Source of the DNA: Patescibacteria group bacterium
Lineage (GTDB): Bacteria > Patescibacteriota > CPR2 > UBA1875 > CAIMLA01
Direction of reading: 5' to 3'
NCBI GenBank assembly: GCA_041738615.1
Contig: JBGSPL010000003.1
Coordinates: 24,708 to 88,707, forward strand
DNA length: 64,000 bases
This document shows, in pieces, positions 1 through 64,000 of this stretch. Position 1 is the stretch's first letter; the number at the start of each line of letters is the position of its first letter. Below the pieces are notes generated by a model, which saw only the letters and a program-made list of their open reading frames with translations, had not been told where the DNA came from and did not search any database. The position numbers were made by a program, and so were the translations under genes.

Positions 1-111
1 ATCCGCTTTTTGCAATGGATTCTGTGGTGACAGATATATGGCGAGCGCGAAGGGCACAAAAATCACAATCAAAACTGCTATTAGAATGGCGGCGATAAGT
101 TTCTTAAGCAT
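1..111 (-). CDS. Partial CDS (N-terminus only); hydrophobic membrane protein continuing beyond the window start
   Basis: ATG at 109-111 on the minus strand overlaps the stop of the downstream gene (ATGA). Reverse translation gives MLKKLIAAILIAVLIVIFVPFALAIY..., a TM helix. Confidence 0.3.
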   Translation of the reverse strand, partial: MLKKLIAAILIAVLIVIFVPFALAIYLSPQNPLQKAD

Positions 112-1073
112 CAGTCTGTAAACTCCTGAACGAAAACCTTGCCGTGGACTCCGCCATCAAAAGCGGCGATACCCACCTTGCCATAATCCCCAGAGAGCAT
201 ATTTGCTTTGTGCCCTGGAGAGGCTAGCAGCCCCGTCATCGCCTCGTCTGTGTCGGCAGCAGCTGCAAGATTCTCACCCGCAAAAAAAGAGCTAATACCA
301 ACGGCTTTCATTCGGTCAAAGGCACTTTTCCCTTCTGGTGTGTAATGAGATAAATAGCCGCGAGAAAACATATCCTTGCCATGGAGAGCTGCTACTTTTG
401 CCAATTTCTCATCGGCCTTTAGGGCCTTTAGTCCGGCCTTTTCCCGTTCCGCATTGAGACGGGCGAACATCCTGTCCGCCGAAAGTGAATCAGGGGTCGG
501 GTTTACTACCCGAAAACCCAAGTCAGCTTTATCCTTGCTCCCACTAGTAACGGTGGCGAACCTGGCCAGATTACTCGCCACCTCACCAAAAGTAGATTCC
601 AAAAATTTGCCAACTGTTTTTGAGTTACCCTGTAGCTGGCTCCCTACTAGTGACTTGTGAAGATTTGCATCCACCTCTTTCCCCAAAGGGAGAATCACCA
701 GAGTTGCCATAACTAATGCCACGATACCCGCCGCCTTCACAACCCCTAGCGCAACTCCCCACCACTTATTCCACCCAGAATCTACTACCTCCTCCGGAAT
801 ATATGCAAGTGCGTAGCTACTGACAATATATAGTATTAACTCAACGACAAACCAGATTACAAAAAATGCCCCGGCTTTGACAAAAGTTTCCGGTAGGCTT
901 GTCAGGGCTCCTAAAAAACTAGCTAAACCCGAATAGAAAACTAGCGCCGAACCAAATGAAATCAAAAGAATCCCTAGGTCCGCGGCCTCGCGAACTAACC
1001 CTCGGCGAAAACCGAGCAGCCCGAAAATAACTAGAATTAATCCAATAATCAGGTCAATGTAATTCATAACCAC
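111..1073 (-). CDS. CvpA-family membrane protein fused to a C-terminal CAP/SCP (PR-1-like) extracellular domain
   Basis: N-terminal ~160 aa has four hydrophobic helices typical of CvpA (colicin V production). C-terminal GYLSHYTPEGKSAFDRMK...HYTQ.. AGENLA...GHKANMLSGDYGKVGIA matches CAP/SCP motifs. Confidence 0.6.
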   Translation of the reverse strand: MVMNYIDLIIGLILVIFGLLGFRRGLVREAADLGILLISFGSALVFYSGLASFLGALTSLPETFVKAGAFFVIWFVVELILYIVSSYALAYIPEEVVDSGWNKWWGVALGVVKAAGIVALVMATLVILPLGKEVDANLHKSLVGSQLQGNSKTVGKFLESTFGEVASNLARFATVTSGSKDKADLGFRVVNPTPDSLSADRMFARLNAEREKAGLKALKADEKLAKVAALHGKDMFSRGYLSHYTPEGKSAFDRMKAVGISSFFAGENLAAAADTDEAMTGLLASPGHKANMLSGDYGKVGIAAFDGGVHGKVFVQEFTD

Positions 1074-1118
1074 CCTATTCTACATTTCCAGGCACAAAAA
1101 AGCTATTGAAACGATCGC

Positions 1119-3326
1119 CTATAGTCTTCTTAGGCGCAACAAAAGTGAATTTGTAAGTACGCTAACACTCGAGAGGGCCATAGCCGCACCAGCAAACTCA
1201 GGGCGTAGAACCAAGCCGAAACTAACAAAGAATACTCCGGCCGCTACCGGGATACCCACGGTATTGTAAGCAAATGCCCAAAACAGGTTCTGTCGAATCT
1301 TGTTCATCGTCAGCCTGGAAAGACGGACCGCTCGTGCTACATCACGGATATCATTCTTGATCAAGACTACATCTCCAGACTCTATTGCAACATCAGTTCC
1401 GCTTCCCATAGCAATGCCAACGTCCGCTTTTGCGAGCGCTATCGAGTCATTAATTCCATCGCCTACAAAGATTACTCGGCCCAGTTCTTTCTGAATTTTA
1501 GCAACATTCTCGGCTTTCTCTTCTGGCAGAACCTCAGCAACGACACGTTGAACACCCACCAGGTGTGCAATACTCGCTGCCGTTACCTTGTTGTCACCCG
1601 TAACCATATATGTCGCAATCCCCATACTATGGAGCATTGCCACTGCCTCTTTGGCGTTTTCCTTAGGCTTATCCGCAATCGCAATCAAACCAACGAACAG
1701 TTTTTTGGTAAACAGAATCACAACCGTCTTTGATTCTTTCTCAAGGCGTAACTTGGCTTCTTCCTGTATTTCTCTGCCCATTATCTGCTCGGCGTATTTA
1801 GTGTTGCCTATAAAATATTCCGAGCCAGATATTTTTGCCGTTACTCCAAGTCCTGTAACAGAAGAGAAACCCGCAATCTTATCTACGGCTACCTTATTTT
1901 CCTTTGCGAAAGCGACAATTGCATCAGCAAGAGGGTGTTCACTCATCTTTTCAATCGAAGCTGCCACTCTCAATACGTCTGCCTCCGTATAACCGTCGGC
2001 CAACACCACCACATCCGTAACTTCGGGTTTACCCACTGTAAGTGTCCCTGTTTTGTCAAATATCACAGCACGGATTTTTTCTGCTGTTTCCAGTGCCTCA
2101 CCGGACTTGATAAGGATTCCATACTTCGCCCCCATGCCGGTGCCAACCATAATTGCGGCTGGAGTTGCCAAGCCTAGAGCACAAGGACAGGAAATCACCA
2201 AAACGGCAACCGCCATCATCAACGAAAATTCAAAACCCTGGCTAGTGGCAAAGAACCAATACAGAAAGGTGACAAGAGAAACCGACATCACGAAACCAAC
2301 AAAATAACCGGAGATTGTATCGGCGAGCTTCTGAATTGGGGCTTTGCTTCCCTGCGCCTCCTCAACGAGCCTTACAATCCGCGAAAGCACTGTACCCTCA
2401 CCAACTTCTGTTGCCCTTATTGTAATCGCACCGTGCCCGTTGATCGTGGCGCCTATGACTTTACTCCCCTTTTCCTTCGAAACAGGGAAAGCTTCGCCAG
2501 AAATCATGGACTCATCCACGCTGCTAGATCCTGATATCACCACGCCATCAACCGGTATTTTCTCGCCCGGCTTCACAAGAATTGTGTCCCCAATCCTCAC
2601 CTCGTCAATCCCGAGTACCAACTCTTTACCCTCTCGAATAACACAGGCGGTTGGAGCCTGTAAATTCAAAAGCTCTTTGATGGCAGAACCACTTTTTGCC
2701 TTGGCTTTTGCTTCAAGTACCTTACCTAATAGAATAAATGTAACCAAAACTGCAGCCGTCTCGTAATACACATCGCCGTTTGCCAGGAAAGTATTATAGA
2801 CGGAAAAAAGAAAGGCCGACATCGTACCTACTGCGACCAAAGTATCCATATTTGCCGTCCGGTTCCTCGCCGCCAAAAATGCTCCCCGAATAAATTGCCA
2901 CCCAGCCACAAACTGAACCGGCGTAGTTAGTGCCAAAAGCCATAATTTCCGTCCAGGAAATTCCATCAACATCTCTGCATTAATACCCAGCGGCATAAGC
3001 AGCTGCGGCATAGAGATTAAAAGCACAGGGAGAGAAAATAGCAACGCAAGCAAGAACTTTTGCACTAGCGAATCCTGATACCAACGAGTTGATTTTTCTT
3101 TGGGTGCAGTCATCTTAAGCTCTGTTGCACCGTACCCAAATAGTTTCACCCTTTTCTGAATCTCGGCAGAATTAATTATCTCCGCGTCGTACTCTACCAC
3201 CATTTTTTCAGAGGCAAGATTTACGTTAACTTTGGCGATACCCCCTACTTTAGATAGGTTGTCTTCAATTATTTTCACACAAGACGCACAATGCATCCCC
3301 GTAATTGTATATGTTCTTTTTTCCAT
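1119..3326 (-). CDS. copA: Copper-translocating P1B-type ATPase
   Basis: N-terminal HMA domain (GMHCASCV), CPC transmembrane metal motif, DKTGTLT phosphorylation site, [11 protein letters not shown] hinge. 735 aa. Confidence 0.92.
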
Positions 3327-3336
3327 GGTTATTCCT

Positions 3337-4686
3337 CTATTCTGTTACCGTAAAGTCGCCGCTATACATCCCCATCGAACAGGTAAAATGCAAAGTTCCG
3401 ACATCTTTTGGTGTAAAAGTTAATGTGTTCGGACCCTTTCGTAATAGCTGTTGAATGTCCATATCGGTCGCCAAGATATAGCTTGCACAAGTAGATATAT
3501 CCTTCACATCTATCTGCCAACTCACTGGAACACCCTTCTTTACGGTGAAGTGGCTTGGCGAATAACCGTACTTCGTAACGTCCATTTTCACCACCTGTTC
3601 CCCGTCTTGGACAGTCGCAGTTTGAGGCGTATCACTGTTGTCGGTTGTGGAAGTTGATACATCGAACTTTGGCAGCTGGAATCCTATCAGATTAAATGAT
3701 GCTGATAGATTTACAAGAGACAAGATAACCACTACCACACCCATAAAACGGAATAATTTCGTCGCAAACGAGCCCTTGGCAAATGAAGCTATAGAGCCGA
3801 CAAGTAATAATCCGGGGGTGGTACCGAGTGCAAATAGAGACATAAGTAGCGCCCCTGATATGAAACTACCAGAAGATATTGCCACAAGTTGCACAGCTTG
3901 AGTAAATCCGCAGGGCAAAAAAAATGTAAGAGCGCCCGAGATAATTGCGCCCGAGTGAGAGTATGCCCCCCGAGAGAACCTAGTCGGTACTAGATTGCTA
4001 ATGAATTTCGGTATGGTAAAGTTAATCTTTGATATTTTGGGAGATATCTCCGTCAGCTGCAGGCCAATGACAAGCATTACTACTGCAACCACAAACAGCA
4101 ACCAACCGTTTGCCGCCGGCGACACCTTGATGAATGTGCCTAATTCACCGAGAATGCCACCCAGTACAAAGAATCCAACTATTCTACCAATATTGAAGTA
4201 AATGTTTGGTATAAACGACTTAAGCCCCGTGATTTCTGGATGTTTTTCTCGAAATCTCGCCGTAAAACCAAGTACTAGGCCACCAACCAAGGCCATACAG
4301 GTCGAAAATCCTGCCGTCATACCGAGAAATACTACTACTCCGTAGCTGTAACTACCGCCCGTAATTGCGGGTAACAATTTTGAAGCGCCCGAAAGACTAA
4401 AAAGCACATAGATAATCGCTGCCAATAGAAGCGATAGTACCACGTCTAGGTAAACAGACGTTTTCTGGGTAAAGAACCCCGATTCCTCAAGTCCTAGTTT
4501 GTATCCGGCACTAACGATTACAGACTCTACCTGTTTGATGTCAAAATCGCCATCTACACGGACCTCGGCACGAACGTTACTGGCCTTAACTTTCGTAACA
4601 CCAGGAATCTGAGAAATATTGCTTTCTAGTAACAATTCACACGATTTGCAGTGCATCCCACTAACTTTAATCTTTTTCACTTCCAT
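3337..4686 (-). CDS. HMA-domain membrane permease (TauE/SafE- or DsbD_2-like) with C-terminal cupredoxin-like domain; putative copper-handling protein
   Basis: N-terminal [10 protein letters not shown] heavy-metal-associated domain. About 8 TM helices with an FLPCG motif. C-terminal ~90 aa beta-rich domain ([14 protein letters not shown]) resembling a cupredoxin fold. Adjacent to copA. Confidence 0.6.
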
Positions 4687-4695
4687 AAGATTGCC

Positions 4696-5082
4696 TTATT
4701 TCTTACTTCGGTAGTCTTTAATCGCCGCCTGCAGCGCATTGGCCGCGAGATTTGAGCAATGCATCTTTACTGGTGGCAAACCACCAAGAGACGCTGCCAC
4801 CTCGGCATTTGTTACCTTCTCTGCCTCGTCTATGGTCATCCCCTTCACCATCTCCGTAATACGGCTAGATGTGGCTACTGCGGCACCACAACCAAAGGTC
4901 TGGAACTTCACGTCCTTGATTGTTTCCTTGCCATCTACGAGCTCCACATCAAGGTAGATTTTCATAATGTCACCACAGGTTGGGTTCCCTGTCTCGCCCA
5001 CTCCGTTGGCGTCCTTTAGTATCCCTACGTTGCGTGGGTTCATAAAGTGGTCCATCACTTCTTTAGTATATAAATCTGCCAT
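4696..5082 (-). CDS. nifU: Fe-S cluster assembly scaffold protein, NifU/IscU N-terminal type
   Basis: Conserved cysteines in GNPTCGD...FQTFGCGAAVATSS...MHCSNLAANALQAAIKDY. 128 aa. Confidence 0.88.
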   Translation of the reverse strand: MADLYTKEVMDHFMNPRNVGILKDANGVGETGNPTCGDIMKIYLDVELVDGKETIKDVKFQTFGCGAAVATSSRITEMVKGMTIDEAEKVTNAEVAASLGGLPPVKMHCSNLAANALQAAIKDYRSKK

Positions 5083-5083
5083 T

Positions 5084-5440
5084 TCAGTCTCCTATCCTCT
5101 TTATGTTGTCTATTGTTACCAGAATCGCACCTTTGACGGGTAACCCTTGATTTTCGGTTATGTTTCTCGCGTAATCTAGCCACTTACCTGCGTCTTCGTA
5201 GGCTGCTTTTCCTGAGATCTTGTACCCTATCCAGTCATCACCCCATACCGCGAGTTCGACTTTACCATTTTTGTGTAAATTCGATACCGTTGTCGTCATG
5301 TAATTATCCGTAATTAGCAGCTTCTCGTCTGGCAAAACCTTCACATAAGCCGCTACACTAATATTCGGCTTATCCATAGAGCAAGTCGATATCGCGACCG
5401 GATTGTTCTCGATTAACTTTTTCGCTTCGTCTGAAATCAT
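5084..5440 (-). CDS. Pyridoxamine 5'-phosphate oxidase-like FMN-binding split-barrel protein
   Basis: 118 aa with PNPOx-like/flavin reductase-like pattern (NPVAISTCS...ISVAAYVKVL...LITDNYM). 4-nt overlap with nifS. Confidence 0.5.
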   Translation of the reverse strand: MISDEAKKLIENNPVAISTCSMDKPNISVAAYVKVLPDEKLLITDNYMTTTVSNLHKNGKVELAVWGDDWIGYKISGKAAYEDAGKWLDYARNITENQGLPVKGAILVTIDNIKRIGD

Positions 5441-6636
5441 CGTACTGGGCTCATATCTCTTAGTTTCTTTACGATTCCTGGAAGATGTTTCATCAACTCC
5501 TCTACGTCCTCTTTGCTGTTCATCTTGCCCAGCGAGAACCGGATTGCCCCATGGGCGTCAATATCCGCAAATCCCATGGCTTTCGTTACATGCGATGGCT
5601 CTAGACTCCCAGAAGTACAAGCTGAACCCGACGAAGCTGCAATCCCAACCATGTCCAGATTTATGAGGATTGATTCACCCTCGATATGTTTGAAAAGAAA
5701 TGAAACTATATGCGGTAACCGTTTGGACAACTTCTTTGGTCCCAGTAGCTCAACGTCTGGTATTTCTTTAAGGATCCTTGCGATCAGATAGTCGCATACT
5801 TCCGCGATTTTCTTCTCGTTTGTGGTCCTGTCTGCGGCTGCCTGTTTCATCGCCGCAGCCATACCGACGATGTATGGCACATTCTCGGTTCCGGCACGCA
5901 GATTACGCTCCTGAGCCCCACCTTGCTGCTGCGATGAGAACTTAGTACCTTTCTTCACGTAGAGAAGTCCCACTCCCTTGGGACCATAGAACTTATGCCC
6001 AGTAAGACTGAGCATGTCCACTCCAAGATCATGAACGTTGATATCGATGTATTGAAACGCCTGCACCGCGTCTGTATGAAATACCAGGGGCAGCGGGTTC
6101 CCCTCTTTCTGTCTCTTGTCTTTTGCTTTCTGTATAACCTTACCAATCTCGGCAATTGGTTCTACGGCCCCCATCTCATTATTGCCGTACATTACCGAAA
6201 TAATAGCTGTGTTGTCACGAATTGCTTCTGCTACGTCCTTGGGGTCTACGAGACCCTCTCGATCGACAGGAAGATAAGTTACATCAACACCATAAGTCTT
6301 GTGAAGATATTTTGCAGAGTCCAGAACACAATGATGTTCTACTGAGCTGACTATAATGTGAGGCGTGGCATGCAGAATAGTAGCCGCTGACTGGCAAACA
6401 CCCTTCAGCGCCAGATTATTGGATTCTGTAGCACCACTGGTGAAGATAATCTCTGAAGATTTCGCACCTAGTAGGTTCGCGATTTCTTCCCTAGCCTCAT
6501 TTACTGCCTCTTTTGCATCTCGCCCTAGAGAATAGATGCTCGAAGGGTTGCCAAAATGCTCAGTAAAATAGGGTTTCATTGCCGCAAGAACAGCTTCGTC
6601 TACAGGTGTCGTAGCCGCATGATCCATGTAAATCAT
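5437..6636 (-). CDS. iscS: Cysteine desulfurase (NifS/IscS, class V aminotransferase)
   Basis: MIYMDHAATTP N-terminus, SGATESNN, PLP-lysine region HKFYGPKG, active-site SSGSACTS. 399 aa. Confidence 0.92.
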   Translation of the reverse strand: MIYMDHAATTPVDEAVLAAMKPYFTEHFGNPSSIYSLGRDAKEAVNEAREEIANLLGAKSSEIIFTSGATESNNLALKGVCQSAATILHATPHIIVSSVEHHCVLDSAKYLHKTYGVDVTYLPVDREGLVDPKDVAEAIRDNTAIISVMYGNNEMGAVEPIAEIGKVIQKAKDKRQKEGNPLPLVFHTDAVQAFQYIDINVHDLGVDMLSLTGHKFYGPKGVGLLYVKKGTKFSSQQQGGAQERNLRAGTENVPYIVGMAAAMKQAAADRTTNEKKIAEVCDYLIARILKEIPDVELLGPKKLSKRLPHIVSFLFKHIEGESILINLDMVGIAASSGSACTSGSLEPSHVTKAMGFADIDAHGAIRFSLGKMNSKEDVEELMKHLPGIVKKLRDMSPVR

Positions 6637-6854
6637 TACTTGAGCTCCTTTTTTACTGTAGTGATACAGGACTTGCAGGCATTTACCTGAGCTCGCTCCT
6701 GATTTTCAATCTTTTTGTAGTCATCCCAGGAGATTAGCACTCCTACAGGATCCGAATATCGCAAAATCACGGTACCGGTGCCGCTTTTGAGGCCCCCCAG
6801 TATCTTTGATGCATTATTTGCTAGCTCTGCGGTAGTTATAAACTTTTCCTTCAT
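6636..6854 (-). CDS. Phd/YefM antitoxin-like small DNA-binding protein (orphan; leader gene of the nifS operon)
   Basis: 72 aa. ITTAELANNASKILGGLKSGTGTVILRYSDPVGVLISWDDYKKIENQ matches the Phd/YefM N-terminal fold pattern. 1-nt overlap with nifS. AGGAG RBS. No toxin gene follows. Confidence 0.5.
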   Translation of the reverse strand: MKEKFITTAELANNASKILGGLKSGTGTVILRYSDPVGVLISWDDYKKIENQERAQVNACKSCITTVKKELK

Positions 6855-6868
6855 GTGTCTCCTACAAA

Positions 6869-6894
6869 ATGTTACCCTACTTCTAGGGTAACAT
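6869..6894. promoter_or_regulatory. Perfect palindrome ATGTTACCCTA-cttc-TAGGGTAACAT (11-bp arms); candidate operator for the yefM-like/nifS/nifU operon
   Basis: Read directly from sequence. Lies 15-40 nt upstream of the yefM-like start codon, adjacent to its RBS. Confidence 0.55.
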
Positions 6895-6919
6895 TAACGG
6901 TAACTTTGTGTCAATATAT

Positions 6920-7393
6920 TTACGGTATCGTCGTCAGGTCTTTACTACACCAGCCGGTCTTTCCACTGTAAGTGACCTTCAACCAACCAGATTGTTCTTC
7001 CTCTACCGTGAGTTTCGTTTTGTCGGGAATGATTGTCAGCACAGCAGCCGTTGTAACTGCTGTTTGGCGCAAATTCAGGCCACCTTCTGAGTTCACATAG
7101 ACACTCTTTGGGGCCACGGTTGTAGGCTCTGTGGTTTCCTGAGCCTCCGACACAATCGAACCTTCGATCTTCTCCTCCGCCTTTATCTTGTTATCACTGG
7201 TATAAGCCCGATAAGCCGTATATACAACGCCACCTAGCAATAGAGCAAGAGCAAGACAGGCTACAACAGTTACCCAGATGCTTCTATTCGGCTCATCTAG
7301 CGTGATGATGTCCGAGGGCTTCTCTGCGATTAGCTCTTCCTCTGGCACCGCCACCATAAATTCTTCTAGTGTCTTTTTGCGCTTTGCATCCAA
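6920..7393 (-). CDS. Membrane-anchored protein with C-terminal SH3b (bacterial SH3) domain
   Basis: N-terminal TM helix, acidic linker, C-terminal VYVNSEGGLNLRQ...GWLKVTYSGKTGWCSKDL SH3b pattern. Paralog of 24708..25532. Confidence 0.6.
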   Translation of the reverse strand: MDAKRKKTLEEFMVAVPEEELIAEKPSDIITLDEPNRSIWVTVVACLALALLLGGVVYTAYRAYTSDNKIKAEEKIEGSIVSEAQETTEPTTVAPKSVYVNSEGGLNLRQTAVTTAAVLTIIPDKTKLTVEEEQSGWLKVTYSGKTGWCSKDLTTIP

Positions 7394-7405
7394 GGTCGTG
7401 CCTCC

Positions 7406-8269
7406 CTAGATTCCAGCCTTCGCTGGAATGACGGTTGGTTTTAGATTAAATAGTTTTATTGCATTCATTGTAGTACGTTCCAAAACTGTTTCCAATGGGA
7501 TACCCGAGGTGTCGGCTATAAACTGTGCCACCATAAAAGCGTTACTAGGTTCATTGCGCTCACCTTTTTTCTCGCCCGGTGCTAGGTACGGACAGTCCGT
7601 TTCTAAAACGATATGATCGAGCCCCACTTCTCTTATAAGTCTCTTATAAGTATCCGAGTAAGTAACGATACCGTTGAGTCCGATGCTATAGCCGAGTTCG
7701 ATAAATTTTCGCGCTGTCTTATACCCGCCGATAAAGCTGTGAATTACACCCGCTTTCTTTACAGGGTGTGCGGTAAGGATCTCTAGCAGATCTAGGTAAC
7801 CGTCCCAGCAATGGATCATTACTGGCTTTTCCACCTCGTTAGCGATATTGATGAGCTCGATGAGTGTTTCTTTCTGCCTAGCTTTCAATGCTTCCACATC
7901 GTCCGTTTCCTCGAAATGATGATAGTCGAGCCCAATCTCTCCGATTGCCACCACCTTCTCATCCCTTGCTAGCTCAAGATATTTATCCCGATCAAAGACC
8001 TCCCCCCTGGTATGTATTTCTATTGGTTCGAGCTCATTACTGTCCGCGTAAGTAAAGCTCCCTTCCTGCAAATGTACTGGGTGGATACCGACGGCAGACC
8101 AGACATTCTCGAAACGGTGGGCAGTATGAACCGACCGTTCGCTGGTAGAGTACTGGGTACCAACGTTTATAACACCCATCCCGAGTCCCAAGGCTCTCTG
8201 CAACACCTCATCACCATCCTCTTTATACGCGGCAAAATTTACGTGAGCATGTGTATCAACTAGTTTCAT
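7406..8269 (-). CDS. tatD: TatD-family metal-dependent hydrolase (DNase)
   Basis: MKLVDTHAHVNF... HxH motif, conserved TIM-barrel hydrolase acidic residues. 287 aa. Confidence 0.8.
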   Translation of the reverse strand: MKLVDTHAHVNFAAYKEDGDEVLQRALGLGMGVINVGTQYSTSERSVHTAHRFENVWSAVGIHPVHLQEGSFTYADSNELEPIEIHTRGEVFDRDKYLELARDEKVVAIGEIGLDYHHFEETDDVEALKARQKETLIELINIANEVEKPVMIHCWDGYLDLLEILTAHPVKKAGVIHSFIGGYKTARKFIELGYSIGLNGIVTYSDTYKRLIREVGLDHIVLETDCPYLAPGEKKGERNEPSNAFMVAQFIADTSGIPLETVLERTTMNAIKLFNLKPTVIPAKAGI

Positions 8270-9500
8270 GAATTGTCCTTATTTTTGGTATTACGTGTAT
8301 GGTTTTATCTTTCTTTACATACGGCAATTCACACTTGGCCCGCGGCATCAGCCCGGCTGCCATTGCGCCAGCTGCCCCAGAGAGGAGACCCACAATTATC
8401 AGTGTCTTGTCGTTTAAAAAATAGCTCAAAGCTATCAAGATAGCATAAAAGATAATCTTTGCAGCGTCTATTGCAGATTCCATGGCAAAGATGTATTCCT
8501 GACGACTGTTCTCATCGGCGTGAAGATAGTACTCCGAAGTGTATGGCGCTTGCCGAAGCGAACTTACCAGACTACGCGCCATGTTCAACGAGATGATCTG
8601 CACAAAAGTGTCGACAAAAGTAACCAGTACGAAGATAAATCCATCTAGTAAACTCCCCGTGGTGATGAACCGATGGCGGTTAGCATTATTTACTCTCTTC
8701 CCGACGAGGTATGTGACGATGATGGTCATTACAAGCGCCGCGGAGGTGATAAACCCTACAGACTGGTAGCTTTTGACGCTAGCATAGACGAAGAGCGGCC
8801 AAAAGACGAGGGAAACTGAAGCCTCTATTCCCGCCCCTCCATAGGAAATAAGGTCGCGAGATATATTACCTAGTTTGATTTTAGAAAGGTCTATAGGAGC
8901 TCCAGTGTGTAGCTCAGACTTTTTGAGCAGTGGAGTAAACACCAAAGCAAGCATTGCGATAACAATTAGGTAAAGAACACCGAACCCAAACCTGCTAGCT
9001 ATCAATCCTCCAGCCAGTGGTGCTACAGCACCGAGTACGGCTAGGATAATATACATTTTACTGACGTCCCTGGTAGCGTCTTTCTTCTTGGTGCTCCTCG
9101 AAAAGTCGTAGTGGTACCCTTGCCAGTATAACGCGAGCGCAATACCGCCACAGAGGCCGATAAACCACAGCGGCCAGTGATACGCGGGCAATGTAGAAAG
9201 CATCCAGAAGTGAGCGATCAGTGGTGGCATGGAAAGCGCTATCGCGTGCTTGGGGCCTACCTTGGAGATATACGAGGCAGAGACAAACTCGAAACTAAGC
9301 TCAGTCACGAACATCACGAGGTGCAAAACGAGAACATCACGCAGACTATATCCTAGCGAAAGCAAATATATAGGCACAAAAATGCTAATCATAGAGCAGA
9401 CGAAGGAACGCATACTCATGACTAAAAATATTTCGTTTATCTCGGTGTGTTTGATACGAAACATCTGATGTTGAACTAGTTGATGATCGCTAATAGACAA
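8256..9500 (-). CDS. MFS-type transporter (multi-TM)
   Basis: About 12 predicted TM helices, 414 aa, MFS-like loop spacing. Confidence 0.5.
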   Translation of the reverse strand: MSISDHQLVQHQMFRIKHTEINEIFLVMSMRSFVCSMISIFVPIYLLSLGYSLRDVLVLHLVMFVTELSFEFVSASYISKVGPKHAIALSMPPLIAHFWMLSTLPAYHWPLWFIGLCGGIALALYWQGYHYDFSRSTKKKDATRDVSKMYIILAVLGAVAPLAGGLIASRFGFGVLYLIVIAMLALVFTPLLKKSELHTGAPIDLSKIKLGNISRDLISYGGAGIEASVSLVFWPLFVYASVKSYQSVGFITSAALVMTIIVTYLVGKRVNNANRHRFITTGSLLDGFIFVLVTFVDTFVQIISLNMARSLVSSLRQAPYTSEYYLHADENSRQEYIFAMESAIDAAKIIFYAILIALSYFLNDKTLIIVGLLSGAAGAMAAGLMPRAKCELPYVKKDKTIHVIPKIRTIHETS

Positions 9501-9613
9501 ATCCCCTCCAGAAAGCTTAATGAAAAATGATTACACCGTCGAAGAACCAGGCTGTTCGAAATTATGGAAGCGGAAGCAAAGAATAATTTCTATCCAATTC
9601 TACTTCATGACTC

Positions 9614-10456
9614 TTATCTCATTAGTAATGTCGCTACGACGCATCCGAGTATTATGAAATCCGCCATGGCTTTTCTAAAAGTAAAGTGCTCTTTTAGATA
9701 AACCTTTGAGAAAGTAAGGGTCAAAAGAGGTGAAAGAAGCAAAATAAGCGTTGATTGAACAATTCCCAAGTAGATTATAGCGTAAAACCTAGCAATATAC
9801 TCTATATAAGTAATCAGTCCTGTTGCTAGAATATTCCGTTTTTCAAAACTAGGTAACTTACTGATTTTTGGGCGAAACACTATCCAAAATATCACAGTTA
9901 ATAATCCAGTTCGAAACAAATAGAATCCCACTGGAGACATTACCTCTAGTAGAACCTTCGCTAGCTGAGCCTCCAGCGACAACAAGAAAATAAATCCGAC
10001 TAAAGCTAATGTTGTCTTCTTGAAACCAATCTTAAAATGTTTCCTTTTCAACCTAGAAAGAATCAGTGCAAAGGCTGCAATGAGTGTAAGAACTAAAGGC
10101 CAAAGACTTCTTTCTGATGGAAATAATAGGGCGGCCATTATCACAGTAACTGGCCGGTCGAGTAATACAAATGGTTCTACATCGCAAAGTTCTTCTTTTT
10201 TAAGGCTATAAAAGAAGAACACGTTATAAAAATATGCGACAAATGTCTCTAAGATGAAAAGTAGCAAATACTTTGTAGTAAAAAACTCAATATCAACCCT
10301 GCCTAAAAAAGGGAAAACGAACAGCCCAATTATAAATAATATTGCCATAGAGAAAGGCAGGAACTGTTTATAGGTAATATTTTTTGTTTTCAAAATTACT
10401 TTATCTAGTATGCTCTCAGCTGAGTTTGCAAACATATTGATAATTGCAAAAATCAT
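9614..10456 (-). CDS. Integral membrane protein of unknown function
   Basis: 280 aa, about 8 hydrophobic helices. No motif recognised. Confidence 0.4.
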   Translation of the reverse strand: MIFAIINMFANSAESILDKVILKTKNITYKQFLPFSMAILFIIGLFVFPFLGRVDIEFFTTKYLLLFILETFVAYFYNVFFFYSLKKEELCDVEPFVLLDRPVTVIMAALLFPSERSLWPLVLTLIAAFALILSRLKRKHFKIGFKKTTLALVGFIFLLSLEAQLAKVLLEVMSPVGFYLFRTGLLTVIFWIVFRPKISKLPSFEKRNILATGLITYIEYIARFYAIIYLGIVQSTLILLLSPLLTLTFSKVYLKEHFTFRKAMADFIILGCVVATLLMR

Positions 10457-10472
10457 TTGCCCTCCACCGACA

Positions 10473-12035
10473 CTATTTTTCGAGCTCTAGCCGCGGGAAA
10501 AGCTGCGCTGGCTTAGTCACTTTCTGTCCTACCGGCAGGATAGACCAAGAATCCTTGATATTTGGCTCCGCTGCCAGCAGCCCCTTGATACCGAGTGATT
10601 TTGCAATCGCAAGTGAAGTACGAGGCATTACGGGATAAATCATCCAAGCGAGCTGGTGAATGCCCTCGAGAAGTCCCACGACTACCCATTTTAAATCATC
10701 TGTCTCCCCCGTTTTGGCAAGCTGCCACGGCCGAAGTTCCTCTATATACTGATCGCATGTTTTCACAAATGCTTCGATAGTTGCTAGGGCGTCTCCAAAA
10801 CGAAGCTCAGCAATTGATCTATCGTATTCTGCATATGTCTTCTTCCAATTCCAGATATCCTCTCCTACTCGCAGTAGATGCTCATCTGGGTGACGCTCTA
10901 CCTTTGGCACCACCCCATCACAGTATTTCTCTACCATAGTGACGACGCGCGAGACCAAGTTGCCAATACCATTCGCGAGGTCATAGTTGTAGCGTTCTGC
11001 AATCTTGGTCTCAGAAATGTCTCCGTCGGTACCGTAAGGTAAAGCACGCAAGACGGAATAACGAACGGCGTCTGAGCCAAACTTCTCCACTAACTCATGT
11101 GGTCGCAGTACATTACCAATTGATTTACTCATCTTTTTTCCATCAACTGTAAAGTAACCGTGAACGTAAAGTTGCTTCGTTGTCGGTAGTTTTAGAGCGA
11201 GAAGCATGGCTTGCCAAATAGTTGCGTGAACTCTAGCAATATCCTTTGCCATTAGCTGTACGTCCGCAGGCCAGAATTTCTCGGCAAGCTTGATCTCTTT
11301 TGGCCATCCAAGTCCTGTTAAATAATTTAGGAAAGCATCAATCCAAACATAAGTTGTCTGGGTCTCGTCGAAAGGCAAATCAATCCCCCAGGAAACATTT
11401 TCCTTCTTTCGGGAGACTGCCACATCGTCAAGGCCACCGCGAACGAATGCTAGGATTTCGTTCTTCCGCTCGACGGGCAAAATCTGGATTTCGTCCTCTG
11501 AAATCAGCTGTTCCAACCTGTCTTGGTACTTAGATAAGGCAAAAAGATACGCCTCCTCCTCGTGGATTTCGCATTCACGATTGTGATCTGGACAAACCTT
11601 GCCATCCACAAGCTCAGAAATAGTCTTGTATTGCTCACAACCTACGCAGTAAAGTGCCTGGTAAGAGCCTTTGTAAATGTCGCCCTGATCGTAAAGCTTC
11701 TGTGTGACCCACCTTACCGCTTCCTCATGTTGAGGGTCGGTGGTTCGTAAGAAGTTATCATATGTTATGTCCAAAGACTTCCAAGCGGTTTTAAATTTGG
11801 CCGCCACATCGTCGGTAAACTGCTTCGGATTCTGCCCGTTAGTCTCAGCAATCTCCTGAATTTTGGCGCCATGCTCGTCGGTACCCGTCATAAAGAAGAC
11901 ATTCTCCTTGCCATAGGCTAGACGATAATAACGAGCGAGCACGTCTGCCACTGTTGAGGTGTAGACGTGGCCAATGTGGGGCTCTGCGTTGACATAATAT
12001 ATCGGAGTTGTAACATAAAATTTATTTTTTGGCAT
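10473..12035 (-). CDS. metG: Methionyl-tRNA synthetase
   Basis: HIGH-type motif (PHIGHVYT), KMSKS, Zn knuckle CVGCEQY...CPDH. 520 aa. Confidence 0.93.
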   Translation of the reverse strand: MPKNKFYVTTPIYYVNAEPHIGHVYTSTVADVLARYYRLAYGKENVFFMTGTDEHGAKIQEIAETNGQNPKQFTDDVAAKFKTAWKSLDITYDNFLRTTDPQHEEAVRWVTQKLYDQGDIYKGSYQALYCVGCEQYKTISELVDGKVCPDHNRECEIHEEEAYLFALSKYQDRLEQLISEDEIQILPVERKNEILAFVRGGLDDVAVSRKKENVSWGIDLPFDETQTTYVWIDAFLNYLTGLGWPKEIKLAEKFWPADVQLMAKDIARVHATIWQAMLLALKLPTTKQLYVHGYFTVDGKKMSKSIGNVLRPHELVEKFGSDAVRYSVLRALPYGTDGDISETKIAERYNYDLANGIGNLVSRVVTMVEKYCDGVVPKVERHPDEHLLRVGEDIWNWKKTYAEYDRSIAELRFGDALATIEAFVKTCDQYIEELRPWQLAKTGETDDLKWVVVGLLEGIHQLAWMIYPVMPRTSLAIAKSLGIKGLLAAEPNIKDSWSILPVGQKVTKPAQLFPRLELEK

Positions 12036-12624
12036 TTTCTCTCTCGATTATCGCTTCTAATTCCTGTTTCGCCTGATCCTGGCTCGTAAATTGTATAACA
12101 TTCATGCCTAGCTCGCTAGCAGCATCAGTGTTTCGCAACTTGTCGTCAATAAATACTACTTCACTAGGCTCCAGCCCAAGCTTATCGATAACGAAATGAA
12201 AGGCGCCTGGATGAGGCTTGAATTCCCCTATCACCGAGGAATAATAGATTCTATCCTCAAAAAACCGTTCATAGTGCCAAAGCTCAGAATCGTTTATTGA
12301 AAAATTACCAAAATCGTTCGAAAGCATAGCCAGTATAAACCCCCTCTGTTTTAGATCCTGAAGCCAGTCTTCGCTGCCGCTGTACAGTGCTGGTATTTCC
12401 ATCATTTTTTCAATACCTTCATCGAAACCGGTGTATGCACGTAATTTCACAAGGAACTCTGAGACATTAATTTCCCCTCGCAGTGTTTGCTGCGTGAATT
12501 CCCGGATACCTAGCAGAAACTCGTCTTTTGTGACTCCCATACGACTGCTGGCCATCAATAAGTAATCTAACCAGGTGTCTTCTACCAGCACACCGCCGTT
12601 GTCAAAAATAATCGCCTTAATCAC
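12022..12624 (-). CDS. HAD-superfamily hydrolase (paralog 2 of a tandem pair)
   Basis: Likely true start GTG at 12624 (VIKAIIFDNGGVL, RBS GGAGGTGA), overlapping the upstream paralog's TGA as GTGA. The ORF track start at 12663 is probably an over-extension. DxD motif plus C-terminal FIDD motif. Confidence 0.7.
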   Translation of the reverse strand: MIKAIIFDNGGVLVEDTWLDYLLMASSRMGVTKDEFLLGIREFTQQTLRGEINVSEFLVKLRAYTGFDEGIEKMMEIPALYSGSEDWLQDLKQRGFILAMLSNDFGNFSINDSELWHYERFFEDRIYYSSVIGEFKPHPGAFHFVIDKLGLEPSEVVFIDDKLRNTDAASELGMNVIQFTSQDQAKQELEAIIERENAKK

Positions 12625-13226
12625 AGGTTCACCTCCAAAATCTTTGCTAAATCCTCCCTGCATTGCTCTGGAGAATGGAATAATATAGTTTTCATACCTA
12701 GTTCCCGCGCTGGCACTAGGTTTGCTTCACGGTCATCGACGAAGATAACCTCCCCTGGATTTACCCCGAGTCTTTCGGTTGCATACTGGTAAAAATCTGT
12801 GTCAGGCTTTGCGAGATGTAGCTTAGAAGAAACAAAAACCTTGTCCTCCTCGAATATCTCCTCGTAATTCCACAGGTTCTCGTTCAAGGTGTCGAAACAA
12901 TCAACAAAGTTTGTGAGCAGTGCCAAATCATATTTTCCCTTCAATGAGAGCAGAAGTTCTCGCATTTCCTGCTTTGGCTGATAGCAGGAAAGTAATATCT
13001 CCCACAATTCTTGGGGTTGATACTTCTTCCTGAGAGTTGTAGCCAAACGCTCAAAAAATTCCTCTGTGGTAATCGCTCCACGGTCCGCTGCCTCAACAAC
13101 TTTGTGAAATATCGGACGTAGATACTCGGTATCAACGCCAAAATAGTCCGCAAATCGAGGCACAGTCGTGTCGTTGTCGCATGAAGTAAGAACCCCGTTG
13201 TTGTCAAAAATAATCGCCTTGATCAT
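12621..13226 (-). CDS. HAD-superfamily hydrolase (paralog 1)
   Basis: MIKAIIFDNNGVL motif I, FVDD motif. 201 aa, same architecture as the adjacent paralog. Confidence 0.75.
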   Translation of the reverse strand: MIKAIIFDNNGVLTSCDNDTTVPRFADYFGVDTEYLRPIFHKVVEAADRGAITTEEFFERLATTLRKKYQPQELWEILLSCYQPKQEMRELLLSLKGKYDLALLTNFVDCFDTLNENLWNYEEIFEEDKVFVSSKLHLAKPDTDFYQYATERLGVNPGEVIFVDDREANLVPARELGMKTILFHSPEQCREDLAKILEVNL

Positions 13227-13882
13227 TTGGCCGACTCCAGAATGACTACGAATTCACCCTTCTCTTTGATTTTGGGTAAAACTTCGCTGATTTTACCCCT
13301 ATATGTTTCCTCAAATTTCTTCGTGAGCTCCCTCGAGACCGAAACTTCCCGATCTCCTACAAATTCTAGGAGCTCAGTAAGCAACTTGTTGATCCGAAAT
13401 GGTGATTCGTACAAAATAGTTGTTCGGTTGATAAGCGCAATTTCCTTAAGCTTTGTTTGCCTTCCCTTCTTATGGGGCAGAAAGCCGATAAACACAAATT
13501 CATCGGTGCTAAGTCCGGAAACTGAAAGTGCCGTTACGGCAGCCGAAACGCCAGGAATAGGCACGACATCAATGCTATTTTCTATCGCGGCACGGATTAG
13601 AAACTCTCCTGGATCGCTAATCCCTGGTGTACCTGCATCGGTAACCAGCGCAACGTTTTTGCCCTCCAGAATTGAGCTAATTATTTGTTCAACCTTGCTG
13701 TCCCGCGAGTGCTGATGATAGCTTACAAGAGGCTTCTTGATATCAAAATGATTGAGCAGCTGCAGGGTGTGACGGGTATCCTCACAGGCTATCACGTCTG
13801 CTGACTTTAGGGTGTCTAGTGCGCGTAAAGTAATATCGCCTAAATTCCCTATCGGTGTGGATACTACATACAGAGTTCCCAT
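13223..13882 (-). CDS. rsmI: 16S rRNA (cytidine1402-2'-O)-methyltransferase RsmI
   Basis: MGTLYVVSTPIGNLGDITLRAL...ADVIACEDTRHT tetrapyrrole-methylase-like RsmI signature. Confidence 0.85.
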   Translation of the reverse strand: MGTLYVVSTPIGNLGDITLRALDTLKSADVIACEDTRHTLQLLNHFDIKKPLVSYHQHSRDSKVEQIISSILEGKNVALVTDAGTPGISDPGEFLIRAAIENSIDVVPIPGVSAAVTALSVSGLSTDEFVFIGFLPHKKGRQTKLKEIALINRTTILYESPFRINKLLTELLEFVGDREVSVSRELTKKFEETYRGKISEVLPKIKEKGEFVVILESAK

Positions 13883-14151
13883 TAGCGGATCTCGAATCCT
13901 TTTTCCAGTTTAGTAGGCTTCTCTTCCACGACTTCTACCTCGTCTACAGTAGCAAGTGGAGAGCCTTCCTTCGCCCACCTAGCAAAAGAATCTACGGCCT
14001 TATCTTCGCCTTCGGCAATCATGAAGACGCTTCCGTTGGGCTCGTTACGACACCATCCGTCTATAGCAAGTTTGTCAGCTTCTTTTTTTGCGTTATAGCG
14101 GAAGAATACTCCCTGTACGTCGCCGCTAACAACAATCTTTACCCTCTTCAT
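13882..14151 (-). CDS. acyP: Acylphosphatase
   Basis: 89 aa, VSGDVQGVFFRY...GWCRNEPNGSV acylphosphatase signatures. Confidence 0.8.
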   Translation of the reverse strand: MKRVKIVVSGDVQGVFFRYNAKKEADKLAIDGWCRNEPNGSVFMIAEGEDKAVDSFARWAKEGSPLATVDEVEVVEEKPTKLEKGFEIR

Positions 14152-14159
14152 ACGCCTCC

Positions 14160-14993
14160 TTAACTTTTATAGATTTCGGTATATACGTTATATAAATTAT
14201 ACCAGTCCATCATAGTAAGGCCCTCTGCCCTGGTCATCGGGTTTATACCCGCTTTATTTAGCATCTCTTCTACGATATCCCGTTGAAGCAACAGACCACC
14301 GCTGAGTGAGTTGATGAGTTGCTTTCTTTTTTCGTGGAATCCTGCCTTCACGATGCGAAAGAAAATGCGCTTGTCGACATCAAAAAGTGGTTTCTTGTAC
14401 ACACGGATTTTTAGAATTGCTGAGTCCACCTTGGGTGCGGGGAAAAAGGCGGTACGCGGTACCACCTCAACTATAGTGGGGTTGCCGTAAAATTGAACCG
14501 AAACCGCAAGCACACTCATTCGAGATGGTTTAGCGCAGATCCTCTCGGCAACCTCGCGCTGAATTAGTAAAACCATCTCTTCTGGTTTGTTATCTGATTC
14601 TAGAAAAAGTCGAATGATTGCACTGGTAATGTAGTAAGGGACATTGGCGACAACCTTGTAATCGCCTAGCTCATCGGTATTGTATTTGAGTACATCGACA
14701 TTCTCCACACGCAAGTTCGTGTGTTTGATACAGCTAGTTTTGACGATTGCTATCATCGAACGATCTAGCTCGAGAGCCACCACTTCCTTGGCCTTTTTAC
14801 AGAGCTCCTTGGTAAGAATCCCCATGCCGGGGCCAACCTCGACAACCCTATCGTTTTCTTGGACATCGGCAGCCTCTACTATTGCCTCCAAGGAGTGCTG
14901 GTCTACTAGAAAATGCTGACCGAGGTCCTTATTGGCGTAAGCGCCGTAGGCCTTTAGAGTTTTCTTGATTTCGGTTATATCGGTAAGATCCAT
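14160..14993 (-). CDS. rsmA: 16S rRNA (adenine1518/1519-N6)-dimethyltransferase RsmA/KsgA
   Basis: LGQHFLVD...VVEVGPGMGILT SAM-binding motif, NVPYYITS motif. Confidence 0.88.
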   Translation of the reverse strand: MDLTDITEIKKTLKAYGAYANKDLGQHFLVDQHSLEAIVEAADVQENDRVVEVGPGMGILTKELCKKAKEVVALELDRSMIAIVKTSCIKHTNLRVENVDVLKYNTDELGDYKVVANVPYYITSAIIRLFLESDNKPEEMVLLIQREVAERICAKPSRMSVLAVSVQFYGNPTIVEVVPRTAFFPAPKVDSAILKIRVYKKPLFDVDKRIFFRIVKAGFHEKRKQLINSLSGGLLLQRDIVEEMLNKAGINPMTRAEGLTMMDWYNLYNVYTEIYKS

Positions 14994-15050
14994 AAAAAAA
15001 GGCCCTTTCGGGGCTAATTATATCGTAATTCGTGCTCAGAGTCTATGAGA

Positions 15051-16235
15051 TTACGGCTTACAACCCCAAGCTGACCAACCGTTTTGGCTGACACGTAGCG
15101 CTGTAGCATAAATTTGCGCGGTACCATCGTTGATACTTGCGCCTGGATAGCCGGCTTTGGCAGACCAGGAATAGAAAGAGCCATCCCACTGGAATAATCC
15201 CTGGTAGGTGGTTCCCGAGTACGGGTTCCCACCGCTTTCACAAATCATGACATTGTACATGCCGACTGGGTCAACTCCGTATTTTTGCCCAGCAGCCACG
15301 ATAGTCTCCCACCACATGCCCGCATTGTATGGTTTTACTCCAAATATTGTGATTTGGGTTTGTGGCTCAGAAAGTACTGTCGTCGACGTGACCTCTCGGG
15401 AAATCTCGGTGCCATTGTGGTAAACGATGTGCAGCATCTGCTTCTTGCTGCCGTTTACTCCGGCCTGAGTTACCTTGGTTTGCCCTTTATACATGTCGTA
15501 GCTACTCTGTGACACGGTCTGGAAGGCCACTGGCACTGTTTCCTCAACATCTGCATAGTTTACGCGAGTAACCTCTATCTGCCCACTGACAGGGGCGAGT
15601 GCATCCCTAGCTGGGTCCGTAAGGTCGTTCTGATTGAGTTTGATGCCAGCGTCGGTCAGCACTTGCAATACTGTCTTGCTCCAGCTATGAACTACGTTCT
15701 TCAACCCATCAACTGAGACGGTATAAACAGGGGCGCGCTTGATAGAAATCTTCTGGCCGGCCATATTTTCTTCCACTGGGTTCCAGATAAGCTCGGTGCT
15801 GACGATATCTGCCTTGTCGGTCTCGATTCCTAGCTGCTTCAAGATATCTGCTGTGGATGTATACGCACTCCGTCCCACCCAGGACTGCCCGTTGTCACTA
15901 ACAAGTACCGGCTGCGAGGGAACGAGAGACACAGACAATTCTCCCCCGATCAAAGTCGTTGCGAGTGGTGGATTCGTAATGTCGTTCTTGCCAAGCTTGA
16001 TCCCGTGCATGGTAAGGGCGTTGGCCAGGGTATTCTCATGGGTACCAAAAGTGGCCGTTTTCCCGTTTGCAGTATAGTGAACAGTGGTCTCAATACTACC
16101 GACTACGCTCTCTGCACTTACCTGCTGCGAAAGGGCCGCTATCAGGATAAATGACATACAAAAGACCGCCAAATAGGCGTTTTTACACTTTTGGTGGAGG
16201 CTTTGGAGGGTATTTGTACTGAGGGTTATCTTCAA
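15051..16235 (-). CDS. Secreted RpfB-like protein: DUF348 repeats + G5 domain + C-terminal Rpf/transglycosylase-like domain
   Basis: Signal/TM at N-terminus, two DUF348-like repeats, G5-like segment, C-terminal YGVDPVGMYNVMICESGGNPYS...GLFQW matching the Rpf lytic transglycosylase-like catalytic region. True start may be the internal Met (MSFILIAALS). Confidence 0.65.
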   Translation of the reverse strand: MKITLSTNTLQSLHQKCKNAYLAVFCMSFILIAALSQQVSAESVVGSIETTVHYTANGKTATFGTHENTLANALTMHGIKLGKNDITNPPLATTLIGGELSVSLVPSQPVLVSDNGQSWVGRSAYTSTADILKQLGIETDKADIVSTELIWNPVEENMAGQKISIKRAPVYTVSVDGLKNVVHSWSKTVLQVLTDAGIKLNQNDLTDPARDALAPVSGQIEVTRVNYADVEETVPVAFQTVSQSSYDMYKGQTKVTQAGVNGSKKQMLHIVYHNGTEISREVTSTTVLSEPQTQITIFGVKPYNAGMWWETIVAAGQKYGVDPVGMYNVMICESGGNPYSGTTYQGLFQWDGSFYSWSAKAGYPGASINDGTAQIYATALRVSQNGWSAWGCKP

Positions 16236-16323
16236 AATTTAGAAACTTTTCTTAACGCAGATGACATTGTATGACGGATGGAGAAGCCTGTCAATGTTTG
16301 TACACAGGCCTCCCCCTGAGTGG

Positions 16324-16794
16324 TTATAAATCCAGAAAATAGATGTCCGAATCTTCGTTTCTATCGTTTGTAGTATGCTCTAGAAAGGTCCAACCTAGTT
16401 TTTCGTATAAACCCTGAGCTTTCTCGGTATGAAGATAGAGGCGCCGGATCCCCAAGTCTCTCGCCCTCTCCACAACTTCCGTCACAAGTCTGGTCGCCAC
16501 TCCTTGTTTTCGAAATTCCGGCTTCACGAGAACCCCTATCACCCATGGTGTTAGCTCCGGTCTTTTTTCTAGGTCGTGCTCCGAGAGGCCGGCAGAACCC
16601 ATCAGCTCATGTCCCCGATGTGCAACTAGGACAAAGGGGATTTTCCCAACGTTTAACCTGGTGCGATACTTCCGTTTCTTTTTTTCTATGTAGCTAGGAT
16701 CGGTACAGGACCCCCACTCTCGCAACCAAAGTAAGGCAAGATCATCAAAGAACTCCTGCTTCTCCCCGAGATAATCAATCTCAAAACCAGACAT
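16324..16794 (-). CDS. GNAT-family N-acetyltransferase
   Basis: 156 aa; RKQGVATRLV...ARDLGIRRLYL acetyl-CoA-binding motif A region. Confidence 0.7.
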   Translation of the reverse strand: MSGFEIDYLGEKQEFFDDLALLWLREWGSCTDPSYIEKKKRKYRTRLNVGKIPFVLVAHRGHELMGSAGLSEHDLEKRPELTPWVIGVLVKPEFRKQGVATRLVTEVVERARDLGIRRLYLHTEKAQGLYEKLGWTFLEHTTNDRNEDSDIYFLDL

Positions 16795-16798
16795 TTTG

Positions 16799-18964
16799 CT
16801 ACACCTTCTTTAGCTTTGCATAGCTTAGAGAAAGCCACTTGATACCATAGTCATCAAAGTGGACGGTGACTTCATCATCATCAATCTCCGTGACTTTGCC
16901 TTCGCCAAAGTCCTCATGGGAAACTTTGTCCCCGACATTCAGATAACCACTAAGGGATTCCTCCGCTACCTGCCCGAGCCGAGGCTCGTTCGGGCGGGCG
17001 GTCGGAATGACAGTAGAAGAAGATGAGGTCGAACCAGGAAGAATACTCTCATATCCGGTCATCAGATGGCTCGGAATGTCGGCCAGGAAACGACTCGGTG
17101 AATTACTAAGTGTCTTGCCGTAAAGCATACGAGTATTTGCAAGCGTAAAATAAAGACGTTCGCGGGCACGTGTAATCCCCACGTAGCAAAGACGACGTTC
17201 TTCCTCTAGCTGCTCATTGTCGTAGCTACTATTGGCATGGGGAAAGAGATTCTCCTCCATTCCGGCCATAAAGACAGCCTTGAACTCTAGTCCCTTAGCA
17301 GCATGGAGTGTCATTAGCGTAATCGCCTCTTCGTCTGGGTTCCAGTTATCGATATCTGCGACGAGCGCCATCTCCTCTAGAAATTCCTCCAGCTTAGCGT
17401 CAGAGTGCGCATTTACGTATTCCACTGCTACGGAGAGTAACTCACGTACATTTTCTACCCGTTCGTCACCTGTAGTAGTGCCGTCGCGAAGGTATTCCTC
17501 GTAGCCACTCTTTTTAATCACAAGCCCTACCAACTCTGGTAGAGTCTCGACCTCAGCAGATCGTCGAAAAACCTCGAGCAATCTGGCAAAATCAGTCAGC
17601 GCTGCCGTCTGCTTGGGTCCCAGACCCATCTGCGGCACTCTGTCAAGCAAAGTCGAGATATGTAAATTGTTTAGCCGGCCGAAATCTATAAGCTTCTTCA
17701 GTGTGGTATCCCCGATTCCTCTACCGGGGACGTTGATAATCCGCTCAAAGGCAACCCAGTCACTGTCGGAGCTTATCACCCGCAGGTAACCAACAATATC
17801 TTTAATCTCCTTGCGCTCAAAGAAGCGAAAACCGCCGATAATGCGGTATGGTACGCGAAAACGGACAAACTCGGACTCTATAGAGCGCGACTGCGCGTTA
17901 GTCCTGTATAACACCACAATATCGCTAAGCTTGTAGTCATCTTCGCGAACTAGGCGTTCTGACTCGCGAATAATGGTCTGTGCTTCGTTGTGCTCATCAT
18001 AGGCGTCTATAGTAACTATAGGGATCCCGGCCTCGTTCTGCGTAAATAGTTTCTTGTCGCTCCGATTCTCGTTCTTTGTAATCACATGATGGGCAGCATC
18101 AAGGATTACCTTTGTCGAACGATAGTTTTCCTCGAGCTTGACGACCTTGGCGCTCGGCCAATCGCGCTCAAAATCTAGAATGTTGCGAAAGTTGGCACCG
18201 CGCCAAGAGTATATAGATTGCCAATCGTCCCCCACCACACAGAGATTCTGACTCTCGGCCGCCAAGAGCTTGGCGAACATATATTGAGCGTGATTGGTGT
18301 CCTGGTACTCGTCGATATGGATATATTTCCAACACTTTTGGTACTTCGCCAAAACTTCTGGGAATTTCTGGAAAAGAACTACCGTTTGCATCAGGAGGTC
18401 ATCGAAATCCAGCGCGTCATTTCTTTTCAGGTTTTCTTGATAAAGGGGGTAAACTTTTGCCGCGATCTCTTGGAAATATCCACTGGCAACCGTAACGTAT
18501 TTCTCTGGCGTCATTAGCTCATTTTTGGCACTCGAAATATAGGTAAGAAATGTGGATGCCGATGCCTTCTTATCTTCGATGACGACCTGATTCATCGCCT
18601 GCTTCATCGCCGACTGTGAATCCGCAGTGTCAAAGATGGTAAAACTACGCTTGTAGCCGAGATAGTGACCGTCCTCTCTCATGATTCGAGCGCAAATAGA
18701 GTGAAAGGTGCCCATAGTAGGCTGAGCGCTACCGCCAACGAGTGTGGCAACTCTGGCCTTCATTTCCTTGGCGGCCTTGTTGGTAAAGGTCACCGCAAGG
18801 ATGCTGTCTGGGGCCATTCCCTTTTCGCGAATAAGATAAGCCACGCGGTGAGTAAGGGCCTTTGTCTTGCCACTACCCGCTCCCGCTAAAATTAAAACTG
18901 GCCCCTCTGTGGCCAGAACCGCTTCTACTTGTGAGTCATTTAAACCTTTTAGAATATCTTGCAT
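16799..18964 (-). CDS. pcrA: ATP-dependent DNA helicase PcrA/UvrD family
   Basis: Walker A GAGSGKTKALTHR, UvrD helicase motifs, C-terminal Tudor-like region. 721 aa. Confidence 0.9.
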   Translation of the reverse strand: MQDILKGLNDSQVEAVLATEGPVLILAGAGSGKTKALTHRVAYLIREKGMAPDSILAVTFTNKAAKEMKARVATLVGGSAQPTMGTFHSICARIMREDGHYLGYKRSFTIFDTADSQSAMKQAMNQVVIEDKKASASTFLTYISSAKNELMTPEKYVTVASGYFQEIAAKVYPLYQENLKRNDALDFDDLLMQTVVLFQKFPEVLAKYQKCWKYIHIDEYQDTNHAQYMFAKLLAAESQNLCVVGDDWQSIYSWRGANFRNILDFERDWPSAKVVKLEENYRSTKVILDAAHHVITKNENRSDKKLFTQNEAGIPIVTIDAYDEHNEAQTIIRESERLVREDDYKLSDIVVLYRTNAQSRSIESEFVRFRVPYRIIGGFRFFERKEIKDIVGYLRVISSDSDWVAFERIINVPGRGIGDTTLKKLIDFGRLNNLHISTLLDRVPQMGLGPKQTAALTDFARLLEVFRRSAEVETLPELVGLVIKKSGYEEYLRDGTTTGDERVENVRELLSVAVEYVNAHSDAKLEEFLEEMALVADIDNWNPDEEAITLMTLHAAKGLEFKAVFMAGMEENLFPHANSSYDNEQLEEERRLCYVGITRARERLYFTLANTRMLYGKTLSNSPSRFLADIPSHLMTGYESILPGSTSSSSTVIPTARPNEPRLGQVAEESLSGYLNVGDKVSHEDFGEGKVTEIDDDEVTVHFDDYGIKWLSLSYAKLKKV

Positions 18965-19008
18965 TATTTAATTATACGGGAAAAACGACAGCAAAAAAAG
19001 TAGAGACA

Positions 19009-19257
19009 CTAGCGATACTTTAGTTTATACAGAATGATTGCCCCTACGATAAAGACAGAAACTATATTGGCGATGATTATAGGACTTGAACCAATAAGTA
19101 CACCGTAAACCAGCCAAAGCAAGATCCCCAGAAAAGACATGGAGAACATTAGCAGGGAAAGATCTTTTGTATGCTTCGTCTTCATTATCTTAATAAGCTG
19201 AGGAACCGCAGCAAACGTAGTTAGCAGGGCCGCTAAATAACCAAGTAGCTCGATCAT
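19009..19257 (-). CDS. SemiSWEET / PQ-loop sugar transporter (3-TM)
   Basis: 82 aa, three TM helices, AVPQLIKI PQ-loop motif. Confidence 0.65.
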   Translation of the reverse strand: MIELLGYLAALLTTFAAVPQLIKIMKTKHTKDLSLLMFSMSFLGILLWLVYGVLIGSSPIIIANIVSVFIVGAIILYKLKYR

Positions 19258-19497
19258 CTAATCCTTAACTCTTATGGCCATGTCGGGGCAAATTTTCTCG
19301 CACAGTTTGCACTCAATACAATTTTTGACGTCACATTTTATAGTTGGCCTACCAAAGTGACCCAGGACACTATCATCCCAGCTGAGCACCTGCTTAGGAC
19401 ACACCTCGATACAAAGCCCACAACTCTTACATTGTTCTGGAAACTGGACCCAAACCTTGGCCTTATCTTCAAATTTTTTGATTGTGTGTTTACTCAT
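19258..19497 (-). CDS. porD: 2-oxoacid:ferredoxin oxidoreductase delta subunit (2x[4Fe-4S] ferredoxin)
   Basis: Two CxxCxxCxxxCP motifs (CKSCGLCIEVCP, CIECKLCEKICP). 79 aa. Confidence 0.85.
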   Translation of the reverse strand: MSKHTIKKFEDKAKVWVQFPEQCKSCGLCIEVCPKQVLSWDDSVLGHFGRPTIKCDVKNCIECKLCEKICPDMAIRVKD

Positions 19498-20081
19498 CTT
19501 TTCCTACCGACTGGCTCATATGCTTCCCTGGCAAGTTTCTCGCCATACTCCAAAGCCTTTTTGTTCAAATTGCGCAACTGTGGTTTTTGTTTGTATTTGT
19601 ACCCCAGTACTTCCTCGAGGGCGGTCTCCACCTGCCTTCGGGATAACAGATGAATCTCCGATAGTAACGCTCCCGCGAGCACCATATTGAAGACTGCTGG
19701 AGAAAGCTTACTGGACGCTATGCTTGTTGCCGGTATAGCCAGCTTCTCCGCCGACACATCCCTAAGCTCAGAACCGGTGATAAGATCGCTGTCGTATATG
19801 TACAGAGTATCTTCTCCGATATATTCACTCACCCTATCAATTGCCCGATCCCTCATGTTCACAATGATATCTGCTTTTTCGAACTTCGGAAAACCAATTA
19901 CCTCTTTGCCTAGCTGCAAAAAGCCTAGAGAAACCCCTCCACGTTGTTCCACACCATAATTGGGCATATACACCACGTTCAGGTCGGCCTCGAAGGCAGC
20001 CCTCGTTAGGACGTGGCAAAGAGCTTGGACCCCTTGCCCTCCCTCTCCTGCAATAAGTATCTTGTAGTGATTCTTAACCAT
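19494..20081 (-). CDS. porC: 2-oxoacid:ferredoxin oxidoreductase gamma subunit
   Basis: ILIAGEGGQGVQ motif; operon context. 195 aa. Confidence 0.85.
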   Translation of the reverse strand: MVKNHYKILIAGEGGQGVQALCHVLTRAAFEADLNVVYMPNYGVEQRGGVSLGFLQLGKEVIGFPKFEKADIIVNMRDRAIDRVSEYIGEDTLYIYDSDLITGSELRDVSAEKLAIPATSIASSKLSPAVFNMVLAGALLSEIHLLSRRQVETALEEVLGYKYKQKPQLRNLNKKALEYGEKLAREAYEPVGRKR

Positions 20082-20790
20082 TTATCACTCCCGGTTTGTA
20101 GATACTCTCGAGTTTCTTTGAAAAATCGATTGTTGCTTCTGCGTTGGTTTTCCAATTTGTTGGGCAATATGAAACCACTTCAACCAAGGAAAAATTGCCG
20201 GCAAGCTGGGCCTCGATCGCCTTCTTGATATACGACTTTAGTACAGGAATGTTGTTTACTGTCCCGCGAGCGAGAAATGCCCCTTCGCTGGCCACTGGCT
20301 GCAGCAATTCCGGTCCATAGATAGGTTTTGGTTCGGTAAATTTACCGCCTGGTGTGGTGGTAGTTACCTCGCCCGGAAAAGTAGTTGGGCTAGATTGGCC
20401 GCCCGTCATCGCGTATAGGCTGTTATTTACTCCAATAATCGTAACTGCCTCGTTTCGATGTGCCGTGTGAATCAGACCCTGGAGCCCAATCGCGTAGAGA
20501 CCGCCGTCCCCAGCAATTCCGATGGCGACACTTTCCTTTTGCCCTCTTTTGTACCCTGCTAGCATCGGCGTCACTCGGCCATGATGTGACTGGGCTGTGT
20601 CTAGGTCATAGTAATTCCAAGCCAAAAGATTACAGCCAATATCTAGTCCGATTACCGTGCGCGGCGAAATCTCCATTTCGTCTATCACTTCCCCAATGAC
20701 ACGTAGAATAATGCCATACCCACAACCTGGGCAAAAATTACTAGGCTTCGATTCTTGCTTCAGTACCTTTGGCATCCTAGGAGTGTTCAT
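20074..20790 (-). CDS. porB: 2-oxoacid:ferredoxin oxidoreductase beta subunit (TPP-binding)
   Basis: CPGCGYG, TPP-binding GDG...N region. 238 aa. Confidence 0.88.
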   Translation of the reverse strand: MNTPRMPKVLKQESKPSNFCPGCGYGIILRVIGEVIDEMEISPRTVIGLDIGCNLLAWNYYDLDTAQSHHGRVTPMLAGYKRGQKESVAIGIAGDGGLYAIGLQGLIHTAHRNEAVTIIGVNNSLYAMTGGQSSPTTFPGEVTTTTPGGKFTEPKPIYGPELLQPVASEGAFLARGTVNNIPVLKSYIKKAIEAQLAGNFSLVEVVSYCPTNWKTNAEATIDFSKKLESIYKPGVING

Positions 20791-21866
20791 TTCGCCACCT
20801 CCCGAATCTTCTTCTCAATCTCTTCAGCTGTGATTCCCTCGGCGGGTTTATACAAGCGGACGTATTCTGCGTCGGTATTCTGAGCTAGGGTCTCTCGTAT
20901 AATTCGCCCAAAATGCCCAGCACTGCTTTCGGCGATGATGATGTGCTTCGCCCTAGCAACCGCCTTTATCGCGGCTGCGCTATCGAAGGGGCGCATAGTA
21001 ATCGGCCGAAACAGGCCCACCTTGAGCTTGTCCTTCCTGGCTTTGGCCACAGCGACCTTGGCTGCATATCCCACAGATCCCCAGGCGAAAACCACTACCT
21101 CTGCATCCTTTGTCTGATAACTCTCCGATTCGACAATCTCTTTGCTTGCCTCCGAAAACTCTTTGAACATAAAGTTTAGGTGTTCTACAAGCTCCTCTTC
21201 CATCGAGAAGCAATTACGCATGTTCTTGATCGGTCCATTCAGAAAGTAAGGGGTCGATTTTACCTTGGGCAGTTTGGCAGAAACATCTACTGGAGCTTGC
21301 ATCTTAGAAAGGTAGCCATCCCCAAGAACAATTACGGGAAAACGATATTTCCATGCCGTCTCAAATGCTTTGTGCATATAGGTATACATTTCGGCTAACG
21401 TAGAAGGGGCATAAACGATACGCAGACCCTCGCCATTCCCGCCAAACCTAGCGAGTGTAAGTTCCTGCTGCGAGTAGATTACGGTACCTGTAGAAGGGCC
21501 GCCTCGCTGTCCAACATACATCACAAAAGGTAATCTGTAAGACTCCGCAACAGCAAGTGGATCTTGCATCAGCACGTGACCAATACCGGCAGTTGCAGTC
21601 CAGGCCTTCTTCCCTGCAAGAAGAGCACCTATCACAGCGAAGCCAGAGGCAATCTCGTCTTCCATCTGCAAAAACTCAAGCCTGCTGTCATGTGCTGCGG
21701 CATTGGCCCAGCCAGTAAGGACTTCTGTGGTCGGTGTTATGGGGTACCCTGCAAAAAAATCAGCTCCGGCAGCATATGCGCCGCGTAACAATACATCGTT
21801 GCCCGTAAGAAGCTCTTTTTTAGGTTTTACTCCTGATGATATTTTCTTTTCTGTATTATTCGCCAA
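20787..21866 (-). CDS. porA: 2-oxoacid:ferredoxin oxidoreductase alpha subunit
   Basis: 359 aa; alpha-subunit architecture; 4-nt overlap with porB. Confidence 0.85.
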   Translation of the reverse strand: MANNTEKKISSGVKPKKELLTGNDVLLRGAYAAGADFFAGYPITPTTEVLTGWANAAAHDSRLEFLQMEDEIASGFAVIGALLAGKKAWTATAGIGHVLMQDPLAVAESYRLPFVMYVGQRGGPSTGTVIYSQQELTLARFGGNGEGLRIVYAPSTLAEMYTYMHKAFETAWKYRFPVIVLGDGYLSKMQAPVDVSAKLPKVKSTPYFLNGPIKNMRNCFSMEEELVEHLNFMFKEFSEASKEIVESESYQTKDAEVVVFAWGSVGYAAKVAVAKARKDKLKVGLFRPITMRPFDSAAAIKAVARAKHIIIAESSAGHFGRIIRETLAQNTDAEYVRLYKPAEGITAEEIEKKIREVAK

Positions 21867-21907
21867 AAATCCCTCCGATAACTACTGTTTTACTGAACTA
21901 TTATACG

Positions 21908-23986
21908 TTACTTGGACTCTGGCTCAAAGATAATCTTCGCGTCCAGGGCCAGGATTCCCTTGTGGTCAGTGTTCACCCTTATCGGATTTATGTCCACCTC
22001 GCGTACGTGTGGAAAGTCCACCATAAGCTGAGAGAGACCCGATATCGCAATCGCCAACGCCTCAACGTCGAATTTTTCTCCATTTCGATAGCCGTGCAAG
22101 ATATCAACATAGCGAATCCCCTGAATCATTTCCTTCGCCCTCTCCACACTAATCGGGGCGAGGCCAAGCTTAAAATCCTTGAATAACTCGATATACACCC
22201 CGCCTAGACCGAACATAATCACTGGACCAAATAGTGGGTCCCTCTTTGCACCAATAGCCACCTCTACTGTCGAACGCACCATGTGGTAAACGGTTACTCC
22301 AAGAATCTTGGCTTTTGGATGGTGTTTTTTAGCATTTTTCAACACTTCCTGATAGGATTTTCTGAGATCTGCCTCGTCCTCGATACCAAGCTTTATTGCC
22401 CCAACCTCTGTCTTGTGTAAAATATCAGGAGATGTCACCTTGAGAACCACCGGATAACCGATTCTGGCGGCTGCCTTGGCTGCGTCGGTAGCGTTAGTAG
22501 TCAGCTTCGAGCTTGCCATAGGAATGCCATAAGCCATAAATATCTTTGCTATATCTGCATCATCAAGCAATTTGTAAGCCTTGATTACACGCCCCGCAAT
22601 GTCTTTTCTTACCTTCGTGTAAGTTTCTATCTTTGGCTTCTTGTAGTAATATTCTGCATATTTTTCAAGCTTGTTTAGGGCTATTACCGCCCTTTCTGGG
22701 TATAGGAATGTACAAATCTTGTGTTCAGAAAGGATCCGCTCTGCCTCCGCAAATTTCGGCCCCCCTATGAGGGCCACAGCTATGTCTTTGTTACTGTTTT
22801 TTACGATCACATGGGCAATCTTCTCTGCATCGGTTGACGACTGCGGAGTCAAGATAACGAGCTTCAGGTCACTGTCATGTTTTCCTTTCATAACCTTGAA
22901 TACCACCTCAAAAGTACGGCTTGTGGCGTCTCCGAGCAGGTCGATTGGATTATGAACTGCCGCACCAAAGGGTAGTACCTTGGAAAGTATATCCCTTTGC
23001 TCAGCGTTTGGCTCAAAAAAGTCCAGATGCTTGGCGTGCGCTATAGAGTCAGAAGTCATCACAGCTGGACCGCCAGCATTTGTAAGTATTAGCAACTTAT
23101 TCCCCTTTGGTAAGCTCATGTCAGCAAATATCGTCGCAAGCTCAAAGAGATCTTCCAGGGTCTCTGCGCGGATAATGCCGGCTTCGGAAAATACAGTCTC
23201 GACGATGTTATCATCGGCTGCCAAAGCTCCTGTATGCGAACTTGCGGCACTGCTACCCTCTGTACTTCGACCAGCCTTTAGGATTATAAGCGGCTTCTTG
23301 CGAGTGATCTTTTTAGCAACTTGGAGAAATCGTTCGGGTTCTGAGATAGACTCCAGATAACCGATGATGACCTCTGTACTCTTGTCGTCCGCTAGAAACT
23401 CCAAAACATCGCACTCATTTATATCCATCTTGTTACCAAGACTAACAAAATGGGAAAACCCAAGGTTATTACCATTTGCCCAATCGAGGATTGCGGTACA
23501 GGTGGCGCCACTCTGGGAGAATACAGCAATGTTCCGCTTGGCAGGCATGTTGGTGGCAAACGAAGCATTTAGCTTAGTGGTAGGATCGATTATACCGAGA
23601 CAATTCGGTCCCAAGACACGGATACCATAGGTTCCCGCTATCTGAGATAGGTCATTCTGTAATTTTACTCCTTCGGGTCCTGATTCAGAGAAGCCTGCCG
23701 AGATGATTATGACACTACCAATATGTTTTTTCCCACACTCTAAAAGAGTCTTTCCTACTATATGGGCAGGGACTACTATTACCGCTAGGTCTATCTTGCC
23801 CTTTATCGCATCCAAATCTGGGTAACATTTTAGCCCCAGCAAATTATCGGTGGTTGGGTTTACAGGATATATCCTTCCCTGATAGCCACCGTCAATCACA
23901 TTTTTTAATACAGAAAAACCAATCTTCTCAGGATGAGAAGACGCGCCAATAATTGCAACTGAACGTGGTAAAAAGAAATCTTTCAA
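21908..23986 (-). CDS. acd: Acetyl-CoA synthetase (ADP-forming), fused alpha/beta subunits (NDP-forming acyl-CoA synthetase family)
   Basis: N-terminal CoA-binding domain (SVAIIGAS...GYQGRIYPVNP), succinyl-CoA-synthetase-like flavodoxin domain, C-terminal ATP-grasp. 692 aa. Immediately downstream of porABCD. Confidence 0.85.
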   Translation of the reverse strand: MKDFFLPRSVAIIGASSHPEKIGFSVLKNVIDGGYQGRIYPVNPTTDNLLGLKCYPDLDAIKGKIDLAVIVVPAHIVGKTLLECGKKHIGSVIIISAGFSESGPEGVKLQNDLSQIAGTYGIRVLGPNCLGIIDPTTKLNASFATNMPAKRNIAVFSQSGATCTAILDWANGNNLGFSHFVSLGNKMDINECDVLEFLADDKSTEVIIGYLESISEPERFLQVAKKITRKKPLIILKAGRSTEGSSAASSHTGALAADDNIVETVFSEAGIIRAETLEDLFELATIFADMSLPKGNKLLILTNAGGPAVMTSDSIAHAKHLDFFEPNAEQRDILSKVLPFGAAVHNPIDLLGDATSRTFEVVFKVMKGKHDSDLKLVILTPQSSTDAEKIAHVIVKNSNKDIAVALIGGPKFAEAERILSEHKICTFLYPERAVIALNKLEKYAEYYYKKPKIETYTKVRKDIAGRVIKAYKLLDDADIAKIFMAYGIPMASSKLTTNATDAAKAAARIGYPVVLKVTSPDILHKTEVGAIKLGIEDEADLRKSYQEVLKNAKKHHPKAKILGVTVYHMVRSTVEVAIGAKRDPLFGPVIMFGLGGVYIELFKDFKLGLAPISVERAKEMIQGIRYVDILHGYRNGEKFDVEALAIAISGLSQLMVDFPHVREVDINPIRVNTDHKGILALDAKIIFEPESK

Positions 23987-24007
23987 AAATGTCCCCTCCG
24001 AGATTGT

Positions 24008-24694
24008 TTAACCGAGACTACCGGATCGGTCTTCTCCGCTAGCTGCTGGCACTGTAGTGGCAGGAGTAGTAATAGCTGGCGTAGCTACAGGCTCTGGCTT
24101 AGTAGCGGCTGGTGTTTCTACAGGAGCACTTGTTGCTGGCGTATCAGATTCCGCGGCTGTCAGCGGACTCGGTGCCTCTGTAAGACCGGCCAGTTTCGCG
24201 TTCAGCTCGTCAAGCACTGCTTGTTGTTTTGCTAGCTTACTAGAATTACTTGAGCTGACGACAAAAAATGTTATCGTCGAAATAATAACCAAGGCGACAA
24301 GCCCAATACCTACTATAACGAGAAGCCCTCGTACGTTCAGTGGCGCGTTCTTCGTGTATGACGAATGAGCTTGAGTCTCAACAGGACTAGGGGTGGCCGG
24401 CGTGAGATCGGCAAAAGGATTATTGTTAGGCGTTTGTTCTGTAGCCTGAGGACTCTCCGCATTTGTGTTTTGAAACACTTCGGGAGCCTCTACTACTGGA
24501 TTTGTAGGGACTGATTCTCCGGTATTTTGTGAGGCTAAGTTAATCTTAACATCGTCTGGTTTATCGAACCCACCGTAAAAATGATCGCTTGCGGTTGCCT
24601 GATCAGCGGGAGCGGAGTCCGGTTGGATACCAGTAGCAGAGCTAAACTCATCTGGCTCGCTAGTATTTGGATTGATTGTATCAACCATCATCAT
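24008..24694 (-). CDS. Membrane-anchored Pro/Thr/Ala-rich low-complexity protein
   Basis: 228 aa. Central TM helix. N- and C-terminal PT/PA-rich low-complexity stretches. Confidence 0.45.
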   Translation of the reverse strand: MMMVDTINPNTSEPDEFSSATGIQPDSAPADQATASDHFYGGFDKPDDVKINLASQNTGESVPTNPVVEAPEVFQNTNAESPQATEQTPNNNPFADLTPATPSPVETQAHSSYTKNAPLNVRGLLVIVGIGLVALVIISTITFFVVSSSNSSKLAKQQAVLDELNAKLAGLTEAPSPLTAAESDTPATSAPVETPAATKPEPVATPAITTPATTVPAASGEDRSGSLG

Positions 24695-24707
24695 AATTTC
24701 ACCCTCT

Positions 24708-25532
24708 TTAACTAATTGTAAGAGTATTTAACATTTTTAGCAAATCTTCCGAATAGCCACCGGCTTCGGAGAAGATTATTGAGCCGCTACTGCTTGCGAC
24801 CACGACCGTCGTTACCTGAGTGTTTGAGGTTGGAGACGTGAAGGTATACTTCTGAGCTGTACGTCCCGCTACAGTAAGGGACTCTACGGTAACCCCGGCC
24901 ATTGAGGCATAGCTCTTGTTGGTATCTACGGCAGTCTTGGCGGTGGTGTTCACTACCACCGGTGCAATAAAATCACTACCCGCCGGTATGGTTGCCGGCA
25001 AACTCTGATTACTGAAAGCGACTACAGACGTCATCCCAGTGGTTTCGTTCTTACCATAATCCTGAACGTTCCACCCCACCTGGTACTTTATGGTATAGCC
25101 ACTACCAGCAAAGATCTTCCAGTCTTTTGTCGGATCTACTGCAGGCACTGCCGTGGTCGTAAATTGCTTCGATATCCAGCCATCCTTACCTTCAAAGCTA
25201 ACCTTATACCAGCCATCGAGCTCTTGGGTGACAGTTAGCTTGGTTCCGTTTGGTATCAAAGTCAGGCGCTTTGATCCAGCGTCGCGAGACTCCCTTAGGC
25301 TCAGTCCCCCATCTGCATTTACGTAAACTGCCAGCTCCTTGGTTACTGGCTGGTCCCCTGTTGCGACAGCAACCTCGACTTTATTCCCGCTAGCTGGCTT
25401 CATAGCACTGAAACGCACAATGCTAAAAACAAACAAACTTGCGCAAGCCAAAATAACGGCAATTGTCAAAAACTTTTTACGTCGACCGGCCAATGGAGAT
25501 TTCTTGATTCGATAAATATTTTTTGAAAGCAT
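24708..25532 (-). CDS. Membrane-anchored protein with SH3b domain and C-terminal beta-rich domain
   Basis: TM helix, then VYVNADGGLSLRESRDAGSKRLTLIPNGTKLTVTQELDGWYKVSFEGKDGWISKQF SH3b pattern paralogous to 6920..7393. Confidence 0.6.
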   Translation of the reverse strand: MLSKNIYRIKKSPLAGRRKKFLTIAVILACASLFVFSIVRFSAMKPASGNKVEVAVATGDQPVTKELAVYVNADGGLSLRESRDAGSKRLTLIPNGTKLTVTQELDGWYKVSFEGKDGWISKQFTTTAVPAVDPTKDWKIFAGSGYTIKYQVGWNVQDYGKNETTGMTSVVAFSNQSLPATIPAGSDFIAPVVVNTTAKTAVDTNKSYASMAGVTVESLTVAGRTAQKYTFTSPTSNTQVTTVVVASSSGSIIFSEAGGYSEDLLKMLNTLTIS

Positions 25533-26005
25533 TAGATAGCGGTAATCCCCTTTATTTTCCAGACGCCCTCGACCTTTACTAGCTCAAAGGTACGTGCTAC
25601 TTGATCGGTCCCAACTACTAAGTTGATGCTCACTGTAGAAGAATCGCTCTCTACGGTTTGCTCCGAGTCACCAACCGTCATGTTCGCAAGATCGCTGCCC
25701 AGCTTGAGGGTATTCTTTATATCCATGCCCTGTACTGAACTATCAAGATAGAGTTTCGCCTTTGCAGTAGCATCGGACTTCACCTCATTAAGAAATGCTA
25801 CCACTAGTTCGGTTGGCGTGAAGTTGTTTGTATCCTTCGCATTAGTAATTTCGTCGACTTTTCTTTGTGTTTCGGCGGTTTTCTCCGCGATTTCCGATGA
25901 CTTGGCGTTGTACGAGCTGCCTTGCAGTAATACAATTGCGGCAACTACTAGAACCAGCATGACAACCATGCTTATGATAACGATAAGTGGCAATTTGTTT
26001 TTCAT
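25532..26005 (-). CDS. Membrane-anchored NTF2-like (DUF4878-like) protein
   Basis: 157 aa, N-terminal TM. ATGA overlap with the downstream SH3b gene. Confidence 0.4.
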   Translation of the reverse strand: MKNKLPLIVIISMVVMLVLVVAAIVLLQGSSYNAKSSEIAEKTAETQRKVDEITNAKDTNNFTPTELVVAFLNEVKSDATAKAKLYLDSSVQGMDIKNTLKLGSDLANMTVGDSEQTVESDSSTVSINLVVGTDQVARTFELVKVEGVWKIKGITAI

Positions 26006-26028
26006 TTTCCCTCTTTTCCTAAATGATA

Positions 26029-27015
26029 CTATGCTTCGGGGAGAACCTTACTATCTATTTTAGCGCTAAGTTCATCAAAAGTCATCAACCCTTCTTGGGC
26101 CCCAAGAAAACGAACCACGCTACCCGAGTTGACCGCGGCGAGTTTCATCGCATATTTAGCCCCGTAGCCCATAATGTGGGCCGCCACAAAGGTCCCTCCG
26201 TAGGCATCTCCTGCGCCCGTCGTCTCTACCACCTCTCCCGCCAATGCTGGCTCATGATACTCCTTATTGCCGTCGGTCAGATAGCTACCGTTTGCACCGT
26301 CTGTGACAATTACGATACCGCCAGTCATTTTTTGAAGTTCACTAAGCAGCTTTTTTTCGTCAGCTTTTGCCAGAGCCTTATCCTTACTAGACGCTAGCTT
26401 TATGGCCTCGTCTCGATTTAGTATCAAAACTGCGGTTTCCTCGAGGTAGCTACTAAGGTCGTCGTATCCTCCTGAGACCTGTTCGCTTCCAGGATTCCAG
26501 GCAACTTTGACGTTATGGGCTCTTGCGAAAGAAAAGAGCTCTGGAATAATGTCAGCGGATTCACCTGTCAACGAAGAAAGGTAGAGCCACTTACTGCGCA
26601 ACGGACGCCAATCATGGACCTTCAGGTTGTTGTTCGCACCGCGATAGAGAAACATTGTATGGTCTTCACCAGGCAGGCCCACAATGATCGACATCGCGGT
26701 GTGATGCTTGTGGTCACGAACTATGTGGTCGGTATTCACTCCAACAGCTGCTAGGTCCTTGATTACCAAACTCCCCGTGCCCTCAGAACCTATGTTCATT
26801 ACGGTCGAAACTCGGAGCCCCATCTTAGCGCACGCCACGGCGATATTAAAGGCCCCTCCCCCATAGGTGAACTTTGATTGCTGGGGGATTATTTTGGAGC
26901 CATACTCAAAGGCAATTAATTTTTGATGACGCCTTAGATCGTTAACAACCATGGCCTCGTCTGTCATAAAGAAAACGTCCCTAGTAGCTCCGCCGACTGT
27001 AATTAAATCAAACAT
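26029..27015 (-). CDS. PfkB-family carbohydrate kinase (ribokinase/phosphofructokinase-B-like)
   Basis: GGGAFNIAV, C-terminal TTGAGDAYGGTF anion-hole motif. 328 aa. Confidence 0.8.
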   Translation of the reverse strand: MFDLITVGGATRDVFFMTDEAMVVNDLRRHQKLIAFEYGSKIIPQQSKFTYGGGAFNIAVACAKMGLRVSTVMNIGSEGTGSLVIKDLAAVGVNTDHIVRDHKHHTAMSIIVGLPGEDHTMFLYRGANNNLKVHDWRPLRSKWLYLSSLTGESADIIPELFSFARAHNVKVAWNPGSEQVSGGYDDLSSYLEETAVLILNRDEAIKLASSKDKALAKADEKKLLSELQKMTGGIVIVTDGANGSYLTDGNKEYHEPALAGEVVETTGAGDAYGGTFVAAHIMGYGAKYAMKLAAVNSGSVVRFLGAQEGLMTFDELSAKIDSKVLPEA

Positions 27016-27026
27016 AACTCCCTACC

Positions 27027-28598
27027 TTACTTTATCAAAGTTTTACTTGTCATCTCAGGAGGCACCGGCAAGCGCATCAGGGTAAGAATTGTCGGCGCAA
27101 TGTTCGCAAGCCCCGGACTGAGCACACGGGTAGTTTGTAGTTTCTTGTTGCTGACTACCACGAGGGGTACTTGAGAGGTCGTATGGGTGGTACACGGTAG
27201 ACCGTTCGCTTCCGCCATTTTTTCGGCATTGCCATGATCCGCGGTAACCAAGATGTCGTACTCTAGCTCAGAAGCTCGGGCGATCACCTCACCGAGAGCC
27301 TTGTCCACGGTTTCCACTGCTTTGACAGCCGCTTGAAGCTTACCCGTATGACCAACCATATCGGGGTTTGCAAAGTTTACTACAATAAAGTCGTACTTCC
27401 CAAGGTGCCCCAGAAGCTCTTCCTTTACCTTCTCGGCGCTCATTTGGGGCTTCTCGTCGTAGGTAGACACCCTAGGCGAAGGCACCATAGTACGATCTTC
27501 TCCCACTTCTTGGTACTCGTTGCCACCCTCCAAAAAATAAGTTACATGAGCAAACTTTTCCGTCTCCGCAAGATGAAACTGGCTTAATCCGTGTTCTGAA
27601 ACCACGTCCGAGAGCGTCTGCGATAGCTTAGTAAAGGGGAAAGCAATACCTGTAACCGGAAGGGTCTTTTCGTATTCGGTAAGAGTTACGAAGTACAGGT
27701 TTCTAGCAACAACATTTCTTTTAAACGAAGTAAATCTTTCTGCAACGATGGCTCTGGCAAGCTGCCTGGGTCTATCGGATCTGAAATTAAAGAAGATCAC
27801 AACGTCACCAGGTTCGATCTTCCCGTCACCACAAATGACAGTAGGCTTTATAAATTCGTCGCCTATTCCTAGCCTATAGTTATCGTTCACTGCATCACTA
27901 GCGCTATCCGCAAGCTCTCCCTGACCAGCCACTAGCGCTCTATAGGCAAGCTCTGTTCTATCCCATCTATGGTCCCTGTCCATAGCATAGTAACGTCCGC
28001 AGACGGTTGCTATCTTACCGACCCCGATCTTCTTCATCTCATTTTCGAGTAGCTCTACGCTCTTTATCCCGGAGCGAGGGTCGGTATCACGGCCGTCAGT
28101 AAATCCATGAACGTAAACATCATGAACAGCATTATGCTTAGCCATTTCGAGCAGGGCAAAAAGGTGTTTCTCGTGAGCATGAACCCCGCCTGCCCCCAGT
28201 AGCCCTAGTAGGTGAACTTTCTTTTTATTTTCTTTTGCAAAATCTAGGGCTTTTAGCAAAGTATCATTATGGAAAAAGCTGCCACTCTTAATACTTGCGG
28301 ATATTCGCGGCAGATCCTGGAGCTCCACTCGGCCTGATCCAATAGTCAGGTGTCCCACTTCGGAATTCCCCATCTGACCCCCTGGCAAACCCACGGCGGC
28401 TCCCGAGGCATCTAGTGCAAAGTGTAGATTCTGAGACCAAAGAAGGTCGAAATTCGGCGTGCGGGCAACACTAATAGCATTTGTAGGGCCTGCTGGTGCC
28501 AACCCCCAACCATCCATAATAATGAGTAATACCCTCCGCTGCATATAGCCATTATAGCAGAAGAAAGGTTTAAAAAAGAGCCCCTTTGTGGGACTCAA
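27027..28598 (-). CDS. gpmI: 2,3-bisphosphoglycerate-independent phosphoglycerate mutase
   Basis: LLIIMDGWGL, metal-binding DHGN, SEVGH motifs. 523 aa (the ORF may start at the internal MQRRVLL). Confidence 0.9.
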   Translation of the reverse strand: MSPTKGLFFKPFFCYNGYMQRRVLLIIMDGWGLAPAGPTNAISVARTPNFDLLWSQNLHFALDASGAAVGLPGGQMGNSEVGHLTIGSGRVELQDLPRISASIKSGSFFHNDTLLKALDFAKENKKKVHLLGLLGAGGVHAHEKHLFALLEMAKHNAVHDVYVHGFTDGRDTDPRSGIKSVELLENEMKKIGVGKIATVCGRYYAMDRDHRWDRTELAYRALVAGQGELADSASDAVNDNYRLGIGDEFIKPTVICGDGKIEPGDVVIFFNFRSDRPRQLARAIVAERFTSFKRNVVARNLYFVTLTEYEKTLPVTGIAFPFTKLSQTLSDVVSEHGLSQFHLAETEKFAHVTYFLEGGNEYQEVGEDRTMVPSPRVSTYDEKPQMSAEKVKEELLGHLGKYDFIVVNFANPDMVGHTGKLQAAVKAVETVDKALGEVIARASELEYDILVTADHGNAEKMAEANGLPCTTHTTSQVPLVVVSNKKLQTTRVLSPGLANIAPTILTLMRLPVPPEMTSKTLIK

Positions 28599-28612
28599 AT
28601 TTTGTGATACGG

Positions 28613-29902
28613 CTAGCTTCTTTGTGCCAATTCCTCTTCTATTTCTACTAAACGATTGTATTTGGCAACTCGCTCACCTCTCGCTGGTGCCCCTGATTTT
28701 ATTTCTCCAGTGCCTGTAGCAACCACGAGGTCAGCAATAAACGTGTCTGTCGTTTCCCCCGAGCGGTGCGAGATCATACATTTGTATTTATTGTCTAGGG
28801 CCAGTCGAATCGCGGCAAAGGTCTCAGTGAGTGTTCCAATCTGGTTGAGCTTGATAAGTACCGCGTTGGCTGCTTTCGCCTTGATTCCCATCGCAATTCT
28901 TTCCGCATTGGTCACAAATAGATCATCGCCTACGAGCTGAACCTTACGGCCAATCTTTTCTGTCAATAATGTCCAACCCTCCCAATCGTCCTCGGCCAGG
29001 CCATCCTCTATCGAAATAATCGGGTAGTTGGTTATGAGCTCACGGTACCACGCTACCATTTGTTGCGCACTTAACCCAATGTTTTCGCTACTCAAAATGT
29101 ACTTTGAATCTTTCTCGGGGTCATAAATCTCGCTTGCAGCAATATCGAGTGCCAGAGAGACATCTTTCCCTGGTTTATAGCCAGCCAATGTAATAGCCTC
29201 AACGAGTAGGTCTAGCGATTTGGTGTTTGACTCTAGATTAGGGGCAAAACCACCTTCATCACCAAGACTTACGGACAGATTTCTGCTCGCAAGTAGCTTC
29301 TTTAACGAATGATAAACCCGACTAGCAACTTCCAGATTCTCAGCTACAGTTTTTCTCAGTGGAACTATCATCGATTCTTGAATATCAACATTGTTATCGG
29401 CGTGTTGCCCACCATTTAGAACGTTGAAATACATCTTTGGCAATACAAAGTCTTTTGCCACAAGAGCCAGCTCTGGCTGCCAGTGACCCTCGTTCTCAAA
29501 CAAATCGTTGAGGTAGCGATAAAGCGGGATCCCCAACCTCTTTGACATTGCCACCGCCGTAGCCGCAGAAACTCCGAGAATGGCGTTCGCGCCTAGACTA
29601 CTCTTGTTGGGTGTGCCGTCAAGTTTCAATAAAGTGTGATCAATCTCTGACTGATTTGCCGCGTCCATCCCGACTAGAGATTCCCTGATGGGACCAACCA
29701 CATTGGCAAGGGCTTTCTCAACCCCCAGGCCGTCGTATTTTTTGGTACCATCCCTGAGCTCAAGCGCTTCATGAACGCCGGTAGAAGCACCGCTCGGTAC
29801 CGAGAACTCCCCACATACGTCACCAAGGTAAACCCTGACTTTTAGTGTTGGGTTACCTCGAGAATCGAGAATTTGAATTGCTGAAATATCGGTTATTTTC
29901 AT
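28613..29902 (-). CDS. eno: Enolase
   Basis: MKITDISAIQILDSRGNPTLKV N-terminus, enolase signature region. 429 aa. Confidence 0.95.
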   Translation of the reverse strand: MKITDISAIQILDSRGNPTLKVRVYLGDVCGEFSVPSGASTGVHEALELRDGTKKYDGLGVEKALANVVGPIRESLVGMDAANQSEIDHTLLKLDGTPNKSSLGANAILGVSAATAVAMSKRLGIPLYRYLNDLFENEGHWQPELALVAKDFVLPKMYFNVLNGGQHADNNVDIQESMIVPLRKTVAENLEVASRVYHSLKKLLASRNLSVSLGDEGGFAPNLESNTKSLDLLVEAITLAGYKPGKDVSLALDIAASEIYDPEKDSKYILSSENIGLSAQQMVAWYRELITNYPIISIEDGLAEDDWEGWTLLTEKIGRKVQLVGDDLFVTNAERIAMGIKAKAANAVLIKLNQIGTLTETFAAIRLALDNKYKCMISHRSGETTDTFIADLVVATGTGEIKSGAPARGERVAKYNRLVEIEEELAQRS

Positions 29903-29970
29903 ATTGTTTATTATTACTGATTCTCGTCGTTATTACTAGTATCTGTGGCGTCAGTAGCGGTTGTGCCTTC

Positions 29971-31035
29971 CTAGTTTGCCGTGTCAGCGCTACTTTCTTC
30001 GACATTAAACTCGTCGAGAGGGAAAAGGTAATCCGCCAAATTTCCCGAACAGGTTGTACCATTGATGCTCGCCAGTGCTTCTGGGGCGGTGAGCGTACTC
30101 CCCAGCGAGCAAACCATACTCTGCCCTTCTTTCGTCGCATCTTCTGGATTTTTATCCAGGGTAGCCTCGACTTCACAAGAATTCTCTACGATTCCCCTGA
30201 TTTGATAACCAAGATCGATACTTCCTGCGACATCAGAATCAAAGTTGCCACTCCAACTAGCAAGAGTACATTTCGCATAGCTTTCCGCAATACAAGAGTT
30301 TTTCTCGTCCTCTTTACCTTCCGCATTACAGTCAAGCACGGTTTCATCAGTGCCCAAGTCCCCAGCGGCTAAGTCGGCACCTCGGCTCAGTACTTGGTAG
30401 CCCCAAATACCTGCTGCCAATAACACAAGGGTTAGCACCGCGCCACCGACTAATATAATAAGATTCGTTCTTCTGCTTTCGGTCATGGTTGTCTTTGTGC
30501 TCGGCGACTTTGGTGAATTCTCTGCGGGAAGCGGAAGTTCGTACAATGGATCTTGGTAAATCTCTGGATTTTCTGCAAGTGGCTCCCCACCCATCGGTAA
30601 CAGCGAAGCTACAGGCGAGGGAGCCAAGTCGCTCTCCTTTTCTTCTTTCGTAACCTGCTGGACTTCAGCGGTAGTTACAGACGCGGGTGCATCCCCCGAG
30701 AGTATAGCCGGGTCGGATGATTGCGACTCTAGTGCGGGGAAGAAGCCAACGTCTTCTGTTTTATTTTCTACTTGTAGTTCTGTGGCTTCTATCTCGTGCT
30801 CAGGACCTTTGACCTCCGCCTGTTCAGACTCCAACTCCAAATCGGAATCTATCGATTCTAATTGCTCCGAAATGCTGCTTGCTCCAGGTGCCGGAACTAC
30901 TTTTTCACCCCCAAAAGAACCCTGACCCCAATCGCCCTGATTAATCTCTGACTCAGGAATTTCCTTACCACAATCTGAGCAGACGTAACGACCGCTCACT
31001 TGGACTAATTCTGTTTTACAATTTGGACATTGCAA
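29971..31035 (-). CDS. Zinc-ribbon (CxxC...CxxC) single-pass membrane protein with acidic linker and Cys-rich extracellular domain
   Basis: N-terminal CPNCK...CSDCGK. TM helix around residue 190. C-terminal domain with 8 Cys. Confidence 0.45.
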   Translation of the reverse strand: MQCPNCKTELVQVSGRYVCSDCGKEIPESEINQGDWGQGSFGGEKVVPAPGASSISEQLESIDSDLELESEQAEVKGPEHEIEATELQVENKTEDVGFFPALESQSSDPAILSGDAPASVTTAEVQQVTKEEKESDLAPSPVASLLPMGGEPLAENPEIYQDPLYELPLPAENSPKSPSTKTTMTESRRTNLIILVGGAVLTLVLLAAGIWGYQVLSRGADLAAGDLGTDETVLDCNAEGKEDEKNSCIAESYAKCTLASWSGNFDSDVAGSIDLGYQIRGIVENSCEVEATLDKNPEDATKEGQSMVCSLGSTLTAPEALASINGTTCSGNLADYLFPLDEFNVEESSADTAN

Positions 31036-31044
31036 GAGTCGCTC

Positions 31045-33471
31045 CTAGTTTTTGTTTCCGAACTTTGCTTCTAAATCCTTAATCTCGTCCCTCATCTTGA
31101 CTACGTCGTTGAGTAATATCTTCTCCTCAACCGCTGCTACCAATCTTCTGGTGCTGTCAATCATATCTGGGTTTACGGAAATTGAGGTTGCTCCGTACTC
31201 TACCATCTTCTGTGCGACTTCTGGGTAGACACTCGGTGCCTGGCCGCAGATAGAGCAAGTCACGCCATACTTAGCACAAGTCTCGACCGTTCTCTGAATC
31301 ATCCACTGCACAGCTGGATAGCGTTCGTCGAATTCCTCTGCAACTACCGAGGAGTCGCGGTCCAAGCCTAGCGTTAACTGAGTTAAATCATTCGAACCTA
31401 TCGATACCCCATCGATTCCCATCTCACAATATTTGTCTATCTCGATAACTGCACTTGGTACCTCCACCATAATCCAGAGCTTGAAGTCAGGGTCACTCTG
31501 TTTGTTCAGTCCGCTAGCTTCTACAATTTGCTTCACTTTGGCAAACTCGTCGGTTCGACGCACAAACGGAATCATTAGCTGCAGGTTGTTGTAGTTCTGA
31601 CGCACACGTTTTATTGCCTCGAGCTCCAAAGAGAACTCTTCTGGATCCTTGAGGTAGCGGAAACAGCCACGGTAGCCAATCATTGGGTTTTCTTCGTTTG
31701 GCTCAAACTCTTCTCCACCCTTCAGACCTCTATACTCGTTTGTCTTAAAGTCAGTAGCCCGATAAACTACGTTTCTTGGATGAAATGCCTTGGCGAATTT
31801 CTCCATCCCCTCAGCAAGCTTGGTCACGTACTCTTCCTGACGGCCCTGCTTGATCATCGACTTTGGATGTTCGCCAATAGATTCCATAATGATAAACTCG
31901 GCACGTAGTAATCCGACTCCGTCCACATCCATAGCAGCGACTTTCTCCGCAAGTGAAGGCTCCGCAAGGTTCACGTATATCTTTGTTGCGGTAATAGGAG
32001 CAGCCGGTGCAGCCATCATGGCCTCCCCTGGCGCAGGTGTAGCAATTTTTGGTGGCTCTACCTTGCCTTCATAAACACTGCCACCCTTACCATCGACTGT
32101 CACCACCTGGCCATCCTTAAGCTTCGTGGTGGCGTCTCCCGTACCAACGACGCATGGAATACCTAGTTCACGCGATACTATCGCTGCGTGGCATGTACGC
32201 CCCCCTGCATCAGTTACAATCCCTGCTGCTCGTTTCATGGCCGGTACGAAATCTGGCGTTGTCATCTCAGTGACCAAAACGTCACCTTCTTTGATCAAGT
32301 CAATTTCGGAGGGACTATGGATAATCTTTACCGGGCCCGAAGCCATGCCAGTACTCGCGGCCTGGCCTTTCATAATCACTTCATGGTTCTCGGTGCTAGC
32401 GTCTGGGCTTGTATTACTAGAGTCTGCTTCAGGGGGCCCACCCAATGTAGTTACCGGCCTACTCTGAACCATAAACATCTTGCCGCCCTCTAGTGCCCAC
32501 TCTGTATCCTGGGGCTTACCATAGTGCTTCTCGATCTCTAGTGCCAGCTTGGAAAGCTGCATTATCTGTTCATCGTTTATCTTCTGAACCTCCTGATCCT
32601 CTATCTGAACAGGGATACTTTCGCTCTTCAAAACTGATAGGTCACCAGTATCTCCAGAACCAGAATCTCTGGTAAGCTTCCAAGTCTGCTTAAAGATCTC
32701 TTTGGATGTTACCTCGAGGGTTTTCTTGTCTACCAAGTAACGGTCTGGGGTCACAGCGCCCAAGACCACTACCTCGCCGAGTCCATAGGCCGCCTCTATC
32801 GAGATATGGTCGAGGTCGTTGTTCGAAGGGTCAATGGTGAACATCACTCCTGCGGCTTGCGAATTGACCATTTTCTGCACTGGAACTGCGATGCCCACGT
32901 CGAGCTGTCCAAAACCCTGCTCCTCGCGATAATAGATAGCGCGGGCTTCAAAGAGTGATGCCCAACACTTAAGAACCGCGACGAGAACTTCCTCATCACC
33001 TTTTACATTCAGGTAGGTTGCCTGCTGGCCTGCAAAAGAAGCCCCGGCGAGGTCCTCTGCTGTCGCGCTAGAACGTACCGCAACATACAGCTCGTCCAAT
33101 GGAGTCTTACTGTCCTTGGCAAGTTTGTGGTAGTTGTCTAAAATCTCCGTTTTGAGCTCCACCGGGAGTGGTGTATTCAAAATTAGGTCTTTTGCCTTCT
33201 CTGCACGTTCCTGCAAGTCCTTGGAATCTTCCTTGTTGAAGCCGTCGATTACTGAACTAATTTTTTGTGCAAGATCCGTGGCTTTCAGGTAATCAAAGTA
33301 AGCATCTGCAGTAATAATAAAGCCTGGCGGAACAGGTAATCCTGCCTTTGTAAGCTCCCCTAGGTTCGCTCCTTTACCTCCGACAATGGCGCCATCATCC
33401 TTGCCGACCTCAGAAAACCATAATATATCTCTACTCATTAAATATCCCTCCCTTATTATTACTTTTCTCAC
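31045..33471 (-). CDS. ppsA: Phosphoenolpyruvate synthase (pyruvate, water dikinase)
   Basis: ATP-grasp N-domain, phosphohistidine mobile domain GGRTCHAAIVSRELGIPCVVG, C-terminal PEP-utilising TIM barrel. 808 aa. Confidence 0.88.
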   Translation of the reverse strand: MRKVIIREGYLMSRDILWFSEVGKDDGAIVGGKGANLGELTKAGLPVPPGFIITADAYFDYLKATDLAQKISSVIDGFNKEDSKDLQERAEKAKDLILNTPLPVELKTEILDNYHKLAKDSKTPLDELYVAVRSSATAEDLAGASFAGQQATYLNVKGDEEVLVAVLKCWASLFEARAIYYREEQGFGQLDVGIAVPVQKMVNSQAAGVMFTIDPSNNDLDHISIEAAYGLGEVVVLGAVTPDRYLVDKKTLEVTSKEIFKQTWKLTRDSGSGDTGDLSVLKSESIPVQIEDQEVQKINDEQIMQLSKLALEIEKHYGKPQDTEWALEGGKMFMVQSRPVTTLGGPPEADSSNTSPDASTENHEVIMKGQAASTGMASGPVKIIHSPSEIDLIKEGDVLVTEMTTPDFVPAMKRAAGIVTDAGGRTCHAAIVSRELGIPCVVGTGDATTKLKDGQVVTVDGKGGSVYEGKVEPPKIATPAPGEAMMAAPAAPITATKIYVNLAEPSLAEKVAAMDVDGVGLLRAEFIIMESIGEHPKSMIKQGRQEEYVTKLAEGMEKFAKAFHPRNVVYRATDFKTNEYRGLKGGEEFEPNEENPMIGYRGCFRYLKDPEEFSLELEAIKRVRQNYNNLQLMIPFVRRTDEFAKVKQIVEASGLNKQSDPDFKLWIMVEVPSAVIEIDKYCEMGIDGVSIGSNDLTQLTLGLDRDSSVVAEEFDERYPAVQWMIQRTVETCAKYGVTCSICGQAPSVYPEVAQKMVEYGATSISVNPDMIDSTRRLVAAVEEKILLNDVVKMRDEIKDLEAKFGNKN

Positions 33472-33546
33472 CCTTTTGCTATTTGATATTTGATCTCTGG
33501 TATTATCACTCTAGTTTCCCGCTTCCGCGGGAATGACATGGGGTGG

Positions 33547-34401
33547 CTATGCTTTGTCAGCACTTCCAAACATTATAATTTTTCGCTTTACCACTTCCTT
33601 AATCGCCTCTATCTCTTCAGGTAAATATTTATAAGGCACAATCTCGTCTGGGTTATCGCTAAGCTCTTCTCTGAGCGTCTCGGTATATGCAGCCCGAAGT
33701 TCGGTGTTTACGTTTACTTTCGTAATCCCCAGGGCGATTGCTCTCTTTATCTGCTCCTCAGGTATCCCCGAACCACCATGCAGCGAGAGTGGGACTCCTA
33801 TTTCGCCAATCTTTTTAAGCCGTTCGAAATCTAACTCTGGTTCATTCTCATAAATACCGTGAATATTTCCGATAGACGACGCAAGGATATCGATACCAGT
33901 TGCCTCTACAAACTCCGCCGCCTTTACCGGATCTGTGTAGGTACTCTTCTCCATAACCGCAGACTCGCTGTGCATTTCACTACCACCACCAACATGTCCT
34001 AGCTCACCCTCGACGGTGATTTCTTTACTGTGGGCGTAATCAACTACGGACTTAGTAAGTGCAAGATTGTCATCATACGGCAGGACGGAAGCATCAATAT
34101 GAACCGAGCTATAGCCGGCAGTGATTGCTTCTTTTACGGTATCTAGATTCTGTCCGTGGTCGAGATGAATCGCCACTGGAATATTGAGGCCCTCCGCAAG
34201 ATCGCGAACAATATCTGCTACCACCCTGGCCCCCATGAAGTTCTTCTCTTTCTCCGAGGTCTCTATCACTACGGGTGCATTCAGCTCAGTTGCGGCTTCT
34301 AAGATTCCTCTGATTGCCTCTGGTGTTGAGACATTGAATGCCCCGACTGCATAACCACCAGCCTTCGCTTTCTCGTATAATTCCTTACTCGTAACAATCA
34401 T
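33547..34401 (-). CDS. fba: Fructose-bisphosphate aldolase, class II
   Basis: GYAVGAFNV, HLDHG, LHGGSG class II aldolase motifs. 284 aa. Confidence 0.9.
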   Translation of the reverse strand: MIVTSKELYEKAKAGGYAVGAFNVSTPEAIRGILEAATELNAPVVIETSEKEKNFMGARVVADIVRDLAEGLNIPVAIHLDHGQNLDTVKEAITAGYSSVHIDASVLPYDDNLALTKSVVDYAHSKEITVEGELGHVGGGSEMHSESAVMEKSTYTDPVKAAEFVEATGIDILASSIGNIHGIYENEPELDFERLKKIGEIGVPLSLHGGSGIPEEQIKRAIALGITKVNVNTELRAAYTETLREELSDNPDEIVPYKYLPEEIEAIKEVVKRKIIMFGSADKA

Positions 34402-34583
34402 TTTTTCTTCTTTCCTTTCGGTACTACTTTACCTACAGTTCGTGGCACTACATATCCAAGGAGTTTGGACAGAGCCCAAACGAAGCCACCGACAGCTGCT
34501 AAAAATAGTACAAGCAATCCACCGCCAAATATGTAATCCAAAAGTCCGGTTACCGGCTGAGTGTATCCTGCGACAACGGACAT
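34398..34583 (-). CDS. Small single-TM membrane protein (61 aa)
   Basis: Hydrophobic helix plus C-terminal KGKKKK. Start/stop coupled between tpiA and fba. Confidence 0.35.
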   Translation of the reverse strand: MSVVAGYTQPVTGLLDYIFGGGLLVLFLAAVGGFVWALSKLLGYVVPRTVGKVVPKGKKKK

Positions 34584-35380
34584 TATTTTGCCGCCTTTTT
34601 CTTTGCCGCTGGCTTCCCGTCAAAGGATTTTACGATAGCGCTAAACTTGTCAAAGCTTAGGCTCGCGCCACCTACTAGAACGCCGTCGACGTCAGCAATC
34701 TTGGCAATCACTGCCGCATTCTCGTCGTTCACGCTTCCTCCGTACAGAACGCGAATACCTTCTGCGGCCTTCTTGCCATAAAGAGCAGAAACTAAACCAC
34801 GTATATTCTTTGCCATTGCAGTAATCTCTGCGGGTTCACAGGTGAGACCCGTACCTATTGCCCACACGGGCTCATACGCTACCACGACATCAGCCACTTC
34901 ACCGGCGGTGAGCTGTGAGAGAGCAGCCTCGAGCTGACTCATCACCACCACTTTCGAAAGCCCATCCCCCTTTTCATGAAAAGTCTCACCGACACATATA
35001 ATCGGGGTGATACCGTAAGAGTAGGCAGCTACCACCTTCTTTGCGACCAGTTTATCATTTTCACCAAACAGTGCCCTGCGCTCTGAATGGCCAATAAGCA
35101 CATACTTTACAAAATTTTTGAGCTGAGAGGCAGCCACTTCTCCGGTATAAGCCCCCTCTTCTTGATAATAAACGTTCTGTGCACCGACAGAGATATTCTC
35201 TCCCGAAAGCTCCTTGGCAGCAGCATAGATATCCAAGAATGTTGGACAGACCACTATCTCGGTTTCCTCTACCTTGGCTAGATTCTTTCGAAGTTTCTCG
35301 ATGAGTATCGTGCTCTCAGGCACGGTCAGATTCATTTTCCAGTTACCAACGACTAGTTTTTTATACAAAACTCCCTCCAA
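34583..35380 (-). CDS. tpiA: Triosephosphate isomerase
   Basis: VVGNWKMN, IGHSERR, AYEPVWAIGTG motifs. Confidence 0.93.
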   Translation of the reverse strand: MEGVLYKKLVVGNWKMNLTVPESTILIEKLRKNLAKVEETEIVVCPTFLDIYAAAKELSGENISVGAQNVYYQEEGAYTGEVAASQLKNFVKYVLIGHSERRALFGENDKLVAKKVVAAYSYGITPIICVGETFHEKGDGLSKVVVMSQLEAALSQLTAGEVADVVVAYEPVWAIGTGLTCEPAEITAMAKNIRGLVSALYGKKAAEGIRVLYGGSVNDENAAVIAKIADVDGVLVGGASLSFDKFSAIVKSFDGKPAAKKKAAK

Positions 35381-35424
35381 TCCAATGTGCTCATTCTACC
35401 AAAAATGCTAGCAACTTGATACTT

Positions 35425-35748
35425 TCAGCCGAATATCATGTTCGAGAAAGTAGCCTGGCTTTCCTCCGTTAGCTCTGATTTGATTGCCTCAACGTAATCA
35501 TAAACACTCTCAATCGTTATCTTCTTGATCGATGCCATGCTCTCAGCAGACAAAGCATGGTCATTTAGATAATCTCGAATAATGTTGGCGTCGTCTGTAT
35601 CGGGATAATTAGAGTCGATTTCGGCAAGTTTATTCGAAATCTTGATAGAAATTATTTCGTTTAAACTCACTATTTGCTCTTCGGCGGCTACTTGAGTGAA
35701 CCCGGCGAAAATCAAAGCTTTTTTTAATTTCTCTACTTCTTCATCCAT
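35425..35748 (-). CDS. Hypothetical protein (107 aa) embedded in glycolytic operon
   Basis: ORF with coding-like composition between pgk and tpiA. No motif recognised. Confidence 0.35.
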   Translation of the reverse strand: MDEEVEKLKKALIFAGFTQVAAEEQIVSLNEIISIKISNKLAEIDSNYPDTDDANIIRDYLNDHALSAESMASIKKITIESVYDYVEAIKSELTEESQATFSNMIFG

Positions 35749-35751
35749 ACA

Positions 35752-36126
35752 TTACCCCTGCTTCTTAAAAATGGTATTCTCTGCAATTCCCTTGAGACCA
35801 ACGCCGACCGTTGCTGTTCCAAGCAAGGTTTCAGCGCTCGTGCCTGTGGCTGTACCCAAGGTAAACGCACCTAAACCTATCAAAACCACAACCCCACCGC
35901 GAGAAACCGGGTGTTTAGCAAATGAAACGATCCTTTCCTTGGCCTCAGTTAGATAACGCCCCATTTTTTCTGGTAAGGAAAGGACATCGTCTTGTACCAC
36001 CTCTGGTTGCCGCGCAACGTTATCTGGCAGATATAAGCCTCCCTTATCGACCTCGCCATCAAACCCAGCGTCTATCCCCCTAGAATCAAACATATCCTCA
36101 CTTACCACCAAGTCTTTTTCTGCCAT
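35752..36126 (-). CDS. Hypothetical protein (124 aa) with C-terminal TM segment
   Basis: ORF tightly packed (3-nt gap) with the neighbouring hypothetical. Confidence 0.35.
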   Translation of the reverse strand: MAEKDLVVSEDMFDSRGIDAGFDGEVDKGGLYLPDNVARQPEVVQDDVLSLPEKMGRYLTEAKERIVSFAKHPVSRGGVVVLIGLGAFTLGTATGTSAETLLGTATVGVGLKGIAENTIFKKQG

Positions 36127-36136
36127 GACATACTCC

Positions 36137-37306
36137 TTAGTTTAAGATTTCAATCCCTGGCAGCTCCTTGCCTTCCAGGAACTCCATGCTGGCACCTCCG
36201 GCCATAGAAACAAAATTGAACTTATTCTTGGTCTCTTCCGAGAGAGCAGCTATCGTATCGCCGCCGCCAATTGCCGTGTAGGCACTCGATCTAGTGATTG
36301 CGGCGCCTACAGCGATAGTGGCCTTGGCAAAGTTTGGAAACTCAGCTATACCCAGTGAACCATTCCAAAATATTGTCTTGGCGCCAGTTATTTCTTTCTC
36401 GAAGGCAGCCACTGTTTCTGGACCGAGGTCTACAATGATATCTAGGTCCCCGACCTCTTCTACTGGCACTGTGAGTCCCCTCGCGTTCTCAGCTACTGCC
36501 TTGGTTATTACCACGTCTCTAGGTAATACCAGCTTCACTCCATGCACCTTGGCGCCCTGTACAATTTCGTTAGCCTGCTTCACATATTCTTCCTCGTAAA
36601 GAGAGCATCCAACCTCCATGTGTTGCGAGCACAGGAATGTATTGGCCATACCACCGCCGATAAGGAGCGTATCCACTTTGTCTAACAAATTGTTCAGGAT
36701 CCCAAGCTTATCAGAAACTTTGGCCCCACCAGAGATAAAGACAAATGGTTTCTCGACGTCGCCAAGCAGTCTAGATAGATTATCGACTTCACGCTGCATA
36801 CAGAATCCGGCATAAGCTGGCAGATACTCTGCAACACCCACTACCGAAGCGTGCGCCCTATGAGATGATGAAAAAGCGTCGTTCACATATACGTCACACC
36901 CCCGGGCCAACTTTTGTGCAAACAAAGCGTCGTTCTGTTCTTCGTCAGCATAGTAACGAACATTTTCTAAAAGCAGTACGTCTCCACCTTTTGCCTCGTA
37001 GACGGCCTTATCTCTCTGTTCACCAACACAGTCAGAAACAAACTGAACACTTTTTTTGATCAATGATTCCAGCTCTTTTGCTACTGGGCGCAATGTGAAT
37101 TCCTGCTGGTTCTCGGCGCTAGGCCGACCCAAATGACTCATGAGTACTACTGCAACGTCATGATCTAAAAGATAGTTTATCGTCTCTAGGCTTGCGATTA
37201 TTCTCTCGTTATCGGTAATCTTGCCCTCGGCCATGGGGACATTGTAGTCCACACGTACCAGAACCTTTTTGCCTGCTATATCGGTAATATCTTGGATTCT
37301 TTCCAC
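36137..37306 (-). CDS. pgk: Phosphoglycerate kinase
   Basis: VRVDYNVP, FISGGAK, GGGDT motifs. 389 aa. Confidence 0.93.
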   Translation of the reverse strand: MERIQDITDIAGKKVLVRVDYNVPMAEGKITDNERIIASLETINYLLDHDVAVVLMSHLGRPSAENQQEFTLRPVAKELESLIKKSVQFVSDCVGEQRDKAVYEAKGGDVLLLENVRYYADEEQNDALFAQKLARGCDVYVNDAFSSSHRAHASVVGVAEYLPAYAGFCMQREVDNLSRLLGDVEKPFVFISGGAKVSDKLGILNNLLDKVDTLLIGGGMANTFLCSQHMEVGCSLYEEEYVKQANEIVQGAKVHGVKLVLPRDVVITKAVAENARGLTVPVEEVGDLDIIVDLGPETVAAFEKEITGAKTIFWNGSLGIAEFPNFAKATIAVGAAITRSSAYTAIGGGDTIAALSEETKNKFNFVSMAGGASMEFLEGKELPGIEILN

Positions 37307-37307
37307 G

Positions 37308-38303
37308 TTATTTCCCTATGTAGACGGACATCTCTGCCAGGCGGCAAGAGTAGCCCCATTCGTTATCATACCAACCGATAATCTTGAAGAAATTCTCACC
37401 CACGCACTTCGTCATGGCAGCATCATACCCTGCTGAGTACTCGCTTCCCTTGTAGTCCATCGAGACTATCGGTGCCGTAACATACTCCAGATAGCCCTTC
37501 ATTCGGCCCTGTGACGCTTCGAGCATCTTGGCGTTAATCTCCTCCACTGTAGTGGCTTTCTCGAGCTCCACCGTGAGGTCAGTGACAGAAACTGTAGGGG
37601 TAGGTACTCGCAAAGCGATTCCATCTAGCTTTCCGGCAACCTCAGGGATTACTTCCTTCAGCGCCTTGGCAGCGCCAGTGCTTGTGGGGATAATATTTAG
37701 TGCTGCGGCACGAGCGCGACGTAAATCTTCGTGCGGTAGGTCGAGGATTTTCTGGTCATTTGTATAGGAGTGCACAGTGGTCATAAGGCCAGCCTTCAGG
37801 CCGAAATTATCGACAAGTACCTTTACAATTGGTGCGAGGCCGTTAGTTGTACAAGATGCATTGGAAACGATGTGATGTTTTTCCTTGTCGTATGTCTCTT
37901 CGTTTACCCCAAACACCAGCGTTGCGTCTACATTCTTACCTGGTGCCGAAAGCAGTACTTTCTTGGCTCCTGCAGTGAGATGCGCCTTTGCCTTCTCGCC
38001 ATCAGTAAAGAATCCGGTACATTCTAGCACAACGTCTACATCCAGCTCTCCCCATGGTAAATTTGCCGGATCCTTCTCCGAGTATACTTTTACTTCCTTA
38101 CCACCGACTACAATAGCGTTACTCGTGGCCTCAATCTCCGTCTTCCAGACGCCATAGTTCGAATCATATTTCAATAAGTGCGCCAGCGTAGCCACGTCCG
38201 AGAGGTCATTTACCGCGACGATGGAAACCTCGGGATACTTTGTAGTCAAAATCTTAAATACCTGTCGCCCAATACGACCAAAACCGTTTATCGCAACCTT
38301 CAT
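37308..38303 (-). CDS. gap: Glyceraldehyde-3-phosphate dehydrogenase
   Basis: INGFGRIGR NAD-binding, catalytic SNASCTTN, C-terminal WYDNEWGYS. Confidence 0.95.
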   Translation of the reverse strand: MKVAINGFGRIGRQVFKILTTKYPEVSIVAVNDLSDVATLAHLLKYDSNYGVWKTEIEATSNAIVVGGKEVKVYSEKDPANLPWGELDVDVVLECTGFFTDGEKAKAHLTAGAKKVLLSAPGKNVDATLVFGVNEETYDKEKHHIVSNASCTTNGLAPIVKVLVDNFGLKAGLMTTVHSYTNDQKILDLPHEDLRRARAAALNIIPTSTGAAKALKEVIPEVAGKLDGIALRVPTPTVSVTDLTVELEKATTVEEINAKMLEASQGRMKGYLEYVTAPIVSMDYKGSEYSAGYDAAMTKCVGENFFKIIGWYDNEWGYSCRLAEMSVYIGK

Positions 38304-38617
38304 GCTTTTCTCCTTCTGATTAAAATAACGTAAATCACTAGTCCCAGTACTTCAGTGCCGATGAGTGTCGATAGATAAGCGATCTCATCCAGGTTCGAGG
38401 TTTCGCTACCGCAGCTCCCTGTATCGGGGGTCTTGTAGAGAATACACATCCGGTACTTCTCGTCCGACATTTCCTCGCGTACACACGCTGCGGGAGGAGG
38501 ACACCGGCGCGCCTTGTCTACCTGAGCCTTCGTTAAAGCCCCGAGATATGAGCCCACAAAGAAACAGATGGCAATCACCGCGGCTAAAGCGGCAGCCTGT
38601 TTTAGTCGGTTTTTCAT
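38300..38617 (-). CDS. Small Cys-containing membrane protein (105 aa)
   Basis: N-terminal TM, CPPPAAC and CGSETS, C-terminal TM. Overlaps gap by 4 nt. Confidence 0.35.
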   Translation of the reverse strand: MKNRLKQAAALAAVIAICFFVGSYLGALTKAQVDKARRCPPPAACVREEMSDEKYRMCILYKTPDTGSCGSETSNLDEIAYLSTLIGTEVLGLVIYVILIRRRKA

Positions 38618-38655
38618 ATATTCATTCTACCGCGCTGAGCACAAAAAAAGAAGCT

Positions 38656-38868
38656 TTATCGCTTCTTTTTATTGGCCATTCCCTCCAGCTTCTTCTTGGC
38701 ATATTCCTTTATCTTATCCAGAAACACAAGCTGGATACCAAGCAGCTCGATCCCCACAAATATCAGAATCCATCCAGGCAATATCGGCAAAACTACTCCT
38801 GCAATACCTATAAGCACGAGGAGAAGACCAAAGACGATACGAACTATTCGCAATACTTCTTGCTGCAC
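38656..38868 (-). CDS. Small 2-TM membrane protein (PGPGW-like motif LPILPGW)
   Basis: 70 aa; two hydrophobic helices; C-terminal KKKR. Confidence 0.35.
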   Translation of the reverse strand: MQQEVLRIVRIVFGLLLVLIGIAGVVLPILPGWILIFVGIELLGIQLVFLDKIKEYAKKKLEGMANKKKR

Positions 38869-38875
38869 TGGCCCC

Positions 38876-39187
38876 TTAGTCCTTTACCATCACGAGCAAC
38901 ATCTTGAATTTATCGGTGGCATATACCTTGTGAGGTTCATTTGCTGGCATCGTGATAGTCTGGCCAGATTTTAGCGAAAAAGTCTCACCAGAGATAGTCA
39001 CCTCCGCCTCGCCATCAGTGACTAGCACCATCGCATCGAAAGGTGCGGTGTGCTCGCTGAGCCCCTCACCCTTATCAAAGGCGAAGAAGGTTACAGTCCC
39101 AGCGTCCTTTTTTATCAAAGTACGACTGGCAACAGTACCTTCCTGGTACCCTACCAAAGAATCTAAATCTTTCATTTCTGCTTTCAT
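38876..39187 (-). CDS. Cupin-domain protein
   Basis: 103 aa with a double-stranded beta-helix pattern (HTAPFDAMVLVTDGEAEVTISGE...PANEPHKV). Confidence 0.65.
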   Translation of the reverse strand: MKAEMKDLDSLVGYQEGTVASRTLIKKDAGTVTFFAFDKGEGLSEHTAPFDAMVLVTDGEAEVTISGETFSLKSGQTITMPANEPHKVYATDKFKMLLVMVKD

Positions 39188-39252
39188 CGCGGTTCTCCGT
39201 TATCGTCTACCTATCTTAACATAGATAGTAGCATGTTTTACTCTCAATAATC

Positions 39253-39281
39253 TTGATTAATCGCTACTTTTTTGTTATAAT
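39253..39281 (+). promoter_or_regulatory. Sigma70-like promoter TTGATT-N17-TATAAT upstream of tRNA-Glu
   Basis: -35 at 39253-39258, -10 at 39276-39281, 14 nt upstream of the tRNA 5' end. Confidence 0.55.
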
Positions 39282-39295
39282 ATCCAAGTTCTAGC

Positions 39296-39370
39296 GGTCC
39301 CATCGTCTAGTGGTTAGGACGCCAGGTTTTCATCCTGGTAACAGGGGTTCGACTCCCCTTGGGACTACCA
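39296..39370 (+). tRNA. tRNA-Glu (anticodon UUC), CCA encoded
   Basis: Manual cloverleaf: acceptor GGTCCCA/TGGGACT, anticodon loop TTTTCAT, T-arm GGGGTTCGACTCCCC, discriminator A. Confidence 0.85.
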
Positions 39371-39530
39371 GCAAGAAATCTCAGCCATTTGGCTGGGATT
39401 TTTGCTTTTAGCTAAGTGGTGAGAACCCCTGGGTGACCAAATGGTTGAGTTCAATTTACAGATAAACCAGGCGGTAAATACATGGATTTGTGATATAGTA
39501 TGTAGGTCCTGATATTGGTGAGAAGCTCAG

Positions 39531-39551
39531 CGACTCCCCTTGGGACTACCA
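39531..39551 (+). repeat. Exact 21-nt direct repeat of the tRNA-Glu 3' end (CGACTCCCCTTGGGACTACCA), att-like
   Basis: Identical to 39350-39370. Followed by hairpin AGAGACTGATC...GGTCGGTCTCT plus a T-run. Confidence 0.8.
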
Positions 39552-39605
39552 AAAAGAGACTGATCATTTGTGGAAATGGTCGGTCTCTTTTTTTATTATC
39601 TATTC

Positions 39606-41834
39606 TTATTCGTGTTTTGCGGCAATTTCGGTTGCAGTAGGCATCGATGACACAGTCCCTTCTGGACGTGGTGCAGGAGCACTAGCGAGCTTCGGTGCCG
39701 GCCTTTTCTTTAGCGGGAACTTGAATCCAAATACAGAACCTTTGCCCTCTGTTGAGTCAAAGATAATCTCACCGCCATGATCGAGCACGACACGTTTCGC
39801 AAGGTAAATCCCTAGACCAGTACCATCCGGACGAGCGGTACGAGCATTATCGGCACGGAAGAATTTCTCGAAGAGATGGTCTCGCTGGGCTTTCGGTACA
39901 CCGATACCTGTATCATGCACTTCATAGATAAAGTTGTCTTTGTCATGGCGCAGCACCACTGTGACTCCGCCCGTGTTCGTATAGTAAATGGCATTGTCCA
40001 TGAAGTTCATCACTACCTGGCGAATCTTGGTCTCGTCCGCATAGATATGTGGCACCTTGCCCTTGGCTTCGAGCTTCAGATACAGCCCCTTTGCCTTGGC
40101 GCTATTGCTGAGTTGCTTCACTTCCTCATTCACGACACGTTCGATGTCCACCTCCTTGGGCTCTAGGAAGAAACGACCAGTATCCATACGAGAAACATTC
40201 AGGAGGTCGTTGATCAGACCCACCATACGGTTTGCACCACTGTAAGCTTCGTTGATGAAGTCGTACTGGCTTACCTTGATATCTCCGGCATCTCCCTCCA
40301 AAAGCATCGACAGATAGCCCTTGATGGCCGTCAGAGGGGTACGAAGCTGATGGGACGCCATGGAGATAAACTCGTCCTTGGCATGGTCTAGCTCCATCAG
40401 CTGCTCATTCTTTTGCTTCAGCCTGTATGTAGCGCGTTTTACTTCCTGACGCAAAGTGGTGTTGAAGCGGCTAATCTCCTCGTACGACTTGGCATTCTCT
40501 ACAGCAATGGCAAGCTCTGGTGCCAAAATTTCCAGAACGCTCATGTCCTGCTGACTATACATATCCCCCGAGCTCTTCTCCCCAAGTAGCATCACACCGA
40601 CTATTTCTTTCTCGGTCTTCAATGGAACTGCCAAAGTTGCTTCGTATTCGGATAGTAGGTGCTTCATACGAGAGCCGTCCTCAAGGTCGTCTAGATGGAT
40701 GATTCCATCCTTTGTGAGCTTGAGTACATCGCGAGGATCTACATCTGGAGTTTTCTTGTAGCCAATAGCCTGGGCGGTATAGAGGCGACTATCGTCCTTT
40801 ACAAGGGCAAAGAGCACTCTACTCGCCTTCACGTTCTTGGAAAGTAAATCTCCTACCTTGTATAAAAGCTCGATAAGAACAATGGTTGAGCCCATAGTAT
40901 TTGATAAACTGCCCAACAGTTCGTCGGCACTATAGGCGTTTCTGAAAAAAACTTTGTCTGTTACTTTTGTTATCCAAGTCTTGAGTGGTTGGAACAAGAA
41001 AACCATGACCACTGATATTACCGTTCTTAGAATGCCCTCTCCCCAGCCAAAATTCGCTAATTGCTCCGGGAAGAACAGTTTCTCTAAGCCCAGAACTGAA
41101 CCCGCATAAAATCCTGCCAGAGAAAGTAAAAGCAATAAATATGCTACTGATCGAGCTACCACTAACCTTATATCCAAGAATCGATGCCTCACAATTGCAT
41201 AGGCCGAAAAACCTACAAGGAAAATGGCGCTCTGTGCGTCAAATGGTACGGCTGGAGTAACACCGACTAAAGGCAACACTAAGCCCACCAGAAGAGCCAC
41301 GAAGGCATACAGGGTCAAACCGGTTAATATGTATTGCAACTGTAAACGCTTAACTCCGCGTGCCTTCATAAATGCCTTCACGACCAGGTAAAACATATAT
41401 ATTAGTGACACAAATACTGCACCACTGAAAATATTAAATAACGGTCCTGTTGTAAAGGTGTAAGACGAGGCGCTTGTGGCATTTATGGATTGGATAACTA
41501 ATCCGTCAATTAATGGCATCGCAAAAAGGACAAGACTAATGAAGTAAAAGATAGCAACCTTTGTGAACTTTGGCTCTCTCTCAAGCAAATACAGAAACCA
41601 AGGAACTAAAAGTGGTCCGACCGCGCCACCTGTAGAATATACCAACTTAAACATCAACAGGTCTTTGTGGAAGGAGAAGAAATAGAAATTAACTAGCGCC
41701 CAGAACGTGCTCATTAACGAGAAAATCAAGAATGAGATATTTAGCGGTTTCTTCCAGTTCTTCTGGAAAACCAATAGGCCAAGTAAAAAACTCGCTATTG
41801 CCACTATTAATGTAAAGTAGTTAAGTAAGTCCAT
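39606..41834 (-). CDS. Sensor histidine kinase: N-terminal ~8-TM sensor domain, GAF-like domain, HisKA + HATPase_c
   Basis: About 8 hydrophobic helices in the first 300 aa. H-box ELDHAKDEFISMASHQLRTPL. N/G1/G2 ATP-binding boxes. Pro/Ala-rich C-terminal tail. Start is 2 nt after the stop of the upstream alpha-oxoamine synthase gene. Confidence 0.85.
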   Translation of the reverse strand: MDLLNYFTLIVAIASFLLGLLVFQKNWKKPLNISFLIFSLMSTFWALVNFYFFSFHKDLLMFKLVYSTGGAVGPLLVPWFLYLLEREPKFTKVAIFYFISLVLFAMPLIDGLVIQSINATSASSYTFTTGPLFNIFSGAVFVSLIYMFYLVVKAFMKARGVKRLQLQYILTGLTLYAFVALLVGLVLPLVGVTPAVPFDAQSAIFLVGFSAYAIVRHRFLDIRLVVARSVAYLLLLLSLAGFYAGSVLGLEKLFFPEQLANFGWGEGILRTVISVVMVFLFQPLKTWITKVTDKVFFRNAYSADELLGSLSNTMGSTIVLIELLYKVGDLLSKNVKASRVLFALVKDDSRLYTAQAIGYKKTPDVDPRDVLKLTKDGIIHLDDLEDGSRMKHLLSEYEATLAVPLKTEKEIVGVMLLGEKSSGDMYSQQDMSVLEILAPELAIAVENAKSYEEISRFNTTLRQEVKRATYRLKQKNEQLMELDHAKDEFISMASHQLRTPLTAIKGYLSMLLEGDAGDIKVSQYDFINEAYSGANRMVGLINDLLNVSRMDTGRFFLEPKEVDIERVVNEEVKQLSNSAKAKGLYLKLEAKGKVPHIYADETKIRQVVMNFMDNAIYYTNTGGVTVVLRHDKDNFIYEVHDTGIGVPKAQRDHLFEKFFRADNARTARPDGTGLGIYLAKRVVLDHGGEIIFDSTEGKGSVFGFKFPLKKRPAPKLASAPAPRPEGTVSSMPTATEIAAKHE

Positions 41835-41835
41835 T

Positions 41836-43098
41836 CTACTTAATAATCTTCAACTCTTTACCAATTATTTCACAGGCATTAATGTATGCATCAAGATGCT
41901 CTTTCGTGTGGGTTACCATAACAATGATTCGAAACCTGCTCTGTCCTTCGGGTACTGCTGGCCATCTAACGATTGGTGAAAGGAATTTTCTCTCAAACAA
42001 TTTATTCGCAAATTCCACACCAAGTTTTTCATCCCCTACAAACAAGGCGACTGAGGGGATATTGTCTTTACCGACTATCTTAAATCCCTTCTCCTTTAGT
42101 TTGTCACGGAGATACTGCGATTTCTCAAAAAGGTTCTTTCTCAAGTTTTGGCCCTTTTTAATTTGCTTCACAGACTCAATCATTGCACCAGACATTGAGC
42201 ATGTCAGCGACGACGAAAGGATAGAAGACCTAGTAGCTATTCTAAGATAATCAATAAGTTCTTTCTTGCCACACAGATAGCCGCCAGTTCCACCCATGGC
42301 CTTATCCATACAACCCATCAGAATATCAATATCTTTAACACAATTATGATGCTCGGGGGTTCCGCCCCCATCCTTCCCTAAAATCCCGATACTATGAGCA
42401 TCGTCAATCATAATTTTTGCATTATATTTTTTTGCTAGGTTGATGTAGTCAGGCAAATTGATTATTTCGCCGTCGAGACTAAAAACGCCTTCTGTTATTA
42501 TCAATTTATTTTCAGTACTTTTATACTCTTTGAGCTTATTTTCTAAATCAACCAAATCATCATGCTTAAAAACAACGGTTTTGGCTGAGCTTAGCTTACA
42601 ACCATCAACTATAGATCCGTGATTATACTCATCACTAAATATCGCGCCGCTCCCTTTTTTGTAAGGGAGACCCATCATAAACTCATCCATAACCGCCCTG
42701 ATAACACCAACGTTCGCCATATAACCAGTTGGTAAGGTTAGGCAATCCTCAGTACCTGTTAGCCCAGCGATTTCTCGCTCTAACTCCTCGATTATATCCA
42801 CGTTACCACTTATGACACGAGAGCCACCTGGACCCATTCCATACTTTCGGATAGCTTCTATCCCGGCTTTCTTTACTGCCTCGTTTTCGGACATCCCTAA
42901 GTAGTTATTTGCACAAAAAATCTTGAAGGGTTCACCATCAATCTCGCAGACCGGTTCATTAACGCCACCTGTTATAACTGGGAACATGGGATAAAGTTCA
43001 GCGTCTTTTAGATAGTTAACGAGCTTATAAGCGTTGCCAAAGTGTTCTTTTTCCTTAATCAATTTAGAACCAGCGAAAAGCTTAACTTCTTTTAGCAT
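41836..43098 (-). CDS. Alpha-oxoamine synthase family PLP enzyme (BioF/Kbl/Spt/CqsA-like acyl-CoA:amino-acid C-acyltransferase)
   Basis: Class II aminotransferase fold: GSRVISGN, DEYNHGSIVDG, IMIDDAHSIG, PLP-lysine context MGCMDKAMGGTGGY. 420 aa. Confidence 0.8.
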   Translation of the reverse strand: MLKEVKLFAGSKLIKEKEHFGNAYKLVNYLKDAELYPMFPVITGGVNEPVCEIDGEPFKIFCANNYLGMSENEAVKKAGIEAIRKYGMGPGGSRVISGNVDIIEELEREIAGLTGTEDCLTLPTGYMANVGVIRAVMDEFMMGLPYKKGSGAIFSDEYNHGSIVDGCKLSSAKTVVFKHDDLVDLENKLKEYKSTENKLIITEGVFSLDGEIINLPDYINLAKKYNAKIMIDDAHSIGILGKDGGGTPEHHNCVKDIDILMGCMDKAMGGTGGYLCGKKELIDYLRIATRSSILSSSLTCSMSGAMIESVKQIKKGQNLRKNLFEKSQYLRDKLKEKGFKIVGKDNIPSVALFVGDEKLGVEFANKLFERKFLSPIVRWPAVPEGQSRFRIIVMVTHTKEHLDAYINACEIIGKELKIIK

Positions 43099-43165
43099 TG
43101 AGTATCCCTCCAGAGTTATTGTTATATTTAAATGATACTACCGACCGAGTGTAATTTAAAGGTCA

Positions 43166-44911
43166 CTATTGGTATAATCCTTCCAGGATATTCTCATATT
43201 TCCCTGCGATTACCTGCCTTTTTAGCGACAATTTTGGTGTCAATTCTCCACCTTCAATGCTGAAAGGCTCGGAAAGTAAAGCGAATTTACGCACGTGCTC
43301 GATTGTAGAGAGGTGCGCCGTCTTGTTTATCGCCTCACCCGAGATTAGCTCGATTACCTCTGGCATCTTAGCGAGTTTCGCCTTGTTTTTTACGTTAAAG
43401 TGAAGCGCTAGCTGGGAGTAATCGGGAACAATCAGCGCTGCGATATGCTTGTAGCCATCCCCCACCACCATGGCTTGCTCGATATATATACTAGACTCCA
43501 AGGCATTCTCGATAGCTACTGGCCCAATCTTTTTTCCTGTGGTTAGAACGATCAGGTCCTTTTTGCGCCCAGAAATAGTAAGAAAACCATCCTTATCAAT
43601 AGTGCCGAGGTCCCCAGTGCAAAAATATCCATCCTTGGTGAAGGCTTCTTTGTTGTCACTAGCGCGCAGATAACCCTGCGTGATAGTCGGGCCCTTCACT
43701 AGGATCTCTCCGTCATTGGCCAGCTTCAGCTTGATGTTGTAGATTGGGTGGCCAACAGTGCCAAAACGATAGCTTCCTATCTCGTTGACAGCCACTATCG
43801 GCGACGTTTCGGTGAGCCCGTAGCCCTCAAGTACCAGCATATCGACCTTGGCAAAGAACTGACCTATCTTCTTCGGCAGTGAAGCACCGCCGGAGATGAA
43901 GAAGCGAATGTTACCGCCAAAGTTTCCCTTTACCTTGGAGAAAACCAGTTTATCGAAAAGTGGATATAACGGACTGCTCTTCTTGGTTGCAAAAGCCAGC
44001 CGGAATATCAGCTTGGTGACCAGACTCTTGTTTGCCTTCGCCTGAACCTTTTCGTATATCTTTTCGTAGAGGCGCGGAACTGCTAGAACTATAGTCGGCT
44101 TGATCGCCTGAATCTCATCGGAGAGAGTGTCTAAGCTCAGGCAGTATGCGATGCTGGCACCGGCATAGATAGGGATATAATAGCCAGCAGTGCGCTCGAA
44201 AACATGTGAGAGTGGCAAGATTGAAAAGAATTTGTCGGTTGGCAGTATCCATATAGAGTGTGTGGTGCCGACAATGTTCTCGATAAAGTTGCCATGGGTA
44301 AGCTTGACCCCCTTTAGATGCCCCGTGGTACCAGAGGTATAGATGATGCTCGCGAGCACATCGGGGCGAATCTCCAGAGCGCCTGCCGCTATTGCCGACT
44401 CCTGAACCTCGGTGATTTCCATGTCGTTTATAAGCTTCTTGAAGTACAAAAGCTTTGAAAAATTTGTATCCTCGATGTGAGTGAAGGAAACAAGATGCTC
44501 GATTTTCGCTACATCTCTAGCAATTTCGAGTAACTTATCCTCGATAGCCTTCTCGGAAAAGAAGATTGCCTTTGGCTTGATCTCCTCGATGATGCCAGCG
44601 AGCTGGCCGGCAGAGAGCACTTCGTGAACCGGTACCGTGACGCCTCCAATAAGCTGCAGAGCAAGGTCGGTAATCACCCACTCTGGGCGGTTTTCGGAGA
44701 TTAAGAGTACCTTATCTCCCTGTTTGAAGCCGAGGTTCAGCATCGATTGCGCTAGCGCCATGACCTCACTCTTCAGCTCAAAATAGGTTAGGCTCTCATA
44801 ATGATGGCCCTTCTTGTACTTCAGAACCTCGTTTTCGGCGCGTAGTTCGGCAGAAGTGAGAAACATATCGGCGAGATTTAGCGGTATCCACTGCTCTTTT
44901 GGCTTTGTCAT
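43166..44911 (-). CDS. Long-chain fatty acid--CoA ligase (AMP-forming, FadD-like)
   Basis: AMP-binding motif IYTSGTTGHLKGV, TGDLG...DGFL, C-terminal lid; 581 aa. Confidence 0.85.
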   Translation of the reverse strand: MTKPKEQWIPLNLADMFLTSAELRAENEVLKYKKGHHYESLTYFELKSEVMALAQSMLNLGFKQGDKVLLISENRPEWVITDLALQLIGGVTVPVHEVLSAGQLAGIIEEIKPKAIFFSEKAIEDKLLEIARDVAKIEHLVSFTHIEDTNFSKLLYFKKLINDMEITEVQESAIAAGALEIRPDVLASIIYTSGTTGHLKGVKLTHGNFIENIVGTTHSIWILPTDKFFSILPLSHVFERTAGYYIPIYAGASIAYCLSLDTLSDEIQAIKPTIVLAVPRLYEKIYEKVQAKANKSLVTKLIFRLAFATKKSSPLYPLFDKLVFSKVKGNFGGNIRFFISGGASLPKKIGQFFAKVDMLVLEGYGLTETSPIVAVNEIGSYRFGTVGHPIYNIKLKLANDGEILVKGPTITQGYLRASDNKEAFTKDGYFCTGDLGTIDKDGFLTISGRKKDLIVLTTGKKIGPVAIENALESSIYIEQAMVVGDGYKHIAALIVPDYSQLALHFNVKNKAKLAKMPEVIELISGEAINKTAHLSTIEHVRKFALLSEPFSIEGGELTPKLSLKRQVIAGKYENILEGLYQ

Positions 44912-44978
44912 GGGTATCCCCTCCAGCTATTCAGTATTAGTATATTATCAGATTACCTGGTGCTTGTAGAGACTTTCC

Positions 44979-45935
44979 CTACTGCGAAAACTTCCACTTA
45001 TACTTGCTTGATGCGCCAAGATAAGCATCAAAGGTGCCCTGCAAACCTTGGGCGGTACTAGTCGGGAACATGCGAATCCTGGGAATTTCATAGTTGTTTC
45101 CCGACTTGGCAAATGGTTGGGTAGTAACCGCGGCCTTATAGCCTGCAGCTTTTGCCTCACGCTCGGTAAGGTCCCCAAAACGTCCCGACGGATAGCAGAG
45201 AAATTCTACTGGCTTGCCTGTAATCTCCTCTAGGGAGGCCTTGCTGTTTGCAAGTTGGCTATCCATATCGCCCTTCTTTGCATACTGCATATCGATGTGG
45301 CTCACAGTATGCGACTGAATATCCATGCCAGCATCCGACATCTCGCGGAGCTGGGTGCTATTCATATATCCGCCCGCACCAGCGTAGCTAGATATGATAA
45401 AGAAGACGCCTTTTTGGTCACGTTCTTTGAGCATACTAAAAACCTCTGTATAGTTGTCGGCGTAGCCGTCGTCGAAGGTCAAGATTACTGACTTTTCGAC
45501 AACTTTTCCAGAGAAAAGGTCGCTAAAGGTTATGGTGTGGTAGCCATTATTCTTTAGCCAGTCTAGGTGTGAGGCGAACGCCGCAGGCGTCACTGAGAGA
45601 CCGGCCTCTATCTTGTCTGTTCCTGCATAGTTTTGGATATGATGATACATGAGCACTGGCACTAGCTTGTCCCCAGCCACATAATGTCGCTCCTCGCCCC
45701 GTGGCATTGGCGAAATGTTGGGTGGCTGGTATTCTCCCTCATGAAAGACTCTCTCTGCCAGCATAGTGTGGGCTTCGTTAACCGTCTTGGGTCTTCTATT
45801 GCTAGAGAAACTGCGCAGACTACGTGCCCACACAGACACTCCCATAATTAAAAGCACGACACCGATTACGGTGACAGGGAAATCATAACGTAGAAAACGG
45901 TGTTTATTCGGTTTTTTGAACATTACTTTTTGCAA
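44979..45935 (-). CDS. Polysaccharide deacetylase (NodB homology domain) with N-terminal TM anchor
   Basis: NodB motifs ILTFDDGYADNY and MYHHI, catalytic His region. 318 aa. Confidence 0.75.
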   Translation of the reverse strand: MQKVMFKKPNKHRFLRYDFPVTVIGVVLLIMGVSVWARSLRSFSSNRRPKTVNEAHTMLAERVFHEGEYQPPNISPMPRGEERHYVAGDKLVPVLMYHHIQNYAGTDKIEAGLSVTPAAFASHLDWLKNNGYHTITFSDLFSGKVVEKSVILTFDDGYADNYTEVFSMLKERDQKGVFFIISSYAGAGGYMNSTQLREMSDAGMDIQSHTVSHIDMQYAKKGDMDSQLANSKASLEEITGKPVEFLCYPSGRFGDLTEREAKAAGYKAAVTTQPFAKSGNNYEIPRIRMFPTSTAQGLQGTFDAYLGASSKYKWKFSQ

Positions 45936-45952
45936 TTTGCTCCTGCATATCC

Positions 45953-47608
45953 TTAATTACTAACCGTGTACACTTTGTTTGGTGCGCTGCCCGTAATGTT
46001 CGCGCCGCTCTCATTTTGATTATTTAGCCGAAATCCAAATTTGTATTTGCTGGTTTTGGCATCGTATTCATAATTTATATTTGTAATGTCATAGTCCGAG
46101 GTAAGATACGGGTTATCTCCAGCTGTGAGCACCGTGAGAAGCTCAGTGGCGTCGACGGCGGTAGGATACGAGCCCTTGTCTTTCTTGTACTGTTCGACCG
46201 CTGTCTTTAGCGTAGTAATTTCGGCCTTGATTGTCTCGTCTTTCGCCTTATTTGCTGCGCCCGTGCCAAAGTTTTCGTCATAGGCAGCTGCAGCATCAGT
46301 AGTGTTGATGATTCTAGCTCCAATCGGTAGCTTGATGGCTTCATTGAAATCATAGTTGAAGCTTTGCTGCCACGAAAGTGTATAGCTAGTCTCCATCCCT
46401 TGCGAGGTTGTTGCCGATGCTGTATCTCCTGTCGCCGCTAGTTTAGCTGCCGCACGAATGTCGAGCTTGGATACTCGACCACTAGCTGCGTCTATCCAGA
46501 CATCAGCTCTGGTGGCTGCCTCGTCTACGGTGATATCTACCCCGCTCTTGCCACCCTCCAAACTGTCCTTGATGGCCCCAATTTGTTCCGTAGTGGGAAC
46601 GAAAATAAAACGGTACTGCTTCTTACCCTCTACTACCTCGTCGCTTCCGCGAGTAAAACCCCTGGCACTACTCGCCGTGAGCCAGCTCTTTTGCGGTAGG
46701 AGCTGCGCTGTATCGGCACCCATTGCCTCCGAGTTTGTGGCTGCCTTCCAGGCATTCTTGTATTCTGTGAATTTCTTGGTAGAAAGCTTGGAGTTTTCTG
46801 CGTCCGCAATATATAGGGTATCCTTCTTCTTTAGATAAACCAGACTCCCCGGTAAACCCGCCTCAGTAAGCGTTAATCGAACGTTCTGATCACTATCCAC
46901 CTCTAACTTGCCCTTGGCAGTAAAGCCGGTTGCGCTCAAATCTAGCTTGCTAGACATCTTGGGTAGCGCCGCTAGCTGAGCGACAGCCCCTTGGAGTATC
47001 TTTTGATTATTACTTGTCTGATATGCCCGAAACCCTAGGAAACCACCGACCGAGATGGCCACTAACAGCACAACCAAACCGCTATACATCAAAACTTTTT
47101 TATAGGCTTTCTTTCCTGAGGCAGTGAATGACTTTTCTACCGGTACCGACGCGGGCCTCTCTATCAAAGTACCATCTACTGCTACGCTCATTCCCCTGCT
47201 ATCCATCGAGTCTTTCTCGAGAAGCGGATCGGCAACCATTGCTGGGCTGTTGTATGAATCCCGAATCGGCTCCCTGGGAACTCCGACTGGCGCTGACGGT
47301 ATAGCAACTGGGGCCTCCGTTGGGACTTGCGGCATTGGTGCATACGTTTGCTCCATGCTCGGCTGCTCTGCCTCCGCTTGCCCTTCGCTAGCACCCTCTT
47401 CTACAGTGGGCGCAGTACTATTCTCCTCTGGAGCCTCAGGCACAGGGGCTACCACAATCTCGGGCTCGGCCACCATATCATCGGGGCGAAAAATCGGCGG
47501 CATATTTGTGTCTGCGGTACTCGGAGATGGCAAATCTGCTGCTGGCGTTAGACCACCGGCAGCATCTCCCTCCAGGGAGTTTATCGCATTTGCAATATCA
47601 TCGTCCAA
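45953..47608 (-). CDS. Single-pass membrane protein with Pro/Ala/Glu-rich N-terminal region and C-terminal pseudopilin (GspG/type IV pilin)-like domain
   Basis: TM at about residues 170-195. C-terminal segment KAEITTLKTAVEQYKKDKGSYPTAVDATELLTVL matches the conserved pilin/pseudopilin alpha-beta junction pattern (A..DI..L..AL..Y..D.G.YP). No prepilin leader. Confidence 0.45.
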   Translation of the reverse strand: MDDDIANAINSLEGDAAGGLTPAADLPSPSTADTNMPPIFRPDDMVAEPEIVVAPVPEAPEENSTAPTVEEGASEGQAEAEQPSMEQTYAPMPQVPTEAPVAIPSAPVGVPREPIRDSYNSPAMVADPLLEKDSMDSRGMSVAVDGTLIERPASVPVEKSFTASGKKAYKKVLMYSGLVVLLVAISVGGFLGFRAYQTSNNQKILQGAVAQLAALPKMSSKLDLSATGFTAKGKLEVDSDQNVRLTLTEAGLPGSLVYLKKKDTLYIADAENSKLSTKKFTEYKNAWKAATNSEAMGADTAQLLPQKSWLTASSARGFTRGSDEVVEGKKQYRFIFVPTTEQIGAIKDSLEGGKSGVDITVDEAATRADVWIDAASGRVSKLDIRAAAKLAATGDTASATTSQGMETSYTLSWQQSFNYDFNEAIKLPIGARIINTTDAAAAYDENFGTGAANKAKDETIKAEITTLKTAVEQYKKDKGSYPTAVDATELLTVLTAGDNPYLTSDYDITNINYEYDAKTSKYKFGFRLNNQNESGANITGSAPNKVYTVSN

Positions 47609-47626
47609 GATCCCCTCCCGTTGTGA

Positions 47627-48439
47627 CTATACCGATGTATCCCTAAAGATAAACCGAGCTAGCGCCAAGATAGTAAATACCGCCGAAACTCCTAAGAAAT
47701 AGGGTAAGTAGTTCTCTACGTACTCCCCTTTGACTATATTGGTAGCACCGTTTAGATAGTGGAAAAATGAATAATCCTTCAGGTAAGCCATATCGGCCTT
47801 GAGTCCACCAACAATATTGATTCCATAGAGAGCTATCACGATTCCGGCGGTCGAAAATGATGCTTTGCTCTTCTCCGAAAACAGCGCCGAAAAGAGACAG
47901 GCAGTGCTGAATACAGTGATTCCGAAAAGCAAACCGCTAACCGCAAGTGGCAGATTGTTCATCCCCTCTAAGTTTATTTTGTGCAACTTGGCCAGAGGAA
48001 CTATGGCATACACTGTTGTAAAAGCAAAGAATGCGAGTAGAGTCACTGATGCCGCATAACGACCCATAAATATCTTCCACCTTTGTAAGGGTAGCGCCAG
48101 CGTCTGCTCGATCGTCCCCTTTTCAACCTCTCCAGAAATCATCGAGTTCGCCAAAGAAATCCCAAGGACAATCACAATAATCGGCCAGATGATGCTGTAT
48201 TGTTCAGAGGCTACAAAGGTAGAAATCTTTGCAAAGTTCAAGTTTGCAGGATCAAGGCCAAATACCGTCCAAATCTCCTTAGGGTAGCTGTCTAACAACA
48301 CATTGATCTTGTCCATCGCCACTGAGCCAAACGTCGGAAATAGCGCTACGTACATCTCAAGAAAAGCGACTGTGCTGATGATATAAAGGAGTATTGACCA
48401 GATTCTATCCTTTAGGAAGCGAAAATATACTGCAATCAT
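47627..48439 (-). CDS. ABC-2 type transporter permease
   Basis: 270 aa, 6 TM, ABC-2 topology. ATGA-coupled to the upstream ATPase gene. Confidence 0.7.
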   Translation of the reverse strand: MIAVYFRFLKDRIWSILLYIISTVAFLEMYVALFPTFGSVAMDKINVLLDSYPKEIWTVFGLDPANLNFAKISTFVASEQYSIIWPIIVIVLGISLANSMISGEVEKGTIEQTLALPLQRWKIFMGRYAASVTLLAFFAFTTVYAIVPLAKLHKINLEGMNNLPLAVSGLLFGITVFSTACLFSALFSEKSKASFSTAGIVIALYGINIVGGLKADMAYLKDYSFFHYLNGATNIVKGEYVENYLPYFLGVSAVFTILALARFIFRDTSV

Positions 48440-49323
48440 TATTCTTTCCTTTCGTAATACTTCAGGAAAACATCCTCTAGGCTAGCGTGCGAAACCTCGA
48501 TATCTAGCAACTTGTGTTTTGAGAGCTTGTGCATCACTGGGTTGATGTCACCAGAAACCGTAATCATCACGCCGTCAGATACTTCCTCTACCTTATCCAC
48601 TCCCTTGCCGATAAACTCCGATACTTCGTACTTGTCAGCAAAACGCACCTCTATCTTGTGGAGTTTCTTTTCGCCAAGAGCTTTGATGCTCTCTACGGCG
48701 ACAAGCTTTCCCTCCTTGATGATGGCAACCCGATCACAAAGACGCTCTACCTCTGGTAGATTGTGAGAGGAGATAAATATCGTCGTGCCCCTATCTCTCA
48801 TGGAGAGCAATATCTCATAAATGGTGTTCTGAAGTAACGGATCGAGGCCTACTGTAGGCTCATCCATGACTAGTACCTTTGGATTATTCATAAGCGCCAG
48901 AATCAAGCCGAGCTTTTGCTTATTCCCACTAGAGAGATGCCGAAATTTCGCCAAAGGGTTGTAGTCGAGCTTCTTCATGAGGTCTCGTACGGTGTCGGAC
49001 TTGCCACGTACACTCTCGAAGAAGTGGATGTGGTCCCAGCCAGTCCAATTATCATAAAGCTTTACATTGCCAGGTAGGTAGCCAATCTGTCTTTTTACGT
49101 CCTCCGCACCTAGGAAAAGACGTTTGCCTAATACTGTGACTTCACCCTTGGTGGTCTTGTTAAAGCCCATGAGGCAGCGAATAGTCGTGCTTTTACCAGC
49201 GCCGTTCGGCCCCAAAAAACCAAAAATTTCCCCCTCCGGAACTGCAAAAGATATCCCGTCTACCGCATGGAGTTTGCCGTAGTGTTTTGCGAGGTCAGTA
49301 ACCTCAATCACATTTTTCTTCAT
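48439..49323 (-). CDS. ABC transporter ATP-binding protein
   Basis: Walker A GPNGAGKST, signature LSSGNKQK, Walker B LVMDEPT. 294 aa. Confidence 0.88.
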   Translation of the reverse strand: MKKNVIEVTDLAKHYGKLHAVDGISFAVPEGEIFGFLGPNGAGKSTTIRCLMGFNKTTKGEVTVLGKRLFLGAEDVKRQIGYLPGNVKLYDNWTGWDHIHFFESVRGKSDTVRDLMKKLDYNPLAKFRHLSSGNKQKLGLILALMNNPKVLVMDEPTVGLDPLLQNTIYEILLSMRDRGTTIFISSHNLPEVERLCDRVAIIKEGKLVAVESIKALGEKKLHKIEVRFADKYEVSEFIGKGVDKVEEVSDGVMITVSGDINPVMHKLSKHKLLDIEVSHASLEDVFLKYYERKE

Positions 49324-49388
49324 GTATATATATTAGAGCCAGAGCAGAAAATTGTCCACTCGTAAGTAGGCCCCATCAACGGCGAAGG

Positions 49389-49417
49389 CCCCGGAACCTT
49401 GGCGGTTCCGGGGCCTT
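49389..49417. terminator. GC-rich perfect hairpin GGCCCCGGAACC-ttggcg-GGTTCCGGGGCC (12-bp stem) downstream of the foreign ORF
   Basis: Inverted repeat read from sequence. Lies between the stop of the 49426..49992 ORF and the ABC operon promoter. Confidence 0.5.
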
Positions 49418-49425
49418 GCAGAAAG

Positions 49426-49992
49426 CTAGTACTTGATGCCGTACTCGTCGAGCTTCTCGCAAACCGGGGGCGTGAGCCACCCATTCTTGCGCAGAACCTC
49501 GATACCGTCGTCGGGCAAGTCACCCGTCTCGATCCGGTTTCGGATGCACTCATCCATTGCACCCAACTCGGCGACCTCCTTGGTCGGCCGGTGGCGCGTA
49601 GCACACACACAGGCGCTCTTTGCCGCGCCGACGATGCGCACGTGCTCAGTGAGAACCCAGAGCTCGTTGATCCCAGTGGGATCACTAAGCTCGAATCCCA
49701 CCTCGGTCCCATCCTGAGGGACTATCCCCTTGGGCGTCTCGAGCGGATGATCGAGGTCGACACACACGTACTTCTTGCCCGAACGAGCCCAGAAACCTCC
49801 AGGTACCTTTACCCGGTACTCATGAAGGTCCTTGGTCAGGACCGTGGCATAGCGGTAACGACCGCGCCCGGCGGTCCCGGTAATGGTGCCGAACGTGAGC
49901 ATAGCCTCGCGGACGTCCCGGTTGAATGTAAGCCCGGTCTTGTCCTCGAAGTTCTGCCCAGTTGTTCTGGAAACCTCCACCTTGCGCTGCAT
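49426..49992 (-). CDS. Hypothetical protein (188 aa) encoded in a ~62% GC island; likely horizontally acquired
   Basis: Local GC is about 15 points above flanking DNA. Balanced amino-acid composition (K/E/D-rich). Purine-rich RBS (GAGAGGGGA) before the ATG. The competing plus-strand ORF has antisense-like L/R/G-rich composition. Confidence 0.55.
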   Translation of the reverse strand: MQRKVEVSRTTGQNFEDKTGLTFNRDVREAMLTFGTITGTAGRGRYRYATVLTKDLHEYRVKVPGGFWARSGKKYVCVDLDHPLETPKGIVPQDGTEVGFELSDPTGINELWVLTEHVRIVGAAKSACVCATRHRPTKEVAELGAMDECIRNRIETGDLPDDGIEVLRKNGWLTPPVCEKLDEYGIKY

Positions 49993-50118
49993 TGCATCCC
50001 CTCTCGCTGTGGGTAACTTTCCGCTTCCTCCGAAAGCTGGCTAAACCAGCTCACGAACATCCAAGTATACAACAGTTGTTCTCTAAAGTCAAGTATTTCG
50101 ATACCGCCACCCTTCGTA

Positions 50119-50146
50119 TTGACAGGGTCACTGGGTAGAGTAAAAT
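50119..50146 (+). promoter_or_regulatory. Sigma70-like promoter TTGACA-N16-TAAAAT for the response-regulator gene
   Basis: -35 at 50119-50124, -10 at 50141-50146, AGGAG RBS at 50153-50157, ATG at 50163. Confidence 0.55.
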
Positions 50147-50162
50147 AAACACAGGAGTAAAT

Positions 50163-50552
50163 ATGGCAATAAGAATCTTACTTGCAGAAGATGACATCCA
50201 GCTAGTCGACATGTACAGTCGCAAATTTGCGCTCGACGGCTTTGATGTTCAACTAGCCGAGGATGGTCAGAAAGCAATCGACATCCTGAAAACTGGTTTT
50301 GTACCAGATGTTGCCATTCTTGATGTAATGATGCCCCAAGTGGATGGCTTGCAAGTACTCGCCTATATCCGCGAGCAAAAAGAGCTAGATGATCTCATCG
50401 TAATCATGCTCACAAACCTCTCCGACGAGAAGACCGCAGAAAGAATCTATGCCCTCGGTGCCACTGAGTACCTCGTGAAAGCGGAGTTTACCCCACTCGA
50501 GGTTTCGGCCAAAGTAAAAGAACTGATCGAATACTACAAAAAAAAGAAATAA
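50163..50552 (+). CDS. Stand-alone response regulator receiver (REC/CheY-like) domain protein
   Basis: ILLAEDD...phospho-acceptor Asp in ILDVMMP, conserved T and K. 129 aa with no output domain. Confidence 0.85.
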   Translation: MAIRILLAEDDIQLVDMYSRKFALDGFDVQLAEDGQKAIDILKTGFVPDVAILDVMMPQVDGLQVLAYIREQKELDDLIVIMLTNLSDEKTAERIYALGATEYLVKAEFTPLEVSAKVKELIEYYKKKK

Positions 50553-50577
50553 AAAAGACCCCGACCGGGGTCTTTTT
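50551..50577. terminator. Bidirectional rho-independent terminator AAAAAAGACCCC-gacc-GGGGTCTTTTT
   Basis: 6-bp GC stem flanked by an A-run and a T-run. Lies between the convergent REC and thioredoxin genes. Confidence 0.8.
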
Positions 50578-50582
50578 CGAAA

Positions 50583-51092
50583 CTAGTTTAGATATTTATC
50601 AATGAAAGTTTTGAACTCAGCCTTAGTTCGCTCACCAGTGATAGTTTCCATCTTTTGACCGTCTTTGTAAAATGAAACGGCAGGGACGTATTGGAAATTC
50701 TTGTCCCAGCTGAGAATGAAGTCACGATTAGCATCCACTGCGACACTCATCTTCCCGACCACAATCTTGTCACCGTATTCATCCGAAAGCTCCGTGAGTA
50801 TTGGCGCTATCTTCTGGCAATGTGAGCAAGTTGGTGAATACATATCGACTACAACCATCTTGTTTTTGGTTGTTACTTCATCGAAATTCTCTGGAGTTAA
50901 GGCTATCTCGCGCGCACCGAGCTTATCGACATCAGCGACCGTCGTGTCTTCTGACTTCGTCGTTGTCTTGGTATTATTATCTGCCGGTTTCGTGCTCCAG
51001 GAATAGTAAATGATTCCGCCGAGGGTAAGTAATGCTACCACGATAAGTCCGATAGTTGCCTTATTCGATGTACTGACTGTATCTTTTGCCAT
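50583..51092 (-). CDS. Membrane-anchored thioredoxin-family protein (CxxC)
   Basis: N-terminal TM, thioredoxin active site SPTCSHCQ. 169 aa. Confidence 0.8.
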   Translation of the reverse strand: MAKDTVSTSNKATIGLIVVALLTLGGIIYYSWSTKPADNNTKTTTKSEDTTVADVDKLGAREIALTPENFDEVTTKNKMVVVDMYSPTCSHCQKIAPILTELSDEYGDKIVVGKMSVAVDANRDFILSWDKNFQYVPAVSFYKDGQKMETITGERTKAEFKTFIDKYLN

Positions 51093-51154
51093 GGTGTATC
51101 TCCGTTTAGTCCAATAATTATACCAGAGATAGATTCAACCTACAAAAAGCAAAA

Positions 51155-51178
51155 GCCCCACCTTTCGGTGGGGAGCTT
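51155..51178 (-). terminator. Rho-independent terminator downstream of tRNA-Lys (hairpin CCCCACC-tttc-GGTGGGG plus T-run on the minus strand)
   Basis: Minus-strand reading: GCTCCCCACCGAAAGGTGGGGCTTTTGCTTTTT. Confidence 0.7.
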
Positions 51179-51182
51179 GCTA

Positions 51183-51258
51183 TGGTGGGCCCGGCGCGAC
51201 TCGAACGCGCGACCAGTTGCTTAAGAGGCAATTGCTCTACCAACTGAGCTACAGGCCC
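51183..51258 (-). tRNA. tRNA-Lys (anticodon CUU)
   Basis: Reverse complement gives GGGCCTGTAGCTCAGTTGGTAGAGCAATTGCCTCTTAAGCAACTGGTCGCGCGTTCGAGTCGCGCCGGGCCCACCA. Loop CTCTTAA. Confidence 0.85.
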
Positions 51259-51447
51259 GCAAATAACTCTGACATACTAAAGATGACGGGGAAAATTATA
51301 GCATTTTAGAGACTGGTTTTCAACCGTTTCAACAATATCTTTCGGCCCCGACAAAAAACGAAGATTTTTGTCGGAAAACGAGGAGTTGCGAAAAGGTGAA
51401 TCGATTAGCTTTAGATAACTCGTGGAGTCTGACAGCAAACTCCGAAG

Positions 51448-51523
51448 TGGTGCGCCCGGTTGGATTCGAACCAACGACCAATAGCTTAGAAGGCTACTGC
51501 TCTATCCCCTGAGCTACGGGCGC
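51448..51523 (-). tRNA. tRNA-Arg (anticodon UCU)
   Basis: Reverse complement gives GCGCCCGTAGCTCAGGGGATAGAGCAGTAGCCTTCTAAGCTATTGGTCGTTGGTTCGAATCCAACCGGGCGCACCA. Loop CTTCTAA. Confidence 0.85.
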
Positions 51524-51612
51524 GTAAAGCCACCTGATTATACTTGATTTAAAGGATATTTTCAATCATTAACCTAGCCACAAAGCCATTTTTCTGTTAT
51601 AATCTGCAGGCC

Positions 51613-52815
51613 ATGAAAACAGACACTAAACAACTAGGCTTTGCGCTTGGTCGCGACACTGCACTCTCGGTAGCAGAAATTTTTGCATACCTGAAGAGAT
51701 TAGGCATAGACACTTTGTCGCGCCTCCTCATCGGTGACATTCTGATTATTGAAATAGCTAGCGCCGAAAAGGATCGGATAGACATAAACTCACTTGGTGG
51801 TAGTATCAAGGTTTTCGAGGTTCTGGGTGAATTTACCTCAGGCACAGAAATCGCCGAAAAATTGCTTACCGAAGTCAATTACGAGTCAGAAAAGCGCGTT
51901 AACTTTGGCGTTTCGGGTTACGGAAATGTGAACAAAAATTTTGTTCTAAAAGCAGGTTACGACGTCAAAAATAAGCTCCAAGAGAGTGGCTATGCCGCAC
52001 GTTTCGTCACAGGGAAAACTGTCGATTTATCGAGCGTAATTGTAAACGAAAACAAGCTTATCGAGCGTGGATTCGAAGCAATCATCGTAAAAGCTGGCAC
52101 ACAATATATCTTAGGCAAAACACTTGCAGTCCAGGACTACAAAGCCTACTCAAAACGTGACTTTGGACGCCCAGTAAGGGATGCACGCAACGGAATGTTG
52201 CCACCAAAGCTTGCTCAAATGATGATAAACTTTGCCGCTTCCCCACTGGAATCCGTCCTATACGACCCTTTTTGTGGTAGTGGTACTATTCTACAAGAAG
52301 CCCTATTTCTCGGTTACCGTGACATTTACGGCAGTGATATAGAAAAGAAGAACATTACCGATACCCTTACCAATATGGAATGGCTCTACCAGCGCTTCGG
52401 GATGCCAAAAATTACCGAGGATAGAGTCTTTCTCTCTGATATTCTAAAGCCAGAAAGAGAGATCGCGAGCGCTGCAATAGTTGGTGAGGGCTACCTCGGT
52501 GAACCAGTGCGTAGACGTAAGGACAAGGCAATCGCCGACTCTCAGAAACTTGCTCAATTCTACATACACGCTCTTACGAACATGACCAAACAGCTTACAG
52601 CAGATGCGACTATAGTAATCGCTATCCCTTTCTATATAGTTGAGAAAGAATACATATACCTGCCGCTAATGGATAAACTCGAAAAGCTGGGTCTTACAAC
52701 GATAAACTACATCCCTAAAGATTTGGAAATCCGTCGTTTTGGGCGTGGGAACCTCACTTACTCACGAGCTGATCAGTTCGTGGGACGAGAAATCCTAGTA
52801 CTCAAAAAGAGCTAG
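51613..52815 (+). CDS. THUMP-domain class I SAM-dependent RNA methyltransferase (RlmL/Trm14-like)
   Basis: N-terminal THUMP-like region; methyltransferase motif I DPFCGSGTILQEA; 400 aa. Confidence 0.7.
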   Translation: MKTDTKQLGFALGRDTALSVAEIFAYLKRLGIDTLSRLLIGDILIIEIASAEKDRIDINSLGGSIKVFEVLGEFTSGTEIAEKLLTEVNYESEKRVNFGVSGYGNVNKNFVLKAGYDVKNKLQESGYAARFVTGKTVDLSSVIVNENKLIERGFEAIIVKAGTQYILGKTLAVQDYKAYSKRDFGRPVRDARNGMLPPKLAQMMINFAASPLESVLYDPFCGSGTILQEALFLGYRDIYGSDIEKKNITDTLTNMEWLYQRFGMPKITEDRVFLSDILKPEREIASAAIVGEGYLGEPVRRRKDKAIADSQKLAQFYIHALTNMTKQLTADATIVIAIPFYIVEKEYIYLPLMDKLEKLGLTTINYIPKDLEIRRFGRGNLTYSRADQFVGREILVLKKS

Positions 52816-52842
52816 CCGGCCGGCTAGCTCTTTGAATAATAG

Positions 52843-54054
52843 TTATTCGTATCTCAAGGCTTCGATCGGATCCTTTTGAGCCGCTCGTAGTGCTGGCCAA
52901 AGGCCGAAGATAATTCCGATTACTGTAGAAACGCCGAGTGCTACTAGTATCACATTCGGGGTTATGGATGGTGTTAATGGTGTCTTCGCAGCGACTACAG
53001 CACCGACGCCAAATGAGATCAGAAGTCCGATCAGTCCACCGATGAGGGTAACGAATACAGCCTCCACTAGGAACTGTGTAGCGATGGCAAGCTTCGTGGC
53101 ACCGACCGCCTTTCGCAGGCCGATCTCCTTGGTTCTTTCGGTTACGGTTACGAGCATGATGTTCATGATACCAATACCGCCAACCACCAGTGAAATCGCT
53201 GCAATTGCAGATACCAAGGTCGTTGCAAGAGACAAGAACTGGTCAAATAGTCCCAAAATGTCGTCCTGTGTAAGCACAGAGAAATTTTCTTCCCCTGCAT
53301 GCGATTTCAATATCGCCTTCTTCACAGCTTCCTTTACGGATGAAACCTTTGCGTCATTTGCCGCCTTCACAACGATACGATTTATAGTTACCTTGCCTTT
53401 ATTGAGAGCTGTACCTGTTTCGAAAGGTACCACCGCAAGTGAGCTAAATTCGTTGCCAAAGATACTAGACGCTTCTACTTCGCCGAAAACACCCACTATC
53501 GTGAAAGGGGTCTTGTTGATACTGATAGTCTTCCCTACAGCATCTACGTCCCCAAACACGTCTTTTTTTATCTGAGGACCGATGACTACGACGTCCCCTG
53601 CGGTAATAGATTCAAACATCTTGCCGTCTTTGACCTTCAGAATCTCGAGGGCTTTCTCAAAATTGGGATAAGTACCTGTGACAGTAGCGTTTACTGGCTT
53701 ACCGTCACTAGTAACCGTGCCAGCCACAAGAGCCATAGGGGCTACTTCTGTTACCCCCGAGACGCCCTTGATTGCATCCACATCATTCAAGGTCAGTATG
53801 TCTCCCGCAATAAAATTCGCCGGGTTCGAACCCCCCATCCCCGAGCCGCTCTTGGTATCAATCTTTCCTGCTGTTACAAACATTAAATTCGAACCAAAAC
53901 CTCTGATTAGGGTGGAGACCTCGTCCTTCAAGCCTTGGCCCAAGGAAACCAGGATGGTGACTGAAGCAACTCCGATAACGATACCAAGAACAGTAAGCAC
54001 ACTGCGAACCTTGTTGGACCAGATAGATAGTAGTGCTGTCTTTACGCTTTCCAT
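52843..54054 (-). CDS. ABC transporter permease, MacB/FtsX-like (periplasmic MacB_PCD + FtsX 4-TM)
   Basis: N-terminal TM, large extracytoplasmic domain, C-terminal FtsX TM bundle. 403 aa. Confidence 0.8.
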   Translation of the reverse strand: MESVKTALLSIWSNKVRSVLTVLGIVIGVASVTILVSLGQGLKDEVSTLIRGFGSNLMFVTAGKIDTKSGSGMGGSNPANFIAGDILTLNDVDAIKGVSGVTEVAPMALVAGTVTSDGKPVNATVTGTYPNFEKALEILKVKDGKMFESITAGDVVVIGPQIKKDVFGDVDAVGKTISINKTPFTIVGVFGEVEASSIFGNEFSSLAVVPFETGTALNKGKVTINRIVVKAANDAKVSSVKEAVKKAILKSHAGEENFSVLTQDDILGLFDQFLSLATTLVSAIAAISLVVGGIGIMNIMLVTVTERTKEIGLRKAVGATKLAIATQFLVEAVFVTLIGGLIGLLISFGVGAVVAAKTPLTPSITPNVILVALGVSTVIGIIFGLWPALRAAQKDPIEALRYE

Positions 54055-54782
54055 TACTTCGCTCCTTTCATTGGTTTCTGGACCTCGCCATCCAGGATTC
54101 TGATTGTGCGATCAGCAAAATCTGCTATCCTCTGATCATGAGTGATAAGAATAACCGTTTTACCCTTTTTGTTAAGCTCCGTCAGCAAATTCATGATTTC
54201 TGTACCGCTCTTGCTATCGAGGTTCCCCGTAGGTTCATCGGCAAGAATGATGTCCGGATTGTTGATGAGAGAACGTGCGATAGCCACACGTTGGATTTGA
54301 CCGCCCGAAAGCTCTGTAGGCCTGTGATCTTCGCGACCTGCTAGCCCGACCTCCCGGAGAAGCTCCCTTGCTCTTTCTTCGCGGTCAACCTTTCCAATCT
54401 TTCGGTACTGAGTGGGCATCAGGACATTCTTCATGGCAGTTATCTTTGATAGTAGATTAAATGTTTGAAAGACGAAACCAATTCGTTCCGAACGCAGCTT
54501 CGCTAGTTTTGAATCGGCCATGTCGAGCTCTATCTTCTTACCAGCGATGAAGAGCTCACCCTTGGTTGGACGATCAAGTAGTCCAATGATATGCATCAAA
54601 GTCGATTTACCTGATCCCGACGGCCCCATAATCGCTACAAACTCTCCGGACTCAATCTTGATATCGATGTTCTTTAGTGCATCGACGTGTAACTTACCTG
54701 TCTTGTATGACTTTGATACCTTTCTTAGTTCTATTGCTACTGACATATCACTCCCATCTAAATAGTTTAATTGCCAAGACAA
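54054..54782 (-). CDS. ABC transporter ATP-binding protein (MacB/LolD-type)
   Basis: Walker A GPSGSGKST, signature LSGGQIQR, Walker B ILADEPT. ATGA-coupled to the permease. Confidence 0.88.
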   Translation of the reverse strand: MSWQLNYLDGSDMSVAIELRKVSKSYKTGKLHVDALKNIDIKIESGEFVAIMGPSGSGKSTLMHIIGLLDRPTKGELFIAGKKIELDMADSKLAKLRSERIGFVFQTFNLLSKITAMKNVLMPTQYRKIGKVDREERARELLREVGLAGREDHRPTELSGGQIQRVAIARSLINNPDIILADEPTGNLDSKSGTEIMNLLTELNKKGKTVILITHDQRIADFADRTIRILDGEVQKPMKGAK

Positions 54783-55935
54783 ACATTATTACCGCCCATA
54801 TTGCGAGTCCTATCAGGTCTCCACTGATCTGAGTGATCGTGTATCCTTTCACCATGACGTTACGGAGTGCATCAGAGAAGTAGGTCAGGGGAAAGTAGTC
54901 CGACGCCCTAAGTAGCCAGTCTGGGAATGCATCCCGAGGGAAAAAGATACCGGAGAGAAACATCTGAGGAAACACAAACAAGTTGGCAAGGGCTGCTACA
55001 GTATTCTGCGTACTTGCGATTCCCGAAAGCGCAAAACCCATCGACAGGAAGATCAAACCTCCGGCAACAATCAAGAGGACCACGAGACCTAGACTGCCGA
55101 CAACATGAAGGTTGAATGCTAGGATGCCGAGGAGTATCAGAATCGATGCCTGCATAAATGTGATGATAACCCTGGAAACTATCTGAGAGAAAATGATTAC
55201 CCCAGGATGAATTGGTGTAGCCAAAAGACGCTTCAGGATACCGCGCTCGCGCCAGGAAACTATCTGGCCAGTGACGGCGAAAATAGAGAGTTGCATTACA
55301 CTCATCGCCACAAGCCCCGGGATCAAGAAATCGATATATTTGAGGTCATTACCAGATATCGAGAGTTGTTTTACCTCGAAGAAATTCGGGACTCTTGCAA
55401 TCTGGTGCGTCACCCCGTCAAATATCTTGTCAAAGACCGTGAATCCGACGCTTATGGTGGACGAGTTCTGGCTCTGATCATAGTAGATATCGATTCGCTG
55501 CGGCGTTACTGTCAATGCAGCTACAGCTGCCTGCTGTTGTGATACTGGCAACTTCGCTAGCTCTGCTTGCTTTGCCCCGTACTCCGCAAAATTCGCCCCA
55601 AAACCCTCAGGAATCACTAGTGCATAGGTCTGCTTGGAGTTCTTGAGGTCCGCCAGAGCGTCGTCCTTGCTCTTCGTGGTAATCGTAAAGACACTGACCT
55701 TTTGTAGTGCTGTTACAATCTGCTGTGACGCCTGATTGTTTGCCTCATCAACAACCGCAACATTAAACTTTACACCGCCGCCCGTATTGATGACACCAAA
55801 AATGCTCATCAACATCACGGGGATAAAAAGCGAGAAGAAAATGGCGGTTTTCTCACGGAAAAACATCAAAATCATGTATTTTGCGATTGTAAGCGTGTTT
55901 AGGATTTCTTTTTTGATTTTACGTAAGTTCATCAT
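54748..55935 (-). CDS. ABC-2 family transporter permease
   Basis: 395 aa. N-terminal TM, large extracytoplasmic loop, five C-terminal TM helices. Confidence 0.7.
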   Translation of the reverse strand: MMNLRKIKKEILNTLTIAKYMILMFFREKTAIFFSLFIPVMLMSIFGVINTGGGVKFNVAVVDEANNQASQQIVTALQKVSVFTITTKSKDDALADLKNSKQTYALVIPEGFGANFAEYGAKQAELAKLPVSQQQAAVAALTVTPQRIDIYYDQSQNSSTISVGFTVFDKIFDGVTHQIARVPNFFEVKQLSISGNDLKYIDFLIPGLVAMSVMQLSIFAVTGQIVSWRERGILKRLLATPIHPGVIIFSQIVSRVIITFMQASILILLGILAFNLHVVGSLGLVVLLIVAGGLIFLSMGFALSGIASTQNTVAALANLFVFPQMFLSGIFFPRDAFPDWLLRASDYFPLTYFSDALRNVMVKGYTITQISGDLIGLAIWAVIMFVLAIKLFRWE

Positions 55936-56693
55936 TAGTCCCTCAATGTCTTTCCGGTTAAGTCTAGGAATACGTCTTCAAGTGTTGCCTCTTGCACCAC
56001 TTTTTTCTTCTTGAACCCACGACCGAGTAGTTTCTTGATCAGGTTTGCCGGGCTATCAATATCGATTATTTGGCCTTTATCTACTACAGCCACGCGGTCA
56101 CAGAGCTCCTCAGCCTCGTCCATATAATGGGTTGTGATAACAACAGTCATCCCTTTTCCGTTTATGTCCCGAATCAGGTCCCATAGATGGCGCCTAGCCT
56201 GAGGGTCCAGACCTGTAGTCGGCTCATCAAGAAAGAGCACTTCAGGTCTATTTACAAGTGCTGAGGCTATAGAAAAACGCTGTTTTTGACCACCGGAAAG
56301 TTTCTTCACCTGGGTTTTTGCTTTCTCTGTCAGTCCAACCTCTTCGAGAACCCTCATAGCGTCCACTCTGACCCCATAGAGGGAAGAGAAGAATTTAATC
56401 AGCTCCTCGAGCGTCAGGTTGTCAAAGAAAGCAGACGACTGAAGCTGCACGCCGATGAGGGCCTTTACCTTAGACTGATCCCGGCAAACATTCACGCCAG
56501 CAACTACAATGTCTCCGCTGTCGCTTTTGCGCAACCCTTCGAGCATTTCGAGAGTGGTGGTTTTCCCCGCGCCGTTTGGCCCGAGCATACCGAATACCTC
56601 CCCCTTCTTGACCTCAAAACTGATACCACGAACAGCCTTCACGTTGCCGAAGGACTTTTGTAAATTCTTTACAGTTATAATGTTTTCGGACAT
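55935..56693 (-). CDS. ABC transporter ATP-binding protein
   Basis: Walker A GPNGAGKTT, signature LSGGQKQR, Walker B LFLDEPT. 252 aa. Confidence 0.88.
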   Translation of the reverse strand: MSENIITVKNLQKSFGNVKAVRGISFEVKKGEVFGMLGPNGAGKTTTLEMLEGLRKSDSGDIVVAGVNVCRDQSKVKALIGVQLQSSAFFDNLTLEELIKFFSSLYGVRVDAMRVLEEVGLTEKAKTQVKKLSGGQKQRFSIASALVNRPEVLFLDEPTTGLDPQARRHLWDLIRDINGKGMTVVITTHYMDEAEELCDRVAVVDKGQIIDIDSPANLIKKLLGRGFKKKKVVQEATLEDVFLDLTGKTLRD

Positions 56694-56929
56694 TATTTCT
56701 CCTTCTTGATTATTGCTGCAAGCATGGACTGCCTTCTCGCCATCTCTGCAGTCATTTTTTCAAAAGCCGAGACCTTCATAAGCATCAGACCGTTATCATC
56801 GATTCCCATCACAAGCAACTTCTCCCCCTTATCGAGACCCAGAGCATTTCTAGCCTCTACAGGAATAACCACCTGCCCCTTATCGCTGACCACCGTGCTG
56901 CCATAAAATTCCGGTTGTGGCATCTTCAT
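56693..56929 (-). CDS. AbrB/SpoVT-type DNA-binding domain transcriptional regulator
   Basis: 78 aa. GQVVIPVEARNALGLDKGEKLLV swapped-hairpin motif. ATGA-coupled to the downstream ABC ATPase. Confidence 0.65.
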   Translation of the reverse strand: MKMPQPEFYGSTVVSDKGQVVIPVEARNALGLDKGEKLLVMGIDDNGLMLMKVSAFEKMTAEMARRQSMLAAIIKKEK

Positions 56930-57006
56930 ATTTACCTCTTACTTTTCTTACTTGTAGTAATTGTAGTATATCCAGAGATTTATGTCAATATCCGACCCAT
57001 TAAGCA

Positions 57007-57035
57007 TTGCAAAAATGTCTGTTTCGTTATATAAT
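57007..57035 (+). promoter_or_regulatory. Near-consensus sigma70 promoter TTGCAA-N17-TATAAT oriented toward the high-GC ORF
   Basis: -35 at 57007-57012, -10 at 57030-57035, in AT-rich DNA about 140 nt upstream of the ATG at 57176. Confidence 0.55.
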
Positions 57036-57175
57036 CGCAAATTACAGTACCTTAAGAATTGGGACTGCCTATACGCTTATTTTTACGAGTGCAAGCTGTA
57101 TTTGATCGTGAATGAATCACTGACAGCTGCCACTCGTAAATGCGAGCTGGCATACACCAATCAGCCAAGGAGGCG

Positions 57176-57901
57176 ATGATTGTGACGAGCACATTGCTTT
57201 GCCTGACCGAGGAGCAGCAGAGGTCTATTCAGGCCCTTGCATCAAATCTCCGGGCAGGATGGTTCGGCGACCTCATGACACACATGCAGCTCACCCTTCT
57301 CGACGGCTACGTTAGCATCGGGACAGACCAGCTCAATCGCGACAAGATCACCCTCAAGTACACCGAGGGGGTATCCTCGCTCGAGATCGTCTCGGAGCCC
57401 AAACGATGGGAACTCCGGGCTCATCACGACGGCGCCGACGCGATGGTGATCCTTGAGCCCGTTGTGACTTCAACGTTCGAGACGGAACCTGTCCTGGAGT
57501 GGACGTTGAAGGCAGTACAACTGCTTACCCCGGCCGCATCCAAGAGCCAGGAGTTCCTGATTCTGGAAGTACTCTTTGCCGCGCTTCGGCGCAATGGCAA
57601 GAAGGCCTTCACGACCCAGGGCAGCGGCAATGTCTTCTCCTTCGACGGTGATCACACTGTTTCATACGTGGGCAAGAAGGACGGCTTCGGCCACCAGCAC
57701 ATCTGGGTCTACGTCGAACATGCCGACCACTTCGAGCTCATCGGGAACGTCTACGGAGACGAGATCCGCACCACGAAGGTCGAGGTGGACGGCATCTACT
57801 TCCACGACAGTGAACAGCGGCGCCACCGCAGCGACCTGATCAACACGAAGGAGATGCACCCAGCCGAAGAAGCGCTCCGCCACATCTGCCGGCGCTTCTA
57901 G
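57176..57901 (+). CDS. Hypothetical protein (~241 aa) encoded in a ~59% GC island adjacent to tRNA-Pro; likely horizontally acquired
   Basis: Likely start ATG at 57176 with SD AAGGAGG at 57167-57173 (the ORF track start at 57140 lacks an SD). GC content is far above flanking DNA. No recognisable domain. Confidence 0.55.
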   Translation: MIVTSTLLCLTEEQQRSIQALASNLRAGWFGDLMTHMQLTLLDGYVSIGTDQLNRDKITLKYTEGVSSLEIVSEPKRWELRAHHDGADAMVILEPVVTSTFETEPVLEWTLKAVQLLTPAASKSQEFLILEVLFAALRRNGKKAFTTQGSGNVFSFDGDHTVSYVGKKDGFGHQHIWVYVEHADHFELIGNVYGDEIRTTKVEVDGIYFHDSEQRRHRSDLINTKEMHPAEEALRHICRRF

Positions 57902-57949
57902 CCGACGTCTGTGTAGACAACACCACGCAAGTTCTACGGAACGCATTAC

Positions 57950-57990
57950 GGACCCCTACGCCACACGGCGGAGGGGTCCAGTTTCGTTTT
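57950..57990 (+). terminator. Terminator hairpin GGACCCCT-(14 nt)-AGGGGTCC followed by T-rich tract
   Basis: 8-bp GC-rich inverted repeat at 57950-57979, then AGTTTCGTTTT. Confidence 0.55.
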
Positions 57991-58024
57991 ATACTATAAA
58001 AAAATAACCCGCAAAGGTTATATA

Positions 58025-58101
58025 TGGTCGGGGTGAAAGGACTCGAACCTTCGACCTCGCGGTCCCAAACCGCGCGCACTAGCCAACTGTGCTACACCCC
58101 G
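58025..58101 (-). tRNA. tRNA-Pro (anticodon UGG)
   Basis: Reverse complement gives CGGGGTGTAGCACAGTTGGCTAGTGCGCGCGGTTTGGGACCGCGAGGTCGAAGGTTCGAGTCCTTTCACCCCGACCA. Loop TTTGGGA. Confidence 0.85.
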
Positions 58102-58159
58102 TCGTATGAAATTAACCTCGATATTATAGTCTTTTTTTGTGCTTATTTCAAGGGAAACA

Positions 58160-59656
58160 CTAATTCCGTCTCAAGACTGCAAAGGTCTCAAAGCTTTTTT
58201 CATCGTGATAGTGTGTATCAAAATACTCCACCATTGGCTTGTTCTTGTAGTAGAGCGACTCCCTATCTTTGTAGACTACTACATATTTCGCCCTCGACTG
58301 CTCCATATCGGCAATAAACTTACCATCTAGGTTAAAGCCATAACCGTCACGATAGTCGAGAAGCAGAACACTCGCTGAGATAAAGCGTGAACCACTGTCT
58401 CTGTGTGACAGCTGATAGAACGTAGCACCATAGTCTGCTGCAAATACTTTGTCTGTCGACGCTGAATGGTCATCTACATATTTGGCGATTTGCAGATATT
58501 CCCTTGCCTCCGCATTGGTTCTGCCTACGAAACCTCTGTAAGTCTCGAGGGTCGAATAACTCAGGTTCACCGCAGCCCCAAAAACAAAGAGCAAGATAAA
58601 GAGTAGACCATAGGGTTTCAGCCAACGAGTTGCGCTGATCAGCAAGTATGCGGCCGCGATAACATAGGCCGGCATTAGAATCTGGAAGTAGTAGAGATAT
58701 GGAACTCCTACAGCAAAGAAAGCGACTGACCCAAATACGAAAGTTAGAGCAAGGTAAATGTAATCATGATTTCCCCGTTTTTTCCATGCCTTTGAGATGA
58801 AGAGCAGTGGTACAACTATGATTAGCGGCGCCGCAAAAGCCACTAGGATGTAGAAAATACTCAGGTTGCTCAGGTCTCCCTTCCAGGCGCTTGTCGAATA
58901 CTTCGCACTGAAGGTAAATGAGGCAAAAATAAACTCATTCAAAGTTCCCTTGGCAGTGAAATATGCAACCCAGGCACCAGCTGCGACGATGAGCGGTAGT
59001 CCAAAGACAAGCGCGTAACCAACAAACTTTTGAAGTTCACGCAAATAATCGACGAGCAACATGATTCCAACAGGGGTGGCAAGGAGCAAGAAATTGCCCT
59101 TCATGAAGAAGAGAACCGCAAAACAACACCCTGAGAGAGCCAGCTTCCACCACTTACGGTCCTCGCGAAAAGAAAAATAGCTGAGTAACATACCCAGATA
59201 AAACACGAGCCCAAAGTTCTCGTTGTTATTTCCACTACTCGTGAACTGAGACAGGTTTCGCCAGAACACGTATATCAGAAGTGAAAGCTTAGCAAATATC
59301 TCGGATTTTTGCGGCATCAGCTTTGGTGCTAATTTCCTTGCCAACAACCAAAAGAGATAGATATCGAAAAGCGCAAAAGCTGTGAGTAGCACTCGATGGA
59401 CTGCAATGTTACCGCCCAGAAATGACATTAGCCCGTTCAGAAGGAAAATCACCGGTGGTTTATGATCCCATGCCGTTACATAGAGAGACCCGCCATGGAG
59501 CCAGTTCTTGCCGACGTAAAAGAAGATCCAGTGGTCACTATCGAAAGGATAGAGCCAGGTTCCCATGCGACAAACTACAAAAGTAAAGACGATTAGCGAC
59601 CAGTAAGAGACCGGCTTCCGCCATTGCTTCATTGTGAATTGCTTGATGCCTTCCAT
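58160..59656 (-). CDS. GT-C fold membrane glycosyltransferase (PMT_2/ArnT-like family)
   Basis: 498 aa, about 11 TM helices. First extracytoplasmic loop WDHKPPVIF resembles the DEKPP-type motif of ArnT/PMT-family glycosyltransferases. Confidence 0.55.
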   Translation of the reverse strand: MEGIKQFTMKQWRKPVSYWSLIVFTFVVCRMGTWLYPFDSDHWIFFYVGKNWLHGGSLYVTAWDHKPPVIFLLNGLMSFLGGNIAVHRVLLTAFALFDIYLFWLLARKLAPKLMPQKSEIFAKLSLLIYVFWRNLSQFTSSGNNNENFGLVFYLGMLLSYFSFREDRKWWKLALSGCCFAVLFFMKGNFLLLATPVGIMLLVDYLRELQKFVGYALVFGLPLIVAAGAWVAYFTAKGTLNEFIFASFTFSAKYSTSAWKGDLSNLSIFYILVAFAAPLIIVVPLLFISKAWKKRGNHDYIYLALTFVFGSVAFFAVGVPYLYYFQILMPAYVIAAAYLLISATRWLKPYGLLFILLFVFGAAVNLSYSTLETYRGFVGRTNAEAREYLQIAKYVDDHSASTDKVFAADYGATFYQLSHRDSGSRFISASVLLLDYRDGYGFNLDGKFIADMEQSRAKYVVVYKDRESLYYKNKPMVEYFDTHYHDEKSFETFAVLRRN

Positions 59657-59761
59657 TACCCTGCCTTCCGTCTCATCTATGCTAGCTGGGCCAAAAATAT
59701 AATCTGCTCTGTGCCCGTCAATATTATTATAACAAAAAGAATGACTGCAAGCTGGTTTATA

Positions 59762-59790
59762 TTGAAAGAAAGGTCATTTTCTGCTAGAAT
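59762..59790 (+). promoter_or_regulatory. Sigma70-like promoter TTGAAA-N17-TAGAAT upstream of the tRNA-Arg/Gly/His cluster
   Basis: -35 at 59762-59767, -10 at 59785-59790, 19 nt upstream of tRNA-Arg. Confidence 0.5.
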
Positions 59791-59809
59791 AACTAGGCAT
59801 TTTGGTCGC

Positions 59810-59887
59810 GCGCCCGTAGCTCAGTTGGATTAGAGCGTGTGGTTTCGGCCCACAAGGCCGGGGGTTCGAGCCCCTCCGGGCGCACCA
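59810..59887 (+). tRNA. tRNA-Arg (anticodon UCG)
   Basis: Acceptor GCGCCCG/CGGGCGC, anticodon stem TGTGG/CCACA, loop TTTCGGC, T-loop TTCGAGC, CCA encoded. Confidence 0.8.
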
Positions 59888-59900
59888 ATTAGCATAATGA

Positions 59901-59976
59901 GCGGGTATCGTATAATGGTTTATTATGCGACCCTTCCAAGGTCGAGATAAGGGTTCGATTCCCTTTACCCGCTCCA
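59901..59976 (+). tRNA. tRNA-Gly (anticodon UCC)
   Basis: Acceptor GCGGGTA/TACCCGC, anticodon stem CGACC/GGTCG, loop CTTCCAA, T-loop GGGTTCGATTCCC, discriminator T, CCA. Confidence 0.8.
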
Positions 59977-60179
59977 CGTCAGAATAAACTGACAGCATTC
60001 GTAAATTAGTAAGTCTAACTTACTTCTGCTTCTCGTTATTCTTCCTTTCCGAACAAAATCACAATTTTGTTCGGTGGCTCGACAAAAACCGTAGGATTTT
60101 GTCGAAAGAGGAGGAATCGCGAAAGGACGAAGACGTTGCCTCTACGTAACGTCATAATCCGCTAGCGTTTTCCGACGTG

Positions 60180-60256
60180 GTGACTGTAGCTCAGCTGGTA
60201 GAGCTCCGGTTTGTGGTACCGGCGGTCGCGGGTTCGAGCCCCGTCAGTCACCCCAT
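60180..60256 (+). tRNA. tRNA-His (anticodon GUG) with encoded G-1
   Basis: G-1 + GTGACTG acceptor, loop TTGTGGT, discriminator C, CCA. Confidence 0.85.
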
Positions 60257-60411
60257 ATAAAAATATCTCACCCCTGGGGTGAGTTGTTTTTATATTAGCG
60301 ACCGATGTGTTAAGAATCCAAAGAAGCCATGAAGTTAAGGCCTCGATTACGTTAAATACTCCAACCCGACTTGTATGTCCTAACGCGAACTAATTAGATG
60401 GCTGTAACAGC

Positions 60412-60435
60412 TTCGAGCCCCGTCAGTCACCCCAT
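60412..60435 (+). repeat. Exact 24-nt direct repeat of the tRNA-His 3' end (TTCGAGCCCCGTCAGTCACCCCAT), att-like
   Basis: Identical to 60233-60256 plus one further base. Lies 155 nt downstream of tRNA-His. Confidence 0.8.
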
Positions 60436-60447
60436 TAATTATTAAAA

Positions 60448-60470
60448 AAAGAGGCCCCGGAGGCCTCTTT
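60448..60470. terminator. Bidirectional terminator AAAGAGGCC-ccgg-AGGCCTCTTT
   Basis: 9-bp perfect stem flanked by an A-run and a T-run. Overlaps the stop of the 60470..61057 gene. Confidence 0.75.
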
Positions 60471-61057
60471 CAGTTCTTTGTGGCAACAAAGTCATTTATA
60501 CTTTTAAGAGTATTTATTGCCCTCTGAATTCCCTTTGGATCAATTGTTTTAATCAGCTCGTAAACGTCATCAGACAAAAAGAACTTAATACGCTTCTTTT
60601 GAAGTTCTGGGGAATCATTCTCATTGTAGAGATCTATTTGCCCTGCTGATTGATCAAGCTCATAAACATATTTGAGCATTTCGTCAATTGCTACCGAGTT
60701 CGCTGAAATGACTCGAAGCAGTTCTATGCTTGATGAATCCATATTGCCAGCTATTTGATTCAGGGTCACTACTATCAGATTCAACCACTCAAAAGCGAGT
60801 TTGCGTTTACTATCATCTCGCAGATACTCTAGTAACCCCTCTTTAGTAAACAATTCTTTTGCCGCTTGGAGCTTCTCTATAAGAATTGCTTCGTCACTAG
60901 CAGATGCCTCAACAGAAGCCTGCAGCTCTATCTTCTCGGCTTCAGTAAACTTCGGCTCCATAGAGTTTGTTTCTGATTGGCCTAGTCGGTGACTGTACGA
61001 ATAATCTATATTGAAAGGAGAAAATTCATCGTTTTCTTTCATAACACGAGTATACAT
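60470..61057 (-). CDS. Hypothetical acidic protein (195 aa), AT-rich gene next to tRNA-His att-like repeat
   Basis: About 37% GC against a ~46% background. No motif recognised. Flanked by strong terminators on both sides. Confidence 0.45.
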   Translation of the reverse strand: MYTRVMKENDEFSPFNIDYSYSHRLGQSETNSMEPKFTEAEKIELQASVEASASDEAILIEKLQAAKELFTKEGLLEYLRDDSKRKLAFEWLNLIVVTLNQIAGNMDSSSIELLRVISANSVAIDEMLKYVYELDQSAGQIDLYNENDSPELQKKRIKFFLSDDVYELIKTIDPKGIQRAINTLKSINDFVATKN

Positions 61058-61072
61058 AACTTTGTAATTAAA

Positions 61073-61096
61073 AAGAACCCCGGAAGGGGTTCTTTA
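61073..61096 (-). terminator. Terminator AAAAAGAACCCC-ggaa-GGGGTTCTTTAAA downstream of hup
   Basis: 8-bp stem, loop GGAA, flanking A/T tracts. Confidence 0.75.
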
Positions 61097-61102
61097 AAGC
61101 TT

Positions 61103-61375
61103 TTATCGTACTGTCTCTTTGAGGTTCTTACCTGCTCGGAAGCGAGGCATCTTCATCTCAGGGATGCGGATAATCTCTCCGCTCTGAGGATCTCTACCAC
61201 GACGCGCTGCGCGCTTACCAAGGTCAAAGGTGCCGAAACCAGTAATGGCTACCTTCTCGCCCTTTTTCACGGTACGGGTGACCACCTCCGTCAGCTTATC
61301 GAGGAAGGCGTCTACCTCCTTCTTTGTATATGAAGACTCCTTTGAAAGTACATCGATTAGTTCCCTTTTAGTCAT
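61103..61375 (-). CDS. hup: DNA-binding protein HU
   Basis: MTKRELIDVLS...GFGTFDLGKRAARRGRDPQSGE...PRFRAGK HU/IHF signature. 90 aa. Confidence 0.92.
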   Translation of the reverse strand: MTKRELIDVLSKESSYTKKEVDAFLDKLTEVVTRTVKKGEKVAITGFGTFDLGKRAARRGRDPQSGEIIRIPEMKMPRFRAGKNLKETVR

Positions 61376-61490
61376 TTCTCTCCTTCCAGTCCGATTGGAC
61401 TTGTTAATAACCTTACCTATATATTATACATCAGATGTAAAGTTTTCTCGAATACAAAGGTAATATCGGAATCTGAGAAATGAATGAGAA

Positions 61491-62273
61491 CTAGAGTTCT
61501 ACGACCCTATCGACTCTGACAATAGACTTCGCTTTGCCGTCATGCCCAAGATCGATAAGAACTGCATTAATCTGTATCGGACCATCTGCAAGCTCAAACT
61601 TCTGCGGCATGCTAGTGATAAAGGTGTTAAATATGATGTCATCGCGTACTCCAAGTACAGATTCTCGGGGACCAGTAAAGCCAACGTCAGAGACTACAGC
61701 GGTACCTCCTGCCAAAACTCGTTGGTCAGCGGTTGGTACGTGAGTATGAGTGCCGACAACCACAGATGCCTTGCCGTCTAAGTAGCGTCCGAGGGCAACC
61801 TTTTCGCTGCTCATCTCGGCGTGAAAATCGACAAATACGTACTTGCACTCGGGGTGTGCGGCGATAATTTCATCCGCCGTTGTAAACGGCGACTTCACTA
61901 CTGCCTTGATTTCGTGCTGACCAAGAAGATTGACGATGAGTAGTTTGCCATAGCTGGTCTCTACGACCTTGAATCCTTCACCGGGTGTACCCTCGAGGTA
62001 ATTTGCAGGACGGATTAGCGGCAAGCCCAAAGAGTCTATCTTACTAGCGAAATCCTTCTGCCTCCAAATGTGGTTACCAGTGGTAAAAAAGTCGATACCA
62101 GCGGACATCATCTCACGAACTACCTTTTCATCCACTCCAACGCGATCAGAGAGATGCTCTCCATTCGCGATAGTGAAGTCGATGCCAAACTCTTGGCGCA
62201 GGCTAGGTAGCATCTGTTTTACGGCCTCACGGCCATTCTTACTGACGATGTCAGATATAAATAGAATTTTCAT
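61491..62273 (-). CDS. ymdB: YmdB-family metallophosphoesterase (2',3'-cyclic-nucleotide phosphodiesterase)
   Basis: MKILFISDIVSKNGR...ANGEH calcineurin-like motifs. Sits immediately downstream of rny, as in the conserved rny-ymdB operon. 260 aa. Confidence 0.85.
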   Translation of the reverse strand: MKILFISDIVSKNGREAVKQMLPSLRQEFGIDFTIANGEHLSDRVGVDEKVVREMMSAGIDFFTTGNHIWRQKDFASKIDSLGLPLIRPANYLEGTPGEGFKVVETSYGKLLIVNLLGQHEIKAVVKSPFTTADEIIAAHPECKYVFVDFHAEMSSEKVALGRYLDGKASVVVGTHTHVPTADQRVLAGGTAVVSDVGFTGPRESVLGVRDDIIFNTFITSMPQKFELADGPIQINAVLIDLGHDGKAKSIVRVDRVVEL

Positions 62274-62274
62274 G

Positions 62275-63801
62275 TTACTTTGCGTACTCTATTGCTCGGG
62301 TTTCACGAATTACGTTTACCTTTATCTGTCCTGGATACTTAAGATCCGCCTCGATCTTGGTGGCAACATCCTTTGCAAGCTTGAGGGCCGTGAGGTCGTC
62401 AATCTTCTCAGGTGTCACAAAGACTCGAACTTCACGCCCAGCCTGGATAGCGTATACCTTCTCGACACCTTCGAAGCCCTTGGCAATGTTCTCGAGCTCT
62501 GTAAGACGCTTGATGTAGTTGTCGAGAGAGTCACGACGAACGCCAGGGCGGCCTGCTGATATCGCATCCGAAACTTGGATGATGACAGCCTCGACTGTAT
62601 GGAAAGGTACTTCCTCGTGATGAGCTTCTACGGCGTGTATAATCTCGTCACTCATGCCGAATTTCTTACAAATATCGCGCGAGATGCTAGCATGAGAACC
62701 CTCGATATCCTGGTCCACTGCCTTACCAATGTCGTGCAAAAGCCCGGCTTTCTTGGCGATGGCAACGTCAGCGCCCAGCTCGGAAGCGAGAGCACTAGCA
62801 AGTAGCGCTGTCTCGATAGAGTGTTGTAATACATTCTGGGAAAACGAAGTTCGGAACTTTAGGCGACCAAGTAGCTTGATCATCTCAGCAGGAAGCCCAG
62901 CGACGCCAGCCTCATAAACGGCTTTCTCTCCGGCCTCCTTGATTTGCTTGTCAATCTCTTCCTGCGCCTTCAGTACTGCTTCCTCAATCTTGGTAGGATG
63001 AATGCGTCCGTCCTTGATCAGTTTCTCAAGTGCCACCTTGGCAACGTTACGGCGTACTGGGTCGAAACCAGATATTACGATCATACCTGGTGTGTCGTCG
63101 ACAATGATGTCACAGCCTGTAGCACGTTCGATAGCCTGAATGTTGCGACCTTCACGACCAATGATACGACCCTTGATTTCGTCGTTTGGAAGAGCAACGG
63201 CTGTCACTGTGCTCTCTGCAGTTTGCTCACCAGCGACACGCTGAATAGCTGTCACTAGAATCTCACGTGCCTTTGTATCGGCTTCTTCCTTGGTCTCACG
63301 CTCAATCTTACTGATAAAGCTGACGATATCCTTGCGGTACTCTTTCTCGACCATCTGCATCAGTTTCTCTTTGGCGTCCTCTTTGTTTAGCTTGGCGATC
63401 TTCTCAAGTGCCTCTTGCTGGCGAACCCGAAGATCACGCAGGTCGGTCTTCACTGACTCGATGTCTGCCTTTGCTTTATCGATATCGTCGCGTTTTTTGT
63501 CGATCTCATCACTCTTTTTGTCGAGTGTTTCCTCACGCTGCACTACACGCCGTTCCTGGGCGGTGAGCTGATCTCGGCGCTCGCGCTCCTCTTTCTTGGC
63601 GGTATCGGCAATCTTTAGTGCCTCATCCTTGGCATCGAGGATGATCTCCTTGGCTTTAGTTTCTGCCTCTGCAATCTTTTTCTCTGCCTTACCTTCTGCG
63701 TTTTGGACCCCCTTGGCCATCTGAGTCTTGCGATATGTATAACCGCCGAAACCACCAACGCCAAGAGCTACTACAGCAAATACGATGCTTAGTAATTCCA
63801 T
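62275..63801 (-). CDS. rny: Ribonuclease Y
   Basis: N-terminal TM, long coiled coil (KE-rich), KH domain GRIIGREGRNIQAIERATG, HD domain LLHDIGK. 508 aa. Confidence 0.93.
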   Translation of the reverse strand: MELLSIVFAVVALGVGGFGGYTYRKTQMAKGVQNAEGKAEKKIAEAETKAKEIILDAKDEALKIADTAKKEERERRDQLTAQERRVVQREETLDKKSDEIDKKRDDIDKAKADIESVKTDLRDLRVRQQEALEKIAKLNKEDAKEKLMQMVEKEYRKDIVSFISKIERETKEEADTKAREILVTAIQRVAGEQTAESTVTAVALPNDEIKGRIIGREGRNIQAIERATGCDIIVDDTPGMIVISGFDPVRRNVAKVALEKLIKDGRIHPTKIEEAVLKAQEEIDKQIKEAGEKAVYEAGVAGLPAEMIKLLGRLKFRTSFSQNVLQHSIETALLASALASELGADVAIAKKAGLLHDIGKAVDQDIEGSHASISRDICKKFGMSDEIIHAVEAHHEEVPFHTVEAVIIQVSDAISAGRPGVRRDSLDNYIKRLTELENIAKGFEGVEKVYAIQAGREVRVFVTPEKIDDLTALKLAKDVATKIEADLKYPGQIKVNVIRETRAIEYAK

Positions 63802-64000
63802 ACTTTCTCCTTCCTTCCCTGAATATCAGGTGCTTTTCATAAAAGCTGACATGCTAGCCGTCTTCTAGAAGATTCCGCAAACTATGCGGGTTCTCTATTT
63901 GATTGAGTACATCTTTTCTAAGATATTTTATGTGTAAAGTGAAAATTTGTAATTTAAGGCCAGGAATGTCAACTAGTTTGTTTACTAATTTACTTCGCAA

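Follow-up and report, generated by a model that had tools for sequence, protein, structure and literature searches.

Why should a gene for an antitoxin-like protein, with no toxin gene beside it, stand at the head of an operon for Fe-S cluster biogenesis? The question is raised by a 64-kb stretch of DNA (the window) from a member of the Patescibacteria (CPR). Their genomes are tiny and encode few transcription factors that can be recognised, and little has been described of how these bacteria control their essential pathways. We found no description in the literature of a regulator of their NifS-NifU system. We consider it rather probable that the 72-aa protein encoded at this position is a domesticated Phd/YefM-fold protein which would bind DNA and, as an autorepressor dedicated to this one operon, control Fe-S biogenesis. 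The genes of the locus and their landmarks are as follows.

6920-7393: SH3_3 protein gene, upstream neighbour of the 72-aa ORF
6859-6862, minus strand: GGAG ribosome-binding site, 4 nt 5' of the ATG of the 72-aa ORF
6636-6854, minus strand: gene for the 72-aa Phd/YefM-fold protein (ATG 6852-6854, TAA 6636-6638), with a C-terminal CxxC
6675-6677, minus strand: C60 of the 72-aa protein, first Cys of CKSC
6666-6668, minus strand: C63 of the 72-aa protein, second Cys of CKSC
5437-6636, minus strand: nifS, class V cysteine desulfurase (PF00266, 3e-84; TIGR03402, 491 bits, just under that model's cut-off of 530.75)
5084-5440, minus strand: PNPOx_N-family small protein (5.5e-11)
4696-5082, minus strand: nifU/iscU-type scaffold (NifU_N; TIGR03419 NifU_clost, 192.8 bits, above the cut-off of 187.9)
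1119-4686, minus strand: probable 3' extension of the operon in the window's sub-clade, with intergenic gaps of only 9-10 nt
3337-4686, minus strand: HMA-DsbD_2-cupredoxin fusion gene, part of the 3' extension
1119-3326, minus strand: heavy-metal P-type ATPase gene, part of the 3' extension

The stop codon of the 72-aa ORF (TAA, 6636-6638) and the start codon of nifS (ATG, 6634-6636) have one base in common, at 6636, and profile matches give the order small ORF, nifS, PNPOx-like gene and nifU. Neither neighbour of the 72-aa ORF, nifS downstream or SH3_3 upstream, is a toxin gene. An earlier sequence-only reading had described the one-nucleotide overlap, this operon order and the lack of a toxin gene after the small ORF, and all three are borne out. 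A class V cysteine desulfurase and a U-type scaffold in one operon make up a minimal clostridial-type NifS/NifU system, and this locus is the only visible Fe-S cluster assembly operon. Most close relatives carry a GGAG or GAGG ribosome-binding site in the same place. The PNPOx_N gene is a variable member of the operon that only some relatives have, and the HMA-DsbD_2-cupredoxin and P-type ATPase genes are, judging from spacing, probably co-transcribed with it.

The small protein was assigned by profile and by structure. Taken alone, the window protein stays below the gathering threshold of PF02604 (E = 4.4e-5, 23.6 bits; threshold 29.8 bits). At the level of the family, PF02604 is matched by all 47 sampled relatives (best E 6.4e-10), and a precomputed match exists for most relatives, which by profile evidence places the family in PF02604. 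A search of 1.84e9 proteins with the family profile reached canonical antitoxins at E = 1e-8 to 1e-5, and 10 of 10 tested lay above the Pfam cut-off. PDB sequences searched with the family alignment profile gave chance-level matches only. When the family was aligned by hhalign with single sequences of YefM (E. coli) and Phd (P1), the matches were weak (E = 0.016 and 0.0015, respectively; probability 3-16%), and they served for residue register only. In this register the base-reading Arg10 of YefM/Phd is not conserved: its place is taken by Ala12 in clade 1 and by Gln in the remaining clades. The residues that every clade conserves (R32-Y33-S34, S16, L11 and G25) all lie in the N-terminal DNA-binding half.

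The AlphaFold2 model built from a 65-sequence alignment has a pLDDT of 91.3 and the topology β1α1α2β2β3α3 (E3-7, H8-13, H15-22, E27-32, E35-40, H43-71). It superseded a run on a shallow one-clade alignment (pLDDT 70.7), for which Foldseek ranked Phd/YefM first, yet with E >= 0.3 and an rmsd around 11 Å. For the final model, the top 49 Foldseek matches in the PDB are all Phd/YefM-fold antitoxins (Phd, YefM, Mtb RelB1/2, VapB46-N or PfiA), with probabilities of 0.9-1.0, TM scores (target) of 0.5-0.9 and rmsd values of 1-3 Å over a core of roughly 50 residues. They include the DNA-bound Phd structures 4zm0 and 4zm2 and the YefM structures 6l8e and 7v6w. At the level of the predicted model, membership of the Phd/YefM fold is thus confirmed. 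The N-terminal Phd/YefM pattern had been picked out from the sequence, and a lack of likeness to YefM/Phd had been named as the outcome that would count against it; likeness was found both in the PF02604 matches and in the 49 structural ones.

The C-terminal 20-25 residues form one helix that carries an invariant CxxC. The CKSC pair, also spotted in the sequence-only reading, has held up well: C60 and C63 are invariant in 116/116 close relatives, and across clade 2 too. Nearly all of the top ~28 representative clusters have a C-terminal CxxC; the canonical antitoxins ranked below them lack it, and their C-terminal tails are longer and unrelated. C60 and C63 are the only cysteines of the chain, and a conserved His is absent. 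Two cysteines per chain cannot by themselves bind a cluster.

The small gene lies upstream of nifS(-nifU) at every locus with downstream sequence, about 45 loci in at least four protein clades. These are the genome loci L001-L011 and L013, the metagenome loci L014-L031 except L022, and the clade 2 and distant-clade loci L032-L045. By this comparison, Saccharibacteria and other Patescibacteria keep the small gene in first place in their NifS-NifU operon. Its upstream neighbour varies, encoding an SH3 protein in the window and close relatives and being a different gene elsewhere. Usually nifS adjoins the small gene; in L003-L005, L010, L015, L016, L020 and L030 a variable gene or 350-420 nt lies between them. 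The interposed genes are MazG-like, NUDIX or IVS-type, none of them a toxin, and no toxin gene was seen at any of the ~45 loci inspected. Identity of the small protein across loci is 61-96%, tracking that of NifS (48-81%) and NifU (55-100%), so that it is about as conserved as NifS, and its length is constant at about 68-80 aa.

A place in front of nifS would also suit a protein that is mainly a partner of NifS and/or NifU. Its CxxC would be a sulfur acceptor or reductant, or the protein would restrain, as an antitoxin does, a cysteine desulfurase that could do harm, NifS standing in for the toxin and possibly serving as co-repressor too; DNA binding would then be of minor importance or would have been lost. 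The stop/start overlap in the window and a 4-nt gene overlap in L040 suggest coupled, stoichiometric synthesis with NifS, the C-termini of Phd/YefM proteins are partner-binding segments (PMC7544224), and the minimal NifS-NifU operon has no obvious electron donor or sulfur relay. The coupling, however, is not conserved, because many relatives have the intervening gene or 350-420 nt just mentioned. Moreover, the residues conserved in all clades sit in the DNA-binding half rather than in the tail, and the conserved repeat over the -10 element, described below, requires some binding protein. We regard a mainly partner-binding role as unlikely; it is compatible with autorepression, and the two are not exclusive.

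The putative control region occupies the space between the SH3 gene and the small ORF.

6909-6914, minus strand: predicted -35 hexamer TTGACA, with the SH3 gene stop 5 nt before it and TACCCT 18 nt after it
6899-6904, minus strand: third GTTACC box, repeating the proximal-arm box in direct orientation 12 bp further upstream
6884-6895, minus strand: promoter-proximal arm AATGTTACCCTA, containing the predicted -10 hexamer TACCCT
6885-6890, minus strand: predicted -10 hexamer TACCCT, preceded by TGT at 6891-6893 (extended -10-like)
6880-6883, minus strand: repeat centre GAAG, 4 nt (GATG, GAAG, AATG or flipped CATC, CTTC in relatives)
6868-6879, minus strand: promoter-distal arm TAGGGTAACATT, containing the GTAAC box; the arm lies around and just downstream of the predicted transcription start

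The two arms form a perfect 12+4+12 inverted repeat, AATGTTACCCTA-GAAG-TAGGGTAACATT (6868-6895), 13 nt upstream of the ATG of the small ORF. A perfect 11-bp palindrome had been reported at 6869-6894; the palindrome is real, and each arm is one base longer than stated. Four perfect hairpins with arms of at least 12 nt occur in the 64-kb window and none in 20 shuffles. Since the remaining three resemble terminators, such a palindrome is nothing unusual in itself, and the significance of this one comes from its conservation among relatives. The repeat occurs once in the window, where relaxed searches found no further operator copies and one-arm matches with up to two mismatches were at chance level (11 found, 13.4 expected). 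A generic promoter/terminator scan called neither a promoter nor a hairpin, TACCCT agreeing with the consensus at 3/6 positions and the hairpin tail falling short of the T-run rule.

Conservation of the palindrome together with the small ORF before nifS was the check that the sequence-only reading had set itself, and the relatives pass it. Both are present at 13/13 genome loci, and 17 of the 18 exact palindrome matches in 241 million metagenome records precede the small gene. The lone match without it, on a TARA contig (L022), is consistent with chance, as ~0.5 chance matches are expected by a rough estimate for a pattern of 20 specified bases. GGTAAC stands at fixed spacing in all 27 clade-1 loci (GGTAAG in L010), and the arms co-vary: CCGTA/TACGG in L004, CCTTA/TAAGG in L009, L014, L017, L024 and L031, and TACTA/TAGTA in L042. 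The third GTTACC box is confined to the window's sub-clade and L008. Of the 44 tabulated loci, two of which have incomplete upstream sequence, 41 carry a -35 hexamer TTGAC(A/T/C/G), or TTGAAA in L039, with a spacing of 16-18 nt, and so does L010, which was examined apart. In other clades the -10 position reads TACCTT, TACATT, TATATT, TATACT or TATAAT. The proximal arm is accordingly read as the (extended) -10 element of a conserved promoter, and the conservation of the upstream arm (TGTTAYNNT) is partly explained simply by this. Site architecture is not uniform, because several loci of clade 2 and of distant clades (L032, L034, L036, L039, L040 and L044) either lack the inverted arm or have direct repeats instead; the more distant clades have direct 12-nt repeats in place of the inverted repeat. 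Each short GTAC box is read by a single dimer in the solved structures of YefM on DNA (PMC7544224), and therefore the site more likely comprises two or three GTTAC/GTAAC boxes for two or more dimers, rather than one dimer spread over 26 bp.

An inverted repeat of this kind could also be an RNA element unrelated to the small protein. It would then be a hairpin of the 5' UTR, or an intrinsic terminator by which the operon is shielded from transcription of the SH3/TatD genes upstream. On the minus strand the hairpin is followed by TTTTGTAGG in the window (aTTTTaTtt in the consensus), its predicted RNA fold has -20.3 kcal/mol (z = -3.0), pairing is preserved by compensatory changes, and A-runs and T-runs often flank the arms (L004-L006, L042). 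Against this, the stem sequence itself hardly varies even where protein identity falls to 61%, and the flanking intergenic DNA is unconserved, and the element stays with the small gene where the SH3 gene is ~1.9 kb off (L006, L007) or absent. The upstream arm contains TAnnnT with a conserved TTGACA 16-18 nt before it, and transcripts from the predicted promoter would be unable to form the hairpin because their start would fall inside the repeat. In addition, the stem of L042 has only 2 G-C pairs, L011 and L013 are unpaired at two inner positions and retain GTTACC/GGTAAC, and the terminator scan made no call at the repeat. A pure RNA element is improbable on these grounds; the repeat may double as a terminator of read-through transcripts.

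If the repeat is an operator, it could still belong to a different, unlinked transcription factor, the small protein having another role. Co-occurrence alone cannot show which protein binds, because the cis element travels with the operon, and the same association of site and gene would be expected for any cis element there; the canonical base-reading Arg is also missing from the small protein. However, the Phd/YefM family generally autoregulates through promoter-overlapping repeats (PMC1802561, PMC7544224), and the site is found at the small-gene promoter only, as is usual for an autoregulator that serves a single operon. Different protein clades are also accompanied by the CCTTA variant of the half-site, and site architecture shifts between clades. 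We give an unlinked factor little chance. An ordinary orphan antitoxin lying beside nifS by chance, be it a decaying toxin-antitoxin remnant or one whose toxin is encoded elsewhere, is what the public annotation of relatives ('type II toxin-antitoxin system Phd/YefM family antitoxin') would suggest, and is extremely improbable and effectively refuted by the comparative data: the same position in ~45 loci and at least four clades, housekeeping-level conservation, constant length, the invariant CxxC, and neither the adjacent cognate toxin (none at the inspected loci) nor, as far as these sequences tell, the patchy mobile distribution of a type II module.

The best reading is thus an autorepressor in the role of IscR or SufR, in which the small protein would bind DNA and the CxxC would serve as sensor. 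By its sequence, a conserved sigma-70-type promoter (TTGACA, 18 nt, TGT-TACCCT) drives the operon, and the GTTAC/GTAAC boxes, the 12+4+12 inverted repeat plus the third box 12 bp upstream, overlap its -10 hexamer and predicted start. Dimers would bind these boxes via the N-terminal β1-α1-α2 and β2-β3 surface, like Phd/YefM, and block RNA polymerase. In footprints, YefM protects the -10 box of the promoter from which it is itself expressed, where paired boxes lie at a 12-bp distance (PMC1802561), and DNA binding is tuned by the toxin at the YefM C-terminus (PMC7544224). The C-terminal helix of real antitoxins binds the toxin as co-repressor, and the same helix here carries the invariant CxxC. 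At least two tails might share an Fe-S cluster that NifS/NifU have assembled, or they might bind metal or be joined as a disulfide or persulfide, and DNA-bound dimers might thereby be stabilised or bridged. More specifically, and only as a tentative suggestion that we think less likely than not, the CxxC tails within one dimer, or those of two dimers on the DNA, may jointly ligate a NifU-delivered Fe-S cluster, or a NifS-derived persulfide may bridge them, so that the cofactor would be the co-repressor in the toxin's place, ordering and bridging the antitoxin C-termini. If a cluster is involved, the operon would be repressed while Fe-S supply is good, and de-repressed when iron limitation or oxidative stress deprives the protein of its cluster. 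In the window, the operon under the proposed control would comprise the phd-like gene, nifS, the PNPOx gene, nifU and probably the copper-export genes.

The proposed autorepressor resembles three kinds of known system in different ways. With YefM/Phd (PF02604; yefM-yoeB, phd-doc) it shares the N-terminal β1α1α2β2β3α3 fold, small size, first place in the operon and a C-terminal helix or tail as the regulatory part, and the 12-bp spacing of short boxes over its own -10 is like that of the YefM L/S repeats (PMC1802561). Unlike YefM/Phd, it has no toxin gene, its short C-terminus carries the CxxC where those antitoxins have their toxin-binding segment, it is followed by the essential housekeeping genes nifS and nifU, and conservation is vertical and housekeeping-like, not patchy. 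Its box is GTTAC/GTTAY versus (T)GTAC(A), and Ala or Gln stands in the place of Arg10.

Both IscR and SufR bind an Fe-S cluster, repress their own operons and recognise conserved inverted repeats or palindromes (PMC8593673). IscR (Rrf2, [2Fe-2S], iscRSUA) is encoded by the first gene of its own desulfurase/scaffold operon, with a conserved inverted repeat in the promoter and the same feedback from Fe-S supply to transcription as that proposed here (PMC8593673). Profile searches in Pfam/NCBIfam gave no Rrf2 or winged-helix match for the small protein, and its fold is Phd/YefM; it has two Cys per chain versus three Cys and one His in IscR, and its cluster is a putative one. SufR (DeoR-type, [4Fe-4S]; cyanobacteria and actinobacteria) is likewise the dedicated autorepressor of a single Fe-S biogenesis operon and binds a perfect palindrome conserved only at its own locus, like the repeat here (PMC8593673). 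It differs in fold, in having a four-Cys motif in one chain, and in serving SUF rather than NifS/NifU machinery.

Antitoxin-type DNA-binding folds are reused as cellular regulators in NikR (RHH) and AbrB/SpoVT (AbrB/MazE swapped hairpin), where a small dimeric DNA-binding module plus a sensing part controls housekeeping genes. The 72-aa protein would follow the same principle of reuse with a different fold. We found no described example in the literature of the Phd/YefM fold reused in this way, and the small protein is probably a repressor of the NifS-NifU operon without prior description. With its 72-aa protein, a promoter-operator of 50 bp and a pair of cysteines, the locus is a concrete candidate that lends itself to testing. 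If the autorepressor reading is true, the Phd/YefM antitoxin fold would have been recruited as a housekeeping regulator, as known for the RHH and AbrB folds, in a non-orthologous replacement of IscR or SufR, and the label 'type II toxin-antitoxin system antitoxin' on hundreds of these genes would need correcting. If cofactor-bridged tails also prove true, the protein would represent a new class of transcription factors, with an antitoxin fold that senses Fe-S or sulfane sulfur, and would be the first identified Fe-S biogenesis regulator in the Candidate Phyla Radiation.

The copper genes after nifU suggested a further role for the CxxC, that of a Cu(I) sensor. This was set aside as a general explanation, because the copper genes are linked to the operon only in the window's sub-clade, and in L036 the copper genes have a CsoR of their own. 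Within that sub-clade, their apparent place in the same operon would link Fe-S assembly to copper stress.

The minus-strand ORF at 6636-6854 encodes a 72-aa protein, MKEKFITTAELANNASKILGGLKSGTGTVILRYSDPVGVLISWDDYKKIENQERAQVNACKSCITTVKKELK, and a GGAG motif lies 4 nt 5' of its ATG on the same strand. As read from the sequence alone, the TAA stop of this small gene and the ATG of nifS have one base in common, and domain matches bear out the same-strand order of a cysteine desulfurase, a PNPOx-like protein and a NifU scaffold downstream. The surrounding features are as follows.

Minus strand, next after the small gene: class V cysteine desulfurase (PF00266, 3e-84; top NCBIfam model FeS_nifS)
5084-5440, minus strand: PNPOx_N-family protein of 118 aa, an FMN-binding split-barrel, between nifS and nifU
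Minus strand: U-type scaffold (nifU), whose NifU_clost match exceeds the model cut-off
1119-4686, minus strand: HMA-DsbD_2-cupredoxin fusion and heavy-metal P-type ATPase, after nifU with gaps of only 9-10 nt
Upstream neighbour of the small gene: SH3_3 protein gene
6920-12035, minus strand: syntenic stretch upstream of the small gene, compared with genome loci L001-L013 and with L032 and L040 from the more remote clades

The gene order MetRS, EamA-type transporter, multi-pass membrane protein, TatD, SH3-domain protein, Phd-CxxC, NifS, NifU is largely syntenic in Saccharibacteria, and distant clades keep part of it (MetRS, EamA, TatD). The PNPOx_N protein, present in some relatives only (L001, L002, L004, L025, and L028), might act in cluster assembly as a flavin-dependent donor of electrons.

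The assignment of the small protein to the Phd/YefM type holds, and its membership of the fold is established. The window protein matches PF02604 (PhdYeFM_antitox) with E = 4.4e-5, under the gathering score. A search of 5.8 billion proteins yielded 115 close relatives (clade 1) with 55-97% identity, most of them 70-80 aa long, from Saccharibacteria, Patescibacteria, and WS5; all of the 47 sampled members matched PF02604 (best, 6.4e-10). A more remote clade 2, located via the palindrome itself, comprises 43 proteins of 68-90 aa with about 30-38% identity. When a profile built from both clades was run against 1.84 billion representative sequences, only 21 clusters reached E <= 1e-10. A C-terminal CxxC was found in nearly all of the top ~28 clusters, and canonical antitoxins without it ranked below them, 10 of 10 tested exceeding the Pfam cut-off. 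The AlphaFold2 model (65-sequence alignment; pLDDT 91.3) has the topology β1α1α2β2β3α3, as has been reported for the N-terminal region of YefM (PMC7544224). In a Foldseek search of the PDB, its top 49 matches were Phd/YefM-fold antitoxins only, DNA-bound Phd and YefM among them; the E-values are modest (6e-3 and up) because the domain is tiny.

The small gene lies 5' of nifS and nifU in all 12 genome loci with downstream sequence, and likewise in the metagenome loci, clade 2, and more distant CxxC clades. The absence of a following toxin gene extends across genome and metagenome loci: either nifS follows directly, or a variable non-toxin gene encoding a MazG-like, NUDIX, or 23S-IVS-type four-helix protein is interposed, and no known partner toxin was found among these genes in the loci inspected. 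Databases annotate the relatives as antitoxins. Because the defining toxin was looked for and is absent, the small protein belongs to the Phd/YefM fold family but to no toxin-antitoxin system. The junction with nifS is a hot spot for inserted genes, which encode a 23S-rRNA-IVS-type four-helix protein, MazG-like pyrophosphohydrolases, or a NUDIX hydrolase, and one 218-aa protein (P0163) is either a fusion of the Phd-CxxC protein to a NUDIX domain or a frameshift call. Insertions between the small gene and nifS lie at:

L003, 4186-4590
L004, 4177-4623
L010, 4177-4587
L005, 4219-4641

Across loci, the small protein is as highly conserved as NifS and NifU, with Phd-like/NifS/NifU identities of 61/67/64% in L013 and 69/48/55% in L009. 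Both cysteines of the C-terminal CKSC pair, C60 and C63, are invariant in 116/116 clade-1 sequences and throughout clade 2. The residues invariant across both clades (L11, S16, G25, R32, Y33, S34, V37, C60, K61, and C63) map to the CKxC motif and the putative DNA-binding half.

Upstream of the small gene, the inverted repeat AATGTTACCCTA-GAAG-TAGGGTAACATT occupies 6868-6895. The palindrome reported from the sequence alone is thus real, but its arms are each one base longer than the 11 bp proposed. Shuffled sequence contained no perfect hairpins of such size; the window contains three besides this one, and therefore the palindrome by itself is unremarkable. Other perfect or near-perfect hairpins (52806-52833, 49385-49417, 50552-50577, and 60049-60105; shapes 14+0+14, 14+5+14, and 12+2+12, plus a cluster around 60.05-60.3 kb) look like intrinsic terminators, with G+C-rich stems and flanking A-runs and T-runs. 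The expected conservation of palindrome and small ORF in relatives was found, the repeat lying 5' of the gene in 13/13 genome loci, displaced by 80-220 nt insertions in L003, L010, and L012. Among 241 million metagenome records, GTTACCNTAGAWGTANGGTAAC matched at 18 loci, 17 of them with the small gene immediately downstream. An exact 22-nt copy in a GC-richer marine TARA contig (L022, 4188-4209) has neither a Phd-like gene nor nifS in its vicinity; it probably arose by chance, in line with a rough estimate of chance matches. Insertions between operator and start codon (about 80 nt in L003/L019/L027, 220 nt in L010, 126 nt in L012, 107 nt in L017, and 98 nt in L025), some with terminal inverted repeats such as GTCATTC...GGATGAC (L010, L012), look like miniature mobile elements; operator and start codon are both retained.

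Alignment of all loci revealed a fixed promoter, TTGACA, 16-18 nt, (A/T)GT-TAYNNT, whose -10 varies by clade (TACCCT, TACCTT, TACATT, TATATT, TATACT, TATAAT). The predicted elements in the window are:

6909-6914: predicted -35
6885-6890: predicted -10, within the upstream arm

Because the -10 lies inside the upstream arm, transcription should start within or beside the downstream arm, the repeat spanning about -15 to +13 relative to this predicted start. Paired changes in both arms occur in several lineages (CCGTA/TACGG, CCTTA/TAAGG, TACTA/TAGTA), the 4-nt centre flips among loci (GATG vs CATC), and L011 and L013 have lost the inner symmetry and retained GTTACC and GGTAAC. Loci of the window's sub-clade contain an additional GTTACC 12 bp upstream, the third such box. 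A number of clade 2 and distant loci instead show either direct repeats of 12 nt (TGTTATATTACT), in two to four copies, or a GTTATA in direct orientation 12 nt upstream. In two loci, tandem perfect copies of TGTTATATTACT running from the -10 hexamer replace the inverted repeat:

L032, 4935-4985
L036, upstream of 3028

Such a switch from inverted to direct repeats is unusual for a presumed single regulator family. Judged from the aligned sites, what the architectures share is a GTTAY box at the -10, accompanied by extra copies 12 bp (direct) or 17 bp (inverted) away.

YefM covers the -10 of its own promoter, using a pair of TGTACA boxes with a 12-bp spacing (PMC1802561). The S. aureus complex shows one GTAC box read per YefM dimer, in one major groove, and DNA affinity is set by toxin binding to the C-termini (PMC7544224). 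By analogy, we infer that dimers of the small protein would sit on the GTTAC/GTAAC boxes and keep RNA polymerase off the promoter; the protein is thus a putative autorepressor of its Fe-S operon. Its C-terminal helix, in which the CxxC is invariant, may stand in for the toxin-binding segment, and two chains together would offer four cysteines that could ligate an Fe-S cluster or a metal, or form a disulfide/persulfide. Such a cofactor would make repression respond to the Fe-S supply or to the redox state, in the manner of IscR and SufR (PMC8593673), although the small protein belongs to neither family. We found no description of a Phd/YefM-fold protein associated with an Fe-S operon in the literature searched; the protein is a specific candidate for regulating an essential pathway of CPR bacteria, which simple experiments can test.

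As caveats to autorepression, the guanine-reading Arg of YefM is replaced by Ala or Gln, the site architecture differs among clades, and conservation of the upstream arm is partly simply that of the -10 itself. The site may conceivably be used by another regulator. The overlapping stop and start codons suggest that the small protein might bind NifS/NifU, which could coexist with regulation. The repeat might also act as an RNA terminator or hairpin, given its T-run and -20 kcal/mol fold; against this stand its conservation at the sequence level, the geometry of the promoter, the A/U-rich stem of the remote-clade locus L042, and its independence of the upstream gene. It may have an insulating function of a secondary kind. 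The nifS-nifU position, the NifS/NifU-level conservation, and the invariant cysteines all but exclude a decaying orphan antitoxin.

Given the short gaps after nifU, the copper genes of the window are apparently in the same operon. They follow nifU only in the window's sub-clade (L001, L002, L003, L016, and L018), which is also the sub-clade with the third GTTACC box; in the clade 2 locus L036, they are divergent and accompanied by a CsoR-type repressor of their own. The linkage in the window's sub-clade suggests that Fe-S assembly and copper export are regulated together, or perhaps that the CxxC binds Cu(I).

Follow-up and report, generated by a model that had tools for sequence, protein, structure and literature searches.

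What process leaves the 3' end of a tRNA gene, complete with its CCA, standing a second time a short distance downstream of the intact gene? The 64,000-nt stretch of Patescibacteria DNA analyzed here, hereafter called the window, raises this question at its tRNA-Glu gene. The gene, tRNA-Glu(UUC), occupies positions 39296 to 39370 on the plus strand (ARAGORN; Rfam tRNA model, 65.4 bits) and is intact. Its last 21 nt, CGACTCCCCTTGGGACTACCA (tRNA positions 56 to 76, located at 39350 to 39370), occur exactly twice in the window, with the second copy at 39531 to 39551 on the same strand and a start-to-start spacing of 181 nt; in 100 shuffles, no match appeared even at a tolerance of 3 mismatches. 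The first-pass annotation, which had been made from the letters of this DNA, had reported this repeat and had added that each copy is followed by a terminator of its own and that the roughly 160 bp in between encode nothing obvious. Both observations hold on closer analysis: a 13-bp terminator-like hairpin with a T-run lies 3' of the tRNA at 39374 to 39403, a 19-bp hairpin lies 3' of the second copy at 39551 to 39592, and the 160-nt body contains no credible ORF, the only frame of at least 40 amino acids being a 41-amino-acid frame with a TTG start that crosses the terminator. The sequences that follow the two copies are unrelated to each other. The Logan contigs of the sample break inside this tRNA-Glu.

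Orthologous loci were found via homologs of the histidine kinase gene that adjoins tRNA-Glu and of a glycosyltransferase, and by a metagenome scan with the kinase alignment. The kinase homologs were named Patescibacteria or CPR by their sources, and the related DNA assembled in this way amounted to about 1.26 Mb with 121 tRNA genes, 105 of which are distinct loci (designated here by L numbers; L083 is GCA_964511435.1 and L085 is GCA_964501135.1). A GAPDH search of genome contigs yielded no relatives, its best match being 62% identical and from unrelated phyla, since GAPDH is too conserved. In L085, whose kinase is 78% identical to that of the window, a tRNA-Glu of identical sequence—also shared by L208—is directly followed by AAAAAGAGACTGATCATTTGTGGAAATGGTCGGTCTCTTTTT, which is the hairpin found after the window's second copy (41/41 nt identical). 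The same direct junction between tRNA-Glu and the native hairpin, without any insert, occurs in eight lineages (L085, L086, L088, L092, L093, L204, L206, and L208), and in the seven other than L085 the stems of this hairpin covary around a loop, ATTTGTGGAAAT, that is invariant in the clade. The distance to the kinase stop codon is 52 nt from the tRNA end in L088 and 54 nt from the second copy in the window. From these empty sites and this spacing, it follows that the window has 181 extra nt between the body of tRNA-Glu and its native terminator. The insertion, on the plus strand at 39371 to 39551, comprises the 160-nt noncoding body and the 21-nt repeat; because its boundaries can slide within the repeat, 39350 to 39530 are equivalent limits. 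The left copy is thereby attL-like and the right copy, the displaced tRNA-Glu 3' end, attR-like. The native terminator (39551 to 39598, plus strand) is bidirectional and common to tRNA-Glu and the convergent kinase gene.

The window holds a second case, at tRNA-His, where the first-pass annotation had pointed out the same architecture. Here, the intact tRNA-His(GUG) gene (60180 to 60255, plus strand) ends in the 23 nt TTCGAGCCCCGTCAGTCACCCCA (tRNA positions 54 to 76, 60233 to 60255), which recur at 60412 to 60434 with a spacing of 179 nt. Again, a terminator follows each copy: the first (60255 to 60295) opens the insert, with its 5' arm ATATCTCACC at +8, and the second is a hairpin at 60448 to 60470 on the plus strand. 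The insert, at 60256 to 60434 on the plus strand, is made up of a 156-nt noncoding body, in which an ORF scan found none, and the 23-nt repeat. It is absent from L170, whose tRNA-His is identical, and from L171; in these two closest genomes, a single terminator separates tRNA-His from HU, and there is no copy. At the level of sequence comparison, both the tRNA-Glu and the tRNA-His inserts are thus insertions without counterpart in close relatives, that is, an insertion polymorphism. The bodies of the two inserts are unrelated to each other, and a downstream 3'-end copy was found for none of the other five tRNAs of the window. Beyond the tRNA-His copy lies a 195-amino-acid ORF without classification; the lineage-specific ORFs that adjoin tRNA-His and tRNA-Pro had no match in Pfam, PHROGs, or PADLOC.

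Occupied sites were also found outside the window. Of the 33 distinct tRNA-Glu loci, five (the window, L083, L096, L107, and L148) feature an exact 18- to 22-nt copy of their own 3' end 64 to 165 nt downstream, and a further two carry decayed copies, split by about 30 nt in L101 and truncated in L168. The same copy layout appears at a tRNA-Lys (L102) and at the window's tRNA-His, so that the search for further duplicated tRNA ends suggested by the first-pass annotation returned cases at tRNA-Glu, tRNA-His, and tRNA-Lys among the 105 distinct loci. This recurrence at three tRNA identities in several genomes bears out the idea of a systematic process. In all nine cases, the repeat starts in the T-loop (positions 54 to 59) and ends at A76.

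To a large extent, the inserts at tRNA-Glu also share their interior. Those of the window, L083, L096, and L101—the latter three from Patescibacteria hosts with kinases 50 to 79% identical—are collinear and run from an opening terminator through block 1, TTTACAGA, and block 3 to the copy. In the window, the opening terminator hairpin (AAATCTCAGCCA/TGGCTGGGATTT) with its T-run spans 39374 to 39409, is brought by the insert, and has a 5' arm of the ATATCTCACC family; we refer to it as the left-end module. Block 1 (GGTGAGAACCCCTGG, 39418 to 39432) starts +48 from the tRNA-Glu end, block 2 (TTCAATTTACAGAT, 39450 to 39463) starts at +84/85 and is conserved in the window, L083, and L101, and block 3 (TGATATTGGTGAGAAG, 39510 to 39525) lies just 5' of the repeat and is conserved in 4/4 family members, all on the plus strand. 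Across the family, the block 1 consensus GrTGArAACyCCTG is placed at +48, +48, +49, and +48 (window, L083, L096, and L101, respectively), TTTACAGA within block 2 at +84/85 (absent in L096), and the block 3 consensus TGATAnnrGTrAG at +138 to +140, followed by 14 to 31 variable nt that lead up to the T-stem strand of the copy. An nhmmer profile of the family recovered these four inserts at E values from 1e-21 to 1e-35 in about 2.5 Mb; no further insert was found in this DNA, the remaining matches being weak tRNA 3' ends at E values of 0.07 or worse, and the blocks were not found away from tRNA-Glu in the 64-kb window and the retrieved loci. Pairwise insert identity is flat, at 0.64 to 0.71 against a shuffle maximum of 0.63, over host kinase identities of 0.50 to 0.79, so that maintenance extends to the blocks and their spacing alone. 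The tRNA promoter regions of the hosts are, by eye, not visibly alignable. By these alignments, the tRNA-Glu inserts belong together as a family, defined by conserved blocks whose distances are fixed, in hosts that are only about 50% identical in their kinases. The comparison of orthologs that the first-pass annotation had called for yielded both outcomes, since the insert is absent in eight lineages and a collinear one is present in three genomes. Among the three explanations put forward there, the conservation of the insert as a family with fixed geometry favors "very small noncoding integrative elements" most.

The ends of the inserts show a different kind of order. At the right end, the copy follows its host: tRNA ends differ between hosts at positions 58 and 73 in L083, 70 in L096, and 62 and 73 in L101, and every host-specific change is mirrored in the respective copy, with no unmirrored change. 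Perfect repeat identity is an outcome that a mechanism copying host sequence, or gene conversion, would also be expected to produce. Direct signs of recent transfer are missing, because all family members have diverged from one another. At the left end, the ATATCTCACC arm occurs 6 to 8 nt after the CCA in 3 of 7 copy-bearing loci and in 2 of 98 others, one of these two being L101 (Fisher p = 0.0018). The left-end module is common to the window's tRNA-Glu insert, L096, L101, and the window's tRNA-His insert. The arm of the tRNA-His insert matches that of the L096 tRNA-Glu insert in 10/10 positions, and the window's two inserts thus share their left end though their bodies are unrelated. In L083, a left-end-type module follows the copy, and a different terminator of equal length follows the tRNA. 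The simplest reading of this arrangement is a second (tandem) insertion upstream of an older element that was later partly lost. Of the earlier proposal that serial integration and deletion had left remnants behind, the first half can be retained, in that serial insertion probably occurs, as in L083; remnants in the sense of inert scars cannot explain the conservation.

Block 1 of the window contains GAACCCCTG, the reverse complement of tRNA-Glu positions 47 to 55 (CAGGGGTTC, 39342 to 39350), and for this reason we regard it as an inverted T-arm-like segment. A significant local match between the insert body and the reverse complement of the resident T-arm was present in 7/8 inserts (p ≤ 0.045 each) and was recovered too by an independent repeat scan; in the tRNA-Lys insert of L102, the match (GACTCGAACTCG) likewise starts at +48. 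In L083 and L101, the inverted segment forms a hairpin of 5 bp, whose stem has the same sequence as the T-stem and whose loop reads ATGArAA. Given that only 3/5 of these pairs form in the window, we read the segment as a motif at the sequence level instead of a structured RNA. With regard to the att core, the attL side has the T-stem itself, the sequence just upstream of attR (GAGAAGCTCAG) is unlike the T-stem 5' strand, a resemblance that a canonical core-type inverted repeat would call for, and the inverted T-arm-like segment is found elsewhere, at +48. The repeat scan detected no terminal inverted repeats at the insert ends, and iterated arm-type repeats noticed by eye (TGA[G/T]A and GTTAAr) were not significant compared to shuffles, except for ACTCGA, present three times in L102. 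Several other candidates for internal features were rejected. A mini-ORF in block 1 (M-R/K-T-P-E-stop) shows a 1-nt indel in L096 and nil ribosome-binding-site spacing, as judged by eye; reading block 1 as an earlier direct duplicate of the tRNA end works, weakly, for L168 and L102 alone; a potential acceptor-stem partner in the window (GGTCCTG) lacks conservation and does not exceed chance; and a T-box-like specifier/UGGN arrangement has no Rfam T-box match, with UGGN missing, by eye, from L096 and L101.

Taken together, we put the probability at roughly 55% that the inserts are miniature, noncoding, integrase-less integrative elements of about 120 to 185 bp that inserted site-specifically at the 3' ends of Patescibacteria tRNAs. 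Each insertion abuts the CCA, comes with a terminator of its own, and closes with an exact 18- to 23-nt copy of the resident tRNA, leaving the tRNA intact and displacing the original 3' end and the native terminator downstream. Such insertions could arise through a tyrosine-integrase type of conservative site-specific recombination whose crossover falls in or next to the T-loop. The substrate would be a circle of about 180 bp that contains hardly anything beyond an attP region; its recombination with the tRNA gene would turn the two repeats into attL and attR. In length, the insert is comparable to an attP region, that of lambda spanning about 240 bp. The recombinase would act in trans, encoded either at another place in the genome or by a helper element, and the conserved blocks 1 to 3, including the T-arm-like inverted segment, are candidate binding sites for it. 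The left-end hairpin, in turn, would restore termination of the tRNA transcript. Under this mechanism, the circle junction would read ...GGTGAGAAGCTCAG-CGACTCCCCTTGGGACTACCA-GCAAGAAATCTCAGCC (block 3, repeat, and left-end hairpin), and excision would leave an empty allele in which tRNA-Glu is directly joined to AAAAAGAGACTGATC. We infer the recombinase, the crossover position, and mobility at the present day. It is also possible, though we hold this far more tentatively, that Patescibacteria harbor a previously undescribed class of elements that are essentially self-contained attP sites of about 170 to 185 bp, an equivalent of MITEs built on site-specific recombination. Their left-end terminator module would be common to all, their right end specific to a tRNA, and the inverted T-arm-like segment between them a recombinase site; they would still move in trans among the T-loops of tRNA-Glu, tRNA-His, and tRNA-Lys and may block or modulate phage integration.

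The first-pass annotation had read the repeats as the signature of a tyrosine integrase. Its att side stands, given the att-like repeat, the span from T-loop to CCA, and the precise empty sites; its enzyme side is conjectural, since neither an integrase nor an attP was found. Specifically, neither the 20 window ORFs examined nor the gene tables of related loci included a recombinase, a full-size parent element did not turn up, and in no locus was a copy located more than 600 nt away. IMG/VR viral contigs, queried with the insert blocks and four tRNA 3' ends, likewise contained no phage attP or parent element. Most viral matches were phage tRNA-Glu genes, and those labeled L190 and L202 were classical anticodon-loop att fragments of another lineage. 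L211 and L221 were discarded as attP candidates, the match lying within a 180-amino-acid ORF, as was L210, where it lies within a 1,147-amino-acid ORF.

Most of the remaining probability is shared by readings of the inserts as inert scars, as an ancestral host element, as products of tRNA-primed retro-insertion, as small-RNA genes, or as tandem duplications. If a full-size island or prophage had once entered at each tRNA and an internal deletion had fused its att arms, about 160 nt without function or mobility would be left. The absence of an integrase, the direct-repeat anatomy, which is the same as that of islands (PMC4383910), and the existence of decayed copies (L101 and L168, and degenerate tandem-type copies at tRNA-Lys in L138 and L154/L167) agree with such a scar. 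However, independent deletions would not give collinear content with block offsets within 1 to 2 nt in four genomes, nor would one ancient scar keep its blocks where host intergenic DNA is saturated and insert identity is flat, and the two unrelated bodies in one genome share a left-end module and a near-equal size (179 and 181 nt). The first-pass annotation had named an arrangement identical in all relatives, with no small-RNA signal and no further duplicated tRNA ends in the genome, as the mark of a fixed ancient scar; what we found instead were empty sites and further duplicated ends, and we consider an inert scar unlikely. Another reading is a host cis-element downstream of tRNA-Glu, a DNA or RNA module that was inherited vertically and lost repeatedly via the 21-nt repeats, with tRNA identity kept by gene conversion or selection. 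The blocks are indeed under constraint, occupied sites exist on basal branches (L096 and L101) as well as in the window and L083, and a deletion across the direct repeats would restore the empty site exactly. The kinase tree, which requires at least three gains or at least five precise losses of the insert, is by itself compatible with an ancestral element lost repeatedly in this manner; the branching order of the window, L083, and L085 is unsettled, because L085 is closer to the window than L083 by glycosyltransferase (82% and 64% identity, respectively). Yet those at least five losses would have to be both independent and precise, the element is dispensable in most lineages, the copy in L101 is interrupted although its blocks are intact, and the terminator order in L083 fits a second insertion better. 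Moreover, the same plan with unrelated bodies at tRNA-His and tRNA-Lys argues for a process, not one inherited locus, so that vertical inheritance of a host element appears quite unlikely to us.

A process of another kind would be retro-insertion, in which a small RNA with a primer-binding site for the last 18 to 23 nt of the tRNA is reverse-transcribed from the CCA-3'OH and the product is incorporated at the tRNA gene, placing the left junction at A76 and a copy of primer-binding length at the right end. The insert begins exactly after the mature 3' end at A76, primer-binding sites typically measure about 18 to 23 nt, just as the repeats do, and the copy would always match the resident tRNA without a preadapted attP. 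On the other hand, the gene tables of related loci list no reverse transcriptase near any site, the primer-binding strand is without other tRNA complementarity (the inverted T-arm-like segment being on the other strand), the incorporation step is hypothetical, and the att model, in which the tRNA must be restored, predicts an identity block up to A76 just as well. Nor do we know of a bacterial precedent, and we regard this route as highly improbable. We give still less credence to a small-RNA gene whose 3' end mimics the acceptor/T-arm 3' strand of a tRNA as a decoy or regulator, another of the explanations first proposed. It is true that the copy has a CCA and then a terminator, like a tRNA precursor, and that block 1 is complementary to tRNA positions 47 to 55 and, in L083, to the anticodon loop (GGATGAAAACC). 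But Rfam searches, both at the gathering threshold and at E = 10, returned only tRNAs and terminator noise and no family for the insert, and the folding analysis that had been recommended revealed no excess structure: body plus copy gave z scores of −0.1 to −0.7 relative to shuffles in 6/7 inserts and +1.1 for tRNA-His. The best pairing between copy and body was no better than chance, with no acceptor partner, and the consensus fold of the family is a single weak 5-bp hairpin with 3/5 pairs in the window. Furthermore, no promoter-like site was found inside the window's tRNA-Glu insert, which sits between two terminators, and the element is missing from most close relatives. Finally, the tRNA 3' region, or a whole tRNA gene with a now decayed 5' part, might have been duplicated locally in tandem. 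True cases exist at tRNA-Lys in L154/L167 and L138, with a degenerate copy at +20 and an identical AGAAATCAT behind each copy. For the window, this origin is already largely refuted: different sequences follow its two copies, the body has no significant direct similarity to the tRNA 3' region (p = 0.25; values of 0.03 to 0.05 were obtained in L102 and L168 only), it matches the whole tRNA directly over 6 nt at best, neither ARAGORN nor Rfam detected a second tRNA at the locus, and the body has homologs among the inserts of other genomes.

How do miniature integrative elements of this kind compare to known systems? Islands and prophages that tyrosine integrases placed in tRNA genes, flanked by attL and attR, go back to Reiter 1989 and Williams 2002, as quoted in PMC4383910. 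Islander defines the signature of an island as a regenerated tDNA plus a displaced 3' fragment, with 1,836 of 3,919 islands at T-stem-region sites, 3,760 with 3' fragments, and size peaks at 13.6 and 39.9 kb (PMC4383910). The inserts resemble such islands in that the tRNA is regenerated and the 3' fragment displaced downstream in direct orientation, in the identity block that reaches the 3' end from the T-loop/T-stem region, in their precise empty sites, and in possible tandem occupancy. Of the features by which Islander delimits an island, three are present, namely, an intact tRNA with its cognate fragment, a block within the accepted limits (beginning at the anticodon loop or the T-stem/loop region and running to the tRNA 3' end), and an empty attB in relatives. 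Unlike islands, which are multigene kilobase units, the inserts measure 0.12 to 0.19 kb (181 and 179 nt in the window), lack an integrase or any gene, have no recognizable core-type inverted repeat at the right junction, and possess an interior that is a conserved noncoding family with fixed spacing. The window inserts are best filed as a miniature, gene-less variant of tRNA-targeted integrative elements, more organized than a reading of the sequence by itself could show.

Elements that depend on foreign recombinases offer a second comparison. CIMEs of streptococcal ICEs are att-flanked, have no recombination genes of their own, and are presumed to depend on the integrase of a related element; they are kilobases long, carry genes, and are understood as decayed ICEs. 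Both CIMEs and the inserts are att-flanked without recombination genes, but the inserts are the size of an attP region and conserved as such. Like MITEs, the inserts are short and noncoding, form a family across genomes, and are presumably moved in trans. In contrast to MITEs, they have no terminal inverted repeats, their flanking repeat consists of 18 to 23 nt of a specific tRNA end instead of a 2- to 10-bp target duplication, and they occur as one copy per target, with no dispersed near-identical copies in the 64-kb window and the retrieved loci. With tRNA-like or tRNA-derived RNAs (the tRNA-like domain of tmRNA, the Y-RNA-like YrlA, and viral tRNA-like 3' ends), the copy shares the T-arm 3' strand, the acceptor 3' strand, and the CCA; unlike those RNAs, the inserts lack a complementary 5' acceptor/T-stem strand, match no family, and are no more structured than shuffles.

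Integration into tRNA genes is a classic entry route for prophages and islands and, to our knowledge, has been studied almost only via elements that carry their own integrase. If the inserts are indeed miniature integrative elements, site-specific recombination systems can spawn miniature nonautonomous parasites in the same way as transposases spawn MITEs. Island finders pass over short tRNA-end duplications for want of an integrase, yet these could then be organized elements, and the reduced CPR genomes, which are thought to be poor in mobile DNA, would have an active layer of them. On a practical level, duplicated tRNA ends may complicate short-read assembly, and the occupied and empty alleles constitute ready-made strain markers.

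The native tRNA-Glu terminator, a hairpin that lies directly 3′ of the tRNA in lineages without the mini-insert and 3′ of the displaced tRNA copy in the window (39551-39598), was found downstream of tRNA-Glu at the related locus L085 (14898-14940) and also at L086, L088, L092, L093, L204, L206, and L208. In nine or more lineages the loop sequence, ATTTGTGGAAAT, does not change, while the stem covaries (GAGACTGATC, GAGACATAAT, and GAGGTGTAAC, among others). This hairpin is conserved to an unusual degree, with a constraint that exceeds the needs of a plain intrinsic terminator. Because of this excess, it may be a protein- or RNA-binding hairpin.

Complementary segments also occur at the tRNA-Glu inserts. 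In the window, positions 39380-39392 and 39437-39449 are complementary over 13 nucleotides (12/13), matching CTCAGCCATTTGG, part of the insert's opening terminator (5′ arm plus loop), with CCAAATGGTTGAG, just past the conserved segment block 1. In the related locus L083, TGGTGAGA in a second conserved segment, block 3, is complementary to TCTCACCA, the 5′ arm of the terminator that follows the copy. At another related locus, L101, the 21-nucleotide tRNA-Glu copy itself is split on the minus strand (about 14700-14745) by an insertion of ~30 nucleotides, with the layout CGACTCTCCTTG[cctgcccgcccgaaataaaacgaaggagga]GGACTGCCA, where the bracketed part is inserted; an AAGGAG within this insertion is able to pair with the T-stem strand CTCCTT.

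In L208, tRNA-Glu is separated from its terminator by an inserted short repeat, ACTTCGCyAArGCTACG..GGCGAGCC (13885-13942, minus strand). Given that similar sequences recur downstream of a tRNA-Lys in L160 (820-860) and in other Patescibacteria intergenic regions (L098, about 6160-6200; L100, about 12500-12540), the tRNA-to-terminator junction seems to be a hot spot for insertion. A different arrangement is seen at the tRNA-Lys(CUU) of L138, L154, and L167, where degenerate 30-nucleotide copies of the tRNA 3′ end lie just 20 nucleotides downstream, and where, in L154 and L167, an identical AGAAATCAT follows both the original and the copied 3′ end. This is a true short tandem duplication rather than an insert of the type found at tRNA-Glu and tRNA-His in the window. 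A useful contrast to the mini-inserts, which belong to a T-loop class, is provided by three IMG/VR viral contigs (L190, 343-359; L202, 83-99; L173, 50-125), which carry at prophage contig ends a 45-nucleotide identity block spanning anticodon loop to CCA. They hold att fragments of the textbook anticodon-loop class, derived from a tRNA-Glu(CUC) of an unrelated host.

Within the tRNA-Glu body, at window positions 39323-39340, the public short-read assembly breaks between two Logan contigs from the same sample (L001 and L002; SRR28170474), which overlap each other by 18 nucleotides. This break could stem from co-occurring strains that have part of this tRNA in common.

Elsewhere in the window, two adjacent HAD-family hydrolase paralogs of 213 and 201 amino acids (12022-13226, minus strand) contain a 55-nucleotide direct repeat (12587-12641 and 13189-13243; 76% identity) and represent a tandem gene duplication. 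Between the tRNA-His copy and HU lies a minus-strand ORF of 195 amino acids (60470-61057), without a match in Pfam, PHROGs, or PADLOC, that is missing in the related loci L170 and L171, where tRNA-His adjoins HU; it could be cargo from an older insertion at the same tRNA-His. At the 3′ side of tRNA-Pro (58025-58101, minus strand), relatives carry a MazE-like gene where the window has a plus-strand ORF of 253 amino acids (57140-57901) with no family match. Relative to the glycosyltransferase gene, tRNA-Pro is flipped in the window and in L172 compared with L170, L171, and L083.

What the first reader, a model, noticed from the sequence alone, without database searches (positions are those of the whole stretch)
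57007..57990. Second high-GC (~59%) single-gene island next to tRNA-Pro, driven by a consensus AT-rich promoter
57.13-57.99 kb is about 59% GC and encodes one ~241-aa protein of unknown function (SD AAGGAGG, ATG at 57176). A GGACCCCT...AGGGGTCC terminator hairpin follows the gene. The island lies directly on the 3' side of tRNA-Pro(UGG) (58025-58101, minus strand). That is the classic location for integrase-mediated acquisition, although no duplicated tRNA 3' end or integrase is present. A perfect host-type promoter TTGCAA-N17-TATAAT (57007-57035) lies in the AT-rich DNA just upstream, so the foreign gene is placed under native-looking expression signals. Together with island 1, this suggests repeated capture of small high-GC cargo genes. 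They could be immunity, toxin or host-interaction genes.
Basis: seen in the sequence. Interest (0 to 1): 0.7.

Follow-up and report, generated by a model that had tools for sequence, protein, structure and literature searches.

The report
Self-contained high-GC orphan gene module
A roughly 1-kb stretch carrying its own promoter, structured leader, one orphan protein gene and a terminator was inserted next to tRNA-Pro in this Saccharibacteria genome; its closest relatives lack it, and it is a real but modest example of gene gain whose protein function remains unknown.

Summary
The ORF at 57176/57182-57901 has 58.5-59% GC (GC3 0.78) in a 47% GC Candidatus Saccharibacteria genome (z about 4.3). 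It lies between a sigma-70-like promoter and a very stable terminator hairpin, convergent with tRNA-Pro.

Three relatives (L004/L055, L005, L012) keep the order glycosyltransferase, tRNA-Pro, AbrB/MazE-ABC operon. They have only 0-12 bp where the window has about 990 bp. The island is therefore a lineage-specific insertion.

The insertion is not tRNA- or integrase-mediated. It lies beyond the tRNA's own terminator, there is no att duplication, and no integrase is nearby.

The promoter is not native to the locus. Promoter plus 140-nt leader lie inside the insert and are homologous (z about 9) to a promoter-leader on metagenome contig L056. There it follows a homologue of this gene and drives an unrelated high-GC ORF. 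The unit behaves like a phage "moron", but in a chromosome.

The protein family has three members among about 15 billion proteins. It has no domain, fold, phage or plasmid match.

"Island 1" is not a recent capture. The sister species has a positional orthologue (29% identity, GC3 0.80) although synonymous sites are saturated.

Function unknown; interest moderate.

The parts
56991..57990 (+). The inserted module as a whole, about 990-1005 bp. The left edge is directly after TGTCAA at 56985-56990. The right edge is somewhere in 57980-57995.
   Evidence: Relatives were aligned by eye to the window. L005 has TGTCAA-CGTTTTATGACC-[tRNA terminator]. L012 has GGTCAA followed directly by the terminator. 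L004 has 11 bp between the -35 box and the inverted tRNA module.
57007..57035 (+). Sigma-70-type promoter TTGCAA-N17-TATAAT (10/12 match). It lies back-to-back with the AbrB/MazE operon promoter, with the two -35 boxes 16 bp apart.
   Evidence: It is homologous to the L056 promoter at about 421-449, which shares TTAAGCAT, ATTGnnAAAATG, TTATATAAT and AGTACCTT exactly 10 nt after the -10 box.
57036..57175 (+). 5' leader of about 140 nt, containing a long hairpin at 57082-57140 (25-nt arms, 80% complementary).
   Evidence: I1. MFE -43.8 kcal/mol, z = -3.8. The L056 leader has a comparable hairpin (z = -3.2). The whole promoter+leader aligns to L056 with score 56 against 21.7 +/- 3.7 in 500 shuffles.
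57167..57173 (+). Shine-Dalgarno AAGGAGG, within a conserved GCCAAGGAGGCGA motif.
   Evidence: The same 13-mer lies upstream of the L002 homologue. GGGGGCGATGA lies upstream of L056 ORF2.
57176..57901 (+). ORF for an orphan protein: 241 aa from ATG 57176, more likely 239 aa from GTG 57182. It is soluble and acidic (pI 5.7), about 27 kDa, with no TM segment.
   Evidence: It is 45% identical to P0002 (E 7e-76). No Pfam, PHROG, PADLOC, NCBIfam or PDB match.
57950..57992 (+). Intrinsic terminator: a GC-rich 13-bp hairpin (57950-57979) plus a T-rich tail.
   Evidence: -26.3 kcal/mol, z = -6.3. It is conserved in L002 and L056, with 4 pairs changed on both sides.
57996..58024 (-). tRNA-Pro's own terminator (ATAACC/GGTTAT stem plus T-run on the minus strand). 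It is intact and marks the right flank of the insertion.
   Evidence: Sequence. The homologous element is present in L005 and L012.
58025..58101 (-). tRNA-Pro(UGG). It is intact, 100% identical to that of L004 and L006, and is not the integration target.
58123..58151 (-). tRNA-Pro promoter TTGAAA-N17-TATAAT.
   Evidence: It is homologous to the tRNA-Pro promoter of L004, which lies in the inverted orientation.
56960..56988 (-). Promoter TTGACA-N17-TACAAT of the AbrB/MazE-like gene (56693-56929) and ABC-transporter operon. It forms the left flank of the insertion.
   Evidence: It is conserved in L004, L005 and L012. The gene matches Pfam MazE_antitoxin at 1.4e-7.
49385..50092 (-). Island 1, a comparison module with the same architecture. 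Promoter TTGACT-N17-TATACT at 50064-50092, ORF at 49426-49992 (188 aa, GC3 0.76), and a 14-bp GC hairpin at 49385-49417.
   Evidence: The positional orthologue is at L055 18622-19218 (29% identity, E 8e-25, GC3 0.80), with conserved flanks and compensatory hairpin changes.

Best explanation
Island 2 is a self-contained, moron-like expression module. It consists of a sigma-70-type promoter, a ~140-nt structured leader, a strong SD, one 239/241-aa soluble orphan protein gene and an intrinsic terminator.

The module entered this Candidatus Saccharibacteria lineage as one piece. It came from a pool of similarly built modules in which AT-rich promoter-leaders alternate with GC3-rich ORFs. It landed by non-site-specific (illegitimate) recombination in the 0-12-bp spacer between the divergent AbrB/MazE-ABC operon promoter and the tRNA-Pro terminator.

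It is transcribed away from the ABC operon and stops at its own hairpin before it can run antisense into tRNA-Pro.

Shown: the composition, the anatomy, absence from relatives, the insertion point, homology of the promoter-leader and of ORF+terminator to L056 and L002, and the lack of integrase or att.

Inferred: that the promoter fires, that insertion was illegitimate and possibly followed uptake by natural competence, and that the protein is a dispensable accessory factor. My guess for its role is inter-microbial conflict or host interaction, because such rare, patchy, autonomously expressed orphans usually have that kind of role. That step carries low confidence.
For: - Composition: GC3 0.78 against 0.45-0.56 in neighbours; z = 4.3.
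- Organism: Candidatus Saccharibacteria (record titles).
- Locus comparison: GT, tRNA-Pro and AbrB/MazE are contiguous, with a 93-121-bp tRNA-to-MazE spacer, in L004/L055, L005 and L012. The window has 1095 bp there.
- Both junctions are confirmed by an independent Logan assembly that is 100% identical over 51229-58054.
- Promoter and terminator.
- Terminator hairpin conserved with compensatory changes in three family members.
- Promoter+leader homologous to L056 396-590, which drives a different ORF directly downstream of a P0001 homologue. Score 56 against 21.7 +/- 3.7, with 0 of 500 shuffles reaching it; other window promoters are not significant. TATAAT-N10-AGTACCTT occurs once in the window, against 0.02 expected, and once in L056.
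- Family of 3 in 1.84e9 representatives.
- No duplicated tRNA end and no integrase in the neighbourhood.
- Moron criteria as listed in PMC2920897.
- Saccharibacteria are naturally competent epibionts of Actinobacteria (PMC10633639).
Against: - Only two other family members exist, both on contigs of 1.3 kb or less and of unknown organism. The 'pool of modules' therefore rests on one informative contig (L056).
- No transcription data exist.
- The exact right edge is ambiguous within about 15 bp. A 13-nt direct repeat (57021-57033 / 57981-57993, 12/13 identical) could mark a different junction, though this repeat length is near chance expectation.
- Morons are defined inside phage genomes, and nothing phage-like flanks this module.
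- The protein function is a guess. The AF2 model is poor (pLDDT 49) and the fold searches are uninformative.
Confidence: 0.6

Rival explanations
1. A fragment of a high-GC actinobacterial host chromosome, or of one of its phages or plasmids, was captured directly after uptake by natural competence. A promoter was then recruited or evolved in place.
For: - GC3 is 0.78, GC1 > GC2, and the terminator hairpin is GC-rich.
- Saccharibacteria grow on Actinobacteria and are naturally competent (PMC10633639).
- Homologues of the neighbouring glycosyltransferase occur on 67-69% GC Microbacteriaceae contigs, so genes are shared between the two groups.
Against: - There is no actinobacterial or any other named homologue among about 15 billion proteins, 50,697 phages and 72,556 plasmids.
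- The promoter-leader is inside the insert and is homologous to one on L056. There, a 35% GC spacer separates two GC-rich ORFs, an architecture unlike actinobacterial DNA.
- GC3 of 0.68-0.8 is lower than the 0.90 seen in the Amnibacterium gene.
Confidence: 0.2
2. The module belongs to a resident class of Saccharibacteria accessory genes. Their high GC3 is actively maintained, for example by GC-biased gene conversion at recombination-prone loci or by selection. It moved here from elsewhere in the Saccharibacteria pangenome and has no high-GC donor.
For: - The island 1 orthologues in the window and L055 both keep GC3 of 0.76-0.80. Meanwhile flanking genes show dS of 0.6 to saturated, and the island's own third positions are only 37% identical.
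- Other lineage-specific orphans in relatives also have GC3 of 0.67-0.80.
- A shared promoter-leader could act as a recombination anchor.
Against: - No mechanism is known that would raise GC3 by about 0.25-0.3 in single genes of a bacterium.
- The sample is tiny.
- Independent replacement of the ORF interior from an external pool would explain island 1 equally well.
Confidence: 0.12
3. It is a remnant of an integrase-mediated genomic island at tRNA-Pro, with the integrase and att sites since eroded.
For: - It is adjacent to the 3' side of tRNA-Pro.
- A distant relative (L013) carries a duplicated tRNA-Pro 3' end, so integration at this tRNA does occur in the group.
Against: - The tRNA and its terminator are intact, and the insert starts beyond the terminator.
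- There is no partial tRNA copy with up to 3 mismatches.
- No recombinase is nearby.
- The insert is a single complete transcription unit of 1 kb.
Confidence: 0.04
4. It is an assembly chimera, contamination, or an ancestral gene lost in all the relatives examined.
For: - The source is a metagenome-derived genome.
- The Logan contig ends inside tRNA-Pro.
Against: - Two assemblies agree base-for-base across both junctions.
- The junctions are biologically coherent, with divergent promoters and back-to-back terminators.
- Three relatives at different depths have compact 0-12-bp spacers, so loss would require three precise deletions.
Confidence: 0.04

Closest known systems
Phage 'morons' (Hendrix/Juhala concept; criteria as summarised in PMC2920897)
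   Same: It is one extra gene inserted between two genes that are adjacent in relatives. It carries its own sigma-70 promoter and factor-independent terminator, has a GC content different from its surroundings, and related units occur in different contexts.
   Different: It sits in a bacterial chromosome between core genes (ABC operon, tRNA, glycosyltransferase), not in a phage or prophage. The host is a CPR/Saccharibacteria genome. The promoter-leader itself is shared between modules that carry unrelated ORFs.
tRNA-linked genomic islands and islets (integrase-mediated)
   Same: It lies next to the 3' side of a tRNA gene, has foreign composition, and is lineage-specific.
   Different: There is no integrase and no att or tRNA-end duplication. 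The insertion is outside the tRNA and its terminator, and the insert is only 1 kb.
Integron gene cassettes
   Same: It is a single-ORF unit followed by an inverted repeat, and one related contig (L056) shows modules in tandem.
   Different: Each module has its own promoter, whereas cassettes are normally promoterless. The inverted repeat is a perfect GC-rich terminator hairpin with a T tail, not an attC. No intI or attI is present.
Orphan (ORFan) accessory genes acquired by transformation in naturally competent bacteria
   Same: It is a rare, patchily distributed gene of unknown function in a naturally competent group, inserted in an intergenic spacer with no mobile-element hallmarks.
   Different: It comes with a conserved, portable promoter-leader. 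Together with other orphans of this clade, it has a consistently GC3-rich coding region.

Membership tests
Integrase-mediated tRNA-linked genomic island | Tyrosine or serine recombinase gene in or beside the island | tested here: not met
   Pfam annotation of all called genes from 51.2 to 58.05 kb and of the syntenic relatives shows ABC transporters, a methyltransferase, thioredoxin, a response regulator, the GT, HU, YmdB and RNase Y only.
Integrase-mediated tRNA-linked genomic island | Insertion within the tRNA gene, with a direct repeat of the tRNA 3' end (attL/attR) | tested here: not met
   The 25-nt tRNA-Pro 3' end occurs once in 64 kb with up to 3 mismatches allowed. The insert begins beyond the tRNA terminator.
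Phage moron | Own promoter and own terminator flanking the gene | tested here: met
   TTGCAA-N17-TATAAT at 57007-57035. Hairpin of -26.3 kcal/mol with z = -6.3 plus a T tail. This is sequence-level evidence only; transcription was not tested.
Phage moron | Base composition different from neighbouring genes | tested here: met
   GC 58.5% against 46.7% background, and GC3 0.78 against about 0.5.
Phage moron | Inserted between genes that are adjacent in related genomes | tested here: met
   L004/L055, L005 and L012 have the AbrB/MazE gene and tRNA-Pro 93-121 bp apart. In the window they are 1095 bp apart.
Phage moron | Resides in a phage or prophage genome | tested here: not met
   The flanks are conserved chromosomal genes. 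There is no PHROG hit and no match in 50,697 phage records or IMG/VR.
Integron gene cassette | Promoterless ORF followed by an attC site, in an array next to intI/attI | tested here: not met
   The module has its own promoter. The 3' element is a perfect 13-bp GC stem with a 4-nt loop and a T tail, typical of a terminator. No integrase is nearby. attC was not searched with a dedicated model.
Type II toxin-antitoxin pair with the adjacent MazE/AbrB-like gene | Co-oriented two-gene operon of antitoxin plus toxin | tested here: not met
   The genes are divergent. The MazE/AbrB-like gene heads an ABC-transporter operon that is conserved in relatives lacking the island. There is no toxin domain in P0001.
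Recent transfer from an actinobacterial host genome | Detectable homologue in Actinobacteria, or a phylogeny nested in them | tested here: not met
   Only P0002 (864-bp contig) and the L056 fragment are homologous in 5.8e9 clusters and 1.84e9 representatives. GTDB representative genomes gave none.
Known anti-phage defence proteins (PADLOC) | Match to a defence-system profile | tested here: not met
   No PADLOC hit at E <= 1 for P0001 or P0003.

The most novel reading that the evidence does not exclude
Island 2, island 1 and the other GC3-rich orphans seen in the relatives may belong to a previously undescribed pool of portable 'promoter-leader + orphan ORF + terminator' modules that circulate among Saccharibacteria.

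In this reading the same AT-rich promoter-leader is recombined onto unrelated ORFs. The coding regions keep GC3 of about 0.7-0.9 even after synonymous sites saturate.

That would imply one of two things. Either there is a continuing gene stream from the mobilome of their high-GC actinobacterial hosts, or there is a localised GC-biased recombination process at hypervariable epibiont-host interaction loci.
Probability: 0.22. Interest if true: 0.75.

Novelty: new variant of a known kind. Interest (0 to 1): 0.45.

Why it matters
Saccharibacteria have tiny, streamlined genomes and live attached to high-GC Actinobacteria. How they gain new genes is poorly documented.

This case shows gain of a ready-to-express 1-kb unit with no mobile-element machinery. 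It also shows that its expression signals travel with it rather than being borrowed from the host locus.

The side finding may matter more. A whole class of lineage-specific orphans in this clade is GC3-rich. One of them has stayed GC3-rich at a fixed locus while its protein diverged to 29% identity. If that holds genome-wide, it points either to sustained host-to-epibiont gene flow or to an unusual compositional force. It would also flag candidate host-interaction genes that can now be tested by natural transformation.

Tried and rejected
- Domain and family searches on P0001 and P0003 found nothing significant: Pfam, PHROGs, PADLOC, NCBIfam and PDB sequences. The best hit was DUF3601 at E 0.14.
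- Scans for family members found none. These covered GTDB genomes, JGI metagenomes and IMG/VR with peptide patterns and a degenerate DNA pattern for DLINT[KR]EMHPA.
- tblastn against phages and plasmids found none.
- The promoter-leader motif gave mixed results in IMG/VR. The 29-base version had no hit. The 14-base version gave at least 120 chance hits, none with extended similarity.
- I tested whether the leader is a decayed tRNA-Pro copy, prompted by the TTGGGAC match. Rfam in E-value mode finds no tRNA there, so I rejected this.
- I considered the 13-nt direct repeat at 57021/57981 as a target-site duplication. I rejected it because the L056 homology spans both sides of the left copy, and a repeat of that length is near chance expectation.
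- Profile-profile comparison among the island 2 family, the island 1 family and L056 ORF2 showed no relationship.
- L056 ORF2 has only weak matches to hypothetical proteins on Bosea plasmids, and their context is uninformative.
- A literature search for the sample accessions found nothing.

Full report
**1. What is in the sequence**

The window averages 47.0% GC. Two narrow peaks stand out: 49356-50055 at 60.4% and 57279-57978 at 59.4%. The next highest 700-bp window is 54%.

The 57.2-57.9 kb peak coincides with one ORF, 57176-57901 on the + strand. Its GC1/GC2/GC3 are 0.60/0.37/0.78. Sixteen neighbouring genes have GC3 of 0.37-0.56. The excess is therefore mainly at synonymous positions, as expected for real coding sequence of foreign or unusual codon usage.

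The other features are as follows.
- The SD AAGGAGG is at 57167-57173.
- The ATG at 57176 is only 2 nt downstream of it, and the in-frame GTG at 57182 is 8 nt downstream.
- The homologue on L002 starts 7 nt after the identical GCCAAGGAGGCGA motif. GTG 57182 (239 aa) is therefore the more likely start.
- The promoter-like site TTGCAA-N17-TATAAT is at 57007-57035 (10/12 match).
- The hairpin at 57950-57979 has 13-nt arms with one mismatch. It folds at -26.3 kcal/mol (z = -6.3) and is followed by AGTTTCGTTTTAT.
- tRNA-Pro(UGG) lies at 58025-58101 on the minus strand. Its own small terminator (57996-58024) lies between it and the island.

**2. Organism and comparative context**

The neighbouring glycosyltransferase (GT, 58160-59656) has orthologues at 82%, 70%, 64% and lower identity. 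GTDB records name these genomes Candidatus Saccharibacteria.

Three relatives share a compact arrangement: L004/L055 (82%), L005 (70%) and L012 (49%). In all three, the GT, tRNA-Pro and the AbrB/MazE-like first gene of an ABC-transporter operon are contiguous. The -35 box of the AbrB/MazE promoter lies 0-12 bp from the tRNA-Pro module. The window has about 990 bp at that point. Its AbrB/MazE gene and tRNA-Pro are 1095 bp apart, against 93-121 bp in the relatives.

Gain in the window's lineage is the parsimonious reading. A Logan assembly of SRR28170474 is 100% identical over 51229-58054 and spans both junctions.

**3. Where and how it was inserted**

The left edge is immediately after TGTCAA (56985-56990), which is the -35 box of the AbrB/MazE promoter on the minus strand. 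The right edge is at 57980-57995, just before the tRNA terminator.

The tRNA is intact and identical to that of the relatives. Its 3' 25-mer occurs only once in 64 kb, even with three mismatches allowed. No recombinase is present in the annotated neighbourhood. The 'classic tRNA/integrase' reading is therefore not supported.

There are no terminal inverted repeats. The only flanking direct repeat is GTTTCGTT(A/T)TATA at 57021 and 57981. It is of a length expected about once by chance, and the homology described next contradicts it as a junction.

**4. The promoter belongs to the insert**

Exhaustive protein searches found only two relatives. P0002 is 45% identical and sits on an 864-bp contig (L002). 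The other is a C-terminal fragment on a 1263-bp contig, L056.

L056 is informative. It carries, in order:
- the 3' end of a frameshifted P0001 homologue;
- a GC-rich terminator hairpin (-29.2 kcal/mol);
- a 35% GC spacer with TTGACA-N17-TATAAT;
- a leader with a long hairpin;
- an SD, GGGGGCGATGA;
- a second, unrelated ORF of at least 226 aa with GC3 0.73.

The window's promoter plus leader (56991-57185) aligns along its whole length with this L056 spacer. The score is 56 against 21.7 +/- 3.7 in 500 dinucleotide shuffles, with none reaching it. Other promoters in the window give no signal. TATAAT-N10-AGTACCTT occurs once in the window (0.02 expected) and once in L056, with the same spacing.

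The ORF, SD and terminator are homologous to L002 and L056. Four hairpin pairs are changed on both sides.

The complete unit of promoter, leader, ORF and terminator is therefore what was inserted. The same kind of promoter-leader is used by a different ORF elsewhere.

**5. Island 1 is a different story**

The sister genome (L055) has a 198-aa gene at the same position, between the response regulator and the ABC ATPase. It is 29% identical to the window's 188-aa protein (E 8e-25), with 59.8% GC and GC3 0.80. The promoter, the end of the leader, the first and last codons and the terminator are all conserved. The terminator shows compensatory changes.

Flanking orthologues are 89-99% identical in protein, with dS from 0.6 to saturated. 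The island gene has dN 0.79 and only 37% third-position identity.

Island 1 is therefore old at its locus, hyperdivergent, and still GC3-rich in both species. It is not a recent capture. Other lineage-specific orphans in the relatives, lying between TsaB and RNase Y, also have GC3 of 0.67-0.80. Why these genes stay GC3-rich is unexplained.

**6. The protein**

The protein is about 27 kDa, has pI 5.7 and has no hydrophobic segment. The conserved blocks are FDG(D/E)HTVSYVG, IW-YVEH-DHFE-IGN-YG and HR-DLINTKEMHPA. They are rich in His, Asp and Glu.

No profile, structure, phage or plasmid search gave a match. The AF2 model has pLDDT 49, and the fold searches on it are uninformative.

Function cannot be assigned. 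An accessory role in conflict or host interaction is a guess from the pattern of rarity, patchiness and autonomous expression.

**7. Comparison with known systems**

The unit meets four of the five moron criteria listed in PMC2920897: own promoter and terminator, deviant GC, insertion between otherwise adjacent genes, and occurrence in different contexts. It fails the fifth because it is not in a phage.

It fails the defining tests for a tRNA-integrase island, an integron cassette and a TA pair with the neighbouring MazE-like gene (see the membership table).

Direct transfer from an actinobacterial host is biologically plausible. Saccharibacteria are naturally competent epibionts of Actinobacteria (PMC10633639), and GT homologues occur on 67-69% GC Microbacteriaceae contigs. 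However, this route lacks any homologue and does not explain the AT-rich promoter-leader shared with L056.

**8. Verdict**

This is a real, lineage-specific, moron-like single-gene module of unknown function. It was inserted without site-specific machinery next to, but not into, tRNA-Pro, and it brought its own expression signals.

I rate the interest as moderate. The wider pattern of GC3-rich orphans with a portable promoter-leader in this Saccharibacteria clade is the part that deserves follow-up.

Noticed in passing
window 49385-50092; L055 18500-19262: Island 1 has a positional orthologue in the sister species. The protein is only 29% identical, but GC3 is equally high (0.80). Promoter, leader and terminator are conserved, while flanking genes are 89-99% identical and synonymous sites are saturated. 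The persistent GC3 is unexplained.
   Followed up: partly
L056 1-1263 (JGI 3300038998): Two high-GC ORFs lie in tandem, separated by a terminator and a 35% GC promoter-leader that is homologous to the window's. The first ORF, a P0001 homologue, carries a frameshift near 170-190. The second ORF has only weak matches to hypothetical proteins on Bosea plasmids.
   Followed up: partly
window 57996-58151 vs L004 7500-7680 and L006 7500-7640: The tRNA-Pro gene, together with its promoter and terminator, is inverted as a unit between close relatives. L004 and L006 have one orientation; the window, L005 and L012 have the other.
   Followed up: partly
window 59810-61057 vs L004 5088-6011: The order of the tRNA-Arg/Gly/His cluster differs between the two genomes. 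The AAA_17/ADK-like gene next to the GT in relatives is absent from the window. In its place the window has a low-GC (39%) 195-aa orphan at 60470-61057 (minus strand) with no Pfam hit. The tRNA-rich stretch is a plasticity zone.
   Followed up: no
L013 3176-3520: A second copy of the tRNA-Pro 3' end (CCTTTCACCCCGACCA), plus inverted T-arm fragments, lies about 210 bp downstream of tRNA-Pro in a distant Saccharimonadales MAG. It looks like a scar of integration or rearrangement at this tRNA.
   Followed up: no
L006 10285-10923: At the island 1 position this relative has a TTGACA-N17-TATAAT promoter followed by about 500 nt of GC-richer sequence. The stretch has no ORF and no Rfam match. It may be a decayed gene or an unknown RNA.
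   Followed up: no
L055 5470-5640; L006 851-1020: About 170 nt just after the TsaB-like gene are conserved between the two relatives and read as a spurious 'ORF' in both. This may be an unannotated ncRNA. There was no Rfam hit at gathering threshold.
   Followed up: no
L055 5651-5962; L006 1027-1840: More small lineage-specific orphans with GC3 of 0.67-0.80 lie between TsaB and RNase Y in the relatives. The corresponding locus lies beyond the end of the window.
   Followed up: partly
L017, L026 (3501-4988): Homologues of the PMT_2 glycosyltransferase (39-43% identity) sit on 67-69% GC contigs binned as Amnibacterium and Leucobacter (Microbacteriaceae). This hints at gene sharing between Saccharibacteria and likely actinobacterial hosts.
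   Followed up: no
window 56985-57012 and 50087-50124: Both islands sit back-to-back with a divergent host promoter. The -35 boxes are 16 bp apart at island 2 (AbrB/MazE operon) and 26 bp apart at island 1 (response regulator). Shared regulation by the AbrB-like protein is conceivable.
   Followed up: no
window 58054 (end of Logan contig L001): The independent Logan assembly breaks inside tRNA-Pro. The likely cause is that the identical tRNA is shared by co-occurring Saccharibacteria strains.
   Followed up: no
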